Source: Leucoraja erinacea
Lineage: Eukaryota
Assembly: GCF_028641065.1 (NCBI RefSeq)
Contig: NC_073406.1
Span: 2,728,001 to 2,792,000 of the forward strand
DNA: 64,000 bases
Reading direction: 5' to 3'
The notes beneath the pieces are model-generated. The model did not search any database, was not told where the DNA came from, and worked only from the letters and a program-made list of their open reading frames with translations. The translations under genes and the position numbers were made by a program. Shown here one piece after another: positions 1 to 64,000 of this stretch (positions are counted from its first letter, which is position 1; each line of letters opens with the position of its first letter).

Positions 1-3000
1 AGCATTTGCTATTAATCTTGCTACTAAATGAGAGCAATCCAATTAAATAATGACCAAATGCTGTACACAGTAGTAATTGAACACAGGAATTGTGCCTGTG
101 TTCACAGAAAACCATCCATATCCTGAATTTTTGAAACACAAACGCCCTTTTCCCATTGAATCTCATGTTTAAGAGGCGATGCATTCCTAGGGTTTTTCTC
201 TCATATTAAGCCATTTTACCGGCATTGACAAAGTAACCTACTGCCTTTATTTTACAGCTGTGGCCAACAGACTCTGGAGATGGACACACATTCGTGAATT
301 AGGAAAGGATTCGGGAAAGAGACTGAGATTTGAGGATCAGGGTTCATAGGCGTTAGGTGGTATTGGGGGGGGGAGGTAGCTAATGAGTCAAAGCGTGGTG
401 ACTTAATGGAAGTAAAATAAAGAGATCACTTTAAGGTGCAGACATGGTGACAGCATCTTTGCACAAAGCAGCATGTCAGAAAATGCTTTGCAGCAAAAGA
501 GGGGAGCCTTAATCTTCATGACCAGCTCCTTAAAAGTAATTCCCTGATGTGTTTGCATGTCCGCAGCCTGGAGAGGGATTATTTTCAGGTGTGTGTAGCC
601 TGTGTTGCTAAGAGTGCAGATCTTGTTGGCAGAGAAATGTTACATGCATGGTTATGTGAGCAGACTGTGGGGGTGGGGTCACCACTGCAGAAACTGCAGC
701 CTGAATTAATGGATCATTTTCTACTGACGTAGGGAATTCCTACCATTGTCTCTCCATGTATACAGACAAAGGCAATTCAACCACTTTATAACTAAAATAT
801 CTCCACTGAAATCTGCAACATTAATGCTTTGCATCAGTCATAATTTGTCCTTTTGAATTCATACATGGTACATATGTATACATGTGTGTCGATCATTGAC
901 TGCTAGGTTATAGTAAAACATTCGGGGAGCCATTGTACTCGGGTTTTAATGCATTCGCAAAAGAATTGTTCAAAGGAAAATATCAGTTTGGAAGGTAAAT
1001 ATCCACTTTTATTGCAGTTGAAATGTTCACTGTAAGTCTTTATGAACCAAAGAATAATCTTAAAATAGTTTTAGAAACACAAAAGACACAGAATTTTGAA
1101 TTAAAACAGTGCAGAAACAAAGCCACGATAGGTCTGTCAGCATGTGGTTAGATAAAAGTCACGTTAATGTGTCATGTGACAACTCTTCAAAAACGTTTTT
1201 GATTTTTAATTGAGCTGGTATGGAATATTTTCTTATCTATGACCAACTATAGTTTATTTAGAATTCAAAGATTTTTTTGCCATATTTGAGGGTAATCAGA
1301 CGTGTTTTGGTACCGTTTACTTTGCAAAATTCATATGCATATTTTTTTAATAATCTGCTATTGATTTGATGAAAAGCCAAAACATGTCTTGCAGTTCAGC
1401 TTTAAGGTGCTTATGTTTTGTATTTGGTGGCTGTGTCTGGTTTTACTTCCAAATTTATGCAAGTAATTGAGATTTTTTTTTGTGTGGGTGGTCAGCAAGC
1501 TCAACGTTTAATGCCATTTTTTAATTCCCCTTGAGAATGTGGTGATATGCTGTCTTCCTCCATTGCTGGCCCTTGCTTTGATGATACTTTTGTAGTTCTG
1601 CTTAGTAAGGAGTAACCAGGATTTTGATTGAAATGATGAAAGAATAGCAATAAATGTCCAAACCAAAATAAGGGGTTGGCCATTTAGAACAAAGATCAGA
1701 AGTAATTTCGTCACCCAGTGGGTGGCGAATTTTTGGAATTCTCTCTAAGAAAGCCAAACAGGCTCAGTTGTTTAGTAGATCAATAGATTTTTAAATATTA
1801 AGGGAATTGGCAGATGTGGAATTAGTGCTGGAAAATGGCTCTGAGTTAAAAGGTCGGCCATGATCTTATTGAATGCAGAACAACCACACCAAACCAAGTG
1901 ACCGGTGCTTTTTTGTGTTATGTTTGTCTTGGAATGGTACTTGCAGAAGAATGCCTTGTCATTCTTGTTGGTTGATGCTACTGGTTTGGGAGATGCTGTG
2001 AATCTTGATTAGTTTCTGTGGTTTATTATGTAGGTGATATAACTGCAGCATCAATGCACCAATGGCAGTGAGAGCTTAAACTGTTGGATGAGGTATCAAT
2101 GATGAGTGATCTTGAGTTATGTTGCGTATTGATGGAGATGCAGTCGTCCAGAGAAGTGATGAGCATCCCATCAACTAATTTCTGCCACTGTACCCAACCT
2201 CTGATCTGCATCTGTAGCCATGCTATTTGTAACATCCCTGTATTTAATTTTCCCACCTCCCCAGGATGTTGAAAATGGGGGTATTAGTGATATTAATCCT
2301 GTTAAATAAATTCTCTCTTGTTGAAGATGATCATTGCTTTGTGCTTAGAATGTATATACTGTTTCTTAACATGACTTTGAACGCACATGGGTAGGGACTG
2401 TTTTATTGTTTGAAGAGTTGCGCATATAGTGCTATCCTCTGAATACCTGACATTGTGATGAAGGATCCTTGATTGATGAAACAGCTGAGGATGATTGGCT
2501 GGATACATTGCCGAACCCAGGGTGAATACTTTGTGCGTTGGTCATTGGAGAGTTTGTTATGTCTTAATTTCAATTATTTCAATTTTTCTAGGCTTTCTTA
2601 AAGTTGTAGCTCAAAAGCAAAATACATCAGATGTTTGAAATTTGAAGTATAAATATTGTAGTTACTCAATAAGTCGGGTATCATATATGGAGAGAGAAAT
2701 ATGTATTTCAGGGTTAACTTTTCATCAGAACTGAGAAACGTTATAAAACAAAGAAATAAAACAAGTTTTAAGATGCTTAGAAAGCTGGTGAATGTTAGGA
2801 AATGGGAGAGGATAGAACACAAGGAAGTCTGTCATAGGAAGGCAAGAATGAAAACAAATACAAAAGGGGTGATATGTGGAAGACAAATGGGGGTGATAAC
2901 GGTCAATCTCAAAAAGGTTGTAAATTGGAGAACCAGATTTACAAGAAGGGATGATGCATAGTGGGTCTGGAAGATTCTGATATCCCGGTTGGAAGACGAA

Positions 3001-4722
3001 CAGTTGACTCTTACATTTGCATTGAGCTTTGTGGTACCAATACAGGAAGGAAGGACCAGCATGAGAACAGTGGAGAATAAAAGTGATTGCCAGTTGGAAA
3101 TTTGGTATCATGCTTGTGGGTTGAAGGTGTTCACCAATCTATTTGAATGCTTAAGTGTTAGAAGTAAAATATTCTGTCTGGAAAATGCACTAGATGTCCT
3201 TCAGTTACATTGGAAAGTGGTATGGACAATGGAGTGAGTATATGGTGGAGATGACTGTAAATTACATCTTGCATGGGGTGGTGGGTATATGGACCAAACT
3301 GCCGCAGGAGGTAGTTGAGGTGGGTATTTTAAGAGATGGACAGATATATTGATGGGAAAGATTTAGAAGGATATGGGCTAAACGCAGGAAAAAGTGACTA
3401 GTTTAGATGAGCATTTTGTTTGGTGTAAGAAATTGGTACAAAGAGCCGGTTTCCTTGCTGTACGAGTCTTGACTGTCTCAAGTTTTCCACACTACTCATT
3501 TACTCTATCTTATCCCCCAATATGCTTGCGGTAGGCCTTCATCAAAGGCCAACATCAAAATTGTCACTAGCTGCTATGAAAAGAGGCAGTGTTGTTATCA
3601 TGTGGCAAATCTGTCTCTGCCTTGCAAACATTAAAAAGCACTTTCTCAAATCGTCCTCTGAGCTAAGCTCCCAGACCAACCACCGGACCATTGTTTCTGA
3701 GACAGTCACTCAAAGTTGGAGAAGATCAGTTTGGAGGAACATTCCTATAGGAGAGTTATTAGCACTTGTGATTTTTGAAACTAGATTGGAAGAAAAAAGA
3801 CTTGTTGAACCAACAGATGCGGTGAAGGATGAAGTGTGTCTGCAGCCAAGGACAACATTGGAAAACTTAAGTTGATACATTACAAATACAGTTATCAAAT
3901 CATAAATTAAAGAATTCTTGACCAAGGAAACCTGTCAAATAATTATCTAATTTTTTTTTTTTTTTTTAACAGTTTGCATTTACATGCATACAGCCAGATG
4001 TATTTGGGAAAAATTAACAAAACACTGAATACCCTATTGTATGTCTGTGCTGGAAAATTCTCTAGCTACTGTTGCACCAGAGTATGTTGCTTCATAGTCC
4101 AGAAGTTGCATCAACTATACAAGAAAATAAATCAGATTCCTAATGAATTATGCTCGGACCAAATGGTTTTGTTTGTAGGAACAAACAAATAAGGATCTGT
4201 AAGAAGCAATTTTTATTCAAACAAAATTGGTGTGAAGCCAAATACTTCCCCATAATTAATCTGGAGCCATTGCAAATTTGTCTGAGATATTTATACTGAC
4301 TTTTTTTATTTGTTCCTCTTGAGTTTTACTCACTGAATTCTTCTAGCAGTTTGATTTTTGCGCAAGAACACACAAGAAAATAGGAATGAGATTAGGTCTG
4401 CTGCCCCCTTTAGCTTGGCCTGCCATTCAACATGATTATGGATGATGTACCCAAGGCATTAACTGCTCTTATGTGTCAGGTCCCCTATTCGTTTATAATA
4501 TGATCTACCTCCACTTTAAATGCCTCATAAAAGAATTCCAGAGATTCACTATCCCCTATGGGAAAAAATGTCCATGTGCCTTGGGTTTAAATGACTGGTG
4601 CCTCACCTTGTAACTTTGTCCCCTAATTCAAGACGGAACACTATTATGTTTGTTATATTTCAATAAGATTGCCCTTCATTCTTTGAAACTCCAAAACAAA
4701 GTACAGACCTAACCTATCTAAC

Positions 4723-5758
4723 CTAGAAAATAGGTGCAGGAGTAAGCCATTTGGCCCTTCGAGCCAGCACCGCCATTCAATATGATCATGGCTGATCATC
4801 CAAAATCGGTACCCCGTTCCTGCTTTTTCCCCATATTCCTTGATTCCATTAGCCCTAATCTAACTCTCTTGAAAACATCCAGTGAATTGGCCTCCACTGC
4901 CTTCTGTGGCAGAGAATTCCACAGATTCACAACTCTCTGGGTGAAAAGGTTTTTCCTCATTTCAGTCCTAAGTTACTTCTTAAACTGTGACCCCTGGTTC
5001 TGGATTCCCCCAACAACGGGAACATTTTTCCTGCATCTAACCTGTCCAATCCTCTAAGAGTGTTATATGTTTCGATAAGATCCCCTCATCCTTCTAAATT
5101 CCAGTGAATACAAGCCCAGTCGACTCATTCTTTCATCATATGTCAGTCCCGCCATCCTGGGAATTAACCCAGTGCTCCCTCAATAACAAGAATATCCTTC
5201 CTCAAATTAGGAGACCAAAACTGCACACAATACTGCAGGTGCGGTCTCACCAGGGCCCTGTACAACTGCAGTAGGGCCTCCTTGCTCCTCAACTCAAATC
5301 CTCTCACAATGAAGGCCAACACGCCATTAGTTTTCTTCACTGCCTGCTGTACCTGCATGCTTACTTTTAGTGACTGATGTACAAGGACACCCAGGTCTAG
5401 TTGCACGTCCCTTTTTCCCAATCTGACACCATTCAGATAATAATTTGCCTTCCTGTTCTTGCCACCAAAGCGGATAACCTCACATTTATCCACATTATAC
5501 TGCATCTGCTATGCATCTGCCCACTCACCCAACCTATCCAAGTGCAGCCTCATAGTATCCTCCTTGCAGCTCACACTGCCACCCAGCTTTGTGTCATCTG
5601 CAAACACGGAGATGTCGTATTTAATTCCCTCGTCTAAATCGTTAATATATATTGTAAATAACGGTCCCAGCACCAAGCCTTACGGCACCCCACTAGTCAC
5701 TGCCTGCTATTCTGAAAAGGAACCGTTAATTCCTACTCTTTACTTCCTCTTTGCTATC
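4723..5758 (-). mobile_element. CR1/HER1-type LINE 3' fragment (RT C-terminus plus 3' UTR)
   Basis: ORF 5164-5505 (DKCEVIRFG..YRALVRPHLQYCVQFWSP) is typical of the CR1-clade ORF2 end. The same 3' UTR recurs at 32836, 36432, 37605 and 52600. Confidence 0.85.
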
Positions 5759-7734
5759 TAGCCTCGCTTGATAGGACAATCCAGGATATAGGCCAGTGAA
5801 ACTTTTTTTGGACTAATTCCATTGTTGCTATGGGCAATGGAACCAAAACTGGTTAGCCAGGTGTGGTCTCAGCTACATACACCCTGTATAATTATTTTTA
5901 AAACTTTCTAAACACCTCTCCTTGCCAGTAAAGTTCAATATCCTATTTGGCCTCATTAAGTACTTGCTGCAGTTAGAGCTTAATTTGATTTGTGAGATCA
6001 TGAACTTTCTCCTGGCATGGAGAAAACAATTAACATTTAAAAAACAATTCAATGTCAAAAGTCTCTATGCTTTTGTGTGCTTTATTCTATTCCAATGTCT
6101 GGCAATTTGTCACTGGTCAAAGATAATTCTGTTTAAAATCAAATCCAGCCAAATATGTGCTGACCCTACCAATCAAAATCGGGCTTTTTTCATATCCAGA
6201 TTTATTTGATGTTCTATCCTGTTTAGTTCTTTGTCTGTCCCAAGAATATGTAACCTCACAACTAAATTCTTAGACATGCTCTGGGGAAATCTACTGAAAT
6301 TAAGTGAAAACCGGGGTCTGATATCTTCTCAAAGCTTGCCCTTGAATAAAGATCCCATTAAAAAGAAATTACACATACATATGTGACAACCAGTCAACTA
6401 TGCATCCTACACATTCATAAAGCACACAGTGTTAAAATTAATATCTACATATTTTGATATTGGCATAATTCATTACGAATTTACATTGTGACATACCATC
6501 CATTTCATGTTACAACCAGTCTGACGAAGGGTTTCATGTTACAATCATGTCTGAAGAAGGGTTTCAGCCCGAAATGCATAGATGCTGCTGCACCTGCTGA
6601 GTTTCTCCAGCATTTTTGTGTACCTTTCATGTTACAACCAAGCAGTTTTATTTCCAGTTTTCTCAAAAGTATATTGTTGGCATGCCATATTCCAGCAGAA
6701 CATATCCTTGTAGATCTCTCAATTTTGAGCTGCAGTTTTAAATCGGGCAGAATTTGTAACCACTTTTTTTCCTCTTAGTACAAAAATGGTGGTATCTAAG
6801 ATTTTATCCATAGGTGCTTTATATTTTGCTTTAATTCATCGATTTGCATTAATACAAGTTGGCTTAACTAAATCTGCTGTCGTATTCCAACAATACGTTT
6901 GTTATAGGATGACCCAAACGGAATAGCCAATTGATGATGTATTCAGTGACCTAAACCTTGATATTACTGATTATTTTTATATATGAAACGTATCAAATTG
7001 AATCTATAATTAAAAATTCACACTAATAATGTTAGTTAATCACTTAGACAGATACATGGATAAGTCAAGTCAAGTTTATTCGTCACATACACATACGAGA
7101 TGTGCAGTGAAATGAAAAGTGGCAATGCTTGCGGACTTTGTGCAAAAAGACAAACAAACAAACAACCAAACAAACTACAAATAGAATGTAACAGAATCAC
7201 ATATTCTTTTTCATATTAAATATTGTGGGCGGAAGGAAAAAAGGAAGAAAACAGCAATTTTAATTTAATTAATAAAGGTTTGGAGGGATATGGGCCAAAT
7301 GCAGGCCAATGGGACTATCTCAGGTGAACATCGTGGTCGGCACGGAAGAGTTGCGTCAAAGGGTCTGTTTTCATTCACTATGAATCTATGACAATAAAAT
7401 TACAAATGGAAGTGTTGATGTGGCAGATACGTTTGTTAGGTAGTTTCAGGTTTTTGTTGTGTTGCACACACAATGTTCATTTACAAAATCTTAACGAAGG
7501 GAATTTTGCAGTGCATTGCTTAGAAATCTAACTTGTAGAAATCCAACTTTATGCAAATTCTCCCATAACTTTTATGAAGAAGCATAACAAATAATATTTA
7601 AATGTTTCATCAAATTCATTCACGTGGATATAGTAAATGTTCAACTAGTTAAATTATAACTCAAGCCAATTACATTATAATTAAATAATTGAACAATGCT
7701 TTTAATGTTGGTTGTGTTATATTGCCCTCTGCAG

Positions 7735-10700
7735 GACTGCGTATCAAACAGGATCTGGTAACCAGTTACCCTCAGGTGGTGGTGGTTAGAGTTCCCACCC
7801 CTTCAGTACAGAATGACAGTGATATAACATTACTGCGCCACCTTGAGAAGATGGGCTGTCGTCTAGCCAATCGTTCACAGGCTATATTGCACTGTGTTAA
7901 CAAGTTCTGGACATTCCAGGAGCTAGCTGGTCATGGAATACCTTTACCTGACACTTTCTCTTATGGCAAGTATAAATGGATCACTTTGACCCTTCTGTAA
8001 ACTTCTAAGCAACATTTTATGTTTGTTGAATTTAGCAGCCAAGTAAACAATTAAAATCCTTTGACAAAGCTACTGTTTAGATACCACTGGTTCCTGTAAT
8101 CCAATGCTGTGACTAGTATTGTCAGTAGAGGGCATACCGTATTATTAAGTTGACAATTGACCATGGAAACAACACTAAATTTATAAAATGCATATGCTTG
8201 CCATTCTTGATCTTCAAGTTCTTTTTGATTATGAATATTGCATGTCCTTGAAGACTTCCAACCAATACTTTTCATGCTGTTTGCATCAAAGACTGAGAGC
8301 TGAAGCATTTGGGACCAGAATACCACACTTGTGTATGAAATGGCTGGGTGCAGTAATTTAAATGTAGTGTGGCCAGTGGAAGGCAAAGATTGTTTCAAAT
8401 TAAGATGTATGTATAATATTTTGTTTATGTTAAGTAAGGTTGGGACAGTGAGAGGACAGAATGGCAAAATATTTGTATTTTTAAAAACCACTGAAGTGGG
8501 GAATTGTGGATTAAAGCATTTGTAATCATGTTCCTATTTGCACAATAAATTTATATCTATTTTTACGACAGGTGGCCATGAAAACTTTTCAAAAATGATT
8601 GATGAAGCTGAGCCTTTGGGTTATCCAGTAGTAGTTAAAAACACACGAGGCCATCGAGGTACAAACTATTTTTCATTTTGTAGTTCAGCACAAGCACAGT
8701 AAAACACATATAAATTTAATTCCATCATTTTTATTAATCACTTATGTTGAGAACAAATGATCATTGATGACCATTTTATAAGCACAGATTGTGCAGAATT
8801 AGATTTTATTTGGAGCCCTCCTGCCTACCACAGGGTTACAGCGCAGTGTTATTGACACTAACTGGAATTTTGCCACATCAAACCCCAAAATAATACATCC
8901 TAGATAATACCTTGATATCTATTTTGTGAATCCTATCTAGAAACACACCATCTGGACCAGAGGCAGTGTCATTTTTAAAACTTATCTGTGGGAAAATTGT
9001 ATAGAGGAATATCATTGTTAGCCCAGAATAGGCTCAAGCAAAATTTATTAATGTCAGCATTATTATTAAGAATGGGAAAATGCGATGTAAAATGCTTCTC
9101 CAGACTATCTAATTCTATGGGACACCAGATATCTTCTGGCTGGTTTGCAGTCATATTTCCCACGTGAACTATGTGGGTTACGAATGGTCCTTGGGAACGG
9201 ATCTGTGCCGTATCCTAAGGAGAACTTGTAGATCACTCTAACAAATATTACCAGATGATGCTGACATTGCAAAATTTGGCCTGGCACATGCATGGAGCGT
9301 CAACTTAAGCACAGTTTTAGATTTCCTACCATAATACCATAATTTATATAATACGTACATTTTAGACTGATCCTTTCTTAGTTGCTATGCAGCAAAGTAA
9401 CAAATGAACAAACTTTTGGGAATTATAAAAGTCTCATTTTATTTTTAATTTCTGTGAGTAAGCCATGACAAATTATAATATTGAGAAACAAGGAACTGCA
9501 GATGCTGGTTTACCGAAAAGGACACAAAGTACTGGATTAACTCAGCAGGTCAGGCAGCATATCTGGAGAACAAGGAGAGGTCCATGTTCTCAAGAGATGC
9601 TGCCTGACCTGCTGAGCTACTCTTTACTTTGTATCTTAAATTATAATATGGAGTTGTCTTGTGGCTCTTGGTGCTACTTTTTAAAATTCTAAAATGTATT
9701 CTTTATGGTTCTGATAGAAATTATACATTGTTACACAGTGGAATAGATTGTAAACAGTGTTTACTTGTTTGTCATCCCCCCCTTCAGGTAAAGCAGTTTT
9801 CCTGGCACGGGACAAGCATCATTTGACTGATTTATCTCACCTAATACGACATGATGCTCCATACCTTTTCCAGAAATATGTAAAGGAATCCCATGGGAAG
9901 GATATCCGTGTGGTGATGGTAGGAGGCCGTGTAATTGGTGCGATGTTACGCTGCTCAACTGATGGAAGAATGCAAAGCAATTGCTCACTTGGTGAGATTT
10001 TGCACTTTAGAATGTTTGTACGAATACTTGTGGTTTCCCCATCAATATATGTTGGTAAAGTCAATATGAAAATTGATTATACAGACCTTAATTCCCAAGT
10101 TTAATAGCCCTGGGTTAAGATCAGTATATCAGGAAATGTTATGGAACTTTATCACAAAATAAAAGCTGTCCACAATTAAGTCTGACTTAATTTGTAATTG
10201 ATGCTTCCATAGAACTAAAATGGTTATAAGGGGGAGGGGGGGATGCCAGAGGTTCTTGCTTTGGCATTTGAGACAATCATAGAGTGTGGCCCAAATCCTT
10301 TGTGAACCAACATTGCTGGGATTCAGCCTGCATGAACTGATTATCCATTGATAATTTTTCACCGTTAACTGTACTGATTTTTAGCAGTAATTGTAGATCA
10401 GTTGATGGTGTCGAAAATTGAAACGTTGCTGATGTCCAATTTTCTTGAATACTGAACTGATATTTTAATTTTACCTTTGCTAGGAGGTGTTGGTGTGCTG
10501 TACCAGCTGAGTGAACAGGGCAAGCAGTTGGCGATCCAGGTTTCCAATATTTTGGGCATGGACATTTGCGGTATCGATCTTCTCAGAAAAGATGATGATT
10601 CTTTTGTAGTATGTGAAGCCAATGCAAATGTGGGTTTCAAAGCCTTTGACAAAGCTTGCAATCTGGATGTAAGCAGTATCATAGCGGACTATGCCCTGTC

Positions 10701-10980
10701 GTTACTGCCAAGCAGACTGACCAGGAAAATGTCACTTCTTTCTGTAGTTTCCAGTGCTAGTGAAACGAGTGAGCCGGAGGTAGGAGCTCCAGTCAGCGCC
10801 ATTCCGGAAGGTGTATTCACCATGAGTGTGGGATCAAGTTCCAGTGAGAGTGACCCCGAAATAGTGGAGGTCAGGGATTCTGACACTACTGCTTCCAGGT
10901 CCATGCACACTGTACTGCCTGAACCAGGCTACAACATGAACAATCTCATAAATACTGAAATTAAACTATTGAGTGAGTGA
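7735..10980 (+). CDS. RIMKLA: N-acetylaspartylglutamate synthase A (RimK-like ATP-grasp ligase), coding exons 2-5; exon 1 not found in the window
   Basis: Exons 7735-7965 ([26 protein letters not shown]...PDTFSY), 8572-8658 ([29 protein letters not shown]), 9788-9991 ([12 protein letters not shown]...MQSNCSL) and 10484-10980 (GGVG...NTEIKLLSE*). All junctions are phase 1 with AG acceptors. The residues [13 protein letters not shown] and LPEPGYN, plus adjacency to ZMYND12 and PPCS, favour RIMKLA over RIMKLB. Confidence 0.93.
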
Positions 10981-13900
10981 GATGAGAAAGCTCTACTAAT
11001 AGGTATAAACAGGGGTGCTTTCCCAGCTCAGCTGGAGAAAAAGGTAAAAGAATTAACAGAAGGGACACGATCTAATTTTTTTTTCTCCCATATTAATCAT
11101 TAAGTCTGAGTTTGTGGAAAAGCCCAGACTGATGACAACCATCAATCCACTCCAGGTGGGTTATGCTGTCTCCATGCCATTGAGGTGGATGGGTGGGAGT
11201 ATTCATTAAGCACACCATGTATATTTAATTCAGTAGCACTATAGGATGAGTTCAGTTGATTGGTTAAAAAGCATGGCCTTGCCAATAAGAAGGTAGCTGG
11301 TTAATGTCTGAAGGCAGAGACCAGTTATTGTTGTGGAGAAAACCCTCCCATCAGTGCTATTTGGGAAACGCATGGCCTTTGCTTGACACCTTTCTATGTT
11401 GACATGGTTGTTATCATGAACTTCCTGTATTTGGAATCAATCTCTTGCCTCTCTACAATGAACTGCCCATCCATGTTATTTTCCTTTCCTTAGATTAGGT
11501 GCTACTCATACCCCTTGTTTTTCTGTCTACTGTATTAACAGTGCTACTTGGACTGCACATAATTTAAGCATTTTTCAGGAATTTTGGTGGGAACAATTTG
11601 AACTGATGGGCTAATTAACAAATGGGTCAATTAGTATTCCGGAGCATAAAGTCACTAACAAACTTGGATATTTTAGCTGTCTTCACAGCTTAAGGATGGA
11701 GCAAATACATTAAATTAAAGTTAAATGATAGCACAAACCAAAAATAATATAAGCTGCAATTTCAATTCTTCTCTCCCTTTTTCTCGAAAAAGAAAATCTT
11801 TGAATTGTAAGGTTAAAATGCTGATGAGCAAATAAATAAATGTCTGCAGAAGATGAATGACATACAAATTAATTGGCAGTGTGAAAAATGACATGGCTAA
11901 TCATTTAATATTCTTAATGGGCATTGAAAGTTGGAATATGATGTTGCCTACCAGGCTAATTAATGGATGAAGAATGCATCTTGAGGGTATGGAAAAACAA
12001 GTTGCTAAGAAGAAGTTTATCTTTGTTTTAAAGTGAGAGAGCTACTGAGAGGAGATTCTATTATGAGATTGATGAATTCTTCATTTTACTTGTCAACTCA
12101 GTTGATTAACTTGTAGTTCCATAAAAACAATCTTAGGCATAACATTGAAGTATCAGGGAAATAAATAGGTTGAGTAGTCTCACGCTTTGATGGAGAAAAT
12201 CTTTTGGTTCATGACTGACTAAGTTAATATGTGGTTTGAATGCATTATGTTACAGCTCCAATGCTCTCCATCATTTTAATTTTGGTTGCTAATACTTGTA
12301 CCAACATTGCAGTTTAAGGTAAACATAGACTGTCCTCTTTGAAGCTTGTGTCCCCAGTGTTTTTACCCTGAATAATATTGTTAAAGTTATGGGTGAAGTG
12401 TTGAAATGCATATCTGCATTTAACCTGCGGATTTAATTGGCGAAATGCACAAGGTGCAGAATGCATAGAGTTTAGTAAGAACTAGAAAATTATCATTTTA
12501 CATGATTGTTTGCAAATTGGATGTTTATATCTCAAAATATTGATTATCTGTCAGGTGGGTAATATCCACAAAATGTGCGAATACAGAGGATTGACTGAAT
12601 TATTTCAGGCATGCCAGAAGTCAGCTCCAACTTCTTGAACAATTGTGCTTCTGCTGTGAAGAGATAAAGTAATTGTATTTATAAATTATATCTTCCAGTA
12701 TAATTCGCACAACGTTGCCATCAAGTTGTTCTTTTCAAATGTCAGTAATTGTTGGTGAGATTCAGTGCACATTTCTGATTGTGTGACTTCTGGCGGTGTG
12801 TGTAAATGTCAGCAAGCCCAAGTTCAGACACTTTAAAAGTACTAGTATTTACAAGGTAGTAACTTGATTTTAATTGAATCTTAGTTGAATCATAAGCTTA
12901 TTTCACCATACGGTTATTAATACTGGCAATTTTAAACAAGAGCCATCAGCATATTTAGCGATTGTGTCATGAAAAATCAATTAAAATGGCTCTGTTAAGT
13001 GGCAGCTGCTATGTCGGGTGAGAAGGTACATACTAACCTAGTCAATTCATTAAATATACCCATTTAAGAAACAGATAATTATTGTAGTATTTAAAACAAA
13101 TATTACATTGAAGTAACTTGATATCTTGAGTTATATGTTGACTAAAAATCTCGAAGCAGATGCAAATAATTTTGCATATTAGCTCTAGACGGTTGAGTGC
13201 ATTTACGCGGAAGATAGTATGGCACCAATATGACTGAGCATATGTGTATAGAGCGTTACATTTGACTTTACTGTGCCTGGGCTAGAGGGACAAGGCAATT
13301 AACCTCAGCAGGAAAGTATGAACAGTAACAAAAGATAAAAGCAGATTTGATTTTAATTTCTCCACTGGTATATGTAATATTTTGCTTTTGACTCCAAGTC
13401 AATTAGCCCACTAACGTTTGCTAATCAAGCTTGAAGTTGAATTGCTGGAGGGAAGAACCATCACCTTGTCTTCGGGGAAGTAAAGATGAGGGAGAAAATT
13501 CAAAATTTAAAACCACTTTTGCGAAGAAGTTGTATAATCTCAACAGGGGACAGTAACTTTTATTTGCAGGTAACAACGTTCATTGCAAAAACTGTTAAGC
13601 TTTCATAATCGTTCTCTTTTTCCAAACACAGAACTTACCAATGTTCTTTCTAAAGGAGTTATTTGATTTCCCTGTAAATATATTTTAAGAATAACAAGGT
13701 TTTTATCAAGATATAAATGTAACTGAATAAGTAAGGTATGCTTTAACAGACACAGTTAATGACCCCATTCTTTGTTTTCTTTGACTATTGTTACTTGTAA
13801 ATAGTTTGCTATCTCCTGCAAAATTGTGCTTCACAAATTTTGAAATTTCTGTCATCTATGTTAATGTCCAAGATTGTGATAAATGGGTGGGAGGCTTCTG

Positions 13901-16900
13901 TTGACAAAGGAGAGATGTGACTAATAAAGCAGATGCTGCTTTTGTGTGAAATTGGAGAGCTCCAGAACTGTTGGAAAATCGCATTGGAGATGGTTTACAA
14001 TTTAAGAGGATGAAGTACCTTCATATTTGCACAAATATGTCGTGTAAATTTTGCGTTATTAATTTTGTGATGCTAACTGAAGCGTAACAAAATAAAAAAC
14101 TGCAGCTCAAGGTGAAAGTATTTTAACGTAGTAATGGAGAAGCATTGGAAGTCTTTTGATGCTTTGCCTCATCTTTCAGTAATTTAAGATTTTACTGATA
14201 TTTTTACTTTTAAACTATTCAGAATACCAAGACAAGTTGGTTAATATAATGCAGCATTTTGTGCACTGGATGTATCCTGGTTATAGTAAGATATTAAAAC
14301 TAGGTAAACCGGTGAGTTAATTCATGATATGCAGTTAGCTATTGACCAAATAGTTACAGCTAAAATCTCAAGTGTTTTTTGCTCTTTATGTTCTGCAAAT
14401 GGTGATTTTAAACATGTAAACAAATACAATGAATTTTCAAGCCATGCACACGCAGAATTTATTTTAAGACATGAATTTCTTCACCTGTGCAATGTTTTTT
14501 TTTATGAATTGTGTTCCGAATGTAAATATCAAAAAAGTGCCAGGTAGTTATCAGTTTGAAGACGGGTCCCATATCGAAACGTCATCTGAACATTTCCCTC
14601 CCTTGGGAGAAACCAACATCAGATAAGATTTGTTATTAATTATGACATCCACCTGTCCAATAATTATAGAGTGAAATGTTGCACAGTTTTTATACTTAGA
14701 CATTGGCGGAGACGTTATCCTATCATCCACAATTCTCTTTCATTCCAGTTTGATTAGGAGTTTAAAACATTGGAACAACAATATTATTACTGACCGTTGG
14801 CATTTGTGCCACTTTAGCAAGGATTTTTTAAACATAATAGTAGAACTTGTAAATGTTGCTTGTCCTAACTTCAGCACAATAGAAAAATGGTTTCCATTAA
14901 TTTGGAAACACATTCTGAAATTTTGACAAATAAAGCAGACTCTCCACTTTACCGAAAACTCAACTTGAATTCCTGATTGTAAATGTTTTATCACAGTCCA
15001 ACACTTGTCTTTTTGCCCTATGTAAACTTAAGAGCAGTTCATTTTATAGAGTGTAAAACAGAGGCAACTGTGCCAACCCTGATATTGGATGTGTTTCCAG
15101 ACCGAGGGGGAACATTAGGAGAAACCTTGTATTATAATATACCCTAAGTAGTATATTATGCAGATGTAGGTAGGAATTAAATTTAACTTGTATTTAAGAG
15201 AGAGAAAAATATTTGAACATCTGAAAACTGAATTTATGCTTTTACGGCTTATTTCATAAACACAATGTTCTTTAAACATTGGGATAGGAATGGGAGGGAA
15301 AAGTATGAAAATGTACACTTTATGAATAAGCTGAGTGTTCTGGTGCACTGAACTGTACAGCTGTGAAGTTTGAATTTATTGATGGTATTACTAACTGCTT
15401 TTCTCTGTAGAACATTGTGTTTAGAGCAAAGTATTTTGTGAAAGTATGACTGTGCATGCTAGACTGGGTGCCTTGTTCAAATGGGATTATGAAGCAGTTG
15501 TCGAAAGGCCACAAATGAGTTTTGGGTATAAGGCATTTGCACAACCAGCTGTCCTTGACAACATTAGGAAAGTAACTGAGGCAATTTCAAAGAACAAATC
15601 TTGGAAATTTGTGCAACTTAACCTTTACCAAGATGATGGTTTGGAAGATGTGCATTACATTTGTTTTCACTGGCCTTTGTTGGGGGTAAAGCAGTATCAG
15701 GTGCTGCATTTTCATGTTTTGTGGAAAATAATTTACTGATTGTTTCTCTTTAGGTAAACTACAGTGAAGTGATGGCTGCTGCATTTTCAACCCAGCAGTT
15801 CAAAATCTATAACCCTGACCTTACATTGCATTTACACATTCTACAAAAGGGGCTGTGAATAGCATCTAGCAACAGTGATATGTGTAATTACATTGTCTTC
15901 AGGATCAAATTACTGGAGTTGCAAATAGTCAAAATAAAATTGGAATATCTGTTTTGTTCAAAATAATATGCTATACCCTTGGGCTGCAGTCCTGAATGGT
16001 GCAATAGTAAACTGCACCAAAAGGACATTGTACATAAGCTGACGATTTTTTATAGACCTAAATTTGTAGCTTTTTTTGATCTTGCCCAAATGGCAGCTAG
16101 AATTTGAAAATTTATAAACTTATGTAAATTTTTCATGTTTTGTCACAAAGCATATTTTATAAACACTTTTTTAAATCATTTGTATTTGTTTTTAAGTATT
16201 GTTCCACTGGTGAATTGTCATCTGGTATGAAAGGAATCTGAAATAGAAAATGTTCTACTTGTAGAGCTGATTCCACATTACGTGATACCTGTGCAGCCTG
16301 GTTGACACCTGAGTGACCGCAGCCCAAAGGTAATGAAGCAAATGGTAACTTATTTTCCAATAGAAGTACGTCAAGATTTTGTTTCTGATAATATGAGTGA
16401 TATCTCTGTCCATTAATACAAACTACCTTTTTTTTCCCCATGAAGAGACAAACTCTTGGCCAATCTCATTCTTTTTGGACAATCATCTCATTCAGCTAAG
16501 GGTTACCAATTGTATTATTTTTATTATTCTGTGTGAGTGTGTGAGAGAAGTGAGCACATGCATGCTTTGTGATTGTACAGCTATTAAGAGTGTGGTTAAA
16601 TGGTTGACATGCATTGTTTGAAACATTTGAAGGACTAATGAGATCGATAATACTTGGTAGTGGTTTAATTATCATTTGAATGGGAGTAAACTGAATTCTT
16701 AAGATCAGTATTGCACTTTTCTTCCCTATGTACAGTGCCCTCCATAATGTTTGGGACAAAGACCCATCATTTATTTATTTGCCTCTGTACTCCACAATTT
16801 GAGATTTGTAATAGGAAAAAAAATCACATGTGGTTAAAGTGCACTTGGTCAGATTTTAATAAAGGCCATTTTTACACATTTTGATTTCACCGTGTAGTGT

Positions 16901-19100
16901 TTATACATAGTCCCCCCATTTCAGGGCACCATAATGTTTGGGACACAGCAATGTCATGCAAATGGAAGTTGTCTTGTTTAGTTTTTTGTTGCATATCCTT
17001 TGCATGCAATGGCTGCTTGAAGTCTGGAATTCATGGACATCACAAGTTGCTGGGTGTCTTCTCCGATGATGCTCTGCCAGGCCTGTAATGCAGCCATTGT
17101 TGGCTTATGCTTGTTTTAGGGGGTAGTCCCCTTCAGTTTTCTCTTCAGTATATAAAAGGCATGCTCATTTGGGTTCAGATCGGGTGATTGACTTGGCAAC
17201 TCAAGAATTTACCATTTTTTAGCTTTGAAAACTCCTTTGTTGCTTTAGCAGTATGTTTGGGATCATTGTCTTGCTGCAGAATGAACCGCCGGCCAATGAG
17301 TTTTGAGGCATTTGTTTGAACTTGAACAGATAGAATGTGTTTATACCCTTCAGAATTCATTATGCTACCACCATCAGCAGTTGTATCATTAATGAAAATA
17401 AGGGAGCCAGTACCTTCAGCAGCCATACATGGCAGGCCATAACACCCCCACCACCGTGTTTCACAGATAAGGTGGTATGCTTTGGATCTTGGGCAGTTCT
17501 TTCTCTCCTCTATACTTTGGTCTTGCCATCACTCTGATATAAGTTAATCTTCGTCTCATCTGTCCACAAGACCTTTCTCCAGAACTGTGGTTGCTCTTTT
17601 AAGAACTTCTTGGCAAACTGCAATCCGGCCATCCTATTTTTGCGGCTAACAAGTGGTTTGCCTCTGTATTTCTGTTCATTAAGTCTTCTGTGGACAGTGG
17701 TCATTGGCAAATCCACACCTGACTCATGAAGAGTGTTTCTGATCTGTTCGGACAAGTCTTTGGGGATTTTTCTATATTATAGAGAGAATTCTTCTGTCAT
17801 CAGCTGTGGAGGTCTTCCTTGGCCTGCCACTCCCTTTGCGATTAGTAAGCTCACCAGTGCTCTCTTTCTTCTTAATGATGTTCCAAACAGTTGATTTTGG
17901 TAAGCCTAAAGTTTGGCTGATGTCTCTGTAACAGTTTTATTCTTGTTTCTCAGTCTCATAATGGCTTCTTTGACTTTCAATGGCACATCTTTGGTCCTCA
18001 TGTTGATAAACAGCAATAAAAGTTTCCAAAGGTGATGATGGAAAGACTGGTGGAAAGACTAGGTGCTGAGAGCTCTCTTATACCTGCATTAAGGAGCCAA
18101 TTAAACACACCTGAGCAATTACAAACGCCTGTGAAGCCATGTGTCCTGAACATTATGGTGCCCTGAAATGGGGGGACTATGTATAAAGACAGCTGTCATT
18201 TCTACATGGTGAAACCAAAATGGATAAAAAATACCCTTTAATAAAATCTGACAATGTGCACTTTAAACACATGTGATTTTTTTTTTTCTATTACAAATCT
18301 GAAATTGTGGAGTACAGAGGTAAATAAATAAATGAAGGGTCTTTGTTCCAAACATTATGGAGGGCACTGTATGTGGATTTTGTAACAATTAACCAACTGG
18401 AGTTTTATTACATTTGTAGATGGATAAGTCGTTGTGACATGAACTACACAAATAACAGAAAATACAAATGTATGGAAACCTTTATTATCCTAATATTTAA
18501 AAATATTCATCTCACTTAAGATTTGATACAAAAGCAGGAAATCAAACAATGAAGGATAAAACATCAACTGAGGATCCCTCTATTTAGATGTGTGAAGAAT
18601 ACAGAATGTAAGCAGAATATTAAGATAAGAGAACGTTTATCACCCCCTCCCACCCTACCCTGTTTTTGCAGTAATGCTGTATGATTATATTCTCAACTTC
18701 TACCATGTATTTCCTTCAGCCTCTATGGCACTAAATAAATGCAATGCAAAGTCCCCATAGTAGTGAATATATAAAGATCCATAGGTGTGGGGTTAAACCT
18801 CAACAATAAAAACTGTGAACATTACATTTGTTAAACGATATTTAACACTATGACTCCAAGTTTGTGTTTTTTAAAGAATGTTATTAAAGTATTAGCCTTA
18901 GCCGTTTTGCAAATATCACGTTGGAGTTTATAGAATGTTTTATGGATCTAGCAGTTTGTGAAACTCCCTCAAGTGGTATTTGAATAATTAGTTGAAACGG
19001 CATGGCTGTGATGTTAGTTACATTGATCATGGTAAATACTGTACATATATTCTGTTTCACTTTTCTAGAATGTAATAAAATGTTTCATAGAAACTAAAAT
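10981..19100 (+). other. RIMKLA: Probable long 3' UTR of RIMKLA
   Basis: AT-rich and nearly free of the SINE/LINE/Penelope copies that fill the rest of the window. TGTA(A/C)ATA motifs at 13673, 13796, 14521, 16029 and 19040; AATAAA at 19074-19079. The end point is inferred. Confidence 0.5.
16733..18369 (-). mobile_element. Tc1-like DNA transposon (DD34E), full length, with frameshifted transposase
   Basis: TA flanks at 16731-32 and 18370-71. ~210-bp TIRs begin CAGTGCCCTCCATAATGTTTGGGACA and contain an inner direct repeat (IR/DR layout). The transposase runs ~18001-16978 on the minus strand with GRPRK, WTDETK, QQDNDPKH and SPDLNPNE motifs, broken by frameshifts and stops. Confidence 0.92.
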
Positions 19101-20672
19101 CATTTATTAAGCTGAATTGTGCTTTCTAACAAAAATCGAACGATAAGTGAAGGGCTATGTCGAATACGGATGCATCATATGTGTTCTGCAATGAAACAGC
19201 CTCTTGGAAAACATTCCGCCGAGATTTTTGTAAAATGTCAACATTAAACACTCACGTTTGAACTGAGAAGTTGGTTTTGAATTTTCATTGGATCCGTATG
19301 GCACAAATATGCTCAGAGCCAGTGTGCTTTGTTTTCCATATTTAAATTTTATCTATGATTTACTGGATTACACAGGCAAATTTTGGTCAATCTGTACCAC
19401 ATTGGATGGGGAAACTATGGGCTAGTCAAACTGAAAGTATCTGCATCTACCACCCGCAATGCTATTGAGTTGCAAATCCCTATAAAGCTGGGTAGGATGA
19501 AAAGAATCAACTCTCCACGAAACTCTGCTAACTTATTTTCTTAAATCTTAAAGTTGGTTATGTTGCTCTTTAAAAACAATCACTAAAGTGCTGTTGATTG
19601 CCGCATCATGTGGATTAATGCAGAGACCCCACAGATGCTTACTCTACTCTGTCAAGAACCATTGGTAAAATGGGGTGGACGGCGAACCGGCCATGACAAC
19701 ACTAAGGGTGTATGTGGTTGGTCTAGGAATCATTTGATAGAAATCTTCCGAGTTACAGGCCGTTCTGCCCAGTTCCAGATCTTAATCAGTTACCTTGTAC
19801 ATTATGGATTTTCAGTTTGCTTGTCTGGGCTTTGTTTAAATAAGATTATATCTGTTTCTAACGTTCTTCCCGGCAGTCAGTTCCAGCTCCAGGTTTTATT
19901 TTGGCTCACTGTCCCCACCTTATCAATGCTTTTTAAGTGCATAAACAGTAGAAACAAGAAGCTGCAGATGACAGTTAATACACAAAAAGGACAGAAAGTA
20001 CTGGGGTAACTCAGCGGGTCAGGCAGGATCTCTGGAGAACATGGATAGGTGACGTTTCGGGTCGAGACTGAATGTCTGAAACATCACCTATCCATGTTGT
20101 TTTTCCCGACCAGAGATGCCGCCTATCCATTTTCTCCGGAAATGCTGCCCGACCTGCTGAGTTAATCCAACATTGGCAATAGTACAAAAACTCCTTGTTA
20201 TTACAGTTTTGTCGTTTTTGGTTGATATTCGGGGTGGAACGCAATCTCATAGAGATGTGTTATCAATGCTATTTTCACTTCGACTAAATCAAGTAGTTAA
20301 TTCCTGTATTTCCCCATCTGTGATTTTTTGCTTTACATAAATCAGTTTTGTATAAATTACTGACTTGAAAAGTGCCTATTAGATGGCTGTGAAACAAACA
20401 TATTGGCGCTTTACAAATACACGTCTGTGTGGTATGTTGCCAATATTTATTATATGATACTGGCTTTTGACCGCCACGGATGAAACTTGCATCGCCTGAC
20501 TTGCTATAATTCTTTTGTTAAAGAAACTCACAGTTTCCGGGTTTATTTTAATACATATATTGTTAAAATATTGCATTGCCTCAAGCCACTTCCACGTAAA
20601 TATTTGATGGTGTAACCGATTCTCCACTTTGGTATTAAAACTGAACATCCCGGCACACTGACATGACAACTT

Positions 20673-23600
20673 TCAGCATGTGTTAGCCCAGTCGTAGGGG
20701 GATGGTCCCTTCCCTCCGGGATATGAAAGTGCTTTTTTAGCCATTTCAAGGAGCCGTTGGATTGTCGAGATCTCATTTTTATCCTGTACGATCAACTCGG
20801 TATTTTGTAAAGCCAGTTCTCCATATTCAGTAGCCTACAAAAGGCAAGATACTGTATTAGAAGTTACAAAAATACCCCATAAGGCAGACAAAAGCTTCTT
20901 TGATCTCTGAACTGTACAGTGAAAAGCTTGTGTTGCGACCTAACCAGTCAGCAGAAAGCCAATACACGATTACAATGGAGCCACTCGTAGTGTGCAGATA
21001 CATGATAAGGGAATAACGTTTAGTGCAAGATAAAGCCAGTCAAGTCTGATCAAAGATAGGTCACCAATGAGGTGGGTAGTAGCTCAGGACTGCTCTCTAG
21101 TTGTGGTAGGATGGTGCAGTTCCCTGATAACAGCTGGCAAGAAATTCCCTGAATCTGGAGGTGTGTGTTTTCATACTTTTATGCCTTTTGCCCGATGGGA
21201 GGAAACTGAGCAAGTCAAATAGCTCCTGGAATCATGAAATATCCTCATCTTCCTCCCCATCCAAAATCCTGTCTTCAAAAGTCTATCGATTGCAGCTTTG
21301 GGATAGATAATCGATTGCAGCTCTCTTGGGATAGATAATTCCAAAACAAAATCACAGGTCTACCTGCTGTTATTCATTCCAACTATCTGCCTATCAAAAA
21401 AACCCTTGCCTGTGTCCATCTACTACCTGCCACGCTTTCTCCTGCCTCTCCCCCTCTTCCAGCTTCNNNNNNNNNNNNNNNNNNNNNNNNNNNNNNNNNN
21501 NNNNNNNNNNNNNNNNNNNNNNNNNNNNNNNNNNNNNNNNNNNNNNNNNNNNNNNNNNNNNNNNNNNNNNNNNNNNNNNNNNNNNNNNNNNNNNNNNNNN
21601 NNNNNNCCATCCGAAATGTCACCTATATATGTTGTCCAGAGATGCTACCTGACCTGCTGAGTTACTCCAGCACTTTTGCATATTAACCAACACCTGTTCG
21701 TAGTTTCCAGGTTAGTTGGCCCCTGCAAAATTGCCCCTAGTGTTGGGAGCGGATGCAAAAGTGGGATAGCATACAACTTGTGACAAAGGGTGGACTAGGT
21801 GGGCCGAATGGCCTGTTTCCATACTGTATCTCAATACTCAGTTCCTGGATTGTTTTCCTCCCTCAGTAAACCTGGTGTATTGCATTCTATTTCTGGCACT
21901 TAGGTACATCTTCGTGGTTGTGATATACTAGGACATTAACATCATGAAGTGGTGAAACAGGGCTGCAACTTTGAACCATTTACAATTGTACAATTCTTGC
22001 CTTCTTTCTATGGATTACACATATTGCTGTATGTATCAAACTCAGGTTGTGTTAGCAGTGCCAGAGCAAATTTTCAAGTGTTTGTTTTAGAGTTTCCTCT
22101 TAGTTAAATATTTAAACAGTAATATTATTTTTACCTCCAAGTTCTTGTGACTGTGACAAAATGCCTCAATTTATAAAATTCAAACAAACAGAACATGTTG
22201 GAAGCAGATAGGTCTGGTGGCATCCTGAGGAGGAGGATGTAAGGCTTAAAGTGTATTTTAAAGGGGATTTTTTCACACCCTGGGTACACAGTGGATTGTG
22301 GGAAGCTTAGCTCCAGGATTACATCAAGAAACAAATTATATAGGGGAACAAAAGATACAAAGTGCTGGAGTTACTCAGCGGTTCAGGCAGTTTCCCTGGG
22401 GAACATGGAACTTGAATTTGTAAACCAGCATCTGCAGTTCCTTGTTTCTACAATCGATTATATGCTGCAATCTGTAAAGGATGACTCCAACATACACCAG
22501 AAATCAGCTCTTCCATTTTCCCATCTAAATGCCTGGAACGACACTAACATTTATGGTGAAGATTGAGACACAAGGAACCTCTGATGCTGGAATCCTGCAT
22601 AGAACAGGTGCTGGAGTTTAAATGTTTTTAAACAATATAACAGGATAAAATAAGTTGTGGCAGCAATATCAGTTATAATCACAGCTGTGAGAAGGGATAG
22701 CTTGATTGATGAGCACAAACAAGGCTATGAGCTGAACTAAAATAAGAATAGAAGAACAATGAGACTTTCCAGTGTATCACATGCCTCCAAAAACAATGAG
22801 GTAGAAGATATATTTAAAATAATGTTCAGGAAGGAACTGCAGATGCTGGAAAATCGAAGGTAGACAAAAATGCTGGAGAATCTCAGCGGGTGCGGCAGCA
22901 TCTATTGAGCGAAGGAAATAGGCAACGTTTTGGGTCGAAACGTTGCCTATTTCCTTCGCTCCATAGATGCTGCCGCACCCGCTGAGTTTCTCCAGTATTT
23001 TTGTCTATTTAAAATAATGTTGTAGTTCCTCCTCAAAATAATTGCGTCTTTCCAACCTTTATACAGCTGATGAACTGTGCATTGTTATGGCCTGTGCATT
23101 TCTGTGAACTGATAAATGCATTTTTAAGTTAATATTAAAGCAATTCAATTTAATTTTTCAGTTGAGACCTTACAGAGGTGTATGAAATTCATTAGGATGG
23201 GGTGAATGCACAGACTCTTTTGCTCAGGGAGGGGATAACTCAAGGACAACAGTCTAACCTACTGTTCCTTCAGTCCTGGAGAGCCCGCAGAGCAAGTTGC
23301 CTACCCTGGTAATAGAGGATGGATAAAGGCAGTAGGGAGAAAGGATCAAGCAGTGGAAACATTTTTAGATGGAGGTGAGGAAGCACAAGGGGCATGAAAC
23401 ATTGATGCAGCGGTGGGCGGCGCGACTCTGGTCAGCAGCGGCCTCTGCAGTCTGTCCGCGTTTTATTTTCTGTCTGTGTTTTTATGTAGTTTTTGTTATT
23501 TTATGTTGGGGTGTGTGTGTGGGGGGGCGCGGGCGGGAAACTTTTTAAATCTCTCCCTGCACGGGAGACCCGACCTTTCTCGTCGGGTTTCCGTTGTCGT

Positions 23601-26600
23601 TGGGGCCGCAACGAGGAGCGGCCTCCAACAGGAAGAGACCGGGGACTCTGGTGCTACGACTCACCGTTGGCAGTCCGAGACCTTGGACAGAGCTGCTGTA
23701 TGAAATTCGCTGGATGGGGACCGAAGTCACAGGCTTCAACTTTTGCGGACGGCGGCAGGGAGGCGGGTAGGGAGACCGCTTTTTTCAGGACAACTTCCCC
23801 CGCCCTAGTTGCGGGGTTGAAGAGCTCCTGGAGCGGGGCCTGACATCACTGCCCCGCGCGGCTTGGAATGGCCGCGGGACTCTGCGAGCGCACGCCAGGG
23901 GCTCTAACACCAAGACCCGGTGTGCGACCTTGCATCACCCGGCGTGGCTTTAATGGCCGCGGGACAATCGCCATCGCCAGCCGGGGGCTTTGACTTTGAC
24001 TCTGACATGGGGGGGGGGGAGAGTGCAATGGATAGATAAGTTTATTTGGCCTTCCATCACAGCGATGTGATGGATGTTTATGTAAATTATGTTGTGTCTT
24101 GGGTCTATTTGTAATGTATGGCTGCAGAAACGGCATTTCATTTGGACCTCAAGGGGTCCAAATGACAATTAAATGTATCTTGTATCTTGTATGGGAATTG
24201 TCTATATGGCCCTAAGTGGGTCGGTGTAACCTAGAGCACCGAATAAACGACATGAAAATCAATAATCTTCAGGAACTTTAATCTACATATAGACTGGGTA
24301 AACCAAAGTAGTTGCAATAGTGTGGAGGACACATCCATGGAGAGTATAAGAGATGGTGTTCTGGACCTGCTAAAATGGGAACCGGGGAGATTGTCTGTTG
24401 TAGATCTGGTATTGTGCTATAAACATACAACATTGACCAGTGTAGCAAAGGAAAATAACCTACAGCTGCAATGTCTGTGCCGAACATTCATATCATTTCA
24501 CCACCTACCAAGTGTTTTTCCATTAACATATGTATGCTTTTTGTCATTATATATGTTATAATGAAATTGTATTTGTTATAGAAAGCTTTTTCATCAAAAA
24601 GATAAACATCAATATATGTTGTGCATGCAATATTAGATACCCATCATTCATGGACAGTCAATTCGATCCGTTACCTCCAAGATAATAACATTTGATAGCT
24701 CAATATGTTAGATTATCTGACATATAGAAGGTTTAATGAATTGTGTCAGATTAATGAAAATTGACTCTATTCAACAAATCAAGTCTACTTGGGTCAATTT
24801 CTAATGATTTGTGCAACCTACTGGGTTATTCTCCTGAAAGAACAATGTGAAGCGTACCTTATTGAAGTTCATGAACAGGTAGTAAAGCATGGCCAGGGTG
24901 TGGGCAATGCTTCCAATTTTGCCTTTTTTCACAAGGAGCTCTTGGTTACGCAGGTTAAAGATTGCATGCAACACCTTGACTGCTTCTGCTTCCTGGGCTT
25001 CATCTTCGGGAGAACCAAGCAACACAAAAAAAATGTATTTAAAAACAGAATCTCGTGGAAGAAATGCTGAGAAAGGCTTTTCTAAACTAACAAGAACTAA
25101 GCATTCATTGACACTACACTCTTGGAAGTAAAAAGTGGACTAGGAATACATTCGGTGCACATATATAAAAATGACACCTATACTCTGCACATTGAATCGC
25201 GAGGAAAGATAGCGCAGACTAGGATATACCTGAGAATTGAGAGGGTGATGGAATTAATTGAAGTATAGACTGTTAAGGGTGATGAACTGTATAATGTGTT
25301 AAGCTGTCCTGACATACCACTTGTATTTTCCATTGTGGATTCCCGGATATAATTAGCTTTGAGACCTAGAAATATCAGCCACAAGTCCTGTCTCCAATTG
25401 CTCAATGCTGACCTCTGCTGGTGAGTTGTGTTCAAGCATGTAGGAACGAGGAACTGCAGATGCTGGTTTACAAAAAAAGACACAAAGTGCTGGAGTAACT
25501 GCGGGTCCAGCAGCATCCCTGGAGAATACATGGATAGGCGACGTTTTGTGTCGGGACCCTTCTTCAAACTGTGATGGGGTGGAGGGCCTCTTCTCTTAGC
25601 TACAGTCTGAAGAAGAGTCCTGACCCGAAACGTCCCCTATTCATGTTCTCCAGAGACCCGCTGAGTTACTCCAGCACTTTGTGTTCCTGAATGTTGGCTG
25701 AGGACTGGAATAACATTGACCAAAAGGATGACAATTTTATAAAAAGGTATGGAGTTACAAGGCGAAGCTAATTCAGGACTGAAACAAAGTAAGGGTTAAA
25801 ACTTTCTTCTCCCTGCCACCCCCCATCAGTCTGAAGAAGGGTTTCGGCCCGAAACGTCGCCTATTTCCTTCGTTCCATAGATGCTGCTGCACCCACTTAC
25901 GATCACCCGTTTACACTGGTTCAATATTATCCCACTTTCGCATCCACTCCCTACTCATTGTGGGTGATTTACAGTGGCCAATTTACATATACACCAAGTC
26001 TTTGGAGTGCGGGAGAGAACTGTAGCACCCCGAGAAAACCCACAAGGTCACAGAGAGAATGTACAAACTCCATGCAGACAGCATCCGAGGTCAGGTTCAA
26101 ATCCAAGTCTATATGACTCTTATGATTTTTATTTTTTTTTTAGCTGTCCAACAACTAACACACCATTTTGAGGTCCTTCATGCCAAGTGTCCAAAGTCAG
26201 TCAATTTAATTAGTTTGCTATGTGATATTGACAATGTTACCAAACTTAATTATCTTTTCCTGGGACATTTTAGAGTAATAATAATAATATCTTTTATTGT
26301 CATTGCACAGAGGTGTAACGAGATTTGGTATGCAGCTTCCATCCGATATCATAACTTAATCAACTAAAAATTTAGATACCCAGAGAAACATGATTTATAA
26401 AAAAAACAGTAAAACAGTATAAAGTGAGTAGTCTTGTTCATCAGTAGGACTTGTTCAACATTTGTTCTAGACAGGCAATTGAACCATCCTATCAACAACT
26501 ATAGAGTGGTCCTGAGCTGCCATCTACCTCATCGGAAACCCTTGGACTATCAGACTTATCTTGCACTGTATGTTATTCCCTTTATCCTGCATCTGTGCAC

Positions 26601-29600
26601 TGTGGACAGCTTGATTGTACTCGAGTATGGTCTTTCCACTGACTGGATAGTACACAACAAATAGATTTTCACTGTAATTTGGTACATGATACTAAACTAA
26701 ACAGATGGAGGGATTTTGACTAAAGGTGGAGGGAATTTGAAAATAAAAATCTTTCAGATTGTAGGAGGGATTGTCCTTAACTGTTCATTCTGGCATGGCC
26801 ACCTCAGGTACGCAAATACTTTAAGGAAACAGACAATTTTGAAGAGCACCTACCAAAAACATCTGTAAAATCTATGAGACTGGTGCCAGGTGCTGGTGAA
26901 CTGATTCCTGCTTTCCACAGAGATTTTTGTATCTCCGTCTCCACCAGTTCACCCAGAAACGTTTTCCAGATATTGGTCACCTGCAATGAAAGCATGAAGC
27001 AGACTGCTGTTCAGAAGCCACGGTCCGACCTACTGATGTTACACCAGCACTTTACATTTTGCTTGTCACATACAAGGAATTTGCCTTGGTGCTCCGCCCA
27101 CATGTAATAACATGACATACAGTGACAGTTAGGAAGGACTCAGAAAACATTAATAATAATAAGACATTAATGATAAAACACCATTGATCAAGCATGTGAA
27201 CAACAAAATACCAGATCAAAGGGAGGCACAGATATACCTTTATTCAATTAAGAGCTTTTTAAATCTATGATAAACAACTTTTGCAAGGTATAGAAACAAA
27301 GAACTGCAAATGCCGGTTTATACCGAAGATAGACACAAAGTGCTGGAGTCACTCAGCGGGTCAGGCAACATCTCTGGAGAAAAAGATTCAGTTTAGTTTA
27401 TTGTCACATGAACCGAGGTACAGTGAACAGCTTTTGTTGCGTGCTAACCAGTCAGCAGAAAGACAATGCATGGTTACAATTGAGCCATTTACAGTGTATA
27501 GATTCATGATAAGGGAATAACGTTTAGTGCAAGGTAAAATCTTGCACTAAAGTCCAAACAAAGAGTTTGAGGGTCACCAATGAGTTAGATAGTAAAAAGG
27601 AGAGGTGATGTTTCAGGTCAGGATCCTTCTTCAGTCTGAAGAAGGGTTCCCGCCAGAAATGCCACCTGTCCATGTTCTCCATAGTTGCTGCCTGACTCGC
27701 TGAGTTAGTCCAGCACATTGTGTCTACATTTACAAGATAATTTGTTTATGCGTTTCATTGCATTGCAACACATATACACAAAATCCCAAGGTGCTAAATA
27801 GAGTGATACAGTGTGGAAACAGGCCAACTTCAGACCCTTCTTCAGAGTGAGAGTCAGGAGAGGTGTAGTTTCGGGTCAGGATCCTTCTCCAGTCTGAAGA
27901 AGGGTCTCGACTAGAAACGTCACCTATTCCTTTTCTCCAGAGATGCTGCCTGACCCGCTGAGTTACTCCAGCTGTTTGAATGCCAGCAATAACCTCAGTA
28001 AAGCCCCCGTCCTGCATCAGCACAGCCTTATACACTCTCTCATGTCTGCAGGACAAGTTGCCACTTTGCTTGTCCCACATTGATCATGGTGAGTTGTATC
28101 ATTCTGACCTTTACCTCTGAGTACAGCGAGTCTGCTATGTCCATCTTCTCCTGTTGGTAAAACACGTTGGCCATATGGTAATACCCACCGGCGGTGTGAA
28201 TGTCAGACACGCCAAACACTCGTGTGGCGTGGTAAATCTGTCAAAAGTAAATTCCTGCAATTAGTCTCTTTCAAATGGAAAACAGGGCGTCTTATCTTGC
28301 ATGAGCTACCATTAAGTGTTCCATATTCGATGACATTTACTGACCGACTATTAAATAGAAATGGAGGTGGACAGGCAGAATAGTTCATCTTTGTGACGTT
28401 ATGCCAGATGTTTAAATTGTAAATGTATCCACGCTGTGTCCTTTTGTTCTTGATGTGAATGGAAGCATGTTACATTAAGCCTAATTATCTGTGTCCTGCC
28501 CCATCCCCTGGCCTCCTAGTGTTTATAATGTGAGGGAAATACACGTTGGAAATCTGTAAAGCATAATTAAATTACATAGTAAGGCAGGGCAGCTTGGTGA
28601 ACAAAGGGGTTATATTCCTAAAGGCAAATTCATGATGTGGGAGATACCATTATTACTTGTAGAGAAAATCCAGTTTGATACCTTGGGACACCTAGGTAGA
28701 GATGCTGCCTCACAGTAGCAGAGACCCGTATTTGAAATTAACCTCGGGTGCTGTCCGTGTGGAGTTTGCACGTTCTTCCCTGTGACGGTGTGGGTTTCCT
28801 CCGGGTGCTCAGGTTTCCTCAAAGAGACGTGTGGGTTTGTGGGTCAGGTCGGATCGGGTGGCATTTCCCTCACCACGTGTACCATGTAATCCCGTGCTAC
28901 CTGCTCCATGGTCGGACAGTCGGCGACTAAACTGTCTCCCCCACCTGGTTTGCCAGGTGAGGAAGGGGCTGTGGACCCCCAGCAGGACCAAAAACAAAAC
29001 CTGTCAAAAGTCGGATGAGCTCCTAGCGAGCCAAAGGCCATCCACACTTCAGTAGAAGTTGCGATCACTGTCGTACACGGCATTGTAAGGCACCATGTTT
29101 TCAACGATGGTGATGATGATTTGTGGGTTCATTGTCCCTCTTGTAAATTACCCCCTAGCTTGGGTCTCTGGCGCTGTGAGGCAGCAGCTCTACCCGCTGC
29201 ACCACCGCACTGCCACATTGGTCTTTCTCAACCCATTTCTTCCCAACTACTTACATCGTCAGCAAAGCACCACAGCGCTTTGTCGTAGTCACACTTGGCG
29301 GTGTAGAAAAGGCCCAGGTTTCGGAACAACTTGTACTGAATGGCGTTAATACATTCCTTGGTCTTCATCACCGTCCACTGAGCCTGAGAGAGGTACTCTT
29401 CAGCTTCATCTAGTCGACCAAGGCCTGGGCAGCATCCCGTGCACAAAATGGTGAAATTACTGACTGTACATTAACACAACATTCACCGTCTCATGTTCAT
29501 AAATTCATAAGTGATAGGAGCGGAATTAGGCCATTCGGCCGGTCAATACGCTGCCATTCATTCATGGCTGATCTATCTCTCCCTCTCAACCCCATTCTCC

Positions 29601-32600
29601 AGCCATCTCCCCATAACCCCTGCCACCCTCACTAATCAACTATCTGTTCCCTTCATGATATTATAGACTGCTATAAGATCTCCCTTCAGCCTCTCACACT
29701 CCAAGGAATAAAGTCCAAGACTAGCTGACCTCTCCCTATAGCTCAGTCCTTCGAGTCCTGGCAACGCCCCTGTTAATTTATTCCGCATCTTTCCCACAGC
29801 AGGGCGAGCAAAACTGAACACAATACTCCAAGGTCGACAAAAATGCTGGAGAAACTCAGCGGGTGAGGCAGGATCTATGGTTCTCGACCCGAAACGTCAC
29901 CCATCCCTTTGCTGCCTCACCTGCTGAGTTTCTCCAGCACTTTTGTCTAGCCTTCGATTTTTCCAGCATCTGCAGTTCCTTCTTACAAAATACTCCAAGT
30001 GTACCTCACCAATGTCTTGGACATCTTTAACATAATGTTCCAGTTTCTAATGTGTCAAAAGCCTTAATAATTAATACAAACAAAGTGCTGGAGTAACTCA
30101 ACAGGTCAATAGACAATAGACAATGGGTGCAGGAGTAGGCCATTCAGCTCTTTGAGCCAGCACCGCCATTCAATGTGATCATGGCTGATCATCCACAATC
30201 AGTACCCCGTTCCTGCCTTCTCCCCATATCCCCTGACTCCGCTATCTTTAAGAGCACTATCTAACTCTCTCTTGAAAGTATCCAGAGAACCTGCCTTCAC
30301 CGCCATCTGAGGCAGAGAATTCCACAGACTCTATGTGTGAAAAAGTGTTTCCGCGTCTCCGTTCTAAATGGGTTACCCCTTGTTCTTAAACTGTGGCCCC
30401 TGGTTCTGGACTCCCCCCAACATTGGGTCAGGCAGCATCTTTGGAGAAAAGGTCTGAAGAAGGGTCCTGACGCGAAATGTCACACATGTTTTTTCTCCAG
30501 AAATGCTGCCTGACCTGATGAGTTACTCCAGCAATCTGTGCCCATCTTTGGTATAAACCAGAATCTGTAGTTCTTTGTTTCTACTTAATAATTTTACTGG
30601 TTCTTCCCAGCTGACGTACATTATCAACCAACATAGAACATGAAATATTCTTACCAATACCAGCTTCTGCCAGGAGTAACTGAGATGGAACTAGCTCAGC
30701 CGAGAGGCTGCCATAAACTGTGGTTGCAAAACGCAAGGACTGCAGTGCTCCAGGTATCGCCCTTTCATGTTTACCCTCAAACAGAAGCTTCTGAGCCACA
30801 GTTCGTGTCAGATCAATGAGATGTTTCTGTAAGCAGCAAAGGCATTAGAAAGACGAGGCACTCTTCCTCAAGCTTATGTTGGGCTTCAGTGTAACAGTGC
30901 AGGAGGCCACAAACAGTGGTGGGAGTGGGGTGGGGAATTAAGGTGGCAAGCAAGCTGTAGCGTAGGGTTACATGCGTGGGACTTCGCATGTGTTTTCTGC
31001 AATGCAAACATTCAATCTTCAATCGGTGGAGACACTGCCTCACAGCACCAGAGACCCAGGTTCGATCCTGACTACGGGTGCCGAGTTTGTACGTTCTCAC
31101 CATGACGGTGATGGTTTTCTCTGGGTCTCCTGTTTCCTCCTTGTTTCCAACCATATGCCGGTTTGGAGGTTTATTGGCTTCTGCAAATTTGTCCCTAGGG
31201 TGCAGAGAGTGGATGAGAAAGTGGGATAACATAGAGCTGGTGAACGGGTGATCGATGGTTGGCATGGACTCGATGGGCCAAAGGGCCTGTTTCCATGCTG
31301 TCTCTCTCAACTCTCTTTCTAAACTAAAATGCTTTATAAAATGGATTATTTTTTAAGTTCTAAATTATTCTTAGAACATTGTCTGATATATTCTCCAGTG
31401 ATAGAATCAAAAATAATTTAAAATGTAATTTTAAGCAAATTCGGACATTAACCGTATAATATCACTGACTACTTTTTCTATTGTCCGTATTAAGTAGCGA
31501 TACTCAGTTCATTTGTTTAGGATACCGAGGAATGTTCCATTTCCAAATTTTCTTCGAGCTCTTCTGGCAGGGAACACAGGTTATTTTTCCCAGTGCACAA
31601 TGGATGTGACACATGTATGCATGGAGACTGTTATCCATGAAGCAATGGCTGTTTTGATGCCACTGTGATTATGGCTGATCTATTCACCTACTGACATTCT
31701 TGATGAGTAAAGGGCCTGTCCAACTTGGGCGTCATTAGGTGGCGAGCGAAGATTTCGTGAATCCCAAAATCCTGCGGCGCTGTGCGCGACCGCGCGCCAT
31801 TGCCTGCACCACCATGTCTCACCATGCGCCATGCGCGGGTCACATGCGCGTCAAGCATAAATGACGTCGCATCGTGCGTCGTGGAGCGTAAATGATGTCA
31901 CGTAAATGACGCGCAAATAACGCCCAAGTGGGACAGGCCCTTAAGGGTATCAAAGGTTTCGAGGAGAAGGTAGGAGAATGAGGTTGAGTGGGAAGAATAG
32001 ATCAGAATTAATCGAATGGCAGGGTAGACTTGATGGGCCGACTAGTCTAATTCTGCTCCTAAGTCTTATGGTTTTCAACACCATATCTGCAGCAGGAAGA
32101 CTGCTTTTGTTTCAAAGTTGTCTGACAATCAGCTTGGACTTCGCTAGGGTAAAAGACAATGCAGTGGTACATATATAAATTGACTTGACTTTGACAGCCC
32201 TTGGGAACAATCTGTCTACAATCACAAATGAAGAATTGCATTCAATAGTTACTGGTTATAGCGAACCTATATTCCTCACCTGCATAAATCAGTACGTTGT
32301 GGAGAGGACAAGAGAAAACTGGAAATCAAAAAATAAACAAATATAGATGCTAGGTGGACAAAAATGCTGGAGAAACTCAGCGGGCGAGGCAGCATATATG
32401 GAGCAAAGGAAATAGGCGACTTTTCGGGTCAAGACCCTTCTTCAGACTCGACACGAAACGTTGCCTATTTCCTTCGCTCCATAGATGCTGTCTCACCTGC
32501 TGAGTTTCTCCAGCATTTTTGTCTACCTTCGATTTTCCAGCATCTGCAGTTCCTTCTTAAAAATACAGATGCTAGGTTCTCAGTGTTTACCTGTCTCTGC

Positions 32601-34970
32601 ACAAGTTGTGCCTTACTGTGCTCTCGTTCTATTGTTGAGCTGAGGAAAGGCAGTGGTGTTCGTACCGGAATCAGAAGCTGGCAAATCTTCTCATGGATTC
32701 CATGCCAATCTGCCTCTTGGTGCGCAATATCACTGTGAGAAGACAGGGATAGGCGTTTAACCTTGAGAGGAACATTCTTCATTCTTGATTAGTACAGGTG
32801 TCAGAGGTTACGGGGAGAAGGCAGGAGAATGGGTTTGTACTCGGCTTGTATTCGCTAGAATTTAGAAGATTGAGGGGGGATCTTATAGAAACTTACAAAA
32901 TTCTTAAGGGGTTGGACAGGCTAGATGCAGGAAGATTGTTCCCGATATTGGGGAAGTCCAGGACAAGGGGTCACAGTTTAAGGATAAAGGGGAAATCCTT
33001 TAAGACCGAGATGAGAAAAACATTTTTCAAACAGAGAGTGGTGAATCTCTGGAACTCTCTGCCACAGAAGGTAGTTGAGGCCAGTTCATTGGCTATATTT
33101 AAGAGGGAGTTAGATGTGGCCCTTGTGGCTAAAGGGATCAGGGTGTATGGAGAGAAGGCAGGTACAGGATACTGAATTGGATGATCAGCCATGATCGTAT
33201 TGAATGGCGGTGCAGGCTCGAAGGGCCGAATGGCCTACTTCTGCACTTATTTTTTATGTTTCTATGAGGGAGAGATAAATCAGCTATAATTGAAAGGAGG
33301 AGTAGAGTTGATGGGCCAAATGGCCTCATTCTGCTCCTATCACTTATGACCATATACCATTCACTCGTTGGCACAGCTAATAAATACTGGAAGTATCAAA
33401 GATATGTTCTTTATCAGTAGAAAGTTTTAATATTTTATTTAGTTCAGAAAACAACCCCATTTTAATGGATAAGAATTGGAATTGTTTTCTTTGAAATAAA
33501 AACTTGCATTTGTCTACACATTCAATTGATTTGACCAGATTTGAAGTTCATACATTTCTTTTCAAAAAGAAAACTTTTATTCTTTAGAAGTAATTCATTA
33601 CCAGATAAAAATAATATTTTTAGCGACTAAAATAATTACATTTGTCTTCAACTATGCAATAGATTTTTTTACATTAGACCTCCACCAACACCACAACCTA
33701 TGGCCACACAGCAACTGTACCTCCAATTATTAAATCTAATGATTCTTATTGCCTTATCTATGATGGTATCTATGGTGGTGAATCTGTGGAATTCATTGCC
33801 ACAGAAGGCTGTGGAGGCCAAATCAATGGATATTTTTAAGGGATAGATAAATTCTTGATTAGTGCCAGTGTCAGGGGTTATGGGGAGAAGGCAGGAGACT
33901 GGGATTAAGATGGTGAGATAGATCAGCCATGATTGAATGGCGGAGCAGACTCGGTGGACTGAATAATTCTGCTTCTATCACATGATCTTATTTGTTGTTT
34001 GTTTACTCTATTCCTTGGTAAGATGGACATTTTGGCGATTGCAATTTAAAACAAAATTGAATTGGAGTCCAGCTGTTCTCTTTAATACCTCATCTACAAA
34101 AGTCCAGAGTGTTTTATTGTCATGTGTCCCAGATAGAACAATGAAATTCATACTTGCAGCAGCACAACAGAATATGTAAACATAGCACACTGTAGAACAA
34201 TACAATAAACGAGAAAAATAAGTCCAGTGTGTGTATATTATACACACATAAGATAGATACAAAATGCTGGACGAACTCAGCGGGATGTTTTGTGTCAAGA
34301 TCCTTCTTCAGACTGAGAGTCAGCGCAGACGGAGACATAGAGATATGGAAGGGTAAGGTGTGAAAACACAGATCCAAGGGGACGATGATAAAGGAAATGT
34401 AGAACGGTTAGCTGAGGGGAAGATGACAACGAGGCATACAATCAGTAAAATTTAATCAGGAGGACAGTGGAACTGGCTGGAGAACTAGGATGGGGTGGGA
34501 CATAGAGAGAGAGAAAGCAAGGGTTACGAAGTTAGAGAAATCAATATTCATACTGCTGGGTTATAAGCTGCTCAAATGAAATATGAGATGTTGTTCCTCC
34601 AATATTCGGTGATATATATATATATATATGTTCACACACACACACACATACTCATAAATCATATAAATACAAATAATAATGATGCAAAAAAAACAAAATC
34701 AATGCTCCCGAGTCCATGTAGTTTTGGAGGTCCTAGTGCTTAATAGCCTGATGGCTGGAGGGTAGAAAGATGTGTTATAAATATAACACATCACAAATCA
34801 AAGCTACTTCTGTTTGGTCAGCAGCCCACCTAGTTTAAGAAAGCCTCAACTCACCAGTAATAAGTCACCCTGCACCGGGAGCACATAATATGGGCGGTTT
34901 TTTGGCACATCTCGCACTCCAGTGTGACCCCCTTGGGATTAGCAAGCGGATAAACAGAAGTACTTAACAT
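20673..34970 (-). CDS. ZMYND12: Zinc finger MYND domain-containing protein 12, 8 coding exons, 385 aa
   Basis: Exons 34970-34855 (MLSTSVYPLANPKGVTLECEMCQKTAHIMCSRCRVTYYC, MYND finger), 32732-32591 (DIAHQEADWHGIHEKIC), 30826-30655, 29424-29255, 28237-28115, 26980-26854, 25003-24858 (DEAQEAEA) and 20834-20673 (ATEYGELAL...NTC*). All introns are GT-AG with consistent phases; total 1158 nt. AATAAA on the minus strand at 20542-20547. Confidence 0.93.
20910..21203 (-). mobile_element. Rex1/Babar-like LINE 3' fragment
   Basis: The minus strand encodes PSGKRHKSMKTHTSRFR, resembling the Rex1/Babar ORF C-terminus. Its 3' UTR recurs at ~26470-26700, 27390-27590, 40595-40700 and 63520-63720. Confidence 0.6.
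21467..21606. other. Assembly gap (140 N)
   Basis: Run of N, flanked by Penelope-like repeat sequence. Confidence 0.99.
22827..23005. mobile_element. Fold-back (inverted) Penelope-derived short insertion
   Basis: ~70-bp inverted arms centred on CAACGTTTTGGGTCGAAACGTTG. 16-bp TSD TATTTAAAATAATGTT at 22811-22826 and 23006-23021. Confidence 0.8.
23411..24191 (+). mobile_element. GC-rich ~780-bp non-autonomous retroposon with TGACAATTAAA-(TGTATCT)n tail
   Basis: CpG-rich body with no credible ORF. Its 3' part is shared with 62141-62864 (TTTATT(G)GCCTTCCATCACAG...TGGATGTTTATGTAAA) and it ends in a tandem tail. Confidence 0.6.
25831..25858 (+). ncRNA. Minimal type I hammerhead ribozyme motif in a Penelope-derived repeat
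   Basis: CTGAAGA-A-GGGT-TTCG-GCCC-GAAA-CG-TC: CUGANGA core, 4-bp stem II, GAAA, palindromic ACGU stem III and a GUC cleavage triplet. Confidence 0.65.
28845..29119 (+). mobile_element. ~275-bp retroposon with (GAT)n tail (possibly RTE-related), nested in an HE1-like SINE
   Basis: 9-bp TSD TTTGTGGGT at 28836-28844 and 29120-29128; tail GATGGTGATGATGA. The RTE relationship is inferred. Confidence 0.6.
31022..31328 (+). mobile_element. HE1-like tRNA-derived V-SINE
   Basis: B box GGTTCGATCC, central V-domain-like block (GAGTTTGTACGTTCTC...GGTTTTCTC) and a LINE-like 3' end GGCCTGTTTCC. Confidence 0.8.
31711..31941. mobile_element. PIF/Harbinger-type MITE
   Basis: TIRs AGGGCCTGTCCAACTTGGGCGT / ACGCCCAAGTGGGACAGGCCCT with TAA duplicated on both sides (31708-10, 31942-44). 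CpG-rich interior; it interrupts an old LINE tail. Confidence 0.8.
32356..32560. mobile_element. Fold-back Penelope-derived insertion near the ZMYND12 exon 2 donor
   Basis: Inverted arms around hammerhead remnants. ~17-bp TSD AAATA(T/C)AGATGCTAGGT at 32339-32355 and 32561-32577. Confidence 0.75.
32836..33265 (+). mobile_element. CR1/HER1-type LINE 3' fragment
   Basis: Encodes [18 protein letters not shown]...RVVNLWNSLP and ends in a TTTCTATG tail. Near-identical to 36600-37045 and 37605-37912. Confidence 0.85.
34252..34602 (-). mobile_element. Penelope-like element 3' fragment (end of GIY-YIG ORF, 3' UTR, degenerate hammerhead, terminal repeat)
   Basis: Minus strand 34602-34528 reads LEEQHLIFHLSSL*PSSMNIDFSNF, typical of the end of PLE GIY-YIG domains. 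It is followed by CTGAAGAAGGATCTTGACACAAAACATC and the common terminal repeat. Confidence 0.75.
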
Positions 34971-35046
34971 GGCGAAAGCTCGGGAGGTCAGCTCGTTTCT
35001 GCAGCACTCTCAGCTTCTCAAATGCGGCCTTACTGACGACTGGCAG

Positions 35047-35526
35047 ACGTTGCTAGGGAACGGGGACACGTTGCTAAGGAGTTGGGACACGTTGCTAGGG
35101 ACTTGCTGCACGTTGCTAAGGAGTTGGGACACGTTGCTAGGGACACGTTGCTAGGGACGGGACACGTTGCTAGGGACACGGGACACGTTGCTAGGGACTT
35201 GCTGCACGTTGCTAAGGACGGGACACGTTGCTAGGGACTTGCTAGGGACTTGCTGCACGTTGCTAAGGACGGGACACGTTGCTAGGGACTTGGGACACGT
35301 TGCTAAGGACGGGACACGTTGCTAGGGACTTTCTACACGTTGTTAGGGAGTTAGGACAAGTTGCTAAGGACTTGGGACACGTTGCTAGTTGCTAGGGACT
35401 TGCTACATGTTGCTAGGGAGTTGGGACACGTTGTTAGGGAACGGGGACACGTTGCTAGGGAGTTGGGACACGTTGCTAAAGACTTGGGCCACGTTGCTAG
35501 GGAGTTGGGACACGTTGCTAGGGACT
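35047..35526. repeat. ~21-bp minisatellite (ACACGTTGCTA(G/A)GGA...) of X-box-like motifs upstream of ZMYND12
   Basis: About 22 copies of GTTGCTA between 35049 and 35514, mostly 21 bp apart. Confidence 0.9.
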
Positions 35527-36431
35527 TTCCTCCGGTCCCTGAACCTGCCGCACTCCTTAGTGCCTCACATACCTAAATAACACAACACAAATCAGAACTA
35601 CTATTAAAGGGGAAATCTAAACGTTTTGATATCAACGTGTCATTGTAATGACTTTGAATAGAAATTGCAATCAGGTCTGAAAGCTCTGTGTAGGAAGGAG
35701 CTGCAGATGCTGGTTTATACCAAAGGTAGACACCAAGACAAGAGCTGGAGCAACTCAGCGGGTCAGGCAACATCTCTGGAGAACATGGATAGGTGACATT
35801 TTGGGTCGAGACCCTTCTTCGGTCTGAAATATAGAGAAGTCCAGAACAAAACAGGGCCGGCACCAGATGACCTCAGGAAGGGTGGAGCCCACAATGGTCC
35901 ATTGTTGGCTGGGGAGGATGTGCTAATGACAGGGATACAAGGACGCCAATAGTGGAACTGAATCTGAACCCTTCGTCTCGACCCGGAACATCACCCATTC
36001 CTTCCCACCATAGATGCTGCCTGTCCCGGTGAGTTACTCCAGCATTTTGTGTTTATCTTCGGTTTAAATGAGCAAGTGTGTCAATCGTGTGTTATGTCAT
36101 ATGTCCCAGATAGAATCTTACTTGCAGCAGCACAACAGAATATGTAAACATAGTACCTTGTAAACAATATAATAAACGAGAAAAAAAGTTTAGTGTGTAA
36201 ATATATATACACATACTGCAGTTCCTTCCTACACAACCTCCCTCTGCTGTGTTTCTTTCTAATGAACAGTGTGATTGAAGAAGGGTCTTAACCCGAAACA
36301 CCGCCCATTCCTTCCCTCCAGAGATGCTGCCTGATCCTGACCTGCCAGAGGAGGTAGTTGAGGCTGGTACATGAATAGACAGGTACATAGTTAGACAGGT
36401 ACATGGTACATGGTACATTGAGTATAGGAGT

Positions 36432-37045
36432 ATAGGATTTGAGCATAGGAGCAGGGGGGTTCTACTGCAGTTGTACAGGATCTTGGTGAGACCACACCTG
36501 GAGTATTGCGTACAGTTTTGGACTCCTAATCTGAGGAAGGACATTCTTGCCATAGAGGGAGTACAGAGAAGGTTCACAAGACTGATTCCATGAGATGTCA
36601 GGACTGGATAGACTTGGTTTGTACCCGCTAGAATTTAGAAAATTTAAGGGGGGATCTTATAGAAACTTACAAAATTCTTAAGGGGTTGGACAGGCTAGAT
36701 GCAGGAAAATTGTTCCCGATGTTGGGGAAGTCCAGAACAAGGGGTCATAGATTAAGGATAAGGGGGAAATCTTTTTGGACCGAGATGAGGAAAACATTTT
36801 TCACACTGAGAGTGGTGAATCTGTGGAATTCTCTGCCACAGAAGGTAGTTGAGGCCAGTTCATTGGCTATATTTAAGAGGGAGTTGGATGTGGCCCTTGT
36901 GGCTAAAGGGATCAGGGGGTATGGAGAGAAGGCAGGTACAGGATACTGAGTTGGATGATCAGCCATGATTATATTGAATGGCGGTGCAGGCTCAAAGGGC
37001 CGAATGGCCTACTCCTGCACCTATTTTCTATGTTTCTATGTTTCT
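36432..37045 (+). mobile_element. CR1/HER1-type LINE 3' fragment
   Basis: Encodes [18 protein letters not shown]...RVVNLWNSLP and ends in a (TTTCTATG)n tail. Confidence 0.85.
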
Positions 37046-37946
37046 ACATGGTACATAGGTAGACAGGTACATGGATGGGACAGGTTTGGATGGGATCTGG
37101 ACCAAGCGCAGGCAGGTGTGAATAATGTAGCTAGGCTTTTTTTAATTCAAAAAATGTATTAAATTATTTTAAAAATAATAATGTTACACTACAATAAAAC
37201 AAACCAGGCCCCACCTCCATAATATAATACAAATAAATATCCTTAATAAACTACTGTACACTTATCTTACATTCCTTATCAAGGATGCATTCAACACCCT
37301 GCAGAAGCTAGGACATTGTTGGCCGGTGTGGGCAAGTTGGGCCGAAGAGCCACTGTGTGTGTGGACTCTGTGACCCGCTAAGATACTCCAGGGTACACAA
37401 AAATGCTGGAGAAACTCAGCGGGTGCAGCAGCATTTATGAGCGAAGAAAATAGGTAACGTTTCATTCCGAAACGTTACCTATTTCCTTCGCTCCATAGAT
37501 GCTGCTGCACCCGCTGAGTTTCTTCAGCATTTTTGTGTACCTTCGATTTTCCAGCATCTGCAGTTCCTTCTTAAACACGAGTTACTCCAGGACTCTGTCT
37601 GTCTCCAGAACAAAGGGGTCACAGTTTAAGGATAAGGGGGAAATCTTTTAGGACCGAGATGAGGAAAACATTTTTTACACAGAGAGTGGTGAATCTGTGG
37701 AACTCTCTGCCACAGAGGGTAGTTGAGGCCAGTTCATTGTCTATATTTAAGAGGGAGTTAGATGTGGCCCTTGTGGCTAAAGGGATCAGGGGGTATGGAG
37801 AGAAGGCAGGTACAGGATACTGAGTTGGATGATCAGCCATGATCTTATTGAATGGCGGTGCAGGCTCGAAGGGCCGAATGGCCTACTCCTGCACCTATTT
37901 TCTATGTTTCTATGTCACTCTCTGCAAGCCTTGCGGCTGGCGGAAC

Positions 37947-38094
37947 CAAAGATCTTATAGCAAATCTCTGCTATAAGATCACACAGAAAAGCTGGAGAAA
38001 CTGTGGAGTCTATGGAGCGAAGGAAATCTCTGCAAATCTCTGCTATAAGAGCAAATCTCTGCTATAAGAGCAAATCTCTGCTATAAGATCTTTG
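37947..38094. mobile_element. hAT-type MITE in the PPCS promoter region
   Basis: 16-bp TIRs CAAAGATCTTATAGCA / TGCTATAAGATCTTTG and 8-bp TSD GGCGGAAC (37939-46, 38095-102). The interior holds 19-bp tandem repeats and a Penelope remnant. Confidence 0.8.
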
Positions 38095-38099
38095 GGCGG

Positions 38100-38735
38100 A
38101 ACGTTCCACAAGGGGAATATTTCGGCGGCGGACGGAGTTTGAGGCGGAACGGGTTGTCATGGCGGCGGACGGAGATTGAGGCGGGACGGGTTGTCATGGC
38201 GGCGGAGGCGGAGGCTGAGGACGGGCCGGAATGGGACCAGTTCTTCTCGGACTGCGCGCCGCCGCCTAACGCGGCCGCCTCGGTGCGGGCGCTGGGCGAG
38301 TTCGCGGCGCAGCATGCGGAGCAGAGCAGGCGGCTGGTGCTGGTCACCTCGGGGGGAACTAAGGTGCCGCTGGAGTCGCGCACCGTGCGCTACCTCGACA
38401 ACTTCAGCAGCGGCTGGCGAGGCGCCGTGTCCGCCGAGCACTTCCTCCAGCTCGGCTACGCCGTGGTCTTCCTGCACCGGCAGCGCTCCCTCTTCCCCTT
38501 CTCCCGCCGCTACTCGGGCCTCAACCTGCTGGACGCTCTGAAGGCCGTGCTCGACGCCGGCACCGGCTGCTGGAGGGTGGAGGCTGACCAGGCCGCGCTG
38601 CCCGGCATCGTGCCAACGCTGCAGCGCTACGCCGCCGTCAGGGAGGCCGGACTCCTCCTGCCCCTCGAGTTCAGCACCTTGTCCGACTACCTGTACCTGC
38701 TCAGGGCGGCTGCCCAGGCCCTCCACCACAACGGT
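38100..38735. promoter_or_regulatory. CpG island over the PPCS start and exon 1
   Basis: High GC and CpG density compared with the CpG-depleted surroundings. Confidence 0.75.
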
Positions 38736-41700
38736 AGGCTAACATCATCCACAAGGATGGAGCGCAGAAGGTTAAGGGGGGACTTGATAGAGGTCTTTAA
38801 AATGATGAGAGGGATAGACAGAGTTGATGTGGACAAGCTTTTCCCACTGAGATAATGCATTTCGTTGTCTCTGTACTGTACACTGACAATGACAATTAAA
38901 ATTGAATCTGAATCTGAGTAGGGAAGGTTCAAACAAGAGGACATGACTTGAGAATTAAGGGACAGAAGTTTAGGGGTAACATGAGGGGGGATCTTCTTTA
39001 CTCAGAGAGTGGTAGCTGTGTGGAATGAGCTTCCAGTGGAAGTGGTGGAGACGGGTTCGATTTTATCATTTAAAAATAAATTGGATAGTTATATGGACGG
39101 GAAAGGAATGGAGGGTTATGGTCTGAGTGCACGTAGATGGGACTAGGGGAGAATAATTGTTCGGCACGGACTCGAAGGGCCGAGATGGCCTGTTTCCGTG
39201 CTGTAAATGTTATATGGTTATAAGGATACCCCCCCCAAAAAACGCTGCAGGAAGGAACTGCAGATGCTGGTTTAAACAGGAGAAGTAGACACAAAAAAGC
39301 TGGAATAACTCAGCGGAACGGGCAGCATCTCTGGACAGAAGGAATAGGTGACGTTTAGGGTCGAGACCCTTCTTCACGTCTGACCCCCGGAGTTACTCCA
39401 GCCTTTTGTGTCTATAAACTCTGAACATTCATGATCTGTTTATCAGTTTATCAGTTTATTTATGCATGTGTGTATTTACGTATATAATGGTCCATGGACA
39501 CATTGATCGAAGGGCCGAATGGCCTACTCCTGCACCTATTTTCTATGTTTCTATGTTTTGTAGTCAATGCCTACTATGTTCTGTTGTGCTGAAGCAAAGC
39601 AAGAATTTAATTGTCCTATCAGGGACACATGACAATAAACTCTTTTGACGACTTGACTATATCCTCATGTCTGAAGAAGGGTCTCGACCCCAAATGTCAC
39701 CCCATTCCTTCTCTCTAGAGATGCTGCCTGTCCCGCTGAGTTGCTCCAGCTTTTTGTGTCTATCCCCAAAAAAGCTGCAGTGGCTCTGCGGATTAACTAT
39801 CTTTGATCGGACTTTACTGGCTTTATCTTGCACTAAACGTTAATTCCATGATCATGCATTTTCAGTGTAAACCTGCATCTGCAGTTCCTTGTGAATCTTC
39901 TTGTTTGTGGCGTGCACAAGCTAAAGTTGTAAGTCAACTTGTTCTATTTGTTTGTGTACGCCGGGTTGATTGCATTGGCCGAAACAGGGTGGACCATGTG
40001 AAGGTTGCAATCTCCCACCCCGCTCCTTGGGAATGATGTGTAGGAAAGAACTGTGGATGCTAGTTTACACTGAAGATGTAAACTGAAGATGCTGGTTTAA
40101 AGTGAAGATAGAAAGTTCAAAATAAGTCATAGGAGCAGAATTAGGCTATTCAATCCATCGAGTCTATTCCGCTTTTCAATCATGGCTGATCGTTCCCTCT
40201 CAATCCCTTATCATATATCTTTGGTGTAAATTAGATCCACAGTTCCTTCCTACACACCATTCGCAAGAAACTGCAAATGGTGGTTTAAACCGATGATAGA
40301 CACAAAGTGCTGGAATAACTCAGCGGGTCAGGCGGCATCGCTGGAGAAAAGGAATAGGTAACGATTTGGGTCGAGATCCTTCTTCAGACCAAGAGCCACT
40401 ATATATGTATATATGTACGAGTCTGAAGAAGGGCTCTGACTTAAAACATCACCTATCCTTTTCGGCAGAGATGCTGTCTGACCCATGGCGTTACTCCAGC
40501 TTTTTATTTGTTTCTATCTTCAGTTTCAACCAGCATCTGCAGTTCCTGCCTACACATCATTCACAAGGAACTGCAGATGCTGGTTTACACCGAGGATACA
40601 TGATAAGGGAATAATGTTTAGTGCAAGATAAAGCCAGTAAAGTCCGATCAAAAATAGTCTGAAGGTCACCAATGAGGAAGATAGTAGTTCAGGACAACTA
40701 GTTGTGGTACACACAAAATGCTGGAGTAACTCAGCGGGACAGGCAGCATCTCTGGAGAAAGAATGGGTGACATTTCGGGTCGAGACCCTTCTTCAGGCTG
40801 ATGTCAGGGGAGGGGGCGGTACAAAGATAGAATGTAGGCGGAGACATTCTAGTTGTGCAAGAAGGAAGATAGACACAAAACGCTGGAGTAACTTCTTCTT
40901 CTTTCGTGTGGCGTGCACAGCCTAAAGTTGTTGGACAACTTGTTCTATTTGATCTTCCGTTTGTGCACGTCGAGTTGATTACATTAGTCAAAACAGGGCG
41001 GACCACGTGAAGGTTGCAATCTTCCACCCCGCTGGAGTAGCTCAGGGAGTCAGACAGGTTCTCTGGAGCAAAGGAATGGGTGACATTTCAGGTCGAGACA
41101 CCTAGAGTATTATATAAAGCATCATATGTTTATGAATAAAATAAGGACGTGCTGTTGGCAATAATATTCTTGTGATATCAGACCTGCAACGCTTTCATAG
41201 ACCAGTTGATGACTCATTAAAACGGGTGGATATTAAGAGTGAAATAGCACTTAGTCTGGTCTAAAGTAGGTGATATTTGATGAGGTTTTTTGCAATTTCC
41301 AATTTGAATATGGATTATTGCATTCTACTTTTCATTTGATATGCATTACCACTGAAAGGACGTATTGCTGCACTAACAAGTGTTACATTAAAGCATTTTC
41401 ACCAGCCAGATGTGATTAAAATTGTTATGTATTTCCTTTGATGTTGGTTCAGACTATGAGCTTCAATGAACTGATGCTGAAAATAAGGTGCTGAACAGAG
41501 AACAAATGTCAATAACTTGTGGGAGTTATTTAGTAGAATGAAGACTAATTTTCACAACTACTCTGCTGATATGCAGGTCAGGAGTATACTGGATAACCTG
41601 TGGTATGCCATTATTTTTTTTTATAGGACCAAAAGCCATGTTCTACCTCGCAGCAGCTGTGTCGGATTTCTTCATTCCCGCGTCAGAGATGCCCGAGCAC

Positions 41701-42443
41701 AAAATTCAGTCGGGGGCTAACCCTCTGCAGGTGATGTGAGCGTCTGACTACATCTGATATAGTTAAGAGATTATGAATAGGAATGGTTCAATGGATTCTT
41801 TATTGTCATGTGTACCATGTACAGTCATCTACATTTTAGCAAGACTATCCCTGTACATAAGCACAATCACCCCAGTCAGTACAGCATGCACAGAACAGCC
41901 CACTGAGTCCATATGCAAGAGGCAAAATTCCTACACCTTGATAACATTGACAACTTGGATTGAATTTATACGAGTTTTCATTTCCAGTTGGACTACCTCT
42001 TAAGTTTAAGAAAAGATTAACACTGAGATGCAACAAACCATTTTCCGAAAAATATTGTAATGTAATGGAAGGCATGGACATTGAAACATCTTTCTTGTAT
42101 TTTGTTTTAGCTAAGTATGCAAATGGTTCCCAAGATGCTGACTCCTCTAGTGAAGGACTGGGCTCCTCAAGCATTTGTCACATCCTTCAAGCTTGAGACG
42201 GATTCATCACAGCTGCTCGCTCGAGCTCGCAAAGCTTTAGCAACTTACAGACACCAGGTTGTTGTCGCCAATACACTTGAAACGCGGAGGGTGTACGTTC
42301 TCATCGTCACCGAGGACTCTCAGGTTGATATAAAACTTTCAGAGAACGAAGTGCAGCAACACCATGAAATTGAAGAGAAAATTGTGAAGCATTTGAGCGA
42401 ATGCCACACTAATTTTATAGAAAAGAGCAAAAGTCCCACGTAA
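38196..42443 (+). CDS. PPCS: Phosphopantothenate--cysteine ligase, 3 exons, 324 aa
   Basis: Exons 38196-38733 ([32 protein letters not shown]), 41627-41730 ([24 protein letters not shown]) and 42111-42443 ([22 protein letters not shown]). GT-AG introns, total 975 nt. AATAAA at 42482-42487. Confidence 0.95.
38755..39220 (+). mobile_element. CR1-type LINE 3' fragment with a small nested insertion (~38854-38915)
   Basis: Encodes [14 protein letters not shown]. Its 3' end GGCCGAGATGGCCTGTTTCCGTGCTG matches the HE1-like SINE tails. Confidence 0.8.
39897..40021 (-). mobile_element. ~125-nt retroposon, copy 1, with 5' HDV-like ribozyme
   Basis: Degenerate 13-bp TSD (39884-39896 / 40022-40034, 2 mismatches) and a short GAA tail. 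Homologous to 40891-41030. Confidence 0.8.
39968..40021 (-). ncRNA. Minimal HDV-like self-cleaving ribozyme (copy 1)
   Basis: GGGGTGG (P1) GA GATTGCA (P2) ACC (P3) TTCACAT (L3) GGT (P3') CCACCCT (P1') GT (P1.1) TTCGG CCAA (J4/2) TGCAATC (P2'). Confidence 0.8.
40891..41030 (-). mobile_element. ~140-nt retroposon, copy 2, with 5' HDV-like ribozyme
   Basis: Perfect 9-bp TSD GCTGGAGTA (40882-40890 / 41031-41039) abutting G1, and a (GAA)n tail. Confidence 0.85.
40977..41030 (-). ncRNA. Minimal HDV-like self-cleaving ribozyme (copy 2)
   Basis: GGGGTGG AA GATTGCA ACC TTCACGT GGT CCGCCCT GT TTTGA CTAA TGTAATC. All pseudoknot pairings are present and L3 UUCACGU matches the CPEB3 ribozyme loop. Confidence 0.8.
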
Positions 42444-43309
42444 GTAGACGGGGGATGAGTTACCATGGAAAAGCTGTATGAAATAAAAAGCTGCTGAAGT
42501 TATGGAACTAGATAATGAAATCTTGTAAATGTGAACAATGTCATCTGGGCGACCAGGCGTTCTGCTTAATGTTTTTTTTAAAACAAATTTAAAATTAACG
42601 TGACCTAGGCTAACACTAAAAGCAATCAGAAGCCACGCTTAAGAAGTTCCGCCTGATAAAAAGCAACGTGGCATTTTATTGGTAAATAGGTGAAACTTTC
42701 CATGACTAAAGGGAACACAATATTGGTATTTTTATTACTAGAATGCGCCAGTATAATTGGATGGGATTAAAAATATTAATATAGTCGGTGAAACAATGGG
42801 TTAATAAGTTGTGAACTTGTCAGAATTTTATAGTATCAATACTCAAAACGCTAGAAATGTTGTAGATTTGCTGAATGCAATTGTATATTTTTGCAATTTA
42901 ATTATTGTCATTACATATCACAGTTGTATTTAATTTGCATTCAGTTTAAATGGGTGAAATTAAAACATTCCTATCCATTCATTGCAATCTTTCCTCATCT
43001 TTGAGTTTTTAATGTTAGTTGAAGTGAGTGCACCAAGACAGATTGTTAAGATAGTACAGAGGAGGTATGGACTGGGGAGGGGGAGGAAGAATAACATTTT
43101 GTTTAGTATCCTTAATTCAACTTCAGCTCACTTGAAGCGTATCCATACAAGACAGCACAACCGTCCACAACTAACCATTGATTTAAAGATGCCATGTTGC
43201 TAAATTAATCTCCAAAACTCAACTTTTTAAAAGCACAAGTATAATTTTATTATGCCAAGTTCTGATGATTCTCAACTGGTGATATGCACTGGTTGAGATA
43301 TATTAATCA

Positions 43310-44345
43310 TCATTAGATACAGGTGAGGTGCTAGAAGACTGGAGGATGGTTAATGTTGTGCCTCTATTTAAGAAGGGCTTGGCTCTGGATAGACAGGCTG
43401 ATTAGGGATAGTCAGCATTGTTTAATATGTGGGAGAACATGTATCACAAATCTGATTGGAGTTTTTGAAGTAACTAAAAACGTTGATGAGGGCAAAGCTG
43501 TAGCCATTGTCTATATGGTATTTGGTAGGGTGCTCTGGAAGGTTAGATCGCATGGGATCCAGGGAGAGCTGGCAGACTTGAAAGACTGGATGGAGGCCTG
43601 TGACTAGTGGTGCCAGGTTTTGCTGCTGTGGATTATGTCAAAGATTTGGGTGAGAATGTACAAGGCATGATTAATAGGTGTTTTCCAGATAACAAAAGTG
43701 GGTAGCATAGTAGATAGTGAAGATGGTTATCAAAATTTGCAGCAGGATCTTGATCGGTTGTACAGGTGGGCCGAGGAATGGTTAATGGAGTTTCATACAG
43801 ATAAGTGTGAGGTGTTGTATTTTGGAAAGTCAGAGTATAGAGGTTGGGATGTTATGTTGCAGTTGTACAAGACATTGGAGCAATATGTTCCGTTTTAGTC
43901 ACCCTGTTACAGGAAGGATGGAAGCTGGAAGAATGCAGAGAAGATTTACAAGAATGTTGCCAGGATTCAAAAGCCTGAGCTATGGTGGGTGGTTGAGCAG
44001 GCTAGGGCTTTATTCCTTGGAGGATGAGGGATGATCAAGATCATGAGGGAAAAGATGGGGTAAAAATGCACAGTCATTTACCCAGAGCAGCAGATCAAGA
44101 ACTAGCGGACATAGGTTTAAGTTGAAAGAAGAACGTTTTTATAGGAACCCGAGGAGCAATTTTTTCCACAAAAGCTGGTGGGTATATGTAACGAGCTGCC
44201 AGCTGAGGCTGGTACTATCAACATTTTGGCAGTTACATGGATAGGAAAAGATTATAACGAGATGGGCCAAACACAGGCAAGTGGGACAAGTATAGAGGGG
44301 TCATCTTGGTCAGTTTGGGCCAAGGGGCCACTTTCCATGATGTAT
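43310..44345 (+). mobile_element. Old degenerate CR1-type LINE (RT region to 3' end)
   Basis: Fragmented RT motifs (SQHC..GRTCITNLI; LQQDLDRL..WAEEWLMEF..DKCEVL; RRFTRMLPG) spread across frames. Confidence 0.8.
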
Positions 44346-44750
44346 GAAACGGCAAATTGAAAAAGTTAAAACAACTTTCGGACATCGTCAACTATTGAGC
44401 ACTGCAAAATTTGAATGAATGCATCATTTAATTTAAGGGACTTTGCATTGTTGATATCTGCAATATTCAGACGGAGGAAAATTAATTGGTTCACCCATAC
44501 ACTAGATAAACAAGTGTATTGACCTTTCTAGGTACTAGCTCACAAGGAAGAGAACATACAATTGAATACACTATATAATTTAATAGTTTGTAATTACATT
44601 ATGTGCGAGTCCATTAGTTGGTACATCAGTTTTACTAACAATTTGCAAACAGTAAAAAAAGTATTTCATAAAAAAAACGAAATACTTTAGAGGCAGAGTA
44701 GGTGATCCATTAATTTCCAGGTTGAAGATGTTTGATCCTCAATGATAAGA

Positions 44751-47700
44751 TCAATGAAGCTTGACGCTCTTCTTAACTCCAGCCCGGATACCCGACAGCT
44801 CACCACCGTATCGGTGTTCCTCTCTCCGGACCTCACGCACCTGCAAAGGCAAAGTATACAAGGTGACATTAAGCAAGATCTCACTGAGAAACATACTGTG
44901 GGTTTATATGCCTTTAAATTTGGGGGTAATCTGAAATAAAACCCTACTTTGACATTTCTATAAGAACACGGAAAGGCACGGTGGCGCAGCCATAGAGCTG
45001 CTGCCTTACAGCACTAGAGAACCATGTTCGATCCCGACTACGGGAGCTGTCTGTATGGAGTTTGTACGTTCTCCCCATGACCTGTGTGGGTTTTCTCCAG
45101 GATCTCTGGTTTCCTCCTACACTCCAAAGAAGTCCAGATTTGTAGGTTAATTGGCTTGGTAGAATTGTAAATTGCCCCTGGTGTGCGGGGATCGCTGGTC
45201 GGCATGGACTCGGTAGGCCGAATGGCCTATTTCTGCGCTGTATCTCTGAAGGGCCTGTGCTGGCTTGAAGGGCCGAAACTCCTACGTTTCTAACTCGCAT
45301 GGGAGACTCAGAGCCACACTTCAAATGTTGATAGGACATTGATAACCCTTGATACCAACTACTTCACTTACCTGACCCTTCCGTCGGATGTTGGCTCGCC
45401 TGAACTTCTCCCTGTGCTTGACACGAGGATTACGATCAATCTTCTTCCTCCTGGGTGTCAGACCTCTATTCTTGGCCATCTGTGGGCCGGAGAAAGTTTT
45501 GTCACACATGGTTGCAATAAGTCGGAGAAATCGAGAACCAGAGGACATAGGTTTAAGGCGAGGGGGGGGAAAATATTTAACAGGAATCCGAGGGGTTACA
45601 TTTTCACACAAAGAATGGTGGTCGTATGGAATGATCTGCCAGAGGAGGTAGTTGAGGCCGCGACCATTGCACCGTTTAAGAAACATTAGACAAGTACATG
45701 AATAGGACAGGTTAGAGGGACAAGAGCCAAACACAGGCAGGTGGGACATGTTGGCCACTGTGGGCCTGTTTCCACGCTGTCAGACTCTATAACCGATTCT
45801 TTTATTTTAATAAAATATTCTGTGCAAAGCTATCCAAAACAATGTCCAACTAATCGAACTGAAACTCAGCAGATGGCCAGTCTGCAGCCTGTGTTTATTC
45901 ACAATGTTACATGGGTGGACATTCTAGTGAAAGACAGAGGCAGCAAGTGGAGGAATCATTAGGCCGCATGGTACTGTCAATCTGACACTGAATGCATGGT
46001 GTGTTACCATTCTATCGCCAGGGCACAGGTTCAATATTCTGCCGGGGGCAGAGGGAGGAAATGAACCAGATGTCACGATGCACATTTGCTACTGAGAACA
46101 TTAGGACGGTAGGAATTGGAGGTTCTAAAAAATAAATAAATCGGTTTCAGTAATTTCAGATTATGACTAACTTAAAAAAAAGTGAATGATCGATCTCAAT
46201 TAACAAACTTAAGGAACTACTCTTTTTTTAATATATAAAAAGGTCAAGATGGACTCAGAAAAAAAAAGTTTAGAATAGCCCCAAAGCAAAAAAAAAAAAA
46301 AAAGCAAACTAAAATATATTAAAACAAGATAGATACCTGATAAGTGATCTTTCTTTTTTCTTCTGCACCAAGCACCGTGTGTACCACAGCAGTGTTCTCA
46401 TTACTGAAACATAAAACCCATTATTAAAGGATTGGGACGCAAGTATTCAGGCGTGGAGCACCGACGTCTTAACGTTGCCACTTCTGGAGAAACGAGTAGG
46501 ACAGGATATTAAAAAACGGAATTTACCCTCCCAGCAAAAATGTTTCTGGAATTCTGTAGCTTATCAACTGGCTGATATTTTTGTCCGCATGTGGGCAGCA
46601 AATCAACACATTATTGAATGAGAACAAAACTTCTTCCCAAGCTCAAAAACACTTAAGCAGGTAGGATCTCCAAATTAAAGGAACCGAGACAATTACCAAT
46701 GAGAAACTTGAATTTAAAAGGAAACTAAATTCTAATAGAATAAATTAATTATTTCCTTTTTCTATTTTTCCATTTTTTCTAACTCGGTTCTTTCTCTGAT
46801 GCGCTGCAGTTGCAGCCTCACCATAGAATCAAACTGGAGAATTGTGTATAAATTAGAAAACGGAAAAAGGTTGTAGTTTACTCCATTCATAAAATGATTT
46901 AAAAACAAAGTGGGTTTGCAGATTACAATGCATGGCTTTTTAGCACGGTCCACAATTGTGACCACCAATAACACAGTGGACAAAACAGTCCCAGTTCTGA
47001 ATGTTGTGAGATAGTTACGTTCCAAACATCCGGAGCAGTTTTCTCTCTAATTTTCTCTTCGTTTTTTTTTTAAATTACACACGAGTTCCATAGTCTTTAT
47101 TCTAATGAAATGAAACCTTTGATATCTTGTTAATATCATTTTGAAAATCCATTTTCAACCACTGCATTTGTCTGTCATAGCCATTCATCTGCTCTGGAGT
47201 CAATTTGCCAGTGGCTTTGACTGTGTGAGACTCATGTTATACATATAATGCTTTCCACATTGGGGAGACACAGGAACTGCAGATGCCGGCTCACAAAAAG
47301 AGATAAAGTGCTGGAGTACACACATAAACAAGCCATACCTGTCCTCTTCCATTATTTTTCTCTTCTGGGATAGAATCCCCTTCATTTCTTTATGATACGG
47401 GATGCCTGCTTCATTAACCATATCATATTTCAAATCTTTGCCCACGACCTATATTAAAACATTAATCCCATATACTCAGGAACATGTGGAAAGGCACAAG
47501 AACATATCCTTGCAAAGCAATTCGAGAGAAAGATCCCCAATTTAACATTTAACTTGGAGAAAATCATTTTAATATTTCCAATTCATGTTATAATTGTAAA
47601 TTGAGACTACCACTTCCTAGCCTTGTATCCAAACTTTTGATTTTTTTTTTTCATTTAAAATTATAGATCGTGCGTATTGCAAGGAAGATCGGCATTAATT

Positions 47701-50700
47701 CCCAATTGGTCTTGAAGTAGACATTGCTCGGTCATTTCAGAGGGTAGCTGAGATTCACCCACCAGAGAGACACAAGCCAAACTGGGTAAAGATGGAACAC
47801 TAATGAACTACTTGCATTTCTACAAAGTCCAACAACTTTGAGTTTACCATTACTGATAGCGAACTGAATTTGAATGCCCCAATTTCAAGTGTGATTAAAA
47901 CTAAAGGCTCTGGATTAATGGTGCGGATGGGGTCAAGGAAAGAGCTTTCATGTCACAGCCCTGTTTTCACCAATCTTTCCACCACCACACACAAGAAGCG
48001 ACAAGACAGACACCATTGTATGCAGATGCCAAGAAGTGTGTTCAGCTCTGGCTGAACAACTTCTAATCTTGTGTGTGGACTCGATAAGAATGCTCCAGAA
48101 CCCTGAAGCAGTCTCCCATTAGTACAATTACTTTTCCACTGTATCGTGTACAATTAGTTTTAATGGCAGTTTTCTTTGCTCTTGATACCAACATGACTAG
48201 ACTATGTATACTTTTATACACTGTACACTTTTAGCTAACACTCCCTGTGACAAGTGAGAAAGAAATGATTGGGTTGGTTGGGGGGGGGAGGTCAAATTTG
48301 CCTCCTATGGCTGGGGCTCTGGAACCTGTAGCCGACTTCAGATGCTGAATTTGCAGGCCGTCCAGTGGATCATTGGACTCCTCTCAGGGGCTGAGATCAC
48401 CGATAGTCCGGCAAAACGGATAATCCAGAAAGGCTCTGGAACCAAGGATGCCCGAGGGAAAAGAGAAAAAAATAAATAAATGGTGGTGGACCTGTACAGC
48501 AGACCCTTCTATACTTGCCTTTTCTTTTGGTCTTTGATCAGTTTTTAGTTGTTTACTCAGCTGAGGTGGCTTTTTCTTCAGTTTGGAGATATTTTGATCT
48601 TTACCAGTAACAGATTTAAGCTCTTGATTAGTCAGGCTTAACTGCTGCTGGATATCAGATGTAAGTTGCGTATCCACTACAAGCAGGTCATTGATTAGCT
48701 GGAGGGAGAAAACACACGTTGTCAACCTTCTGCTAGTTAGCATAATTTAGATATTATTTGACCAAAAACCTCACACAGCAGCAATCAGGATTGTCAGTAA
48801 TCTTACCCAACTTGAACCATCTCATGAAATTAATATGTCCAGGGGATGTCCAGAGTGGGTTGGGCAAGGAGAGACAACGCAACTAACTAATAAAGACAAG
48901 CAACTCCAGGCTAGTCTTAATCAGTGGCCAGAATGGAGACGAGGAGTTTCTTTAGCCAGAAGGCTGTGGAAATCATGCTATCCAAATAGATCCAAATAGA
49001 TCATACATAGATACAAATCAGTTCAAACTCAAGTACAATAAGAGCAAAGAGGAAGATACAGGAAGGTAGACAAAAATGCTGGAGAAACTCAGCGGGTGCA
49101 GCAACATCTATGGAGCAAAGGAAATAGACAACGTTTCGTCCCGAATCCCAAAGGAAATGGGTAACGTTTCGGGCCGAAACCCTTTGGGTTTCGTCCCGAA
49201 ACGTTGCCCATTTCCTTCGCTCCATAGGTGCTGCTGCACCCACTGAGTTTCTCCAGCATTTTTGTCTACCTTCGAATTTCCAGCATCTGCAGTTCCTTCT
49301 TAAACAGGAAGATACAGGATGCAGAATATAGTTCTCAGCATTGTAGTGCAACAGTTCCCTGGAGAAATGAATCCAAGGCAAAGGGTTTCAGGGGAACGCA
49401 ATCACAAATAGGTAAAAAAACAACAATGACCTTGGGTACACAAAAATGCTGGAGAAACTCAGCGGGTGCAGCAGCATCTATGGAGCGAAGGAAATAGGCG
49501 ACGTTTCGGGCCGAAACCCTTCTTCAGACTGAACTTGGCATGGTTCAGTTGCACAATACTCACATTTCTGTAGGTGAGTAGTCTCTCGATCACTGGATGG
49601 TTCTGAACTGGAATACGTTTTGCCTTCAATACCAGGTAAAAACTGATGTTTGTGCAGTAGCTACAGATCAGACACATTTCATTACCAAGGGAACACTAGT
49701 TTTTTGTTTCAGTACAGTACTTCACAGTTCTGATTGTTTACTAAATGTAAAACTCAGATATTGTACAGGAGATCCCCATTTTTTATTTGTGTGAGAAGGA
49801 ACTGCAGATGCTGGTTTAAACCAACAGTAGTCACACAAAGCTGGAGTAACTCAGCTGGACAGGCAGCGTCTCTGGAGAGAAGGAATGAGTGAGGTTTCGG
49901 GTCGAGACCCCGAGTCTGAAGAAGGGTCCCGAATCCAAAACGTCACACATTCCTTCTCTCCAGAGATGCTGCCTGTCCCGCTGAGTGACTCCAGCTTTGT
50001 GTCTACCACCCGACCACCTTCAACTGGCACAAACTCAATGGCCATCCACACTTTACTTTAGAGATACAGCGCAGAAACAGGCCGTTCGGCCCACTGAGTC
50101 CGCGCTGACTAGCGGTCACACCAACTCTATCCTACACACTAGGGACAATTTTACAACTTATAGAAGCCAATTAACCTGCAAACCTGTGCGTCTTTGGAGT
50201 GCAGGAGGAAATCGGAGCGCCCGGTGAAAACTCACGCAGTCACAGGAAGAACGTGCAAACTGCGTACAGACAGCACCTGCAGTCAGGATCGAACCCGGAT
50301 GTCTGGCGCTGTAAGGTAGCAAATCTACCTCTGCACCACTGTACACTCTGGAGGGCACAAGGCCTTAGATAGCAGAGTGTGGAAGCCCTGCCCAAGGAAT
50401 GGCCTGACCATTTTTGACACCAAGATATGACGAGAGGCAGAGTTTGTTGTGCGAATGGACTATAATGGTTTTTAAATGACATTTGGAGAAATTAAAAAGT
50501 TGATGTAAATAAAATTAATAAATTCATTAAGAACAGTTTAGAAATAATTAAAAACTGAAATAAAAGTATAATAATAAAAAGCTCTAAGAACAATTAAAGT
50601 CTCACCTTATCCATTAATTCCAACACACAGGCTGACAATCCCTAAAGAACCAGTGGAACATCCAATTCTATATCATGTCTGTACGAAACTGGTCACTGGA

Positions 50701-53700
50701 ATGACTGATTGTCAATGGTTCTTTGTAAGAACTGCCAGTCACAGACAAGAACAATGTCCCACTGATATTAATCAACAATACACTGTGCCAATTGCCAGTC
50801 ATACAAAACTCACATGAACATCTTGCTAACAAATGTTAATGGCACAGACACTCTTACGATCACAAGTCCAACAGAGGTTTCAATTTCTAACTTATCAGTT
50901 AATTAATTTCACCACGTGGTGAATGGCTAATAGACTGGACAATAGGCAGCTCCTCAATCTCCCTGTTCATCGTGTCCCGCAAAGGGCACAGATTCTCTTG
51001 TTACAGCAAATAAACTTACTTCAGGTACAGATGGTACTTTGTCTGCACATACTGGGCGTCCTGTGAAGTAAACAAAATTCACAATATGATCCGGTCACAC
51101 CTCACACCTCCCATCCCCGCCCTGTCACACAACGTGTTTGTCTTCTCATCATACCTTTCCTGCTGGGATCCTGCCACTCTGTACAGTCTCCATCAGTGGC
51201 TGCAACTCATCCCTCAATTCCACAAGCTGCAAGATTAATCAGAAATTGTTTTACTTGGCAGAATAACTTAAAACGCACGGTGGTGCAGCGGTTGAGTTGC
51301 TGCCTTAGGATTGGGTTCGATCCCGACTACTACGTGCTGTCTGTACGGAGTTTGCACGTTTTCCCCCCTTGACCTGCGTGGGTTTTCTCCAGGTTCTTCC
51401 CACACTCCAAAGACGTACAGGTTTGTAGGCCAATTGGCTTCAGTAAAATTGTAAATTGTCCCTAGCGTGTGTGCGCAGGATAGTGTTAGTGTACGGGGAT
51501 CGCTGGTCGGCGCGTCGAGGGGCCTGTTTCCTCGCTGTATCTCTAAACTAATCCTAAAATTTTTCACTGTACTTCGGTACACGTGACAATAAACTAAACA
51601 AACTACAAGTAACTAAAACAGAAAAGGTTCCACTTTCTTCCTTCCAAGGTGACTCGCAATGGGAAATAGTTCTACAATTGCAAACCTCAATTATTTTGCG
51701 CAAAGGGGGGGAAAAAAAAGAAAAAACTTGTCTAAACCATCACTATGCAGCACTTTCATATTTAAGAAATATATTGTGACAAATCGCTATGGCAATCGAT
51801 CAAAAGAAAAAAAAGTTGACATTTATCTTTCATTCTTATCCATGTTCACATTTAAGTTCAGTTTAATTTATCACATGTACCAAGGTACTGTGAAAAGCTT
51901 TTGTTTTGTGCTATCAAGATTTAAGATTTTTTAAGAAGGAACTGCAGACGCTGGAAAATCGAAGGTAGACAAAAGTGCTGGAGAAACTCAGCGGGTGCAG
52001 CAGCATCTATGGAGCGAAGGAAATAGGCAACGTTTCCTATTTCCTTCGCTGCATAGATGCTGCTGCACCCTCTGAGTTTCTCCAGCACTTTTGTCTACCT
52101 TTAAGATTTTTTTATTTTGTGAAGAACTATAAACTGAGCAGCGATGTCAAATCTGTGCTTTCCTGAAGCCAAGAAAATCAATTCATCTTTTATCCTTCAG
52201 TTTTTCTGTGCAAAAACAAGGTTTTCTGAAAAGAATATAAAGAAAAATGCGACTATAGGTTTCCCCCGATAACAAAATAACCAATTCCCTAGTTCCCTCG
52301 ATGCCAATGTTTGTACGGTTTGCTTAAATTCAATTGTTTGTCTTAATTCATTGTCTTTGCATCCTCCTACATTAATACACAATATGTTAAGTGGCCGCCT
52401 CTTATCCAGTGGTCGATCAGCTAAACAACATAATTTAATTTGGAAACATTAACTTCTATTCATGCATCAGATGAGACTTGATATCTAACGAGGAACTAAT
52501 GTGCACTACTACCATAAAATCTCAGTAAATCTTCATCAGAAAACACGATTTCCATCAACGAAATAATATTTCATGTATCGGCGTCATGTTAGGCCAAACA
52601 TATAAACATAGAAAATAGGTGCAGGAGTAGGCCATTCGGCCCTTCAAGCCTGCACCGCCATTCAATATGATCATGGCTGATCATCCAACTCAGTATCCTG
52701 TACCTGCCTTCTCTCCATACCCCCTGATCCCTTTAGCCACAAGGGCCACATCTAACTCCCTCTTAAATATAGCCAATGAACTGGCCCTCAACTACCTTCT
52801 GCGGCAGAGAATTCCAGAGATTCACCACTCTGTGTGTGAAAAATGTTTTCCTCATCTCGGTCCTAAAAGATTTCCCCCTTATCCTTAAACTGTGACCCCT
52901 TGTTCTGGACTTCCCCAACATCGGGAACAATGGTCCTGTTCCTGTCCTGTACTGTTCAATATTCTAATATTCTTTGTGGTTTAGAAATGAGTACCCAATA
53001 AAATAGATTTTTACCTCTGGAACATTACAATGCACTATTCTATTGCGCCTGTAATTTATGAATTTTCAACCTTATATATGTGGCATCTAATCTTAAGAAA
53101 ACACTAAAAAGAGTTGAATAAACATGAGTAATGTTAGAGATTTAGCTGACCTTTGCCCTGAAATCCTGCATGAGTTCCAGTAGCTCAGGTGACTCTTTCT
53201 TCAGCAGTTTCATCTTCTCTTTCTGGGACATTTTATTCAAATCTTTTTTAATTTTCAGGTCCTTTCCAGAATCTTTCTCTGCTTCCCGTTCTTGGGCAAA
53301 TGTCTAGGATGAGAAAACTCCACATAAGAATGGAGAATAAATAAATAAACCTGCGGACCTTCTTTTGAGAAAGACATGCGAGTGATCAGCAGACCTGTAC
53401 GTACTTCATCCCTGTTTCATCGTGCACAAGTTGGCAGAAAACATTGTTACCCGAATCCATGAAAATGTTCCAAGATTGCTAGCAGTCAGAGGTTACCATC
53501 GCTGATTACCCCGTCTTGGATATGTGTCAGAACCAGCAGTGAAGACAACATTGATTGCATTAGAACATAATTGTATGTGCGCATGTCAATTGCAGTTGAG
53601 AAAAGATGGGTTGGGGGAGAAAACAAATATCTGTTTTGGATAGATATGCAAAGGATCATTGAAGTCAGTCAGTCCATGGCAGAATGAATTTGTAGTTCAA

Positions 53701-56700
53701 AACCAAAAGAACATATTAGAGCCAAAAACAGCATTGCTTCTGTAAAATGAATCATAGCTTACAACTCTTCAAATATTGCAAAAGCACGCGGATATAAGGT
53801 GCGAAGGACAATAATGAAAATACCCAACATATCCATAAGTGTATATTTCAGAATGGGAGGATCAGTAACTGTAAGTAAGAGGGCCACAACACAGGAAAGG
53901 CCGATAATCTGGCCTCTCCTGCTGGACTGGCAAGTTTAATCACACAGAACCAGGATTGCCTTAAACCAATATGAATTTTAAAAGTGAGAGCACCACCACT
54001 ACATCTAGAGGACAAACATTACTGAATTATCTCAAAAATAAGTTGGCACGGAGCTATTGGAGTGGAGCGCCAGGAAAAGACAGGAAGCCAATCCCAGTAA
54101 TAATAACCACAAATTACTTGGGCATTTGCAATCTGGTGCAAAGGCTACTTCTGCACCTCCACACACACACACACACCCTGGTCGTTACCTGAAGAAGGTC
54201 GAGGCCAAAGTCATCCTCTGACAGATCCTCAGCCAGTCGTTTCTGAATGTTTATGGCTTCGAGTTCCTCCTCTTCAACCTCTGCCAGAGCTTCTGCCTGT
54301 TTCTTTCCACCTGCAAGTGTGTCAACAGCAAATGCCAAGTCAGACCACAATACATGTTTGCATCTCCTTGCAAGTACTCATACCTTCTCACAAGATAGTT
54401 GTGTACAAAAGCTCAAGCCTTTAAACTTTCCACCCAGGATTTTCATGTTGAAAGGGAGGAAATACAATTCCTAAACTGCTGTCAAAGAACACCAAAGAGT
54501 GAATCCAGACTAGGTCAGAGCATTGCCACAGTGCCACTCACAGACAAGCCTGACTTAAAGCACATTAAAACAAAACACAAAAGTCTGACTATCTTGCTAA
54601 AATACCAAAGGCATCGGTCTTGAAAAACACTATCTAAAATGGAATTGTCACATCTTGTGTTCATTCTGAGGACAGGGATCAATGCTGTTGACCCCGTGCA
54701 TTTCAAAACCACAAATACATCCATGCAAGCAACATAAGGAAGAAACCCGTCTCCCTCCCCCCGCTGAAGATGGCAAGTTACAGAACTTACGAGGAATCTC
54801 ATCAACGTAGTCGGTCTGGTAGTACGATTTCTTCCTCTGTCCCCAGGACAAAGCGCTGGGGAGGCCTGGAGGAGAAAGAGTGAAGCAACAATCAGTCTTA
54901 CTGCAAAGAAACCGATTCAGCATTTGCAGCAGTAACGTTGCACGTCGATTATTCTTAATTAATAGTAATGGAACATGGCAATATTTCTGCAAATGCCTCA
55001 GGCCAGGCTAAAGTTTGCAAAATAAATTAGTTCCATGATGCATTATACAGAATTCGATAACATCACAGCACAGCACTGACCATCCTCTCTTTTGCCCTCG
55101 AGATCACTGTCCATGTCAACCTCTTCCTCGCATTCATCATCCTCATCCTCCTCCTCATCATCATCCGAATCGGGAAGCTCCAGGGGCATCACCTCTTCCT
55201 GTTTTAGACACAGCAAGTCGTCAGCATTGATGTTTGAACCAATTAATGGTCAATAAATTCATTTCCAACAATATCGTTTTTGCTGCATTTAACCGAAGGG
55301 AAATAAGGCAGAAGGAAACATACAGCGGACCGTATCAGTTACAGAAATCAGAAGATGTTGTTCTTTTAATTCAGTGGAGGATCAAATTCCATAGTAAAAG
55401 CTACCACCAACACTGAAAGGTCCAGGAAAAACAAGCAGATTAGCATAATAAACAAGGGAATTGCATGCAGCCCTTTGGTTCAGCTCTCATGTTCAATATT
55501 ATTGGTGGAATTGCGAAAACCCCCTAACCCTCATTGACGGCTAAATAACAAGAATCTACTGATAGCAGCCTCAAATAAATGACTGAACATTCAGGGCTTC
55601 ATTGGAGTAGAGATTATGAAGTAAATCGAGTTAAATCAATAAAGTGTGATATTATGACTACTGATACAGCTGAAAGGACAAGAGATCTGTATTGGGAGAC
55701 TGCAATAGCCTTTCACTATTTAGGATGGACCAATGCAGCATAACAATGTCATATATAATACATCCCGATTGAGATAAAACACAGGTGAATGCTTTGAGAC
55801 AGCATGTGAGAGGCAAATTTAACTTGAATACATTTTCTGTTGTGCTACTGCAAGTAAGAATTTCATTGTTCTATCTGGGACATATGGCAATAAAACACTC
55901 TTGACTCTAGAGAGTAAAATACAGAGGTTACACCATACATGGAGCTGGCTATAACAGATAAAGCAGAGAAGATTAATGCAACATTATTTGTGATCAGGGA
56001 AAATAATTGTAACTGAAAAGGTGCCCCTAAATAATACTTTGCGAATGCTTTTGCTGCATTACATGCACTTTAGTCAGCCAAGAAATTATACAGCCGGCCT
56101 TATACACAGACAGCAGAAAATGCACGCAGAAATGCAACACCTGCAGATTTCTAGTGACAAAGGAAATGTTAAATTTTAATCTAGTTTATCAAGACCTTTG
56201 TTAATAGCTTACATAACGACTACTTTCTAGTAGGTTTGTTTGTAATGTAAGACTGTACAAAATGTAATTTTGTTCAAACCAAGCTGTTTGAATAACAATA
56301 AAAGGCATTCTATTCTACCTTAAAGAGTGAAAGTAAAAATACTGAGACAAGAGTGGTCTCAAGACTTGTGGAAAAACAAGCACATAAATGTTGGCAACTT
56401 TTTGAGCATAACATCGAGGAGGAAGTGTTGCAGAGATAGCATCGTTCAGATCAGGTGTTAAAGCAAGGTTTGTCTAGCCTCTCAAATGAATGAAAAAAAG
56501 ATCCTCAGTGTAATTTAAGAACAGCAAGGAAATTTTCCCAAGAGTCCCAACTCATTATTATCCCTCATATCATATGGTCATTATCACATTGCTGGATGTG
56601 TGCAGTTGCTGTGTGCAAGTCTGCTTCAGTGTCCCTACAACAGTGACAAGGGTTTGAAACCTTTTATCAACAGTAAAATGCCTTGTCAGGTTCCAAGTCT

Positions 56701-59700
56701 GTAAAAGATGCTATACAAATCTTATTTTCTACCCAATGAAATCCTGCTTTCCCCAAAAGAGTTGGAAAGACAGAAACACTCCTGTTTTTTTTTTGTTTTT
56801 TTTAAATATCGTTCGACAGGGCATTTAGAAATTAATCAGAAGGTGTTCCAAAAAGCTTGCCTAACAACTGTGTTATGTCAGCCCAGCAGAACAGCACATA
56901 CATACCTCATCCAATGAGTCCTCACTAAAATGTTCTTGTGCTTTTCCATCGTCCAGCAGCTTCTGCAATAAAAAAAGTTTAGGATGATCGAGATTTTCAA
57001 AGGCTTGCCAACAAGAACATCAAGGCACCTTTGGACTGCTGTTGTTAAACCTGTTTTGGCAAACTGAGCAGTGGTGTTCCTTAAGAATGACTGTGTAGAA
57101 TACTTGCTGACTTCCTTCTCCTCGTACAACTTTCCCTAAATACACAGCAATTTTAAGTTAGCATACACTCAATATCTCACCCTGAAAAATCAGTAACAAT
57201 GCACATCAATTTCTTGCTCCAAACTATACCCTATGTTGTTAGTGACTAATGTAATTTAGGTTTGAGAAGAAACTGCAGATGTTGGAAAATCAAAGGTAGA
57301 CAAAAATGCTGGAGAAATTCAGCGGGTGTGGCAGCATCTATGGAGCGCAGGAAATAGGCAACGTTTCGGTTCAAGACCGTTCTTAGGTGGTAGGCTCACA
57401 TTTGTGATGGCACTGCATTATAAAGGTGTAATAATTGTATTCTCTGTAGTACCTTGTTGTTGCAGCTACATCAGCCAGCATTGTGGAGGAATAGTCGACA
57501 TACATTTCTCCCACTTTTAAATTACAACTTCCATTATTTAAAAACATTATAGCAAAACTTCAATTATTATCCAAATCAACCCCTCAATCCAACTTAACCT
57601 GCAGTTAATAAATAACGTTATTGGTTACAATGAACATCATGGGAAACGGGCCGACACAATTTAATCCGCGCTTATTTTTTACTTTACTACAAAGGTTATA
57701 TATAAACATGGTGTCTTACACTCACCTTAAGTTTCTTCTCGTGAAATTCGTCAATGTCATCATTATAATATTCGGAGGAATTCTACAAGAAAAAAAAAAT
57801 GCTTTCACATTGAGCATAACTGCTCCTTACCCACTTACATTTCAATATTGCAATCACAGAAAATTAACTTGCATTCAGGCTTTCAAGATATCCACTGCCA
57901 TCCACACTCCGTGATTTTGCAAACAAACTGCGATTCAAAGGCTGGACTAACCTGCTCGCAGTTCCTAAATGCTATGCATGAGATTTGTCCACAGTCTTCT
58001 GAAAATGTATTTATCTATCATCTCCAAATTACACTGCCCCTTACATTAAAATCTGATTAAAGAGGAAGTTTTTATTTAACTCCCAAACCCCACTTTAAGT
58101 CTTTCACAAAACAAAACATGAGACGAGGATAACTGGGTTTGGTCATCAGCAGTGACAAAATGCATGGTTTCTGCTTTGGAGCAAATGTACACATGATTGC
58201 ACTAAGCTTATGCACTAATGCTATCGTGAAATCTTCGGAATGAAATCCACATTGAACAAGAATATCCCAAACTAACTGCTTCTACATTTAAACCCAGAGA
58301 CAGATGAAGTAAAAAAAAAAAAATCACTGGCAGTAATATGAAGAATTACCTGCCACACACTCTCATTTTTAATACTCACAGCATCGGGATTTGGTAAGTT
58401 GCTGTACTTTTGGGGGTCATCGCTGCCATCATCCTGCTGCTGTTGCTGCAGCCTGGGTTTCTTTCTACTGGATCTGCAAAGCAGCCAATCATTAAAATTA
58501 TAGATCTTAATAATTACCAATTCTGGAGTTATGTTAAATAGAATAATACATATAGTTATAATACATAGATAACCTCTGTTCTTCCTTTGCACAGTGGTTT
58601 TAATACAGATAGTTAGCTACATATGATAATGTATTTAAGCAGATTTTTGCACTTATTTACATAATTATTAACTGACCACAATGGCAATTTACAGAATAAA
58701 GTCGTCAGTACAAAGTCGTCAGTAGATTTTTTAACACCGATTGGGCAACTTTTATGCTGCAGTCTTCAACTCAACTACCTGAAACTCACTTTACAGACAT
58801 TCTTTACATCAGTGCACGTTAAACATTGCATTGAATTGGTTGTGTGTCAAGGTTCTAAAGAAGAGAGGCAAGAGTCTCAACTGATGCCATTCGCCTCGTT
58901 TGCTGCTGTCAGTGTTACAGATTGTCATAGATGGACAGAAATTCCCCACAAAACAGCAGAAAGATTGATATTCCTTAATCCTGCTCCACAATCAGCTAAA
59001 CGTCAACTGCAGTTCCTGAACTTTTTTTGATGCAGGTCCAAGTCTCATTCACAAAATCAAAAGCAACAATATGACGCTGTACTTTTGGAAATCTGCCCAG
59101 CTGAAGATAAAATGTGGCCCCATCTGTTTTCACACAATACTATTTTAAGGGTGAGTACTAAACGCATCAAAATAAGTGACAATGGGAGGGGAATGGACAG
59201 CATATGTGAGGGGAATGGACAGGCAACATTTCGGGAGTGACTCTTGAGATTGAAGGGTCACCTACCTTCTCTCCAGAGATGCTGCCCGTCCCGCTGAGTT
59301 ACTCCAGAACTATGTGACTATCTTCAGACGTGCCAACACGCCAAAAACAATAATTACACTCAGGGCTGTGGAATTACACTAAGCACATAAAGAAATAGGT
59401 GACAAAAGGGAATAGGAAAAGGTATGGGTGACGTTTCAGACCCGAAACATCACCCATACCTTCTCTTCAGAGATGCTGCCTGTCCCGCTGATTTACTCCA
59501 GCATTTTGTGTCCATCCTCGGTTTAAACCAGCATCTGCGGTTCCTTCCTACACATTCTGGCTGCTTTGATTCCTGTTTGCCACTCGAGGTAGTACTTTGA
59601 TAAAGACTTGACGGTAGCAAAGCGGCCGGGGACGGCGCGGTCCCTCCTCACCGGTAACATTAACCCTCGATAGACACAAAACACTGGAGTAACTCAGCGG

Positions 59701-59972
59701 GACAGGCAGCATCTCTGGAGAGAAGGAATGGGTGACGTTTCGTGTCAAGACCCGTCTTCCTTCTAAAGGTTTAAACCAGTGTCTGCAGTTCCTTCCTAAA
59801 CATTATCCCTCGCCTGCCGGGGACGGCGCGGTCCCCCCTCACCGCAGACCCCGAGCTCTCTCCTCTCTCCTCTCTCCTCTCTCCTCTCTCCTCTCTCCTC
59901 TCTCCCCTCCTCTCCTCTCCTCCCCCTCTCCCTCTCCCTCTCCCATTACCGTCCCATCTCTTACCGTCGCAT
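44751..59972 (-). CDS. UTP3: UTP3/SAS10 small-subunit processome component, 16 coding exons, ~482 aa
   Basis: Exons 59972-59965 (or 59957-59950), 58473-58380, 57782-57726, 56962-56906, 55198-55081, 54865-54791 (LSWGQRKKSYYQTDY), 54310-54189, 53303-53151 (KESPELLEL), 51226-51155, 51060-51020, 49660-49564 (YCTNISFYLVLKA..HPVIERL), 48698-48519, 47448-47339, 46403-46337, 45479-45372 (KNRGLTPRRKKIDRNPRVKHREKF) and 44840-44751 (YGGELSGIRAGVKKSVKL*, Sas10 C-terminal domain). Phases are consistent throughout. Confidence 0.92.
44975..45247 (+). mobile_element. HE1-like tRNA-derived V-SINE
   Basis: GGCACGGTGGCGCAG (A box), GTTCGATCC (B box), V-domain-like core and LINE-like tail. Confidence 0.85.
49064..49305. 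mobile_element. Fold-back Penelope-derived insertion
   Basis: 14-bp TSD AGGAAGATACAGGA (49050-63 / 49306-19). Inverted arms with several GAAACG hammerhead remnants at the centre. Confidence 0.8.
49500..49527 (-). ncRNA. Minimal hammerhead motif in a Penelope-derived repeat
   Basis: Minus strand CTGAAGAAGGGTTTCGGCCCGAAACGTC, identical to 25831-25858. Confidence 0.65.
50052..50342 (-). mobile_element. HE1-like V-SINE
   Basis: Reverse complement of the 44975 family, including the B box GGTTCGATCC. Confidence 0.8.
51275..51550 (+). mobile_element. HE1-like V-SINE
   Basis: GCACGGTGGTGCAGCGG, GGTTCGATCCC, V-domain-like core and tail. Confidence 0.8.
51933..52099. mobile_element. Fold-back Penelope-derived insertion
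   Basis: TSD TTTAAGATTTTTT (51920-32 / 52100-12). Arms are inverted at GGCAACGTTTCC. Confidence 0.75.
52600..52930 (-). mobile_element. CR1/HER1-type LINE 3' fragment
   Basis: Reverse complement of the 36700-37045 LINE end. Confidence 0.8.
59856..59942. repeat. (CTCTCCT)n-type pyrimidine microsatellite in UTP3 intron 1
   Basis: Directly visible tandem repeat. Confidence 0.9.
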
Positions 59973-60840
59973 GGTCCCCAACAGGAAGTCCCCTTCCTCA
60001 ACACCTCCCGGTGGAGAACGATCACCGCCCCGCCTTCTACAAGCGACACAGAGCTTGACCGGGGCTTCCAGATATCAATCGCCTCCTTCCTCCTGATTCT
60101 ATATGACCTGCCAATTGCTCCCATTAATTGTCGATGGTGACAAGTTAGATTTATAACAGACGAATTGGTTTGTTTAGTGTTTGTTTATTTTACCCGGAAT
60201 GATTTCCCACCGGACACCCTTCCGGTTGGCGTAGGGCGATTCCATTGCCTTTGGTAGAGGGGTGGAGGTGTTCTTTAGTTGCCTGTTTCGCAGGGGGTTA
60301 AGGCATTTAAGTGACAGGTTTAAAGCAGGATTTCTATAATGAGATGGCAAGTGTCTGGTTGTTGGTGTGGAAGGGGGATGATGCGGATTTGTGCCAGCTG
60401 GAGGATGTGGCGTGGAGGTGGATCCCCCCCCGGGGTGTGCGGGTGGGAGATGCCGGCTGCCATGGTGACGGCGGGGCCGCGGCGGCGGGTGGGCCCGACA
60501 TGTCCCCGCGCCCCCGGCCCCGCTCAACAACAACAACAACAACAACAACAACAGCAGCAGCAACTTAGTATGAAGACAGCGCTGTCCGCGCCCATGTAGC
60601 CCCCGCTCTGGCTGCCCCGTCGTGTCGGTGTCTCGGTACCATGAGGCCGCCCCACCGCCCGCCCGGAGGACGAAGACAACGAGGAGAAGCCGCTGCCGCT
60701 GCTGCTGCTGCTGATGATGACAGACACAAACCCACTGGACTAACCCAGCGGGACAGGAGGCAGCATCTCTGAAGAGAAGGGGAATGGGCGACCCTTCTTC
60801 TCCAGCTGCCGAGATGGACCGCGGCGACGAGGTAAACATC
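59950..60840. promoter_or_regulatory. UTP3 promoter plus adjacent CpG island (possibly bidirectional)
   Basis: CpG-rich. Contains a GC box CCGCCCCGCC (~60025), an ETS-like CTTCCGG (~60219) and an X-box-like GCTGCCATGGTGAC (60456-60469). Confidence 0.55.
60525..60563. repeat. (CAA)n(CAG)n trinucleotide microsatellite
   Basis: Directly visible. Confidence 0.9.
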
Positions 60841-61118
60841 ACATTTCTAATCCAACCGACCTATTTGCACTGAAAAAAAGTGTTTCTGAAGGTAGACAAC
60901 AGCGCTGGAGAAACTCAGCGGGTGCAGCAGCGTCTATGTGGAGCGAAGGAGAAACGTTGCCTATTTCCTATAGTGGAGATTGTTCAACGTAGGCAACATT
61001 TCGGGCCGAAACCCGAAGCAATGAATGGAAATTCTGATTAACACCTACTCTTAAAGGAGACATATTGAGAGGACATATATGCCGCAGCTGGTGAATTTGC
61101 TTTGTTAATCAGGTCGTA

Positions 61119-61554
61119 CAGTACCCTCCATAATGTTTGGGACAATCAATGACCCATCGTTTATTTATTTGCCTCTGTACTCCACAATTTGAGATTTGTA
61201 ATAGACAGAGAATAAACCCAGTAACTGGTGATGTCCATGAATCACAGACTTCAAGCAGTCATTGCATGCAAAGGATATGCAACAAAATACTAAACATGAC
61301 TACTTTATTTTACATTATATTGTTGTGCCCTAAACATTATTGTGCCTTGAAATGGGAGAGGGACCTGTGTATAAACACTGCTATAATTTCTTCATGGTGA
61401 AAAATGAAAATGTATAAAAATTGCCTTTATTAAAATCTGACAATGTACACTTTAACTACGTGATTTTTTTTTCTATTACAAATCTCAAATTGTGGAGTAC
61501 AGTGGCAAATAAATAAATGATGGGTCTTTGTCCCAAACATTATGGAGGGCACTG
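61119..61554 (+). mobile_element. Internally deleted, non-autonomous derivative of the Tc1 element at 16733
   Basis: Same termini (CAGTACCCTCCATAATGTTTGGGACA ... AACATTATGGAGGGCACTG) with TA on the left. It retains the transposase C-terminus (..IACKGYATKY*). Confidence 0.88.
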
Positions 61555-62140
61555 TGCTTTTGTTTTGCTAAATTGTCAGTTAAACCAAAGTGTAATGTTT
61601 TAGCTGAATCTCAAGAAGGGTCCCTGCCCGAAACGTTGTCTGTCTAGTTCCTGCACAGAAGCTGCCTGATCTGCTGAGTTCCTCCAGTACCTTGTATTTT
61701 GTTCGATTCTAGCATCTGCAGTCTCCAAATTAATATATATTCCAGACGTTGTCTCATTTCATAATAACAGATGCTTTTTCTCAGCTGTGGTTAACTTAAT
61801 TCATTGCTAACTGCACGCTGTTGAATCTCCATGTAATTATTGCTGTCTTTTTCTTTTAAAAATACACTTTATATGTTACAAATTTTATGCATAATACAGT
61901 GCATTCATAAATCTTCAATCGCAGTACCAGACAGAACATTCCATTTATGTACAAGGTTTACTTTACATTGGCATGGCATCATTTTTACATCATTCCCATG
62001 GCTAGACAGCTCAGGGGAGTTGCAAACTCTGAGTATGTAATGGTAGGAGGGCTTTAATGTGTTGGCTTTCTCTGCCTCGTGGCTGCACCAAACCTCTGTG
62101 CAGACTCGGCATATGTGCCTGTAGTTTTGAATGTGCTCCT

Positions 62141-62864
62141 CCGGGTGTGCCTGTGATGGCTGCTTCGCCAGCAGCTGGTTGTGTCTCTATCCTGTATATC
62201 TTTAATGTATGTTTCAATGTTTCTTGGCTAGTTTATGCGGGTGGAGGGTTGGGAGGGGGGGGAATAGGGGGAAACATTTTTCCAGTCACTTACCTGGACG
62301 GAGATGTCATTTTCTCTATTTCGCATCTCTGCCCCTACCTCCCCTGCGGCCTAAGAACTTGGATTGGTGCGGCCTTTCCTGGAGACCGGCCTGGAGCTTC
62401 AAGCCGTTGGCGCAGCGTGGACCTACCATCGCCGAGCCGGGGATCCTTTGCCGAGGGTCGCCAGAAAAAGCGCTCCGACCGCGGGGCCTGTGGACTTTAG
62501 CACCGTAAAGCCCGCGGTCTGCAGTAAGAAATGGTCGATTTAGGAGCTCCATGCTTCGTTGTTGCGATCCGTCCCGACGCCGGGTTTCGATCATCCCGAC
62601 GAGAAGGTCTGAACATCGGACTGTCGGTAGCAGCAAACTGCGGAGGGTTCAAGGCCCCGACCACGGTGAACTAAGAGGAAGATGACTGAACTTTATTGCC
62701 TTCCATCACAGTGAAGAATGTGGATTCCACTGTTGTGGATGTTTATGTAAAATTTTATTTTATGTGTGTATTGTGTTCTTTTCACTTACTATGGCTGTAT
62801 GGTAACTCAAATTTCACTGTATCTTAGTTGGTCAAGTGACAATAAACGCGAACTTGAACTTGAA
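62141..62864 (+). mobile_element. GC-rich ~720-bp non-autonomous retroposon with TGACAATAAA-(GAACTT)n tail
   Basis: Shares its architecture and 3' blocks with 23411-24191. Confidence 0.6.
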
Positions 62865-63769
62865 AACATTCAACCATGGACAGTTCCTTTTATTTGGGAA
62901 GCCCAACAAGTGAGTCATACATTGAATTTAAATTCTTCATGGTGCTCGGATATGACAGACTTGTCCAACTCCTGCTCACACCACATGGAACATCTAGCGA
63001 TGAGATGCTGCAAAATGTTAACCCTTCTACCTCCCAGAAGAATTCACTTCCACTGTCACAACAACATGCCACCCCAGTCAGATGTTAGGCTAGCATGCTG
63101 TGGTTAACAAACACCAGATGGCGTACCCTGATGCTTTCTCCATTTTATCTGTAGACATCAACATCGACCATGGAACAATACAGCACGGGAACAAGTGCTT
63201 CAGTCCACAATCTATGTGCTGAACATCATGCCATCTTAAACTAATATCCTCTTCCTGCACTGATGCATATTCCTTCAATCCCTGCGCATCCATGGGCCTA
63301 TCGAAAAGCCTCTTTAATGCCTCACTGTTGGCAGCTTGTTCCAGAAACCTAACACTCTCCGTTTTATCAAGAGCTGAAGATGAAGGCATCAGGTCCTGGG
63401 GAGCTGGCTATGTGCAGCACCAACGCTCTGCTCAGTGACATTTCCCTGATAATTATAATTTTCATGAATTCCCCCTTACCTTCCTATTCTTGACTTGCAG
63501 CTCCCTGTGGGATGCCATTTGTATCATCGTAGAAAACGCATGCCACCTGATTCGGGACAGTTTCTACCCAGTGTTAGCAGGCAACCAAATCACCCTACCA
63601 CAACCAGAGAGCAGTGCTGAACTACTATCTACATCTTTGATGACCCTCAGACTATCCTTGATCGGACTTTGCTGGCTTTACCGTGTATTAAACATTATTA
63701 CCTTATCCTGTATCCATATAAATATTTCGGAATGAAAATAGTTGGACGGATGTTTTGAACACCCTCAAA

Positions 63770-63899
63770 GTCTGAAGAATGGTCTCGACCCGAAACGTCG
63801 CTATTCCTTCTCTCCATAGATGCTGCCTCACCCGCTGAGTTCCTCCAGTATTTTTGTCTACCTTCGATTTTTCCAGCATCTGCAGCTCTTTCTTAAACA
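63770..63899 (+). mobile_element. Penelope-derived terminal repeat with hammerhead motif
   Basis: CTGAAGAATGGTCTCGACCCGAAACGTC at 63772-63799, followed by the full terminal repeat and tail ...CAGCATCTGCAGCTCTTTCTTAAACA. Confidence 0.7.
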
Positions 63900-64000
63900 T
63901 GATCTCGTAACCTTTTTGTTCAGCATGCCGCTGGGGGATGTACATATGCGGCTCAATATTGTTTGCAATTGTTAAAAGTTTCCATCGAAGATAGACACAA

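What the first reader, a model, noticed from the sequence alone, without database searches (positions are those of the whole stretch)
35047..35526. Minisatellite of ~22 RFX X-box-like motifs directly upstream of the ciliary gene ZMYND12
Seen: starting 79 bp upstream of the ZMYND12 ATG (34970), GTTGCTA(G/A)GGA repeats about 22 times, mostly every 21 bp (about two helical turns). The gene-proximal unit is GTTGCTAGGGAAC, a full X-box-like sequence. Established: RFX factors bind GTTGCYATGGCAAC-type X-boxes (CCTAGCAAC is the RFX5-type half site) and drive cilia and flagella genes; ZMYND12 is a flagellar/axonemal protein. Inference: the single ancestral promoter X-box has been tandemly amplified into a helically phased binding array, a possible expression-tuning VNTR.
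Basis: partly seen in the sequence, partly recalled or inferred. Interest (0 to 1): 0.7.

Follow-up and report, generated by a model that had tools for sequence, protein, structure and literature searches.

The report
Repeated RFX sites in skate promoter
In a skate, a short motif predicted to bind the cilia-gene regulator RFX is repeated 25 times just in front of the sperm-tail gene ZMYND12; unrelated repeats of the same motif sit at a dozen other gene starts, so this is likely one case of promoter DNA getting copied in tandem, and nothing yet shows that copy number tunes the gene.

Summary
The array is real: 25 cores over 35047-35526, the first 79 bp upstream of the ZMYND12 ATG; its exact unit occurs nowhere else in the genome search. 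Ten units read GTTGCTAGGGAC, close to human X-boxes shown to bind RFX1/2 (DYX1C1, ALMS1). Mouse Zmynd12 has an RFX1 peak at its start and falls in Rfx2 and Rfx3 knockouts, so an amplified ancestral RFX site is likely. Helical phasing: 7 of 24 spacings break it, and 29 such arrays show no 10.5-bp preference. The 'full' first X-box is not kept in two related species. No length variation or expression effect was shown. The array is also not special to cilia genes: at least 20 loci carry triple GTTGCTARG repeats with unrelated spacers (point-changed controls: 2 and 0), 12 of 33 fetched arrays lie at gene starts, and only 5 of 11 named genes are RFX1-bound in mouse. CCAAT boxes are amplified likewise. 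The scan found this before on other DNA (same gene in another skate; JAM3, ABI2). Verdict: a TRIB3-type promoter minisatellite, one of a recurring class.

The parts
35047..35526 (+). Minisatellite of 25 RFX half-site/12-bp X-box-like cores, mostly 21-bp units; reads CCTAGCAAC on the ZMYND12 strand; GC 55%, CpG o/e 0.85
35049..35061 (+). Gene-proximal unit GTTGCTAGGGAAC; 12 of 13 letters equal the EMSA-validated human DYX1C1 X-box probe core; not kept in this form in organisms E and F
34855..34970 (-). ZMYND12 first coding exon (ATG 34970, GT donor after 34855)
   Evidence: spliced contig ends at 34855
34971..35020 (-). ZMYND12 5' UTR as far as RNA covers it; coverage stops about 30 bp short of the first core (4 reads, one contig; weak)
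35530..38030 (.). Repeat-filled spacer (86% matches dispersed repeats) separating the head-to-head ZMYND12 and PPCS starts, which are about 0.4 kb apart in mouse
38032..38206 (+). PPCS promoter with its own tandem duplications: 19 bp x3 (38032-38088) and 37 bp x2.2 (38124-38206), the latter copying the start codon into a short upstream frame
38196..38733 (+). PPCS first coding exon
   Evidence: (Pfam DFP); gene name from recall plus mouse synteny

Best explanation
This is a promoter minisatellite of 25 RFX-type cores directly upstream of ZMYND12, likely grown by tandem duplication of the gene's ancestral RFX site and predicted to bind RFX1/2/3. Shown: the array, its place, its uniqueness of unit, its presence in six related organisms, and many independent arrays with the same core and unrelated spacers, about a third of them at gene starts. 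Inferred: an X-box like GTTGCTAGGGAC sat about 30 bp upstream of the transcript start; slippage or repair synthesis in this open, CpG-retaining promoter DNA copied a 10-21 bp piece holding it; unequal exchange then shuffled the unit types. The proximal copy or copies would do the ancestral job of RFX-dependent expression in sperm and motile-ciliated cells; distal copies would add binding with diminishing effect and are tolerated rather than selected for spacing. The same process multiplies other promoter motifs (CCAAT) and has duplicated pieces of the neighbouring PPCS promoter.
For: Mouse Zmynd12: RFX1 peak at +32 from its start, log2FC -1.44 (Rfx3-/-) and -1.82 (Rfx2-/-) (PMC7498320 supplement). 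10 of 25 units are GTTGCTAGGGAC; its reverse complement overlaps the ALMS1 X-box primer in 11 letters (PMC2913254); unit 1 matches the DYX1C1 probe at 12 of 13 (PMC5024701). Unit pair unique: 13 of 13 genome matches here. At least 20 non-satellite loci with triple GTTGCTARG against 2 for GTTGGTARG among 100 of 109 listed rows and 0 for GATGCTARG among 95 of 95. AK7 has 8 GTTGCTAGGGAC copies in the same place and orientation with a 27-bp unit. CpG-dense flank: 17 of 33 against 9 of 34 controls at the preset cut (p=0.046), 15 of 33 against 0 of 34 at a cut chosen afterwards. 5 of 11 named promoter-array genes are RFX1-bound in mouse against about 10% of genes (4 of 10 without ZMYND12, p=0.013; p=0.07 at a 17% base). 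Differences between organisms fall in the 7-bp core at 1 of 20 listed places (read off; not independent).
Against: No binding or chromatin data in skate. No unit matches the strict 14-bp palindromic consensus patterns tried (recalled patterns); 6 units are GTTGCTAAG and 2 GTTGTTA. 6 of 11 named genes lack a mouse RFX1 promoter peak. With the 13 loci of dispersed repeat families added (0 of 13 CpG-dense) the preset CpG test is 17 of 46 against 9 of 34, p=0.35, and the ZMYND12 flank itself scores only 6 CpG/100 bp. On C1-C8 the unique loci number 13 against 6 and 1 for the controls, a modest excess. No outgroup with a single site was seen, so the ancestral state is inferred from mouse ChIP only. 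The mutational mechanism is not tested.
Confidence: 0.6

Rival explanations
1. A selected, helically phased RFX enhancer array whose copy number tunes ZMYND12.
For: 17 of 24 spacings are 21 bp; core letters vary less than spacer letters within the array and between organisms; array kept in organisms A-F; an earlier unchecked note gives 24 copies over 482 bp in another skate; copy number raises activity at human TRIB3 (PMC7425993 abstract).
Against: Phase is broken by 7-, 11-, 14- and 19-bp units (R=0.30); modal periods of 29 arrays run 12-34 bp with R=0.08, 13 promoter arrays R=0.25; the 21-mer contains an 11-bp sub-repeat, which explains the period without selection; arrays are also in introns, exons and chromosome ends; mouse RFX-bound promoters mostly hold one site or 2-3 (PMC7498320 section 19).
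Confidence: 0.2
2. An ordinary G-rich minisatellite (TAGGG, telomere-like, quadruplex-prone) whose likeness to an X-box and place next to an RFX target are incidental; RFX does not bind most units.
For: 32 G3 tracts on one strand, none on the other; G4Hunter peak 1.36 in 25 nt; most of the 8049 genome matches come from a GTTGCTAGGGTTTAGA satellite at a chromosome end; 16 of 29 loci on C1-C8 belong to three dispersed families.
Against: TAGG-containing controls without the half site give 2 and 0 loci against at least 20; mean G4Hunter is only 0.63 and no short-loop quadruplex pattern; position coincides with the mouse RFX1 peak; GTTGCCATGG arrays without TAGGG are also at promoters (IRAK1BP1-, JAM3-like).
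Confidence: 0.15
3. The array came in with a transposon that carries RFX-like repeats.
For: Three dispersed families with triple half sites exist in this genome; Helitrons are known to spread minisatellites (PMC12001565 passages).
Against: The unit pair matches only here; both flanks are single-copy and conserved in related organisms; no element ends were seen beside the array.
Confidence: 0.05

Closest known systems
Human TRIB3 promoter 33-bp VNTR (PMC7425993; abstract and outline seen)
   Same: A conserved single transcription-factor site next to the gene start multiplied in tandem in one lineage.
   Different: TRIB3 has 1-5 near-identical copies, is polymorphic and is shown to raise expression. 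Here 25 heterogeneous copies of an RFX-type site, shared by several species, with no length or expression data.
RFX X-box promoters of ciliary genes: ALMS1 (PMC2913254, passages) and DYX1C1/DNAAF4 (PMC5024701, passages)
   Same: Same core sequence (CCCTAGCAAC strand), within tens of bases of the start; mouse Zmynd12 is RFX1-bound and RFX2/3-dependent (PMC7498320 supplement rows).
   Different: Those promoters carry one site; binding there is shown, here predicted.
Non-coding VNTRs that change site density, e.g. MAOA, SIRT3 (review PMC12776774, passages)
   Same: Promoter-proximal tandem repeat whose unit is a factor site.
   Different: The review does not mention RFX; a genome-wide bias for one factor's site is not described in the passages seen.

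Membership tests
Promoter VNTR amplifying a factor site (TRIB3 type) | Tandem array at the proximal promoter | tested here: met
   RNA cover stops about 30 bp before the first core (weak)
Promoter VNTR amplifying a factor site (TRIB3 type) | Unit holds a site that is functional and single in other lineages | tested here: inconclusive
   Mouse RFX1 peak at +32; no outgroup promoter sequence obtained
Promoter VNTR amplifying a factor site (TRIB3 type) | Copy number varies between individuals | tested here: inconclusive
   No contig spans the array; organism E lacks 21 bp at 35042, a between-species difference
Promoter VNTR amplifying a factor site (TRIB3 type) | Copy number changes expression | not testable with these tools
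   needs reporter or paired genotype/RNA
RFX X-box | Intact GTTGCYA half site | tested here: met
   22 of 25 cores read GTTGCTA
RFX X-box | Full 14-bp imperfect palindrome | tested here: not met
   0 units match the two strict recalled patterns; 2 match a relaxed one (35049, 35430)
RFX X-box | Likeness to experimentally bound short X-boxes | tested here: met
   12 of 13 to the DYX1C1 probe; 11-letter overlap with the ALMS1 X-box primer, whose full 12-bp box lies in a figure not readable here
RFX X-box | Bound by RFX in this organism | not testable with these tools
   no skate ChIP/EMSA
Helically phased site array | Spacings keep multiples of about 10.5 bp | tested here: not met
   7 of 24 spacings are not 21 bp, five of them clearly off phase plus 14 and 7; R=0.30; class-wide R=0.08
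Dispersed (transposon-borne) minisatellite | Same unit at many loci | tested here: not met
   13 of 13 matches at this locus

The most novel reading that the evidence does not exclude
RFX-bound sites are themselves seeds of tandem amplification in the skate germ line: binding opens the DNA, breaks or slippage there copy the site, and more sites mean more opening. This self-reinforcing loop has independently turned single X-boxes into arrays at ZMYND12, AK7, TBC1D19 and about ten other gene starts, in introns and even in the HPS6 coding exon, possibly because recombination in cartilaginous fish targets promoters rather than PRDM9 sites. The arrays would then be natural dose series for RFX-driven flagellar gene expression.
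Probability: 0.3. Interest if true: 0.7.

Novelty: new member of a known kind. Interest (0 to 1): 0.4.

Why it matters
The single locus is a clean but familiar promoter minisatellite. Its value is as one member of a countable class: independent arrays with the same factor site and unrelated spacers make it testable whether factor binding biases where minisatellites are born, and give a ready 1-to-25-copy series for RFX dose response at a gene needed for sperm flagella (PMC10629824 abstract). I found no paper on RFX-site minisatellites in six searches, judged mostly from listings.

Tried and rejected
The headline count 8049 against 5 was rejected as an enrichment measure: it is dominated by a chromosome-end satellite; loci were counted instead. 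Hairpin folding: z=-1.12, no stable structure. Copy number from contig depth: not usable, the tool's depth is no copy number and no piece spans the array; the first lay was swamped by dispersed repeats at both ends. No RNA holder listed. ETS motif x3: 0 matches, reversed control 7, so not every promoter motif is amplified. PRDM9 status: PRDM9-like SET exon in 3 copies on small scaffolds, no SSXRD match, no KRAB or long zinc-finger array recognised in 124 kb fetched; inconclusive, so the recombination route stays a guess (PMC5519329 passages note SSXRD loss in some cartilaginous fish). Zmynd12, Ppcs and Ak7 are absent from the testis RFX2 table of PMC4498915. Recalled motif names found no paper; the X-box letters of ALMS1 were not in the supplement searched. 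Genes at L023 and L035 could not be named. Control loci were scored by CpG only, not inspected by eye for gene starts. The PMC7498320 supplement is cut in storage, so absences there are not final.

Full report
Observation. The pattern GTTGCTARGGA occurs 20 times in the window, all between 35049 and 35524; shuffles give 0.04. Counting variants there are 25 cores in 19 unit types; 17 of 24 spacings are 21 bp, four are 19, and one each 14, 11 and 7. The gene on the minus strand starts at 34970; its first exon reads like a named skate ZMYND12, and a later exon matches that protein at 100%. PPCS starts at 38196 on the plus strand (Pfam DFP). The two are head to head, 3.2 kb apart, with 86% of 35530-38030 matching dispersed repeats; in mouse one RFX1 peak lies at +32 of Zmynd12 and -426 of Ppcs. 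Four RNA reads of run X24 and one spliced contig of X19 (RNA is a guess there) stop near 35020, about 30 bp short of the first core; this is weak but places the array upstream of the transcript.

Is it an RFX site? No unit fits the strict 14-bp consensus patterns I recalled; two fit a relaxed one. But 22 of 25 cores hold the half site GTTGCTA, ten read GTTGCTAGGGAC, and these resemble short X-boxes with shown binding: the DYX1C1 probe shares 12 of 13 letters with unit 1 and is supershifted by RFX1 and RFX2 antibodies (PMC5024701, passages); the ALMS1 box is 12 bp, bound by RFX1/2, and a primer at it overlaps the common unit in 11 letters (PMC2913254, passages; the box letters are in a figure, so identity is inferred). 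Mouse Zmynd12 is on the RFX1 promoter list and drops in Rfx3-/- (-1.44) and Rfx2-/- (-1.82) ependymal cells (PMC7498320, supplement rows and section 19); it is absent from the testis RFX2 table of PMC4498915 (supplement search). ZMYND12 is axonemal and needed for male fertility (PMC10629824, abstract).

Relatives. Contigs of six organism labels (A-F) cover the flanks and carry array units; none spans the array. Flanking contigs differ at 9 of 374 (C), 9 of 393 (D), 15 of 344 (E) and 16 of 335 (F) letters. E lacks 21 bp at 35042 and F lacks one A at 35060, so the 'full' first unit is not conserved; GTTGCTAGGGAC is the better guess for the seed. Of 20 listed difference places inside the array, 1 falls in the 7-bp core (read off by hand; unit swaps make these non-independent, and F also shows GTTGCTGGGG units in loose ends). 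No single-site outgroup and no length polymorphism were obtained.

Genome context. The unit pair matches 13 times, all here, so it is not a dispersed element. A triple half-site pattern gives 8049 matches against 5 reversed, but most belong to a 16-bp satellite at a chromosome end. By locus on C1-C8: 29 loci, 16 of them in three dispersed families and 13 unique, against 6 for GTTGGYADG and 1 for GATGCYADG. For the TARG subtype: at least 20 non-satellite loci genome-wide against 2 and 0. I fetched 33 unique-type, 13 family-type and 34 control loci. A CpG-dense unique flank within about 600 bp was found for 17 of 33, 0 of 13 and 9 of 34 at the preset cut of 6 CpG/100 bp (p=0.046; 0.35 with family loci pooled) and for 15 of 33, 0 of 13, 0 of 34 at a cut of 9 chosen afterwards (p=3e-6); loci without an unmasked flank (6, 2, 3) were counted as misses, and some dense flanks are exons. 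Others lie in introns (TTBK-, CAMK2-, calpain-, MDGA-, RAC-, integrin-like), in coding exons (HPS6, ZNFX1-like) or near chromosome ends. With ZMYND12, 5 of 11 named genes are on the mouse RFX1 promoter list (Zmynd12, Ak7, Tbc1d19, Irak1bp1, Jam3) and 6 are not; the base is about 2213 of 22296 (my reading of Figure S10); 4 of 10 gives p=0.013, or 0.07 at a 17% base. So the class leans towards true RFX targets but is not ciliary as such. CCAAT boxes are amplified too (1119 against 405 reversed); an ETS 9-mer is not (0 against 7). The PPCS promoter in this window has its own 19-bp and 37-bp duplications.

Phasing. Coherence at 10.5 bp is 0.30 over this array; modal periods of 29 arrays span 12-34 bp with R=0.08, and 0.25 for the 13 promoter arrays. 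The 21-mer holds an 11-bp sub-repeat. Phasing is therefore not a feature of the class and is broken here.

Mechanism. Most likely (0.6) an ancestral X-box was copied in tandem in open promoter DNA and the unit types were then shuffled; the proximal copies would keep the RFX-dependent function and the rest are tolerated. Binding, ancestry and mutational route are inferred. A selected phased enhancer (0.2), an incidental G-rich repeat (0.15) and a transposon origin (0.05) are the rivals. The idea that recombination targets promoters here is open: a PRDM9-like SET exon is present, SSXRD was not found, and its loss is reported for some cartilaginous fish (PMC5519329, passages).

Comparison and novelty. 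It looks like the human TRIB3 promoter VNTR (PMC7425993, abstract; the lead came from earlier notes), but polymorphism and dose effect, which define that case, are untested here. Six literature searches (listings, plus passages of PMC12001565 and PMC12776774) showed no report of RFX-site minisatellites. The scan's own unchecked notes describe the same locus in another skate and similar arrays at JAM3, ABI2 and other promoters. Verdict: new member of a known kind, interest 0.4; the class-level seeding idea would deserve 0.7 at a probability of 0.3.

Noticed in passing
window 38032-38206: PPCS promoter has a 19-bp triplication and a 37-bp duplication that copies the start codon, creating a 6-codon upstream frame at 38159; each 37-bp copy holds GTTGTCATGG, a weak X-box-like half site.
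   Followed up: partly
L017:4880-5110 (G000:C9 near 13062460): AK7 promoter carries 8 perfect GTTGCTAGGGAC copies in a 27-bp unit, same side and orientation as at ZMYND12: an independent amplification at a second motile-cilia gene.
   Followed up: partly
L015:2390-5141: About 2.7 kb of X-box-like repeats (about 84 cores, 18-bp mode) directly upstream of TBC1D19 exon 1.
   Followed up: partly
L022:4895-5060: RFX-like repeats inside the HPS6 coding exon, in frame, encoding GNSPSN-type repeats; a similar in-frame array in a ZNFX1-like exon (L027:4933-5059).
   Followed up: no
L024:4213-5285: ACP2-like promoter array of X-box plus GC-box units (20 bp), interrupted by dispersed-repeat insertions, so the array is older than those insertions.
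   Followed up: no
L045:4316-6030: CNPY4-like exon 1 appears duplicated together with a 25-bp array of GTTGCTAGGGGCAAC, a near-palindromic X-box, next to TAF6.
   Followed up: no
L026:5399-10000 (end of C21): Chromosome-end satellite GTTGCTAGGGTTTAGA (16 bp), telomere-like and holding an RFX half site in every unit; probably the source of most of the 7462 matches. GTTGCCATGG arrays lie near the start of C9 (L036, L037).
   Followed up: partly
L121:9738-9959, L126:2524-2841, L129:4782-5003: Three near-identical PRDM9-like SET exons on small scaffolds; a zinc-finger exon lies upstream in L119:4997-5308, suggesting tandem or misassembled copies.
   Followed up: partly
window 8500-11000 (+) and 53100-55300 (-): RimK-family gene (RIMKLA-like) and a UTP3/SAS10-like gene (name recalled) flank the pair.
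   Followed up: no
L030:5289-6101: RPS3A-like retrocopy just upstream of the IRAK1BP1 promoter array (name recalled).
   Followed up: no
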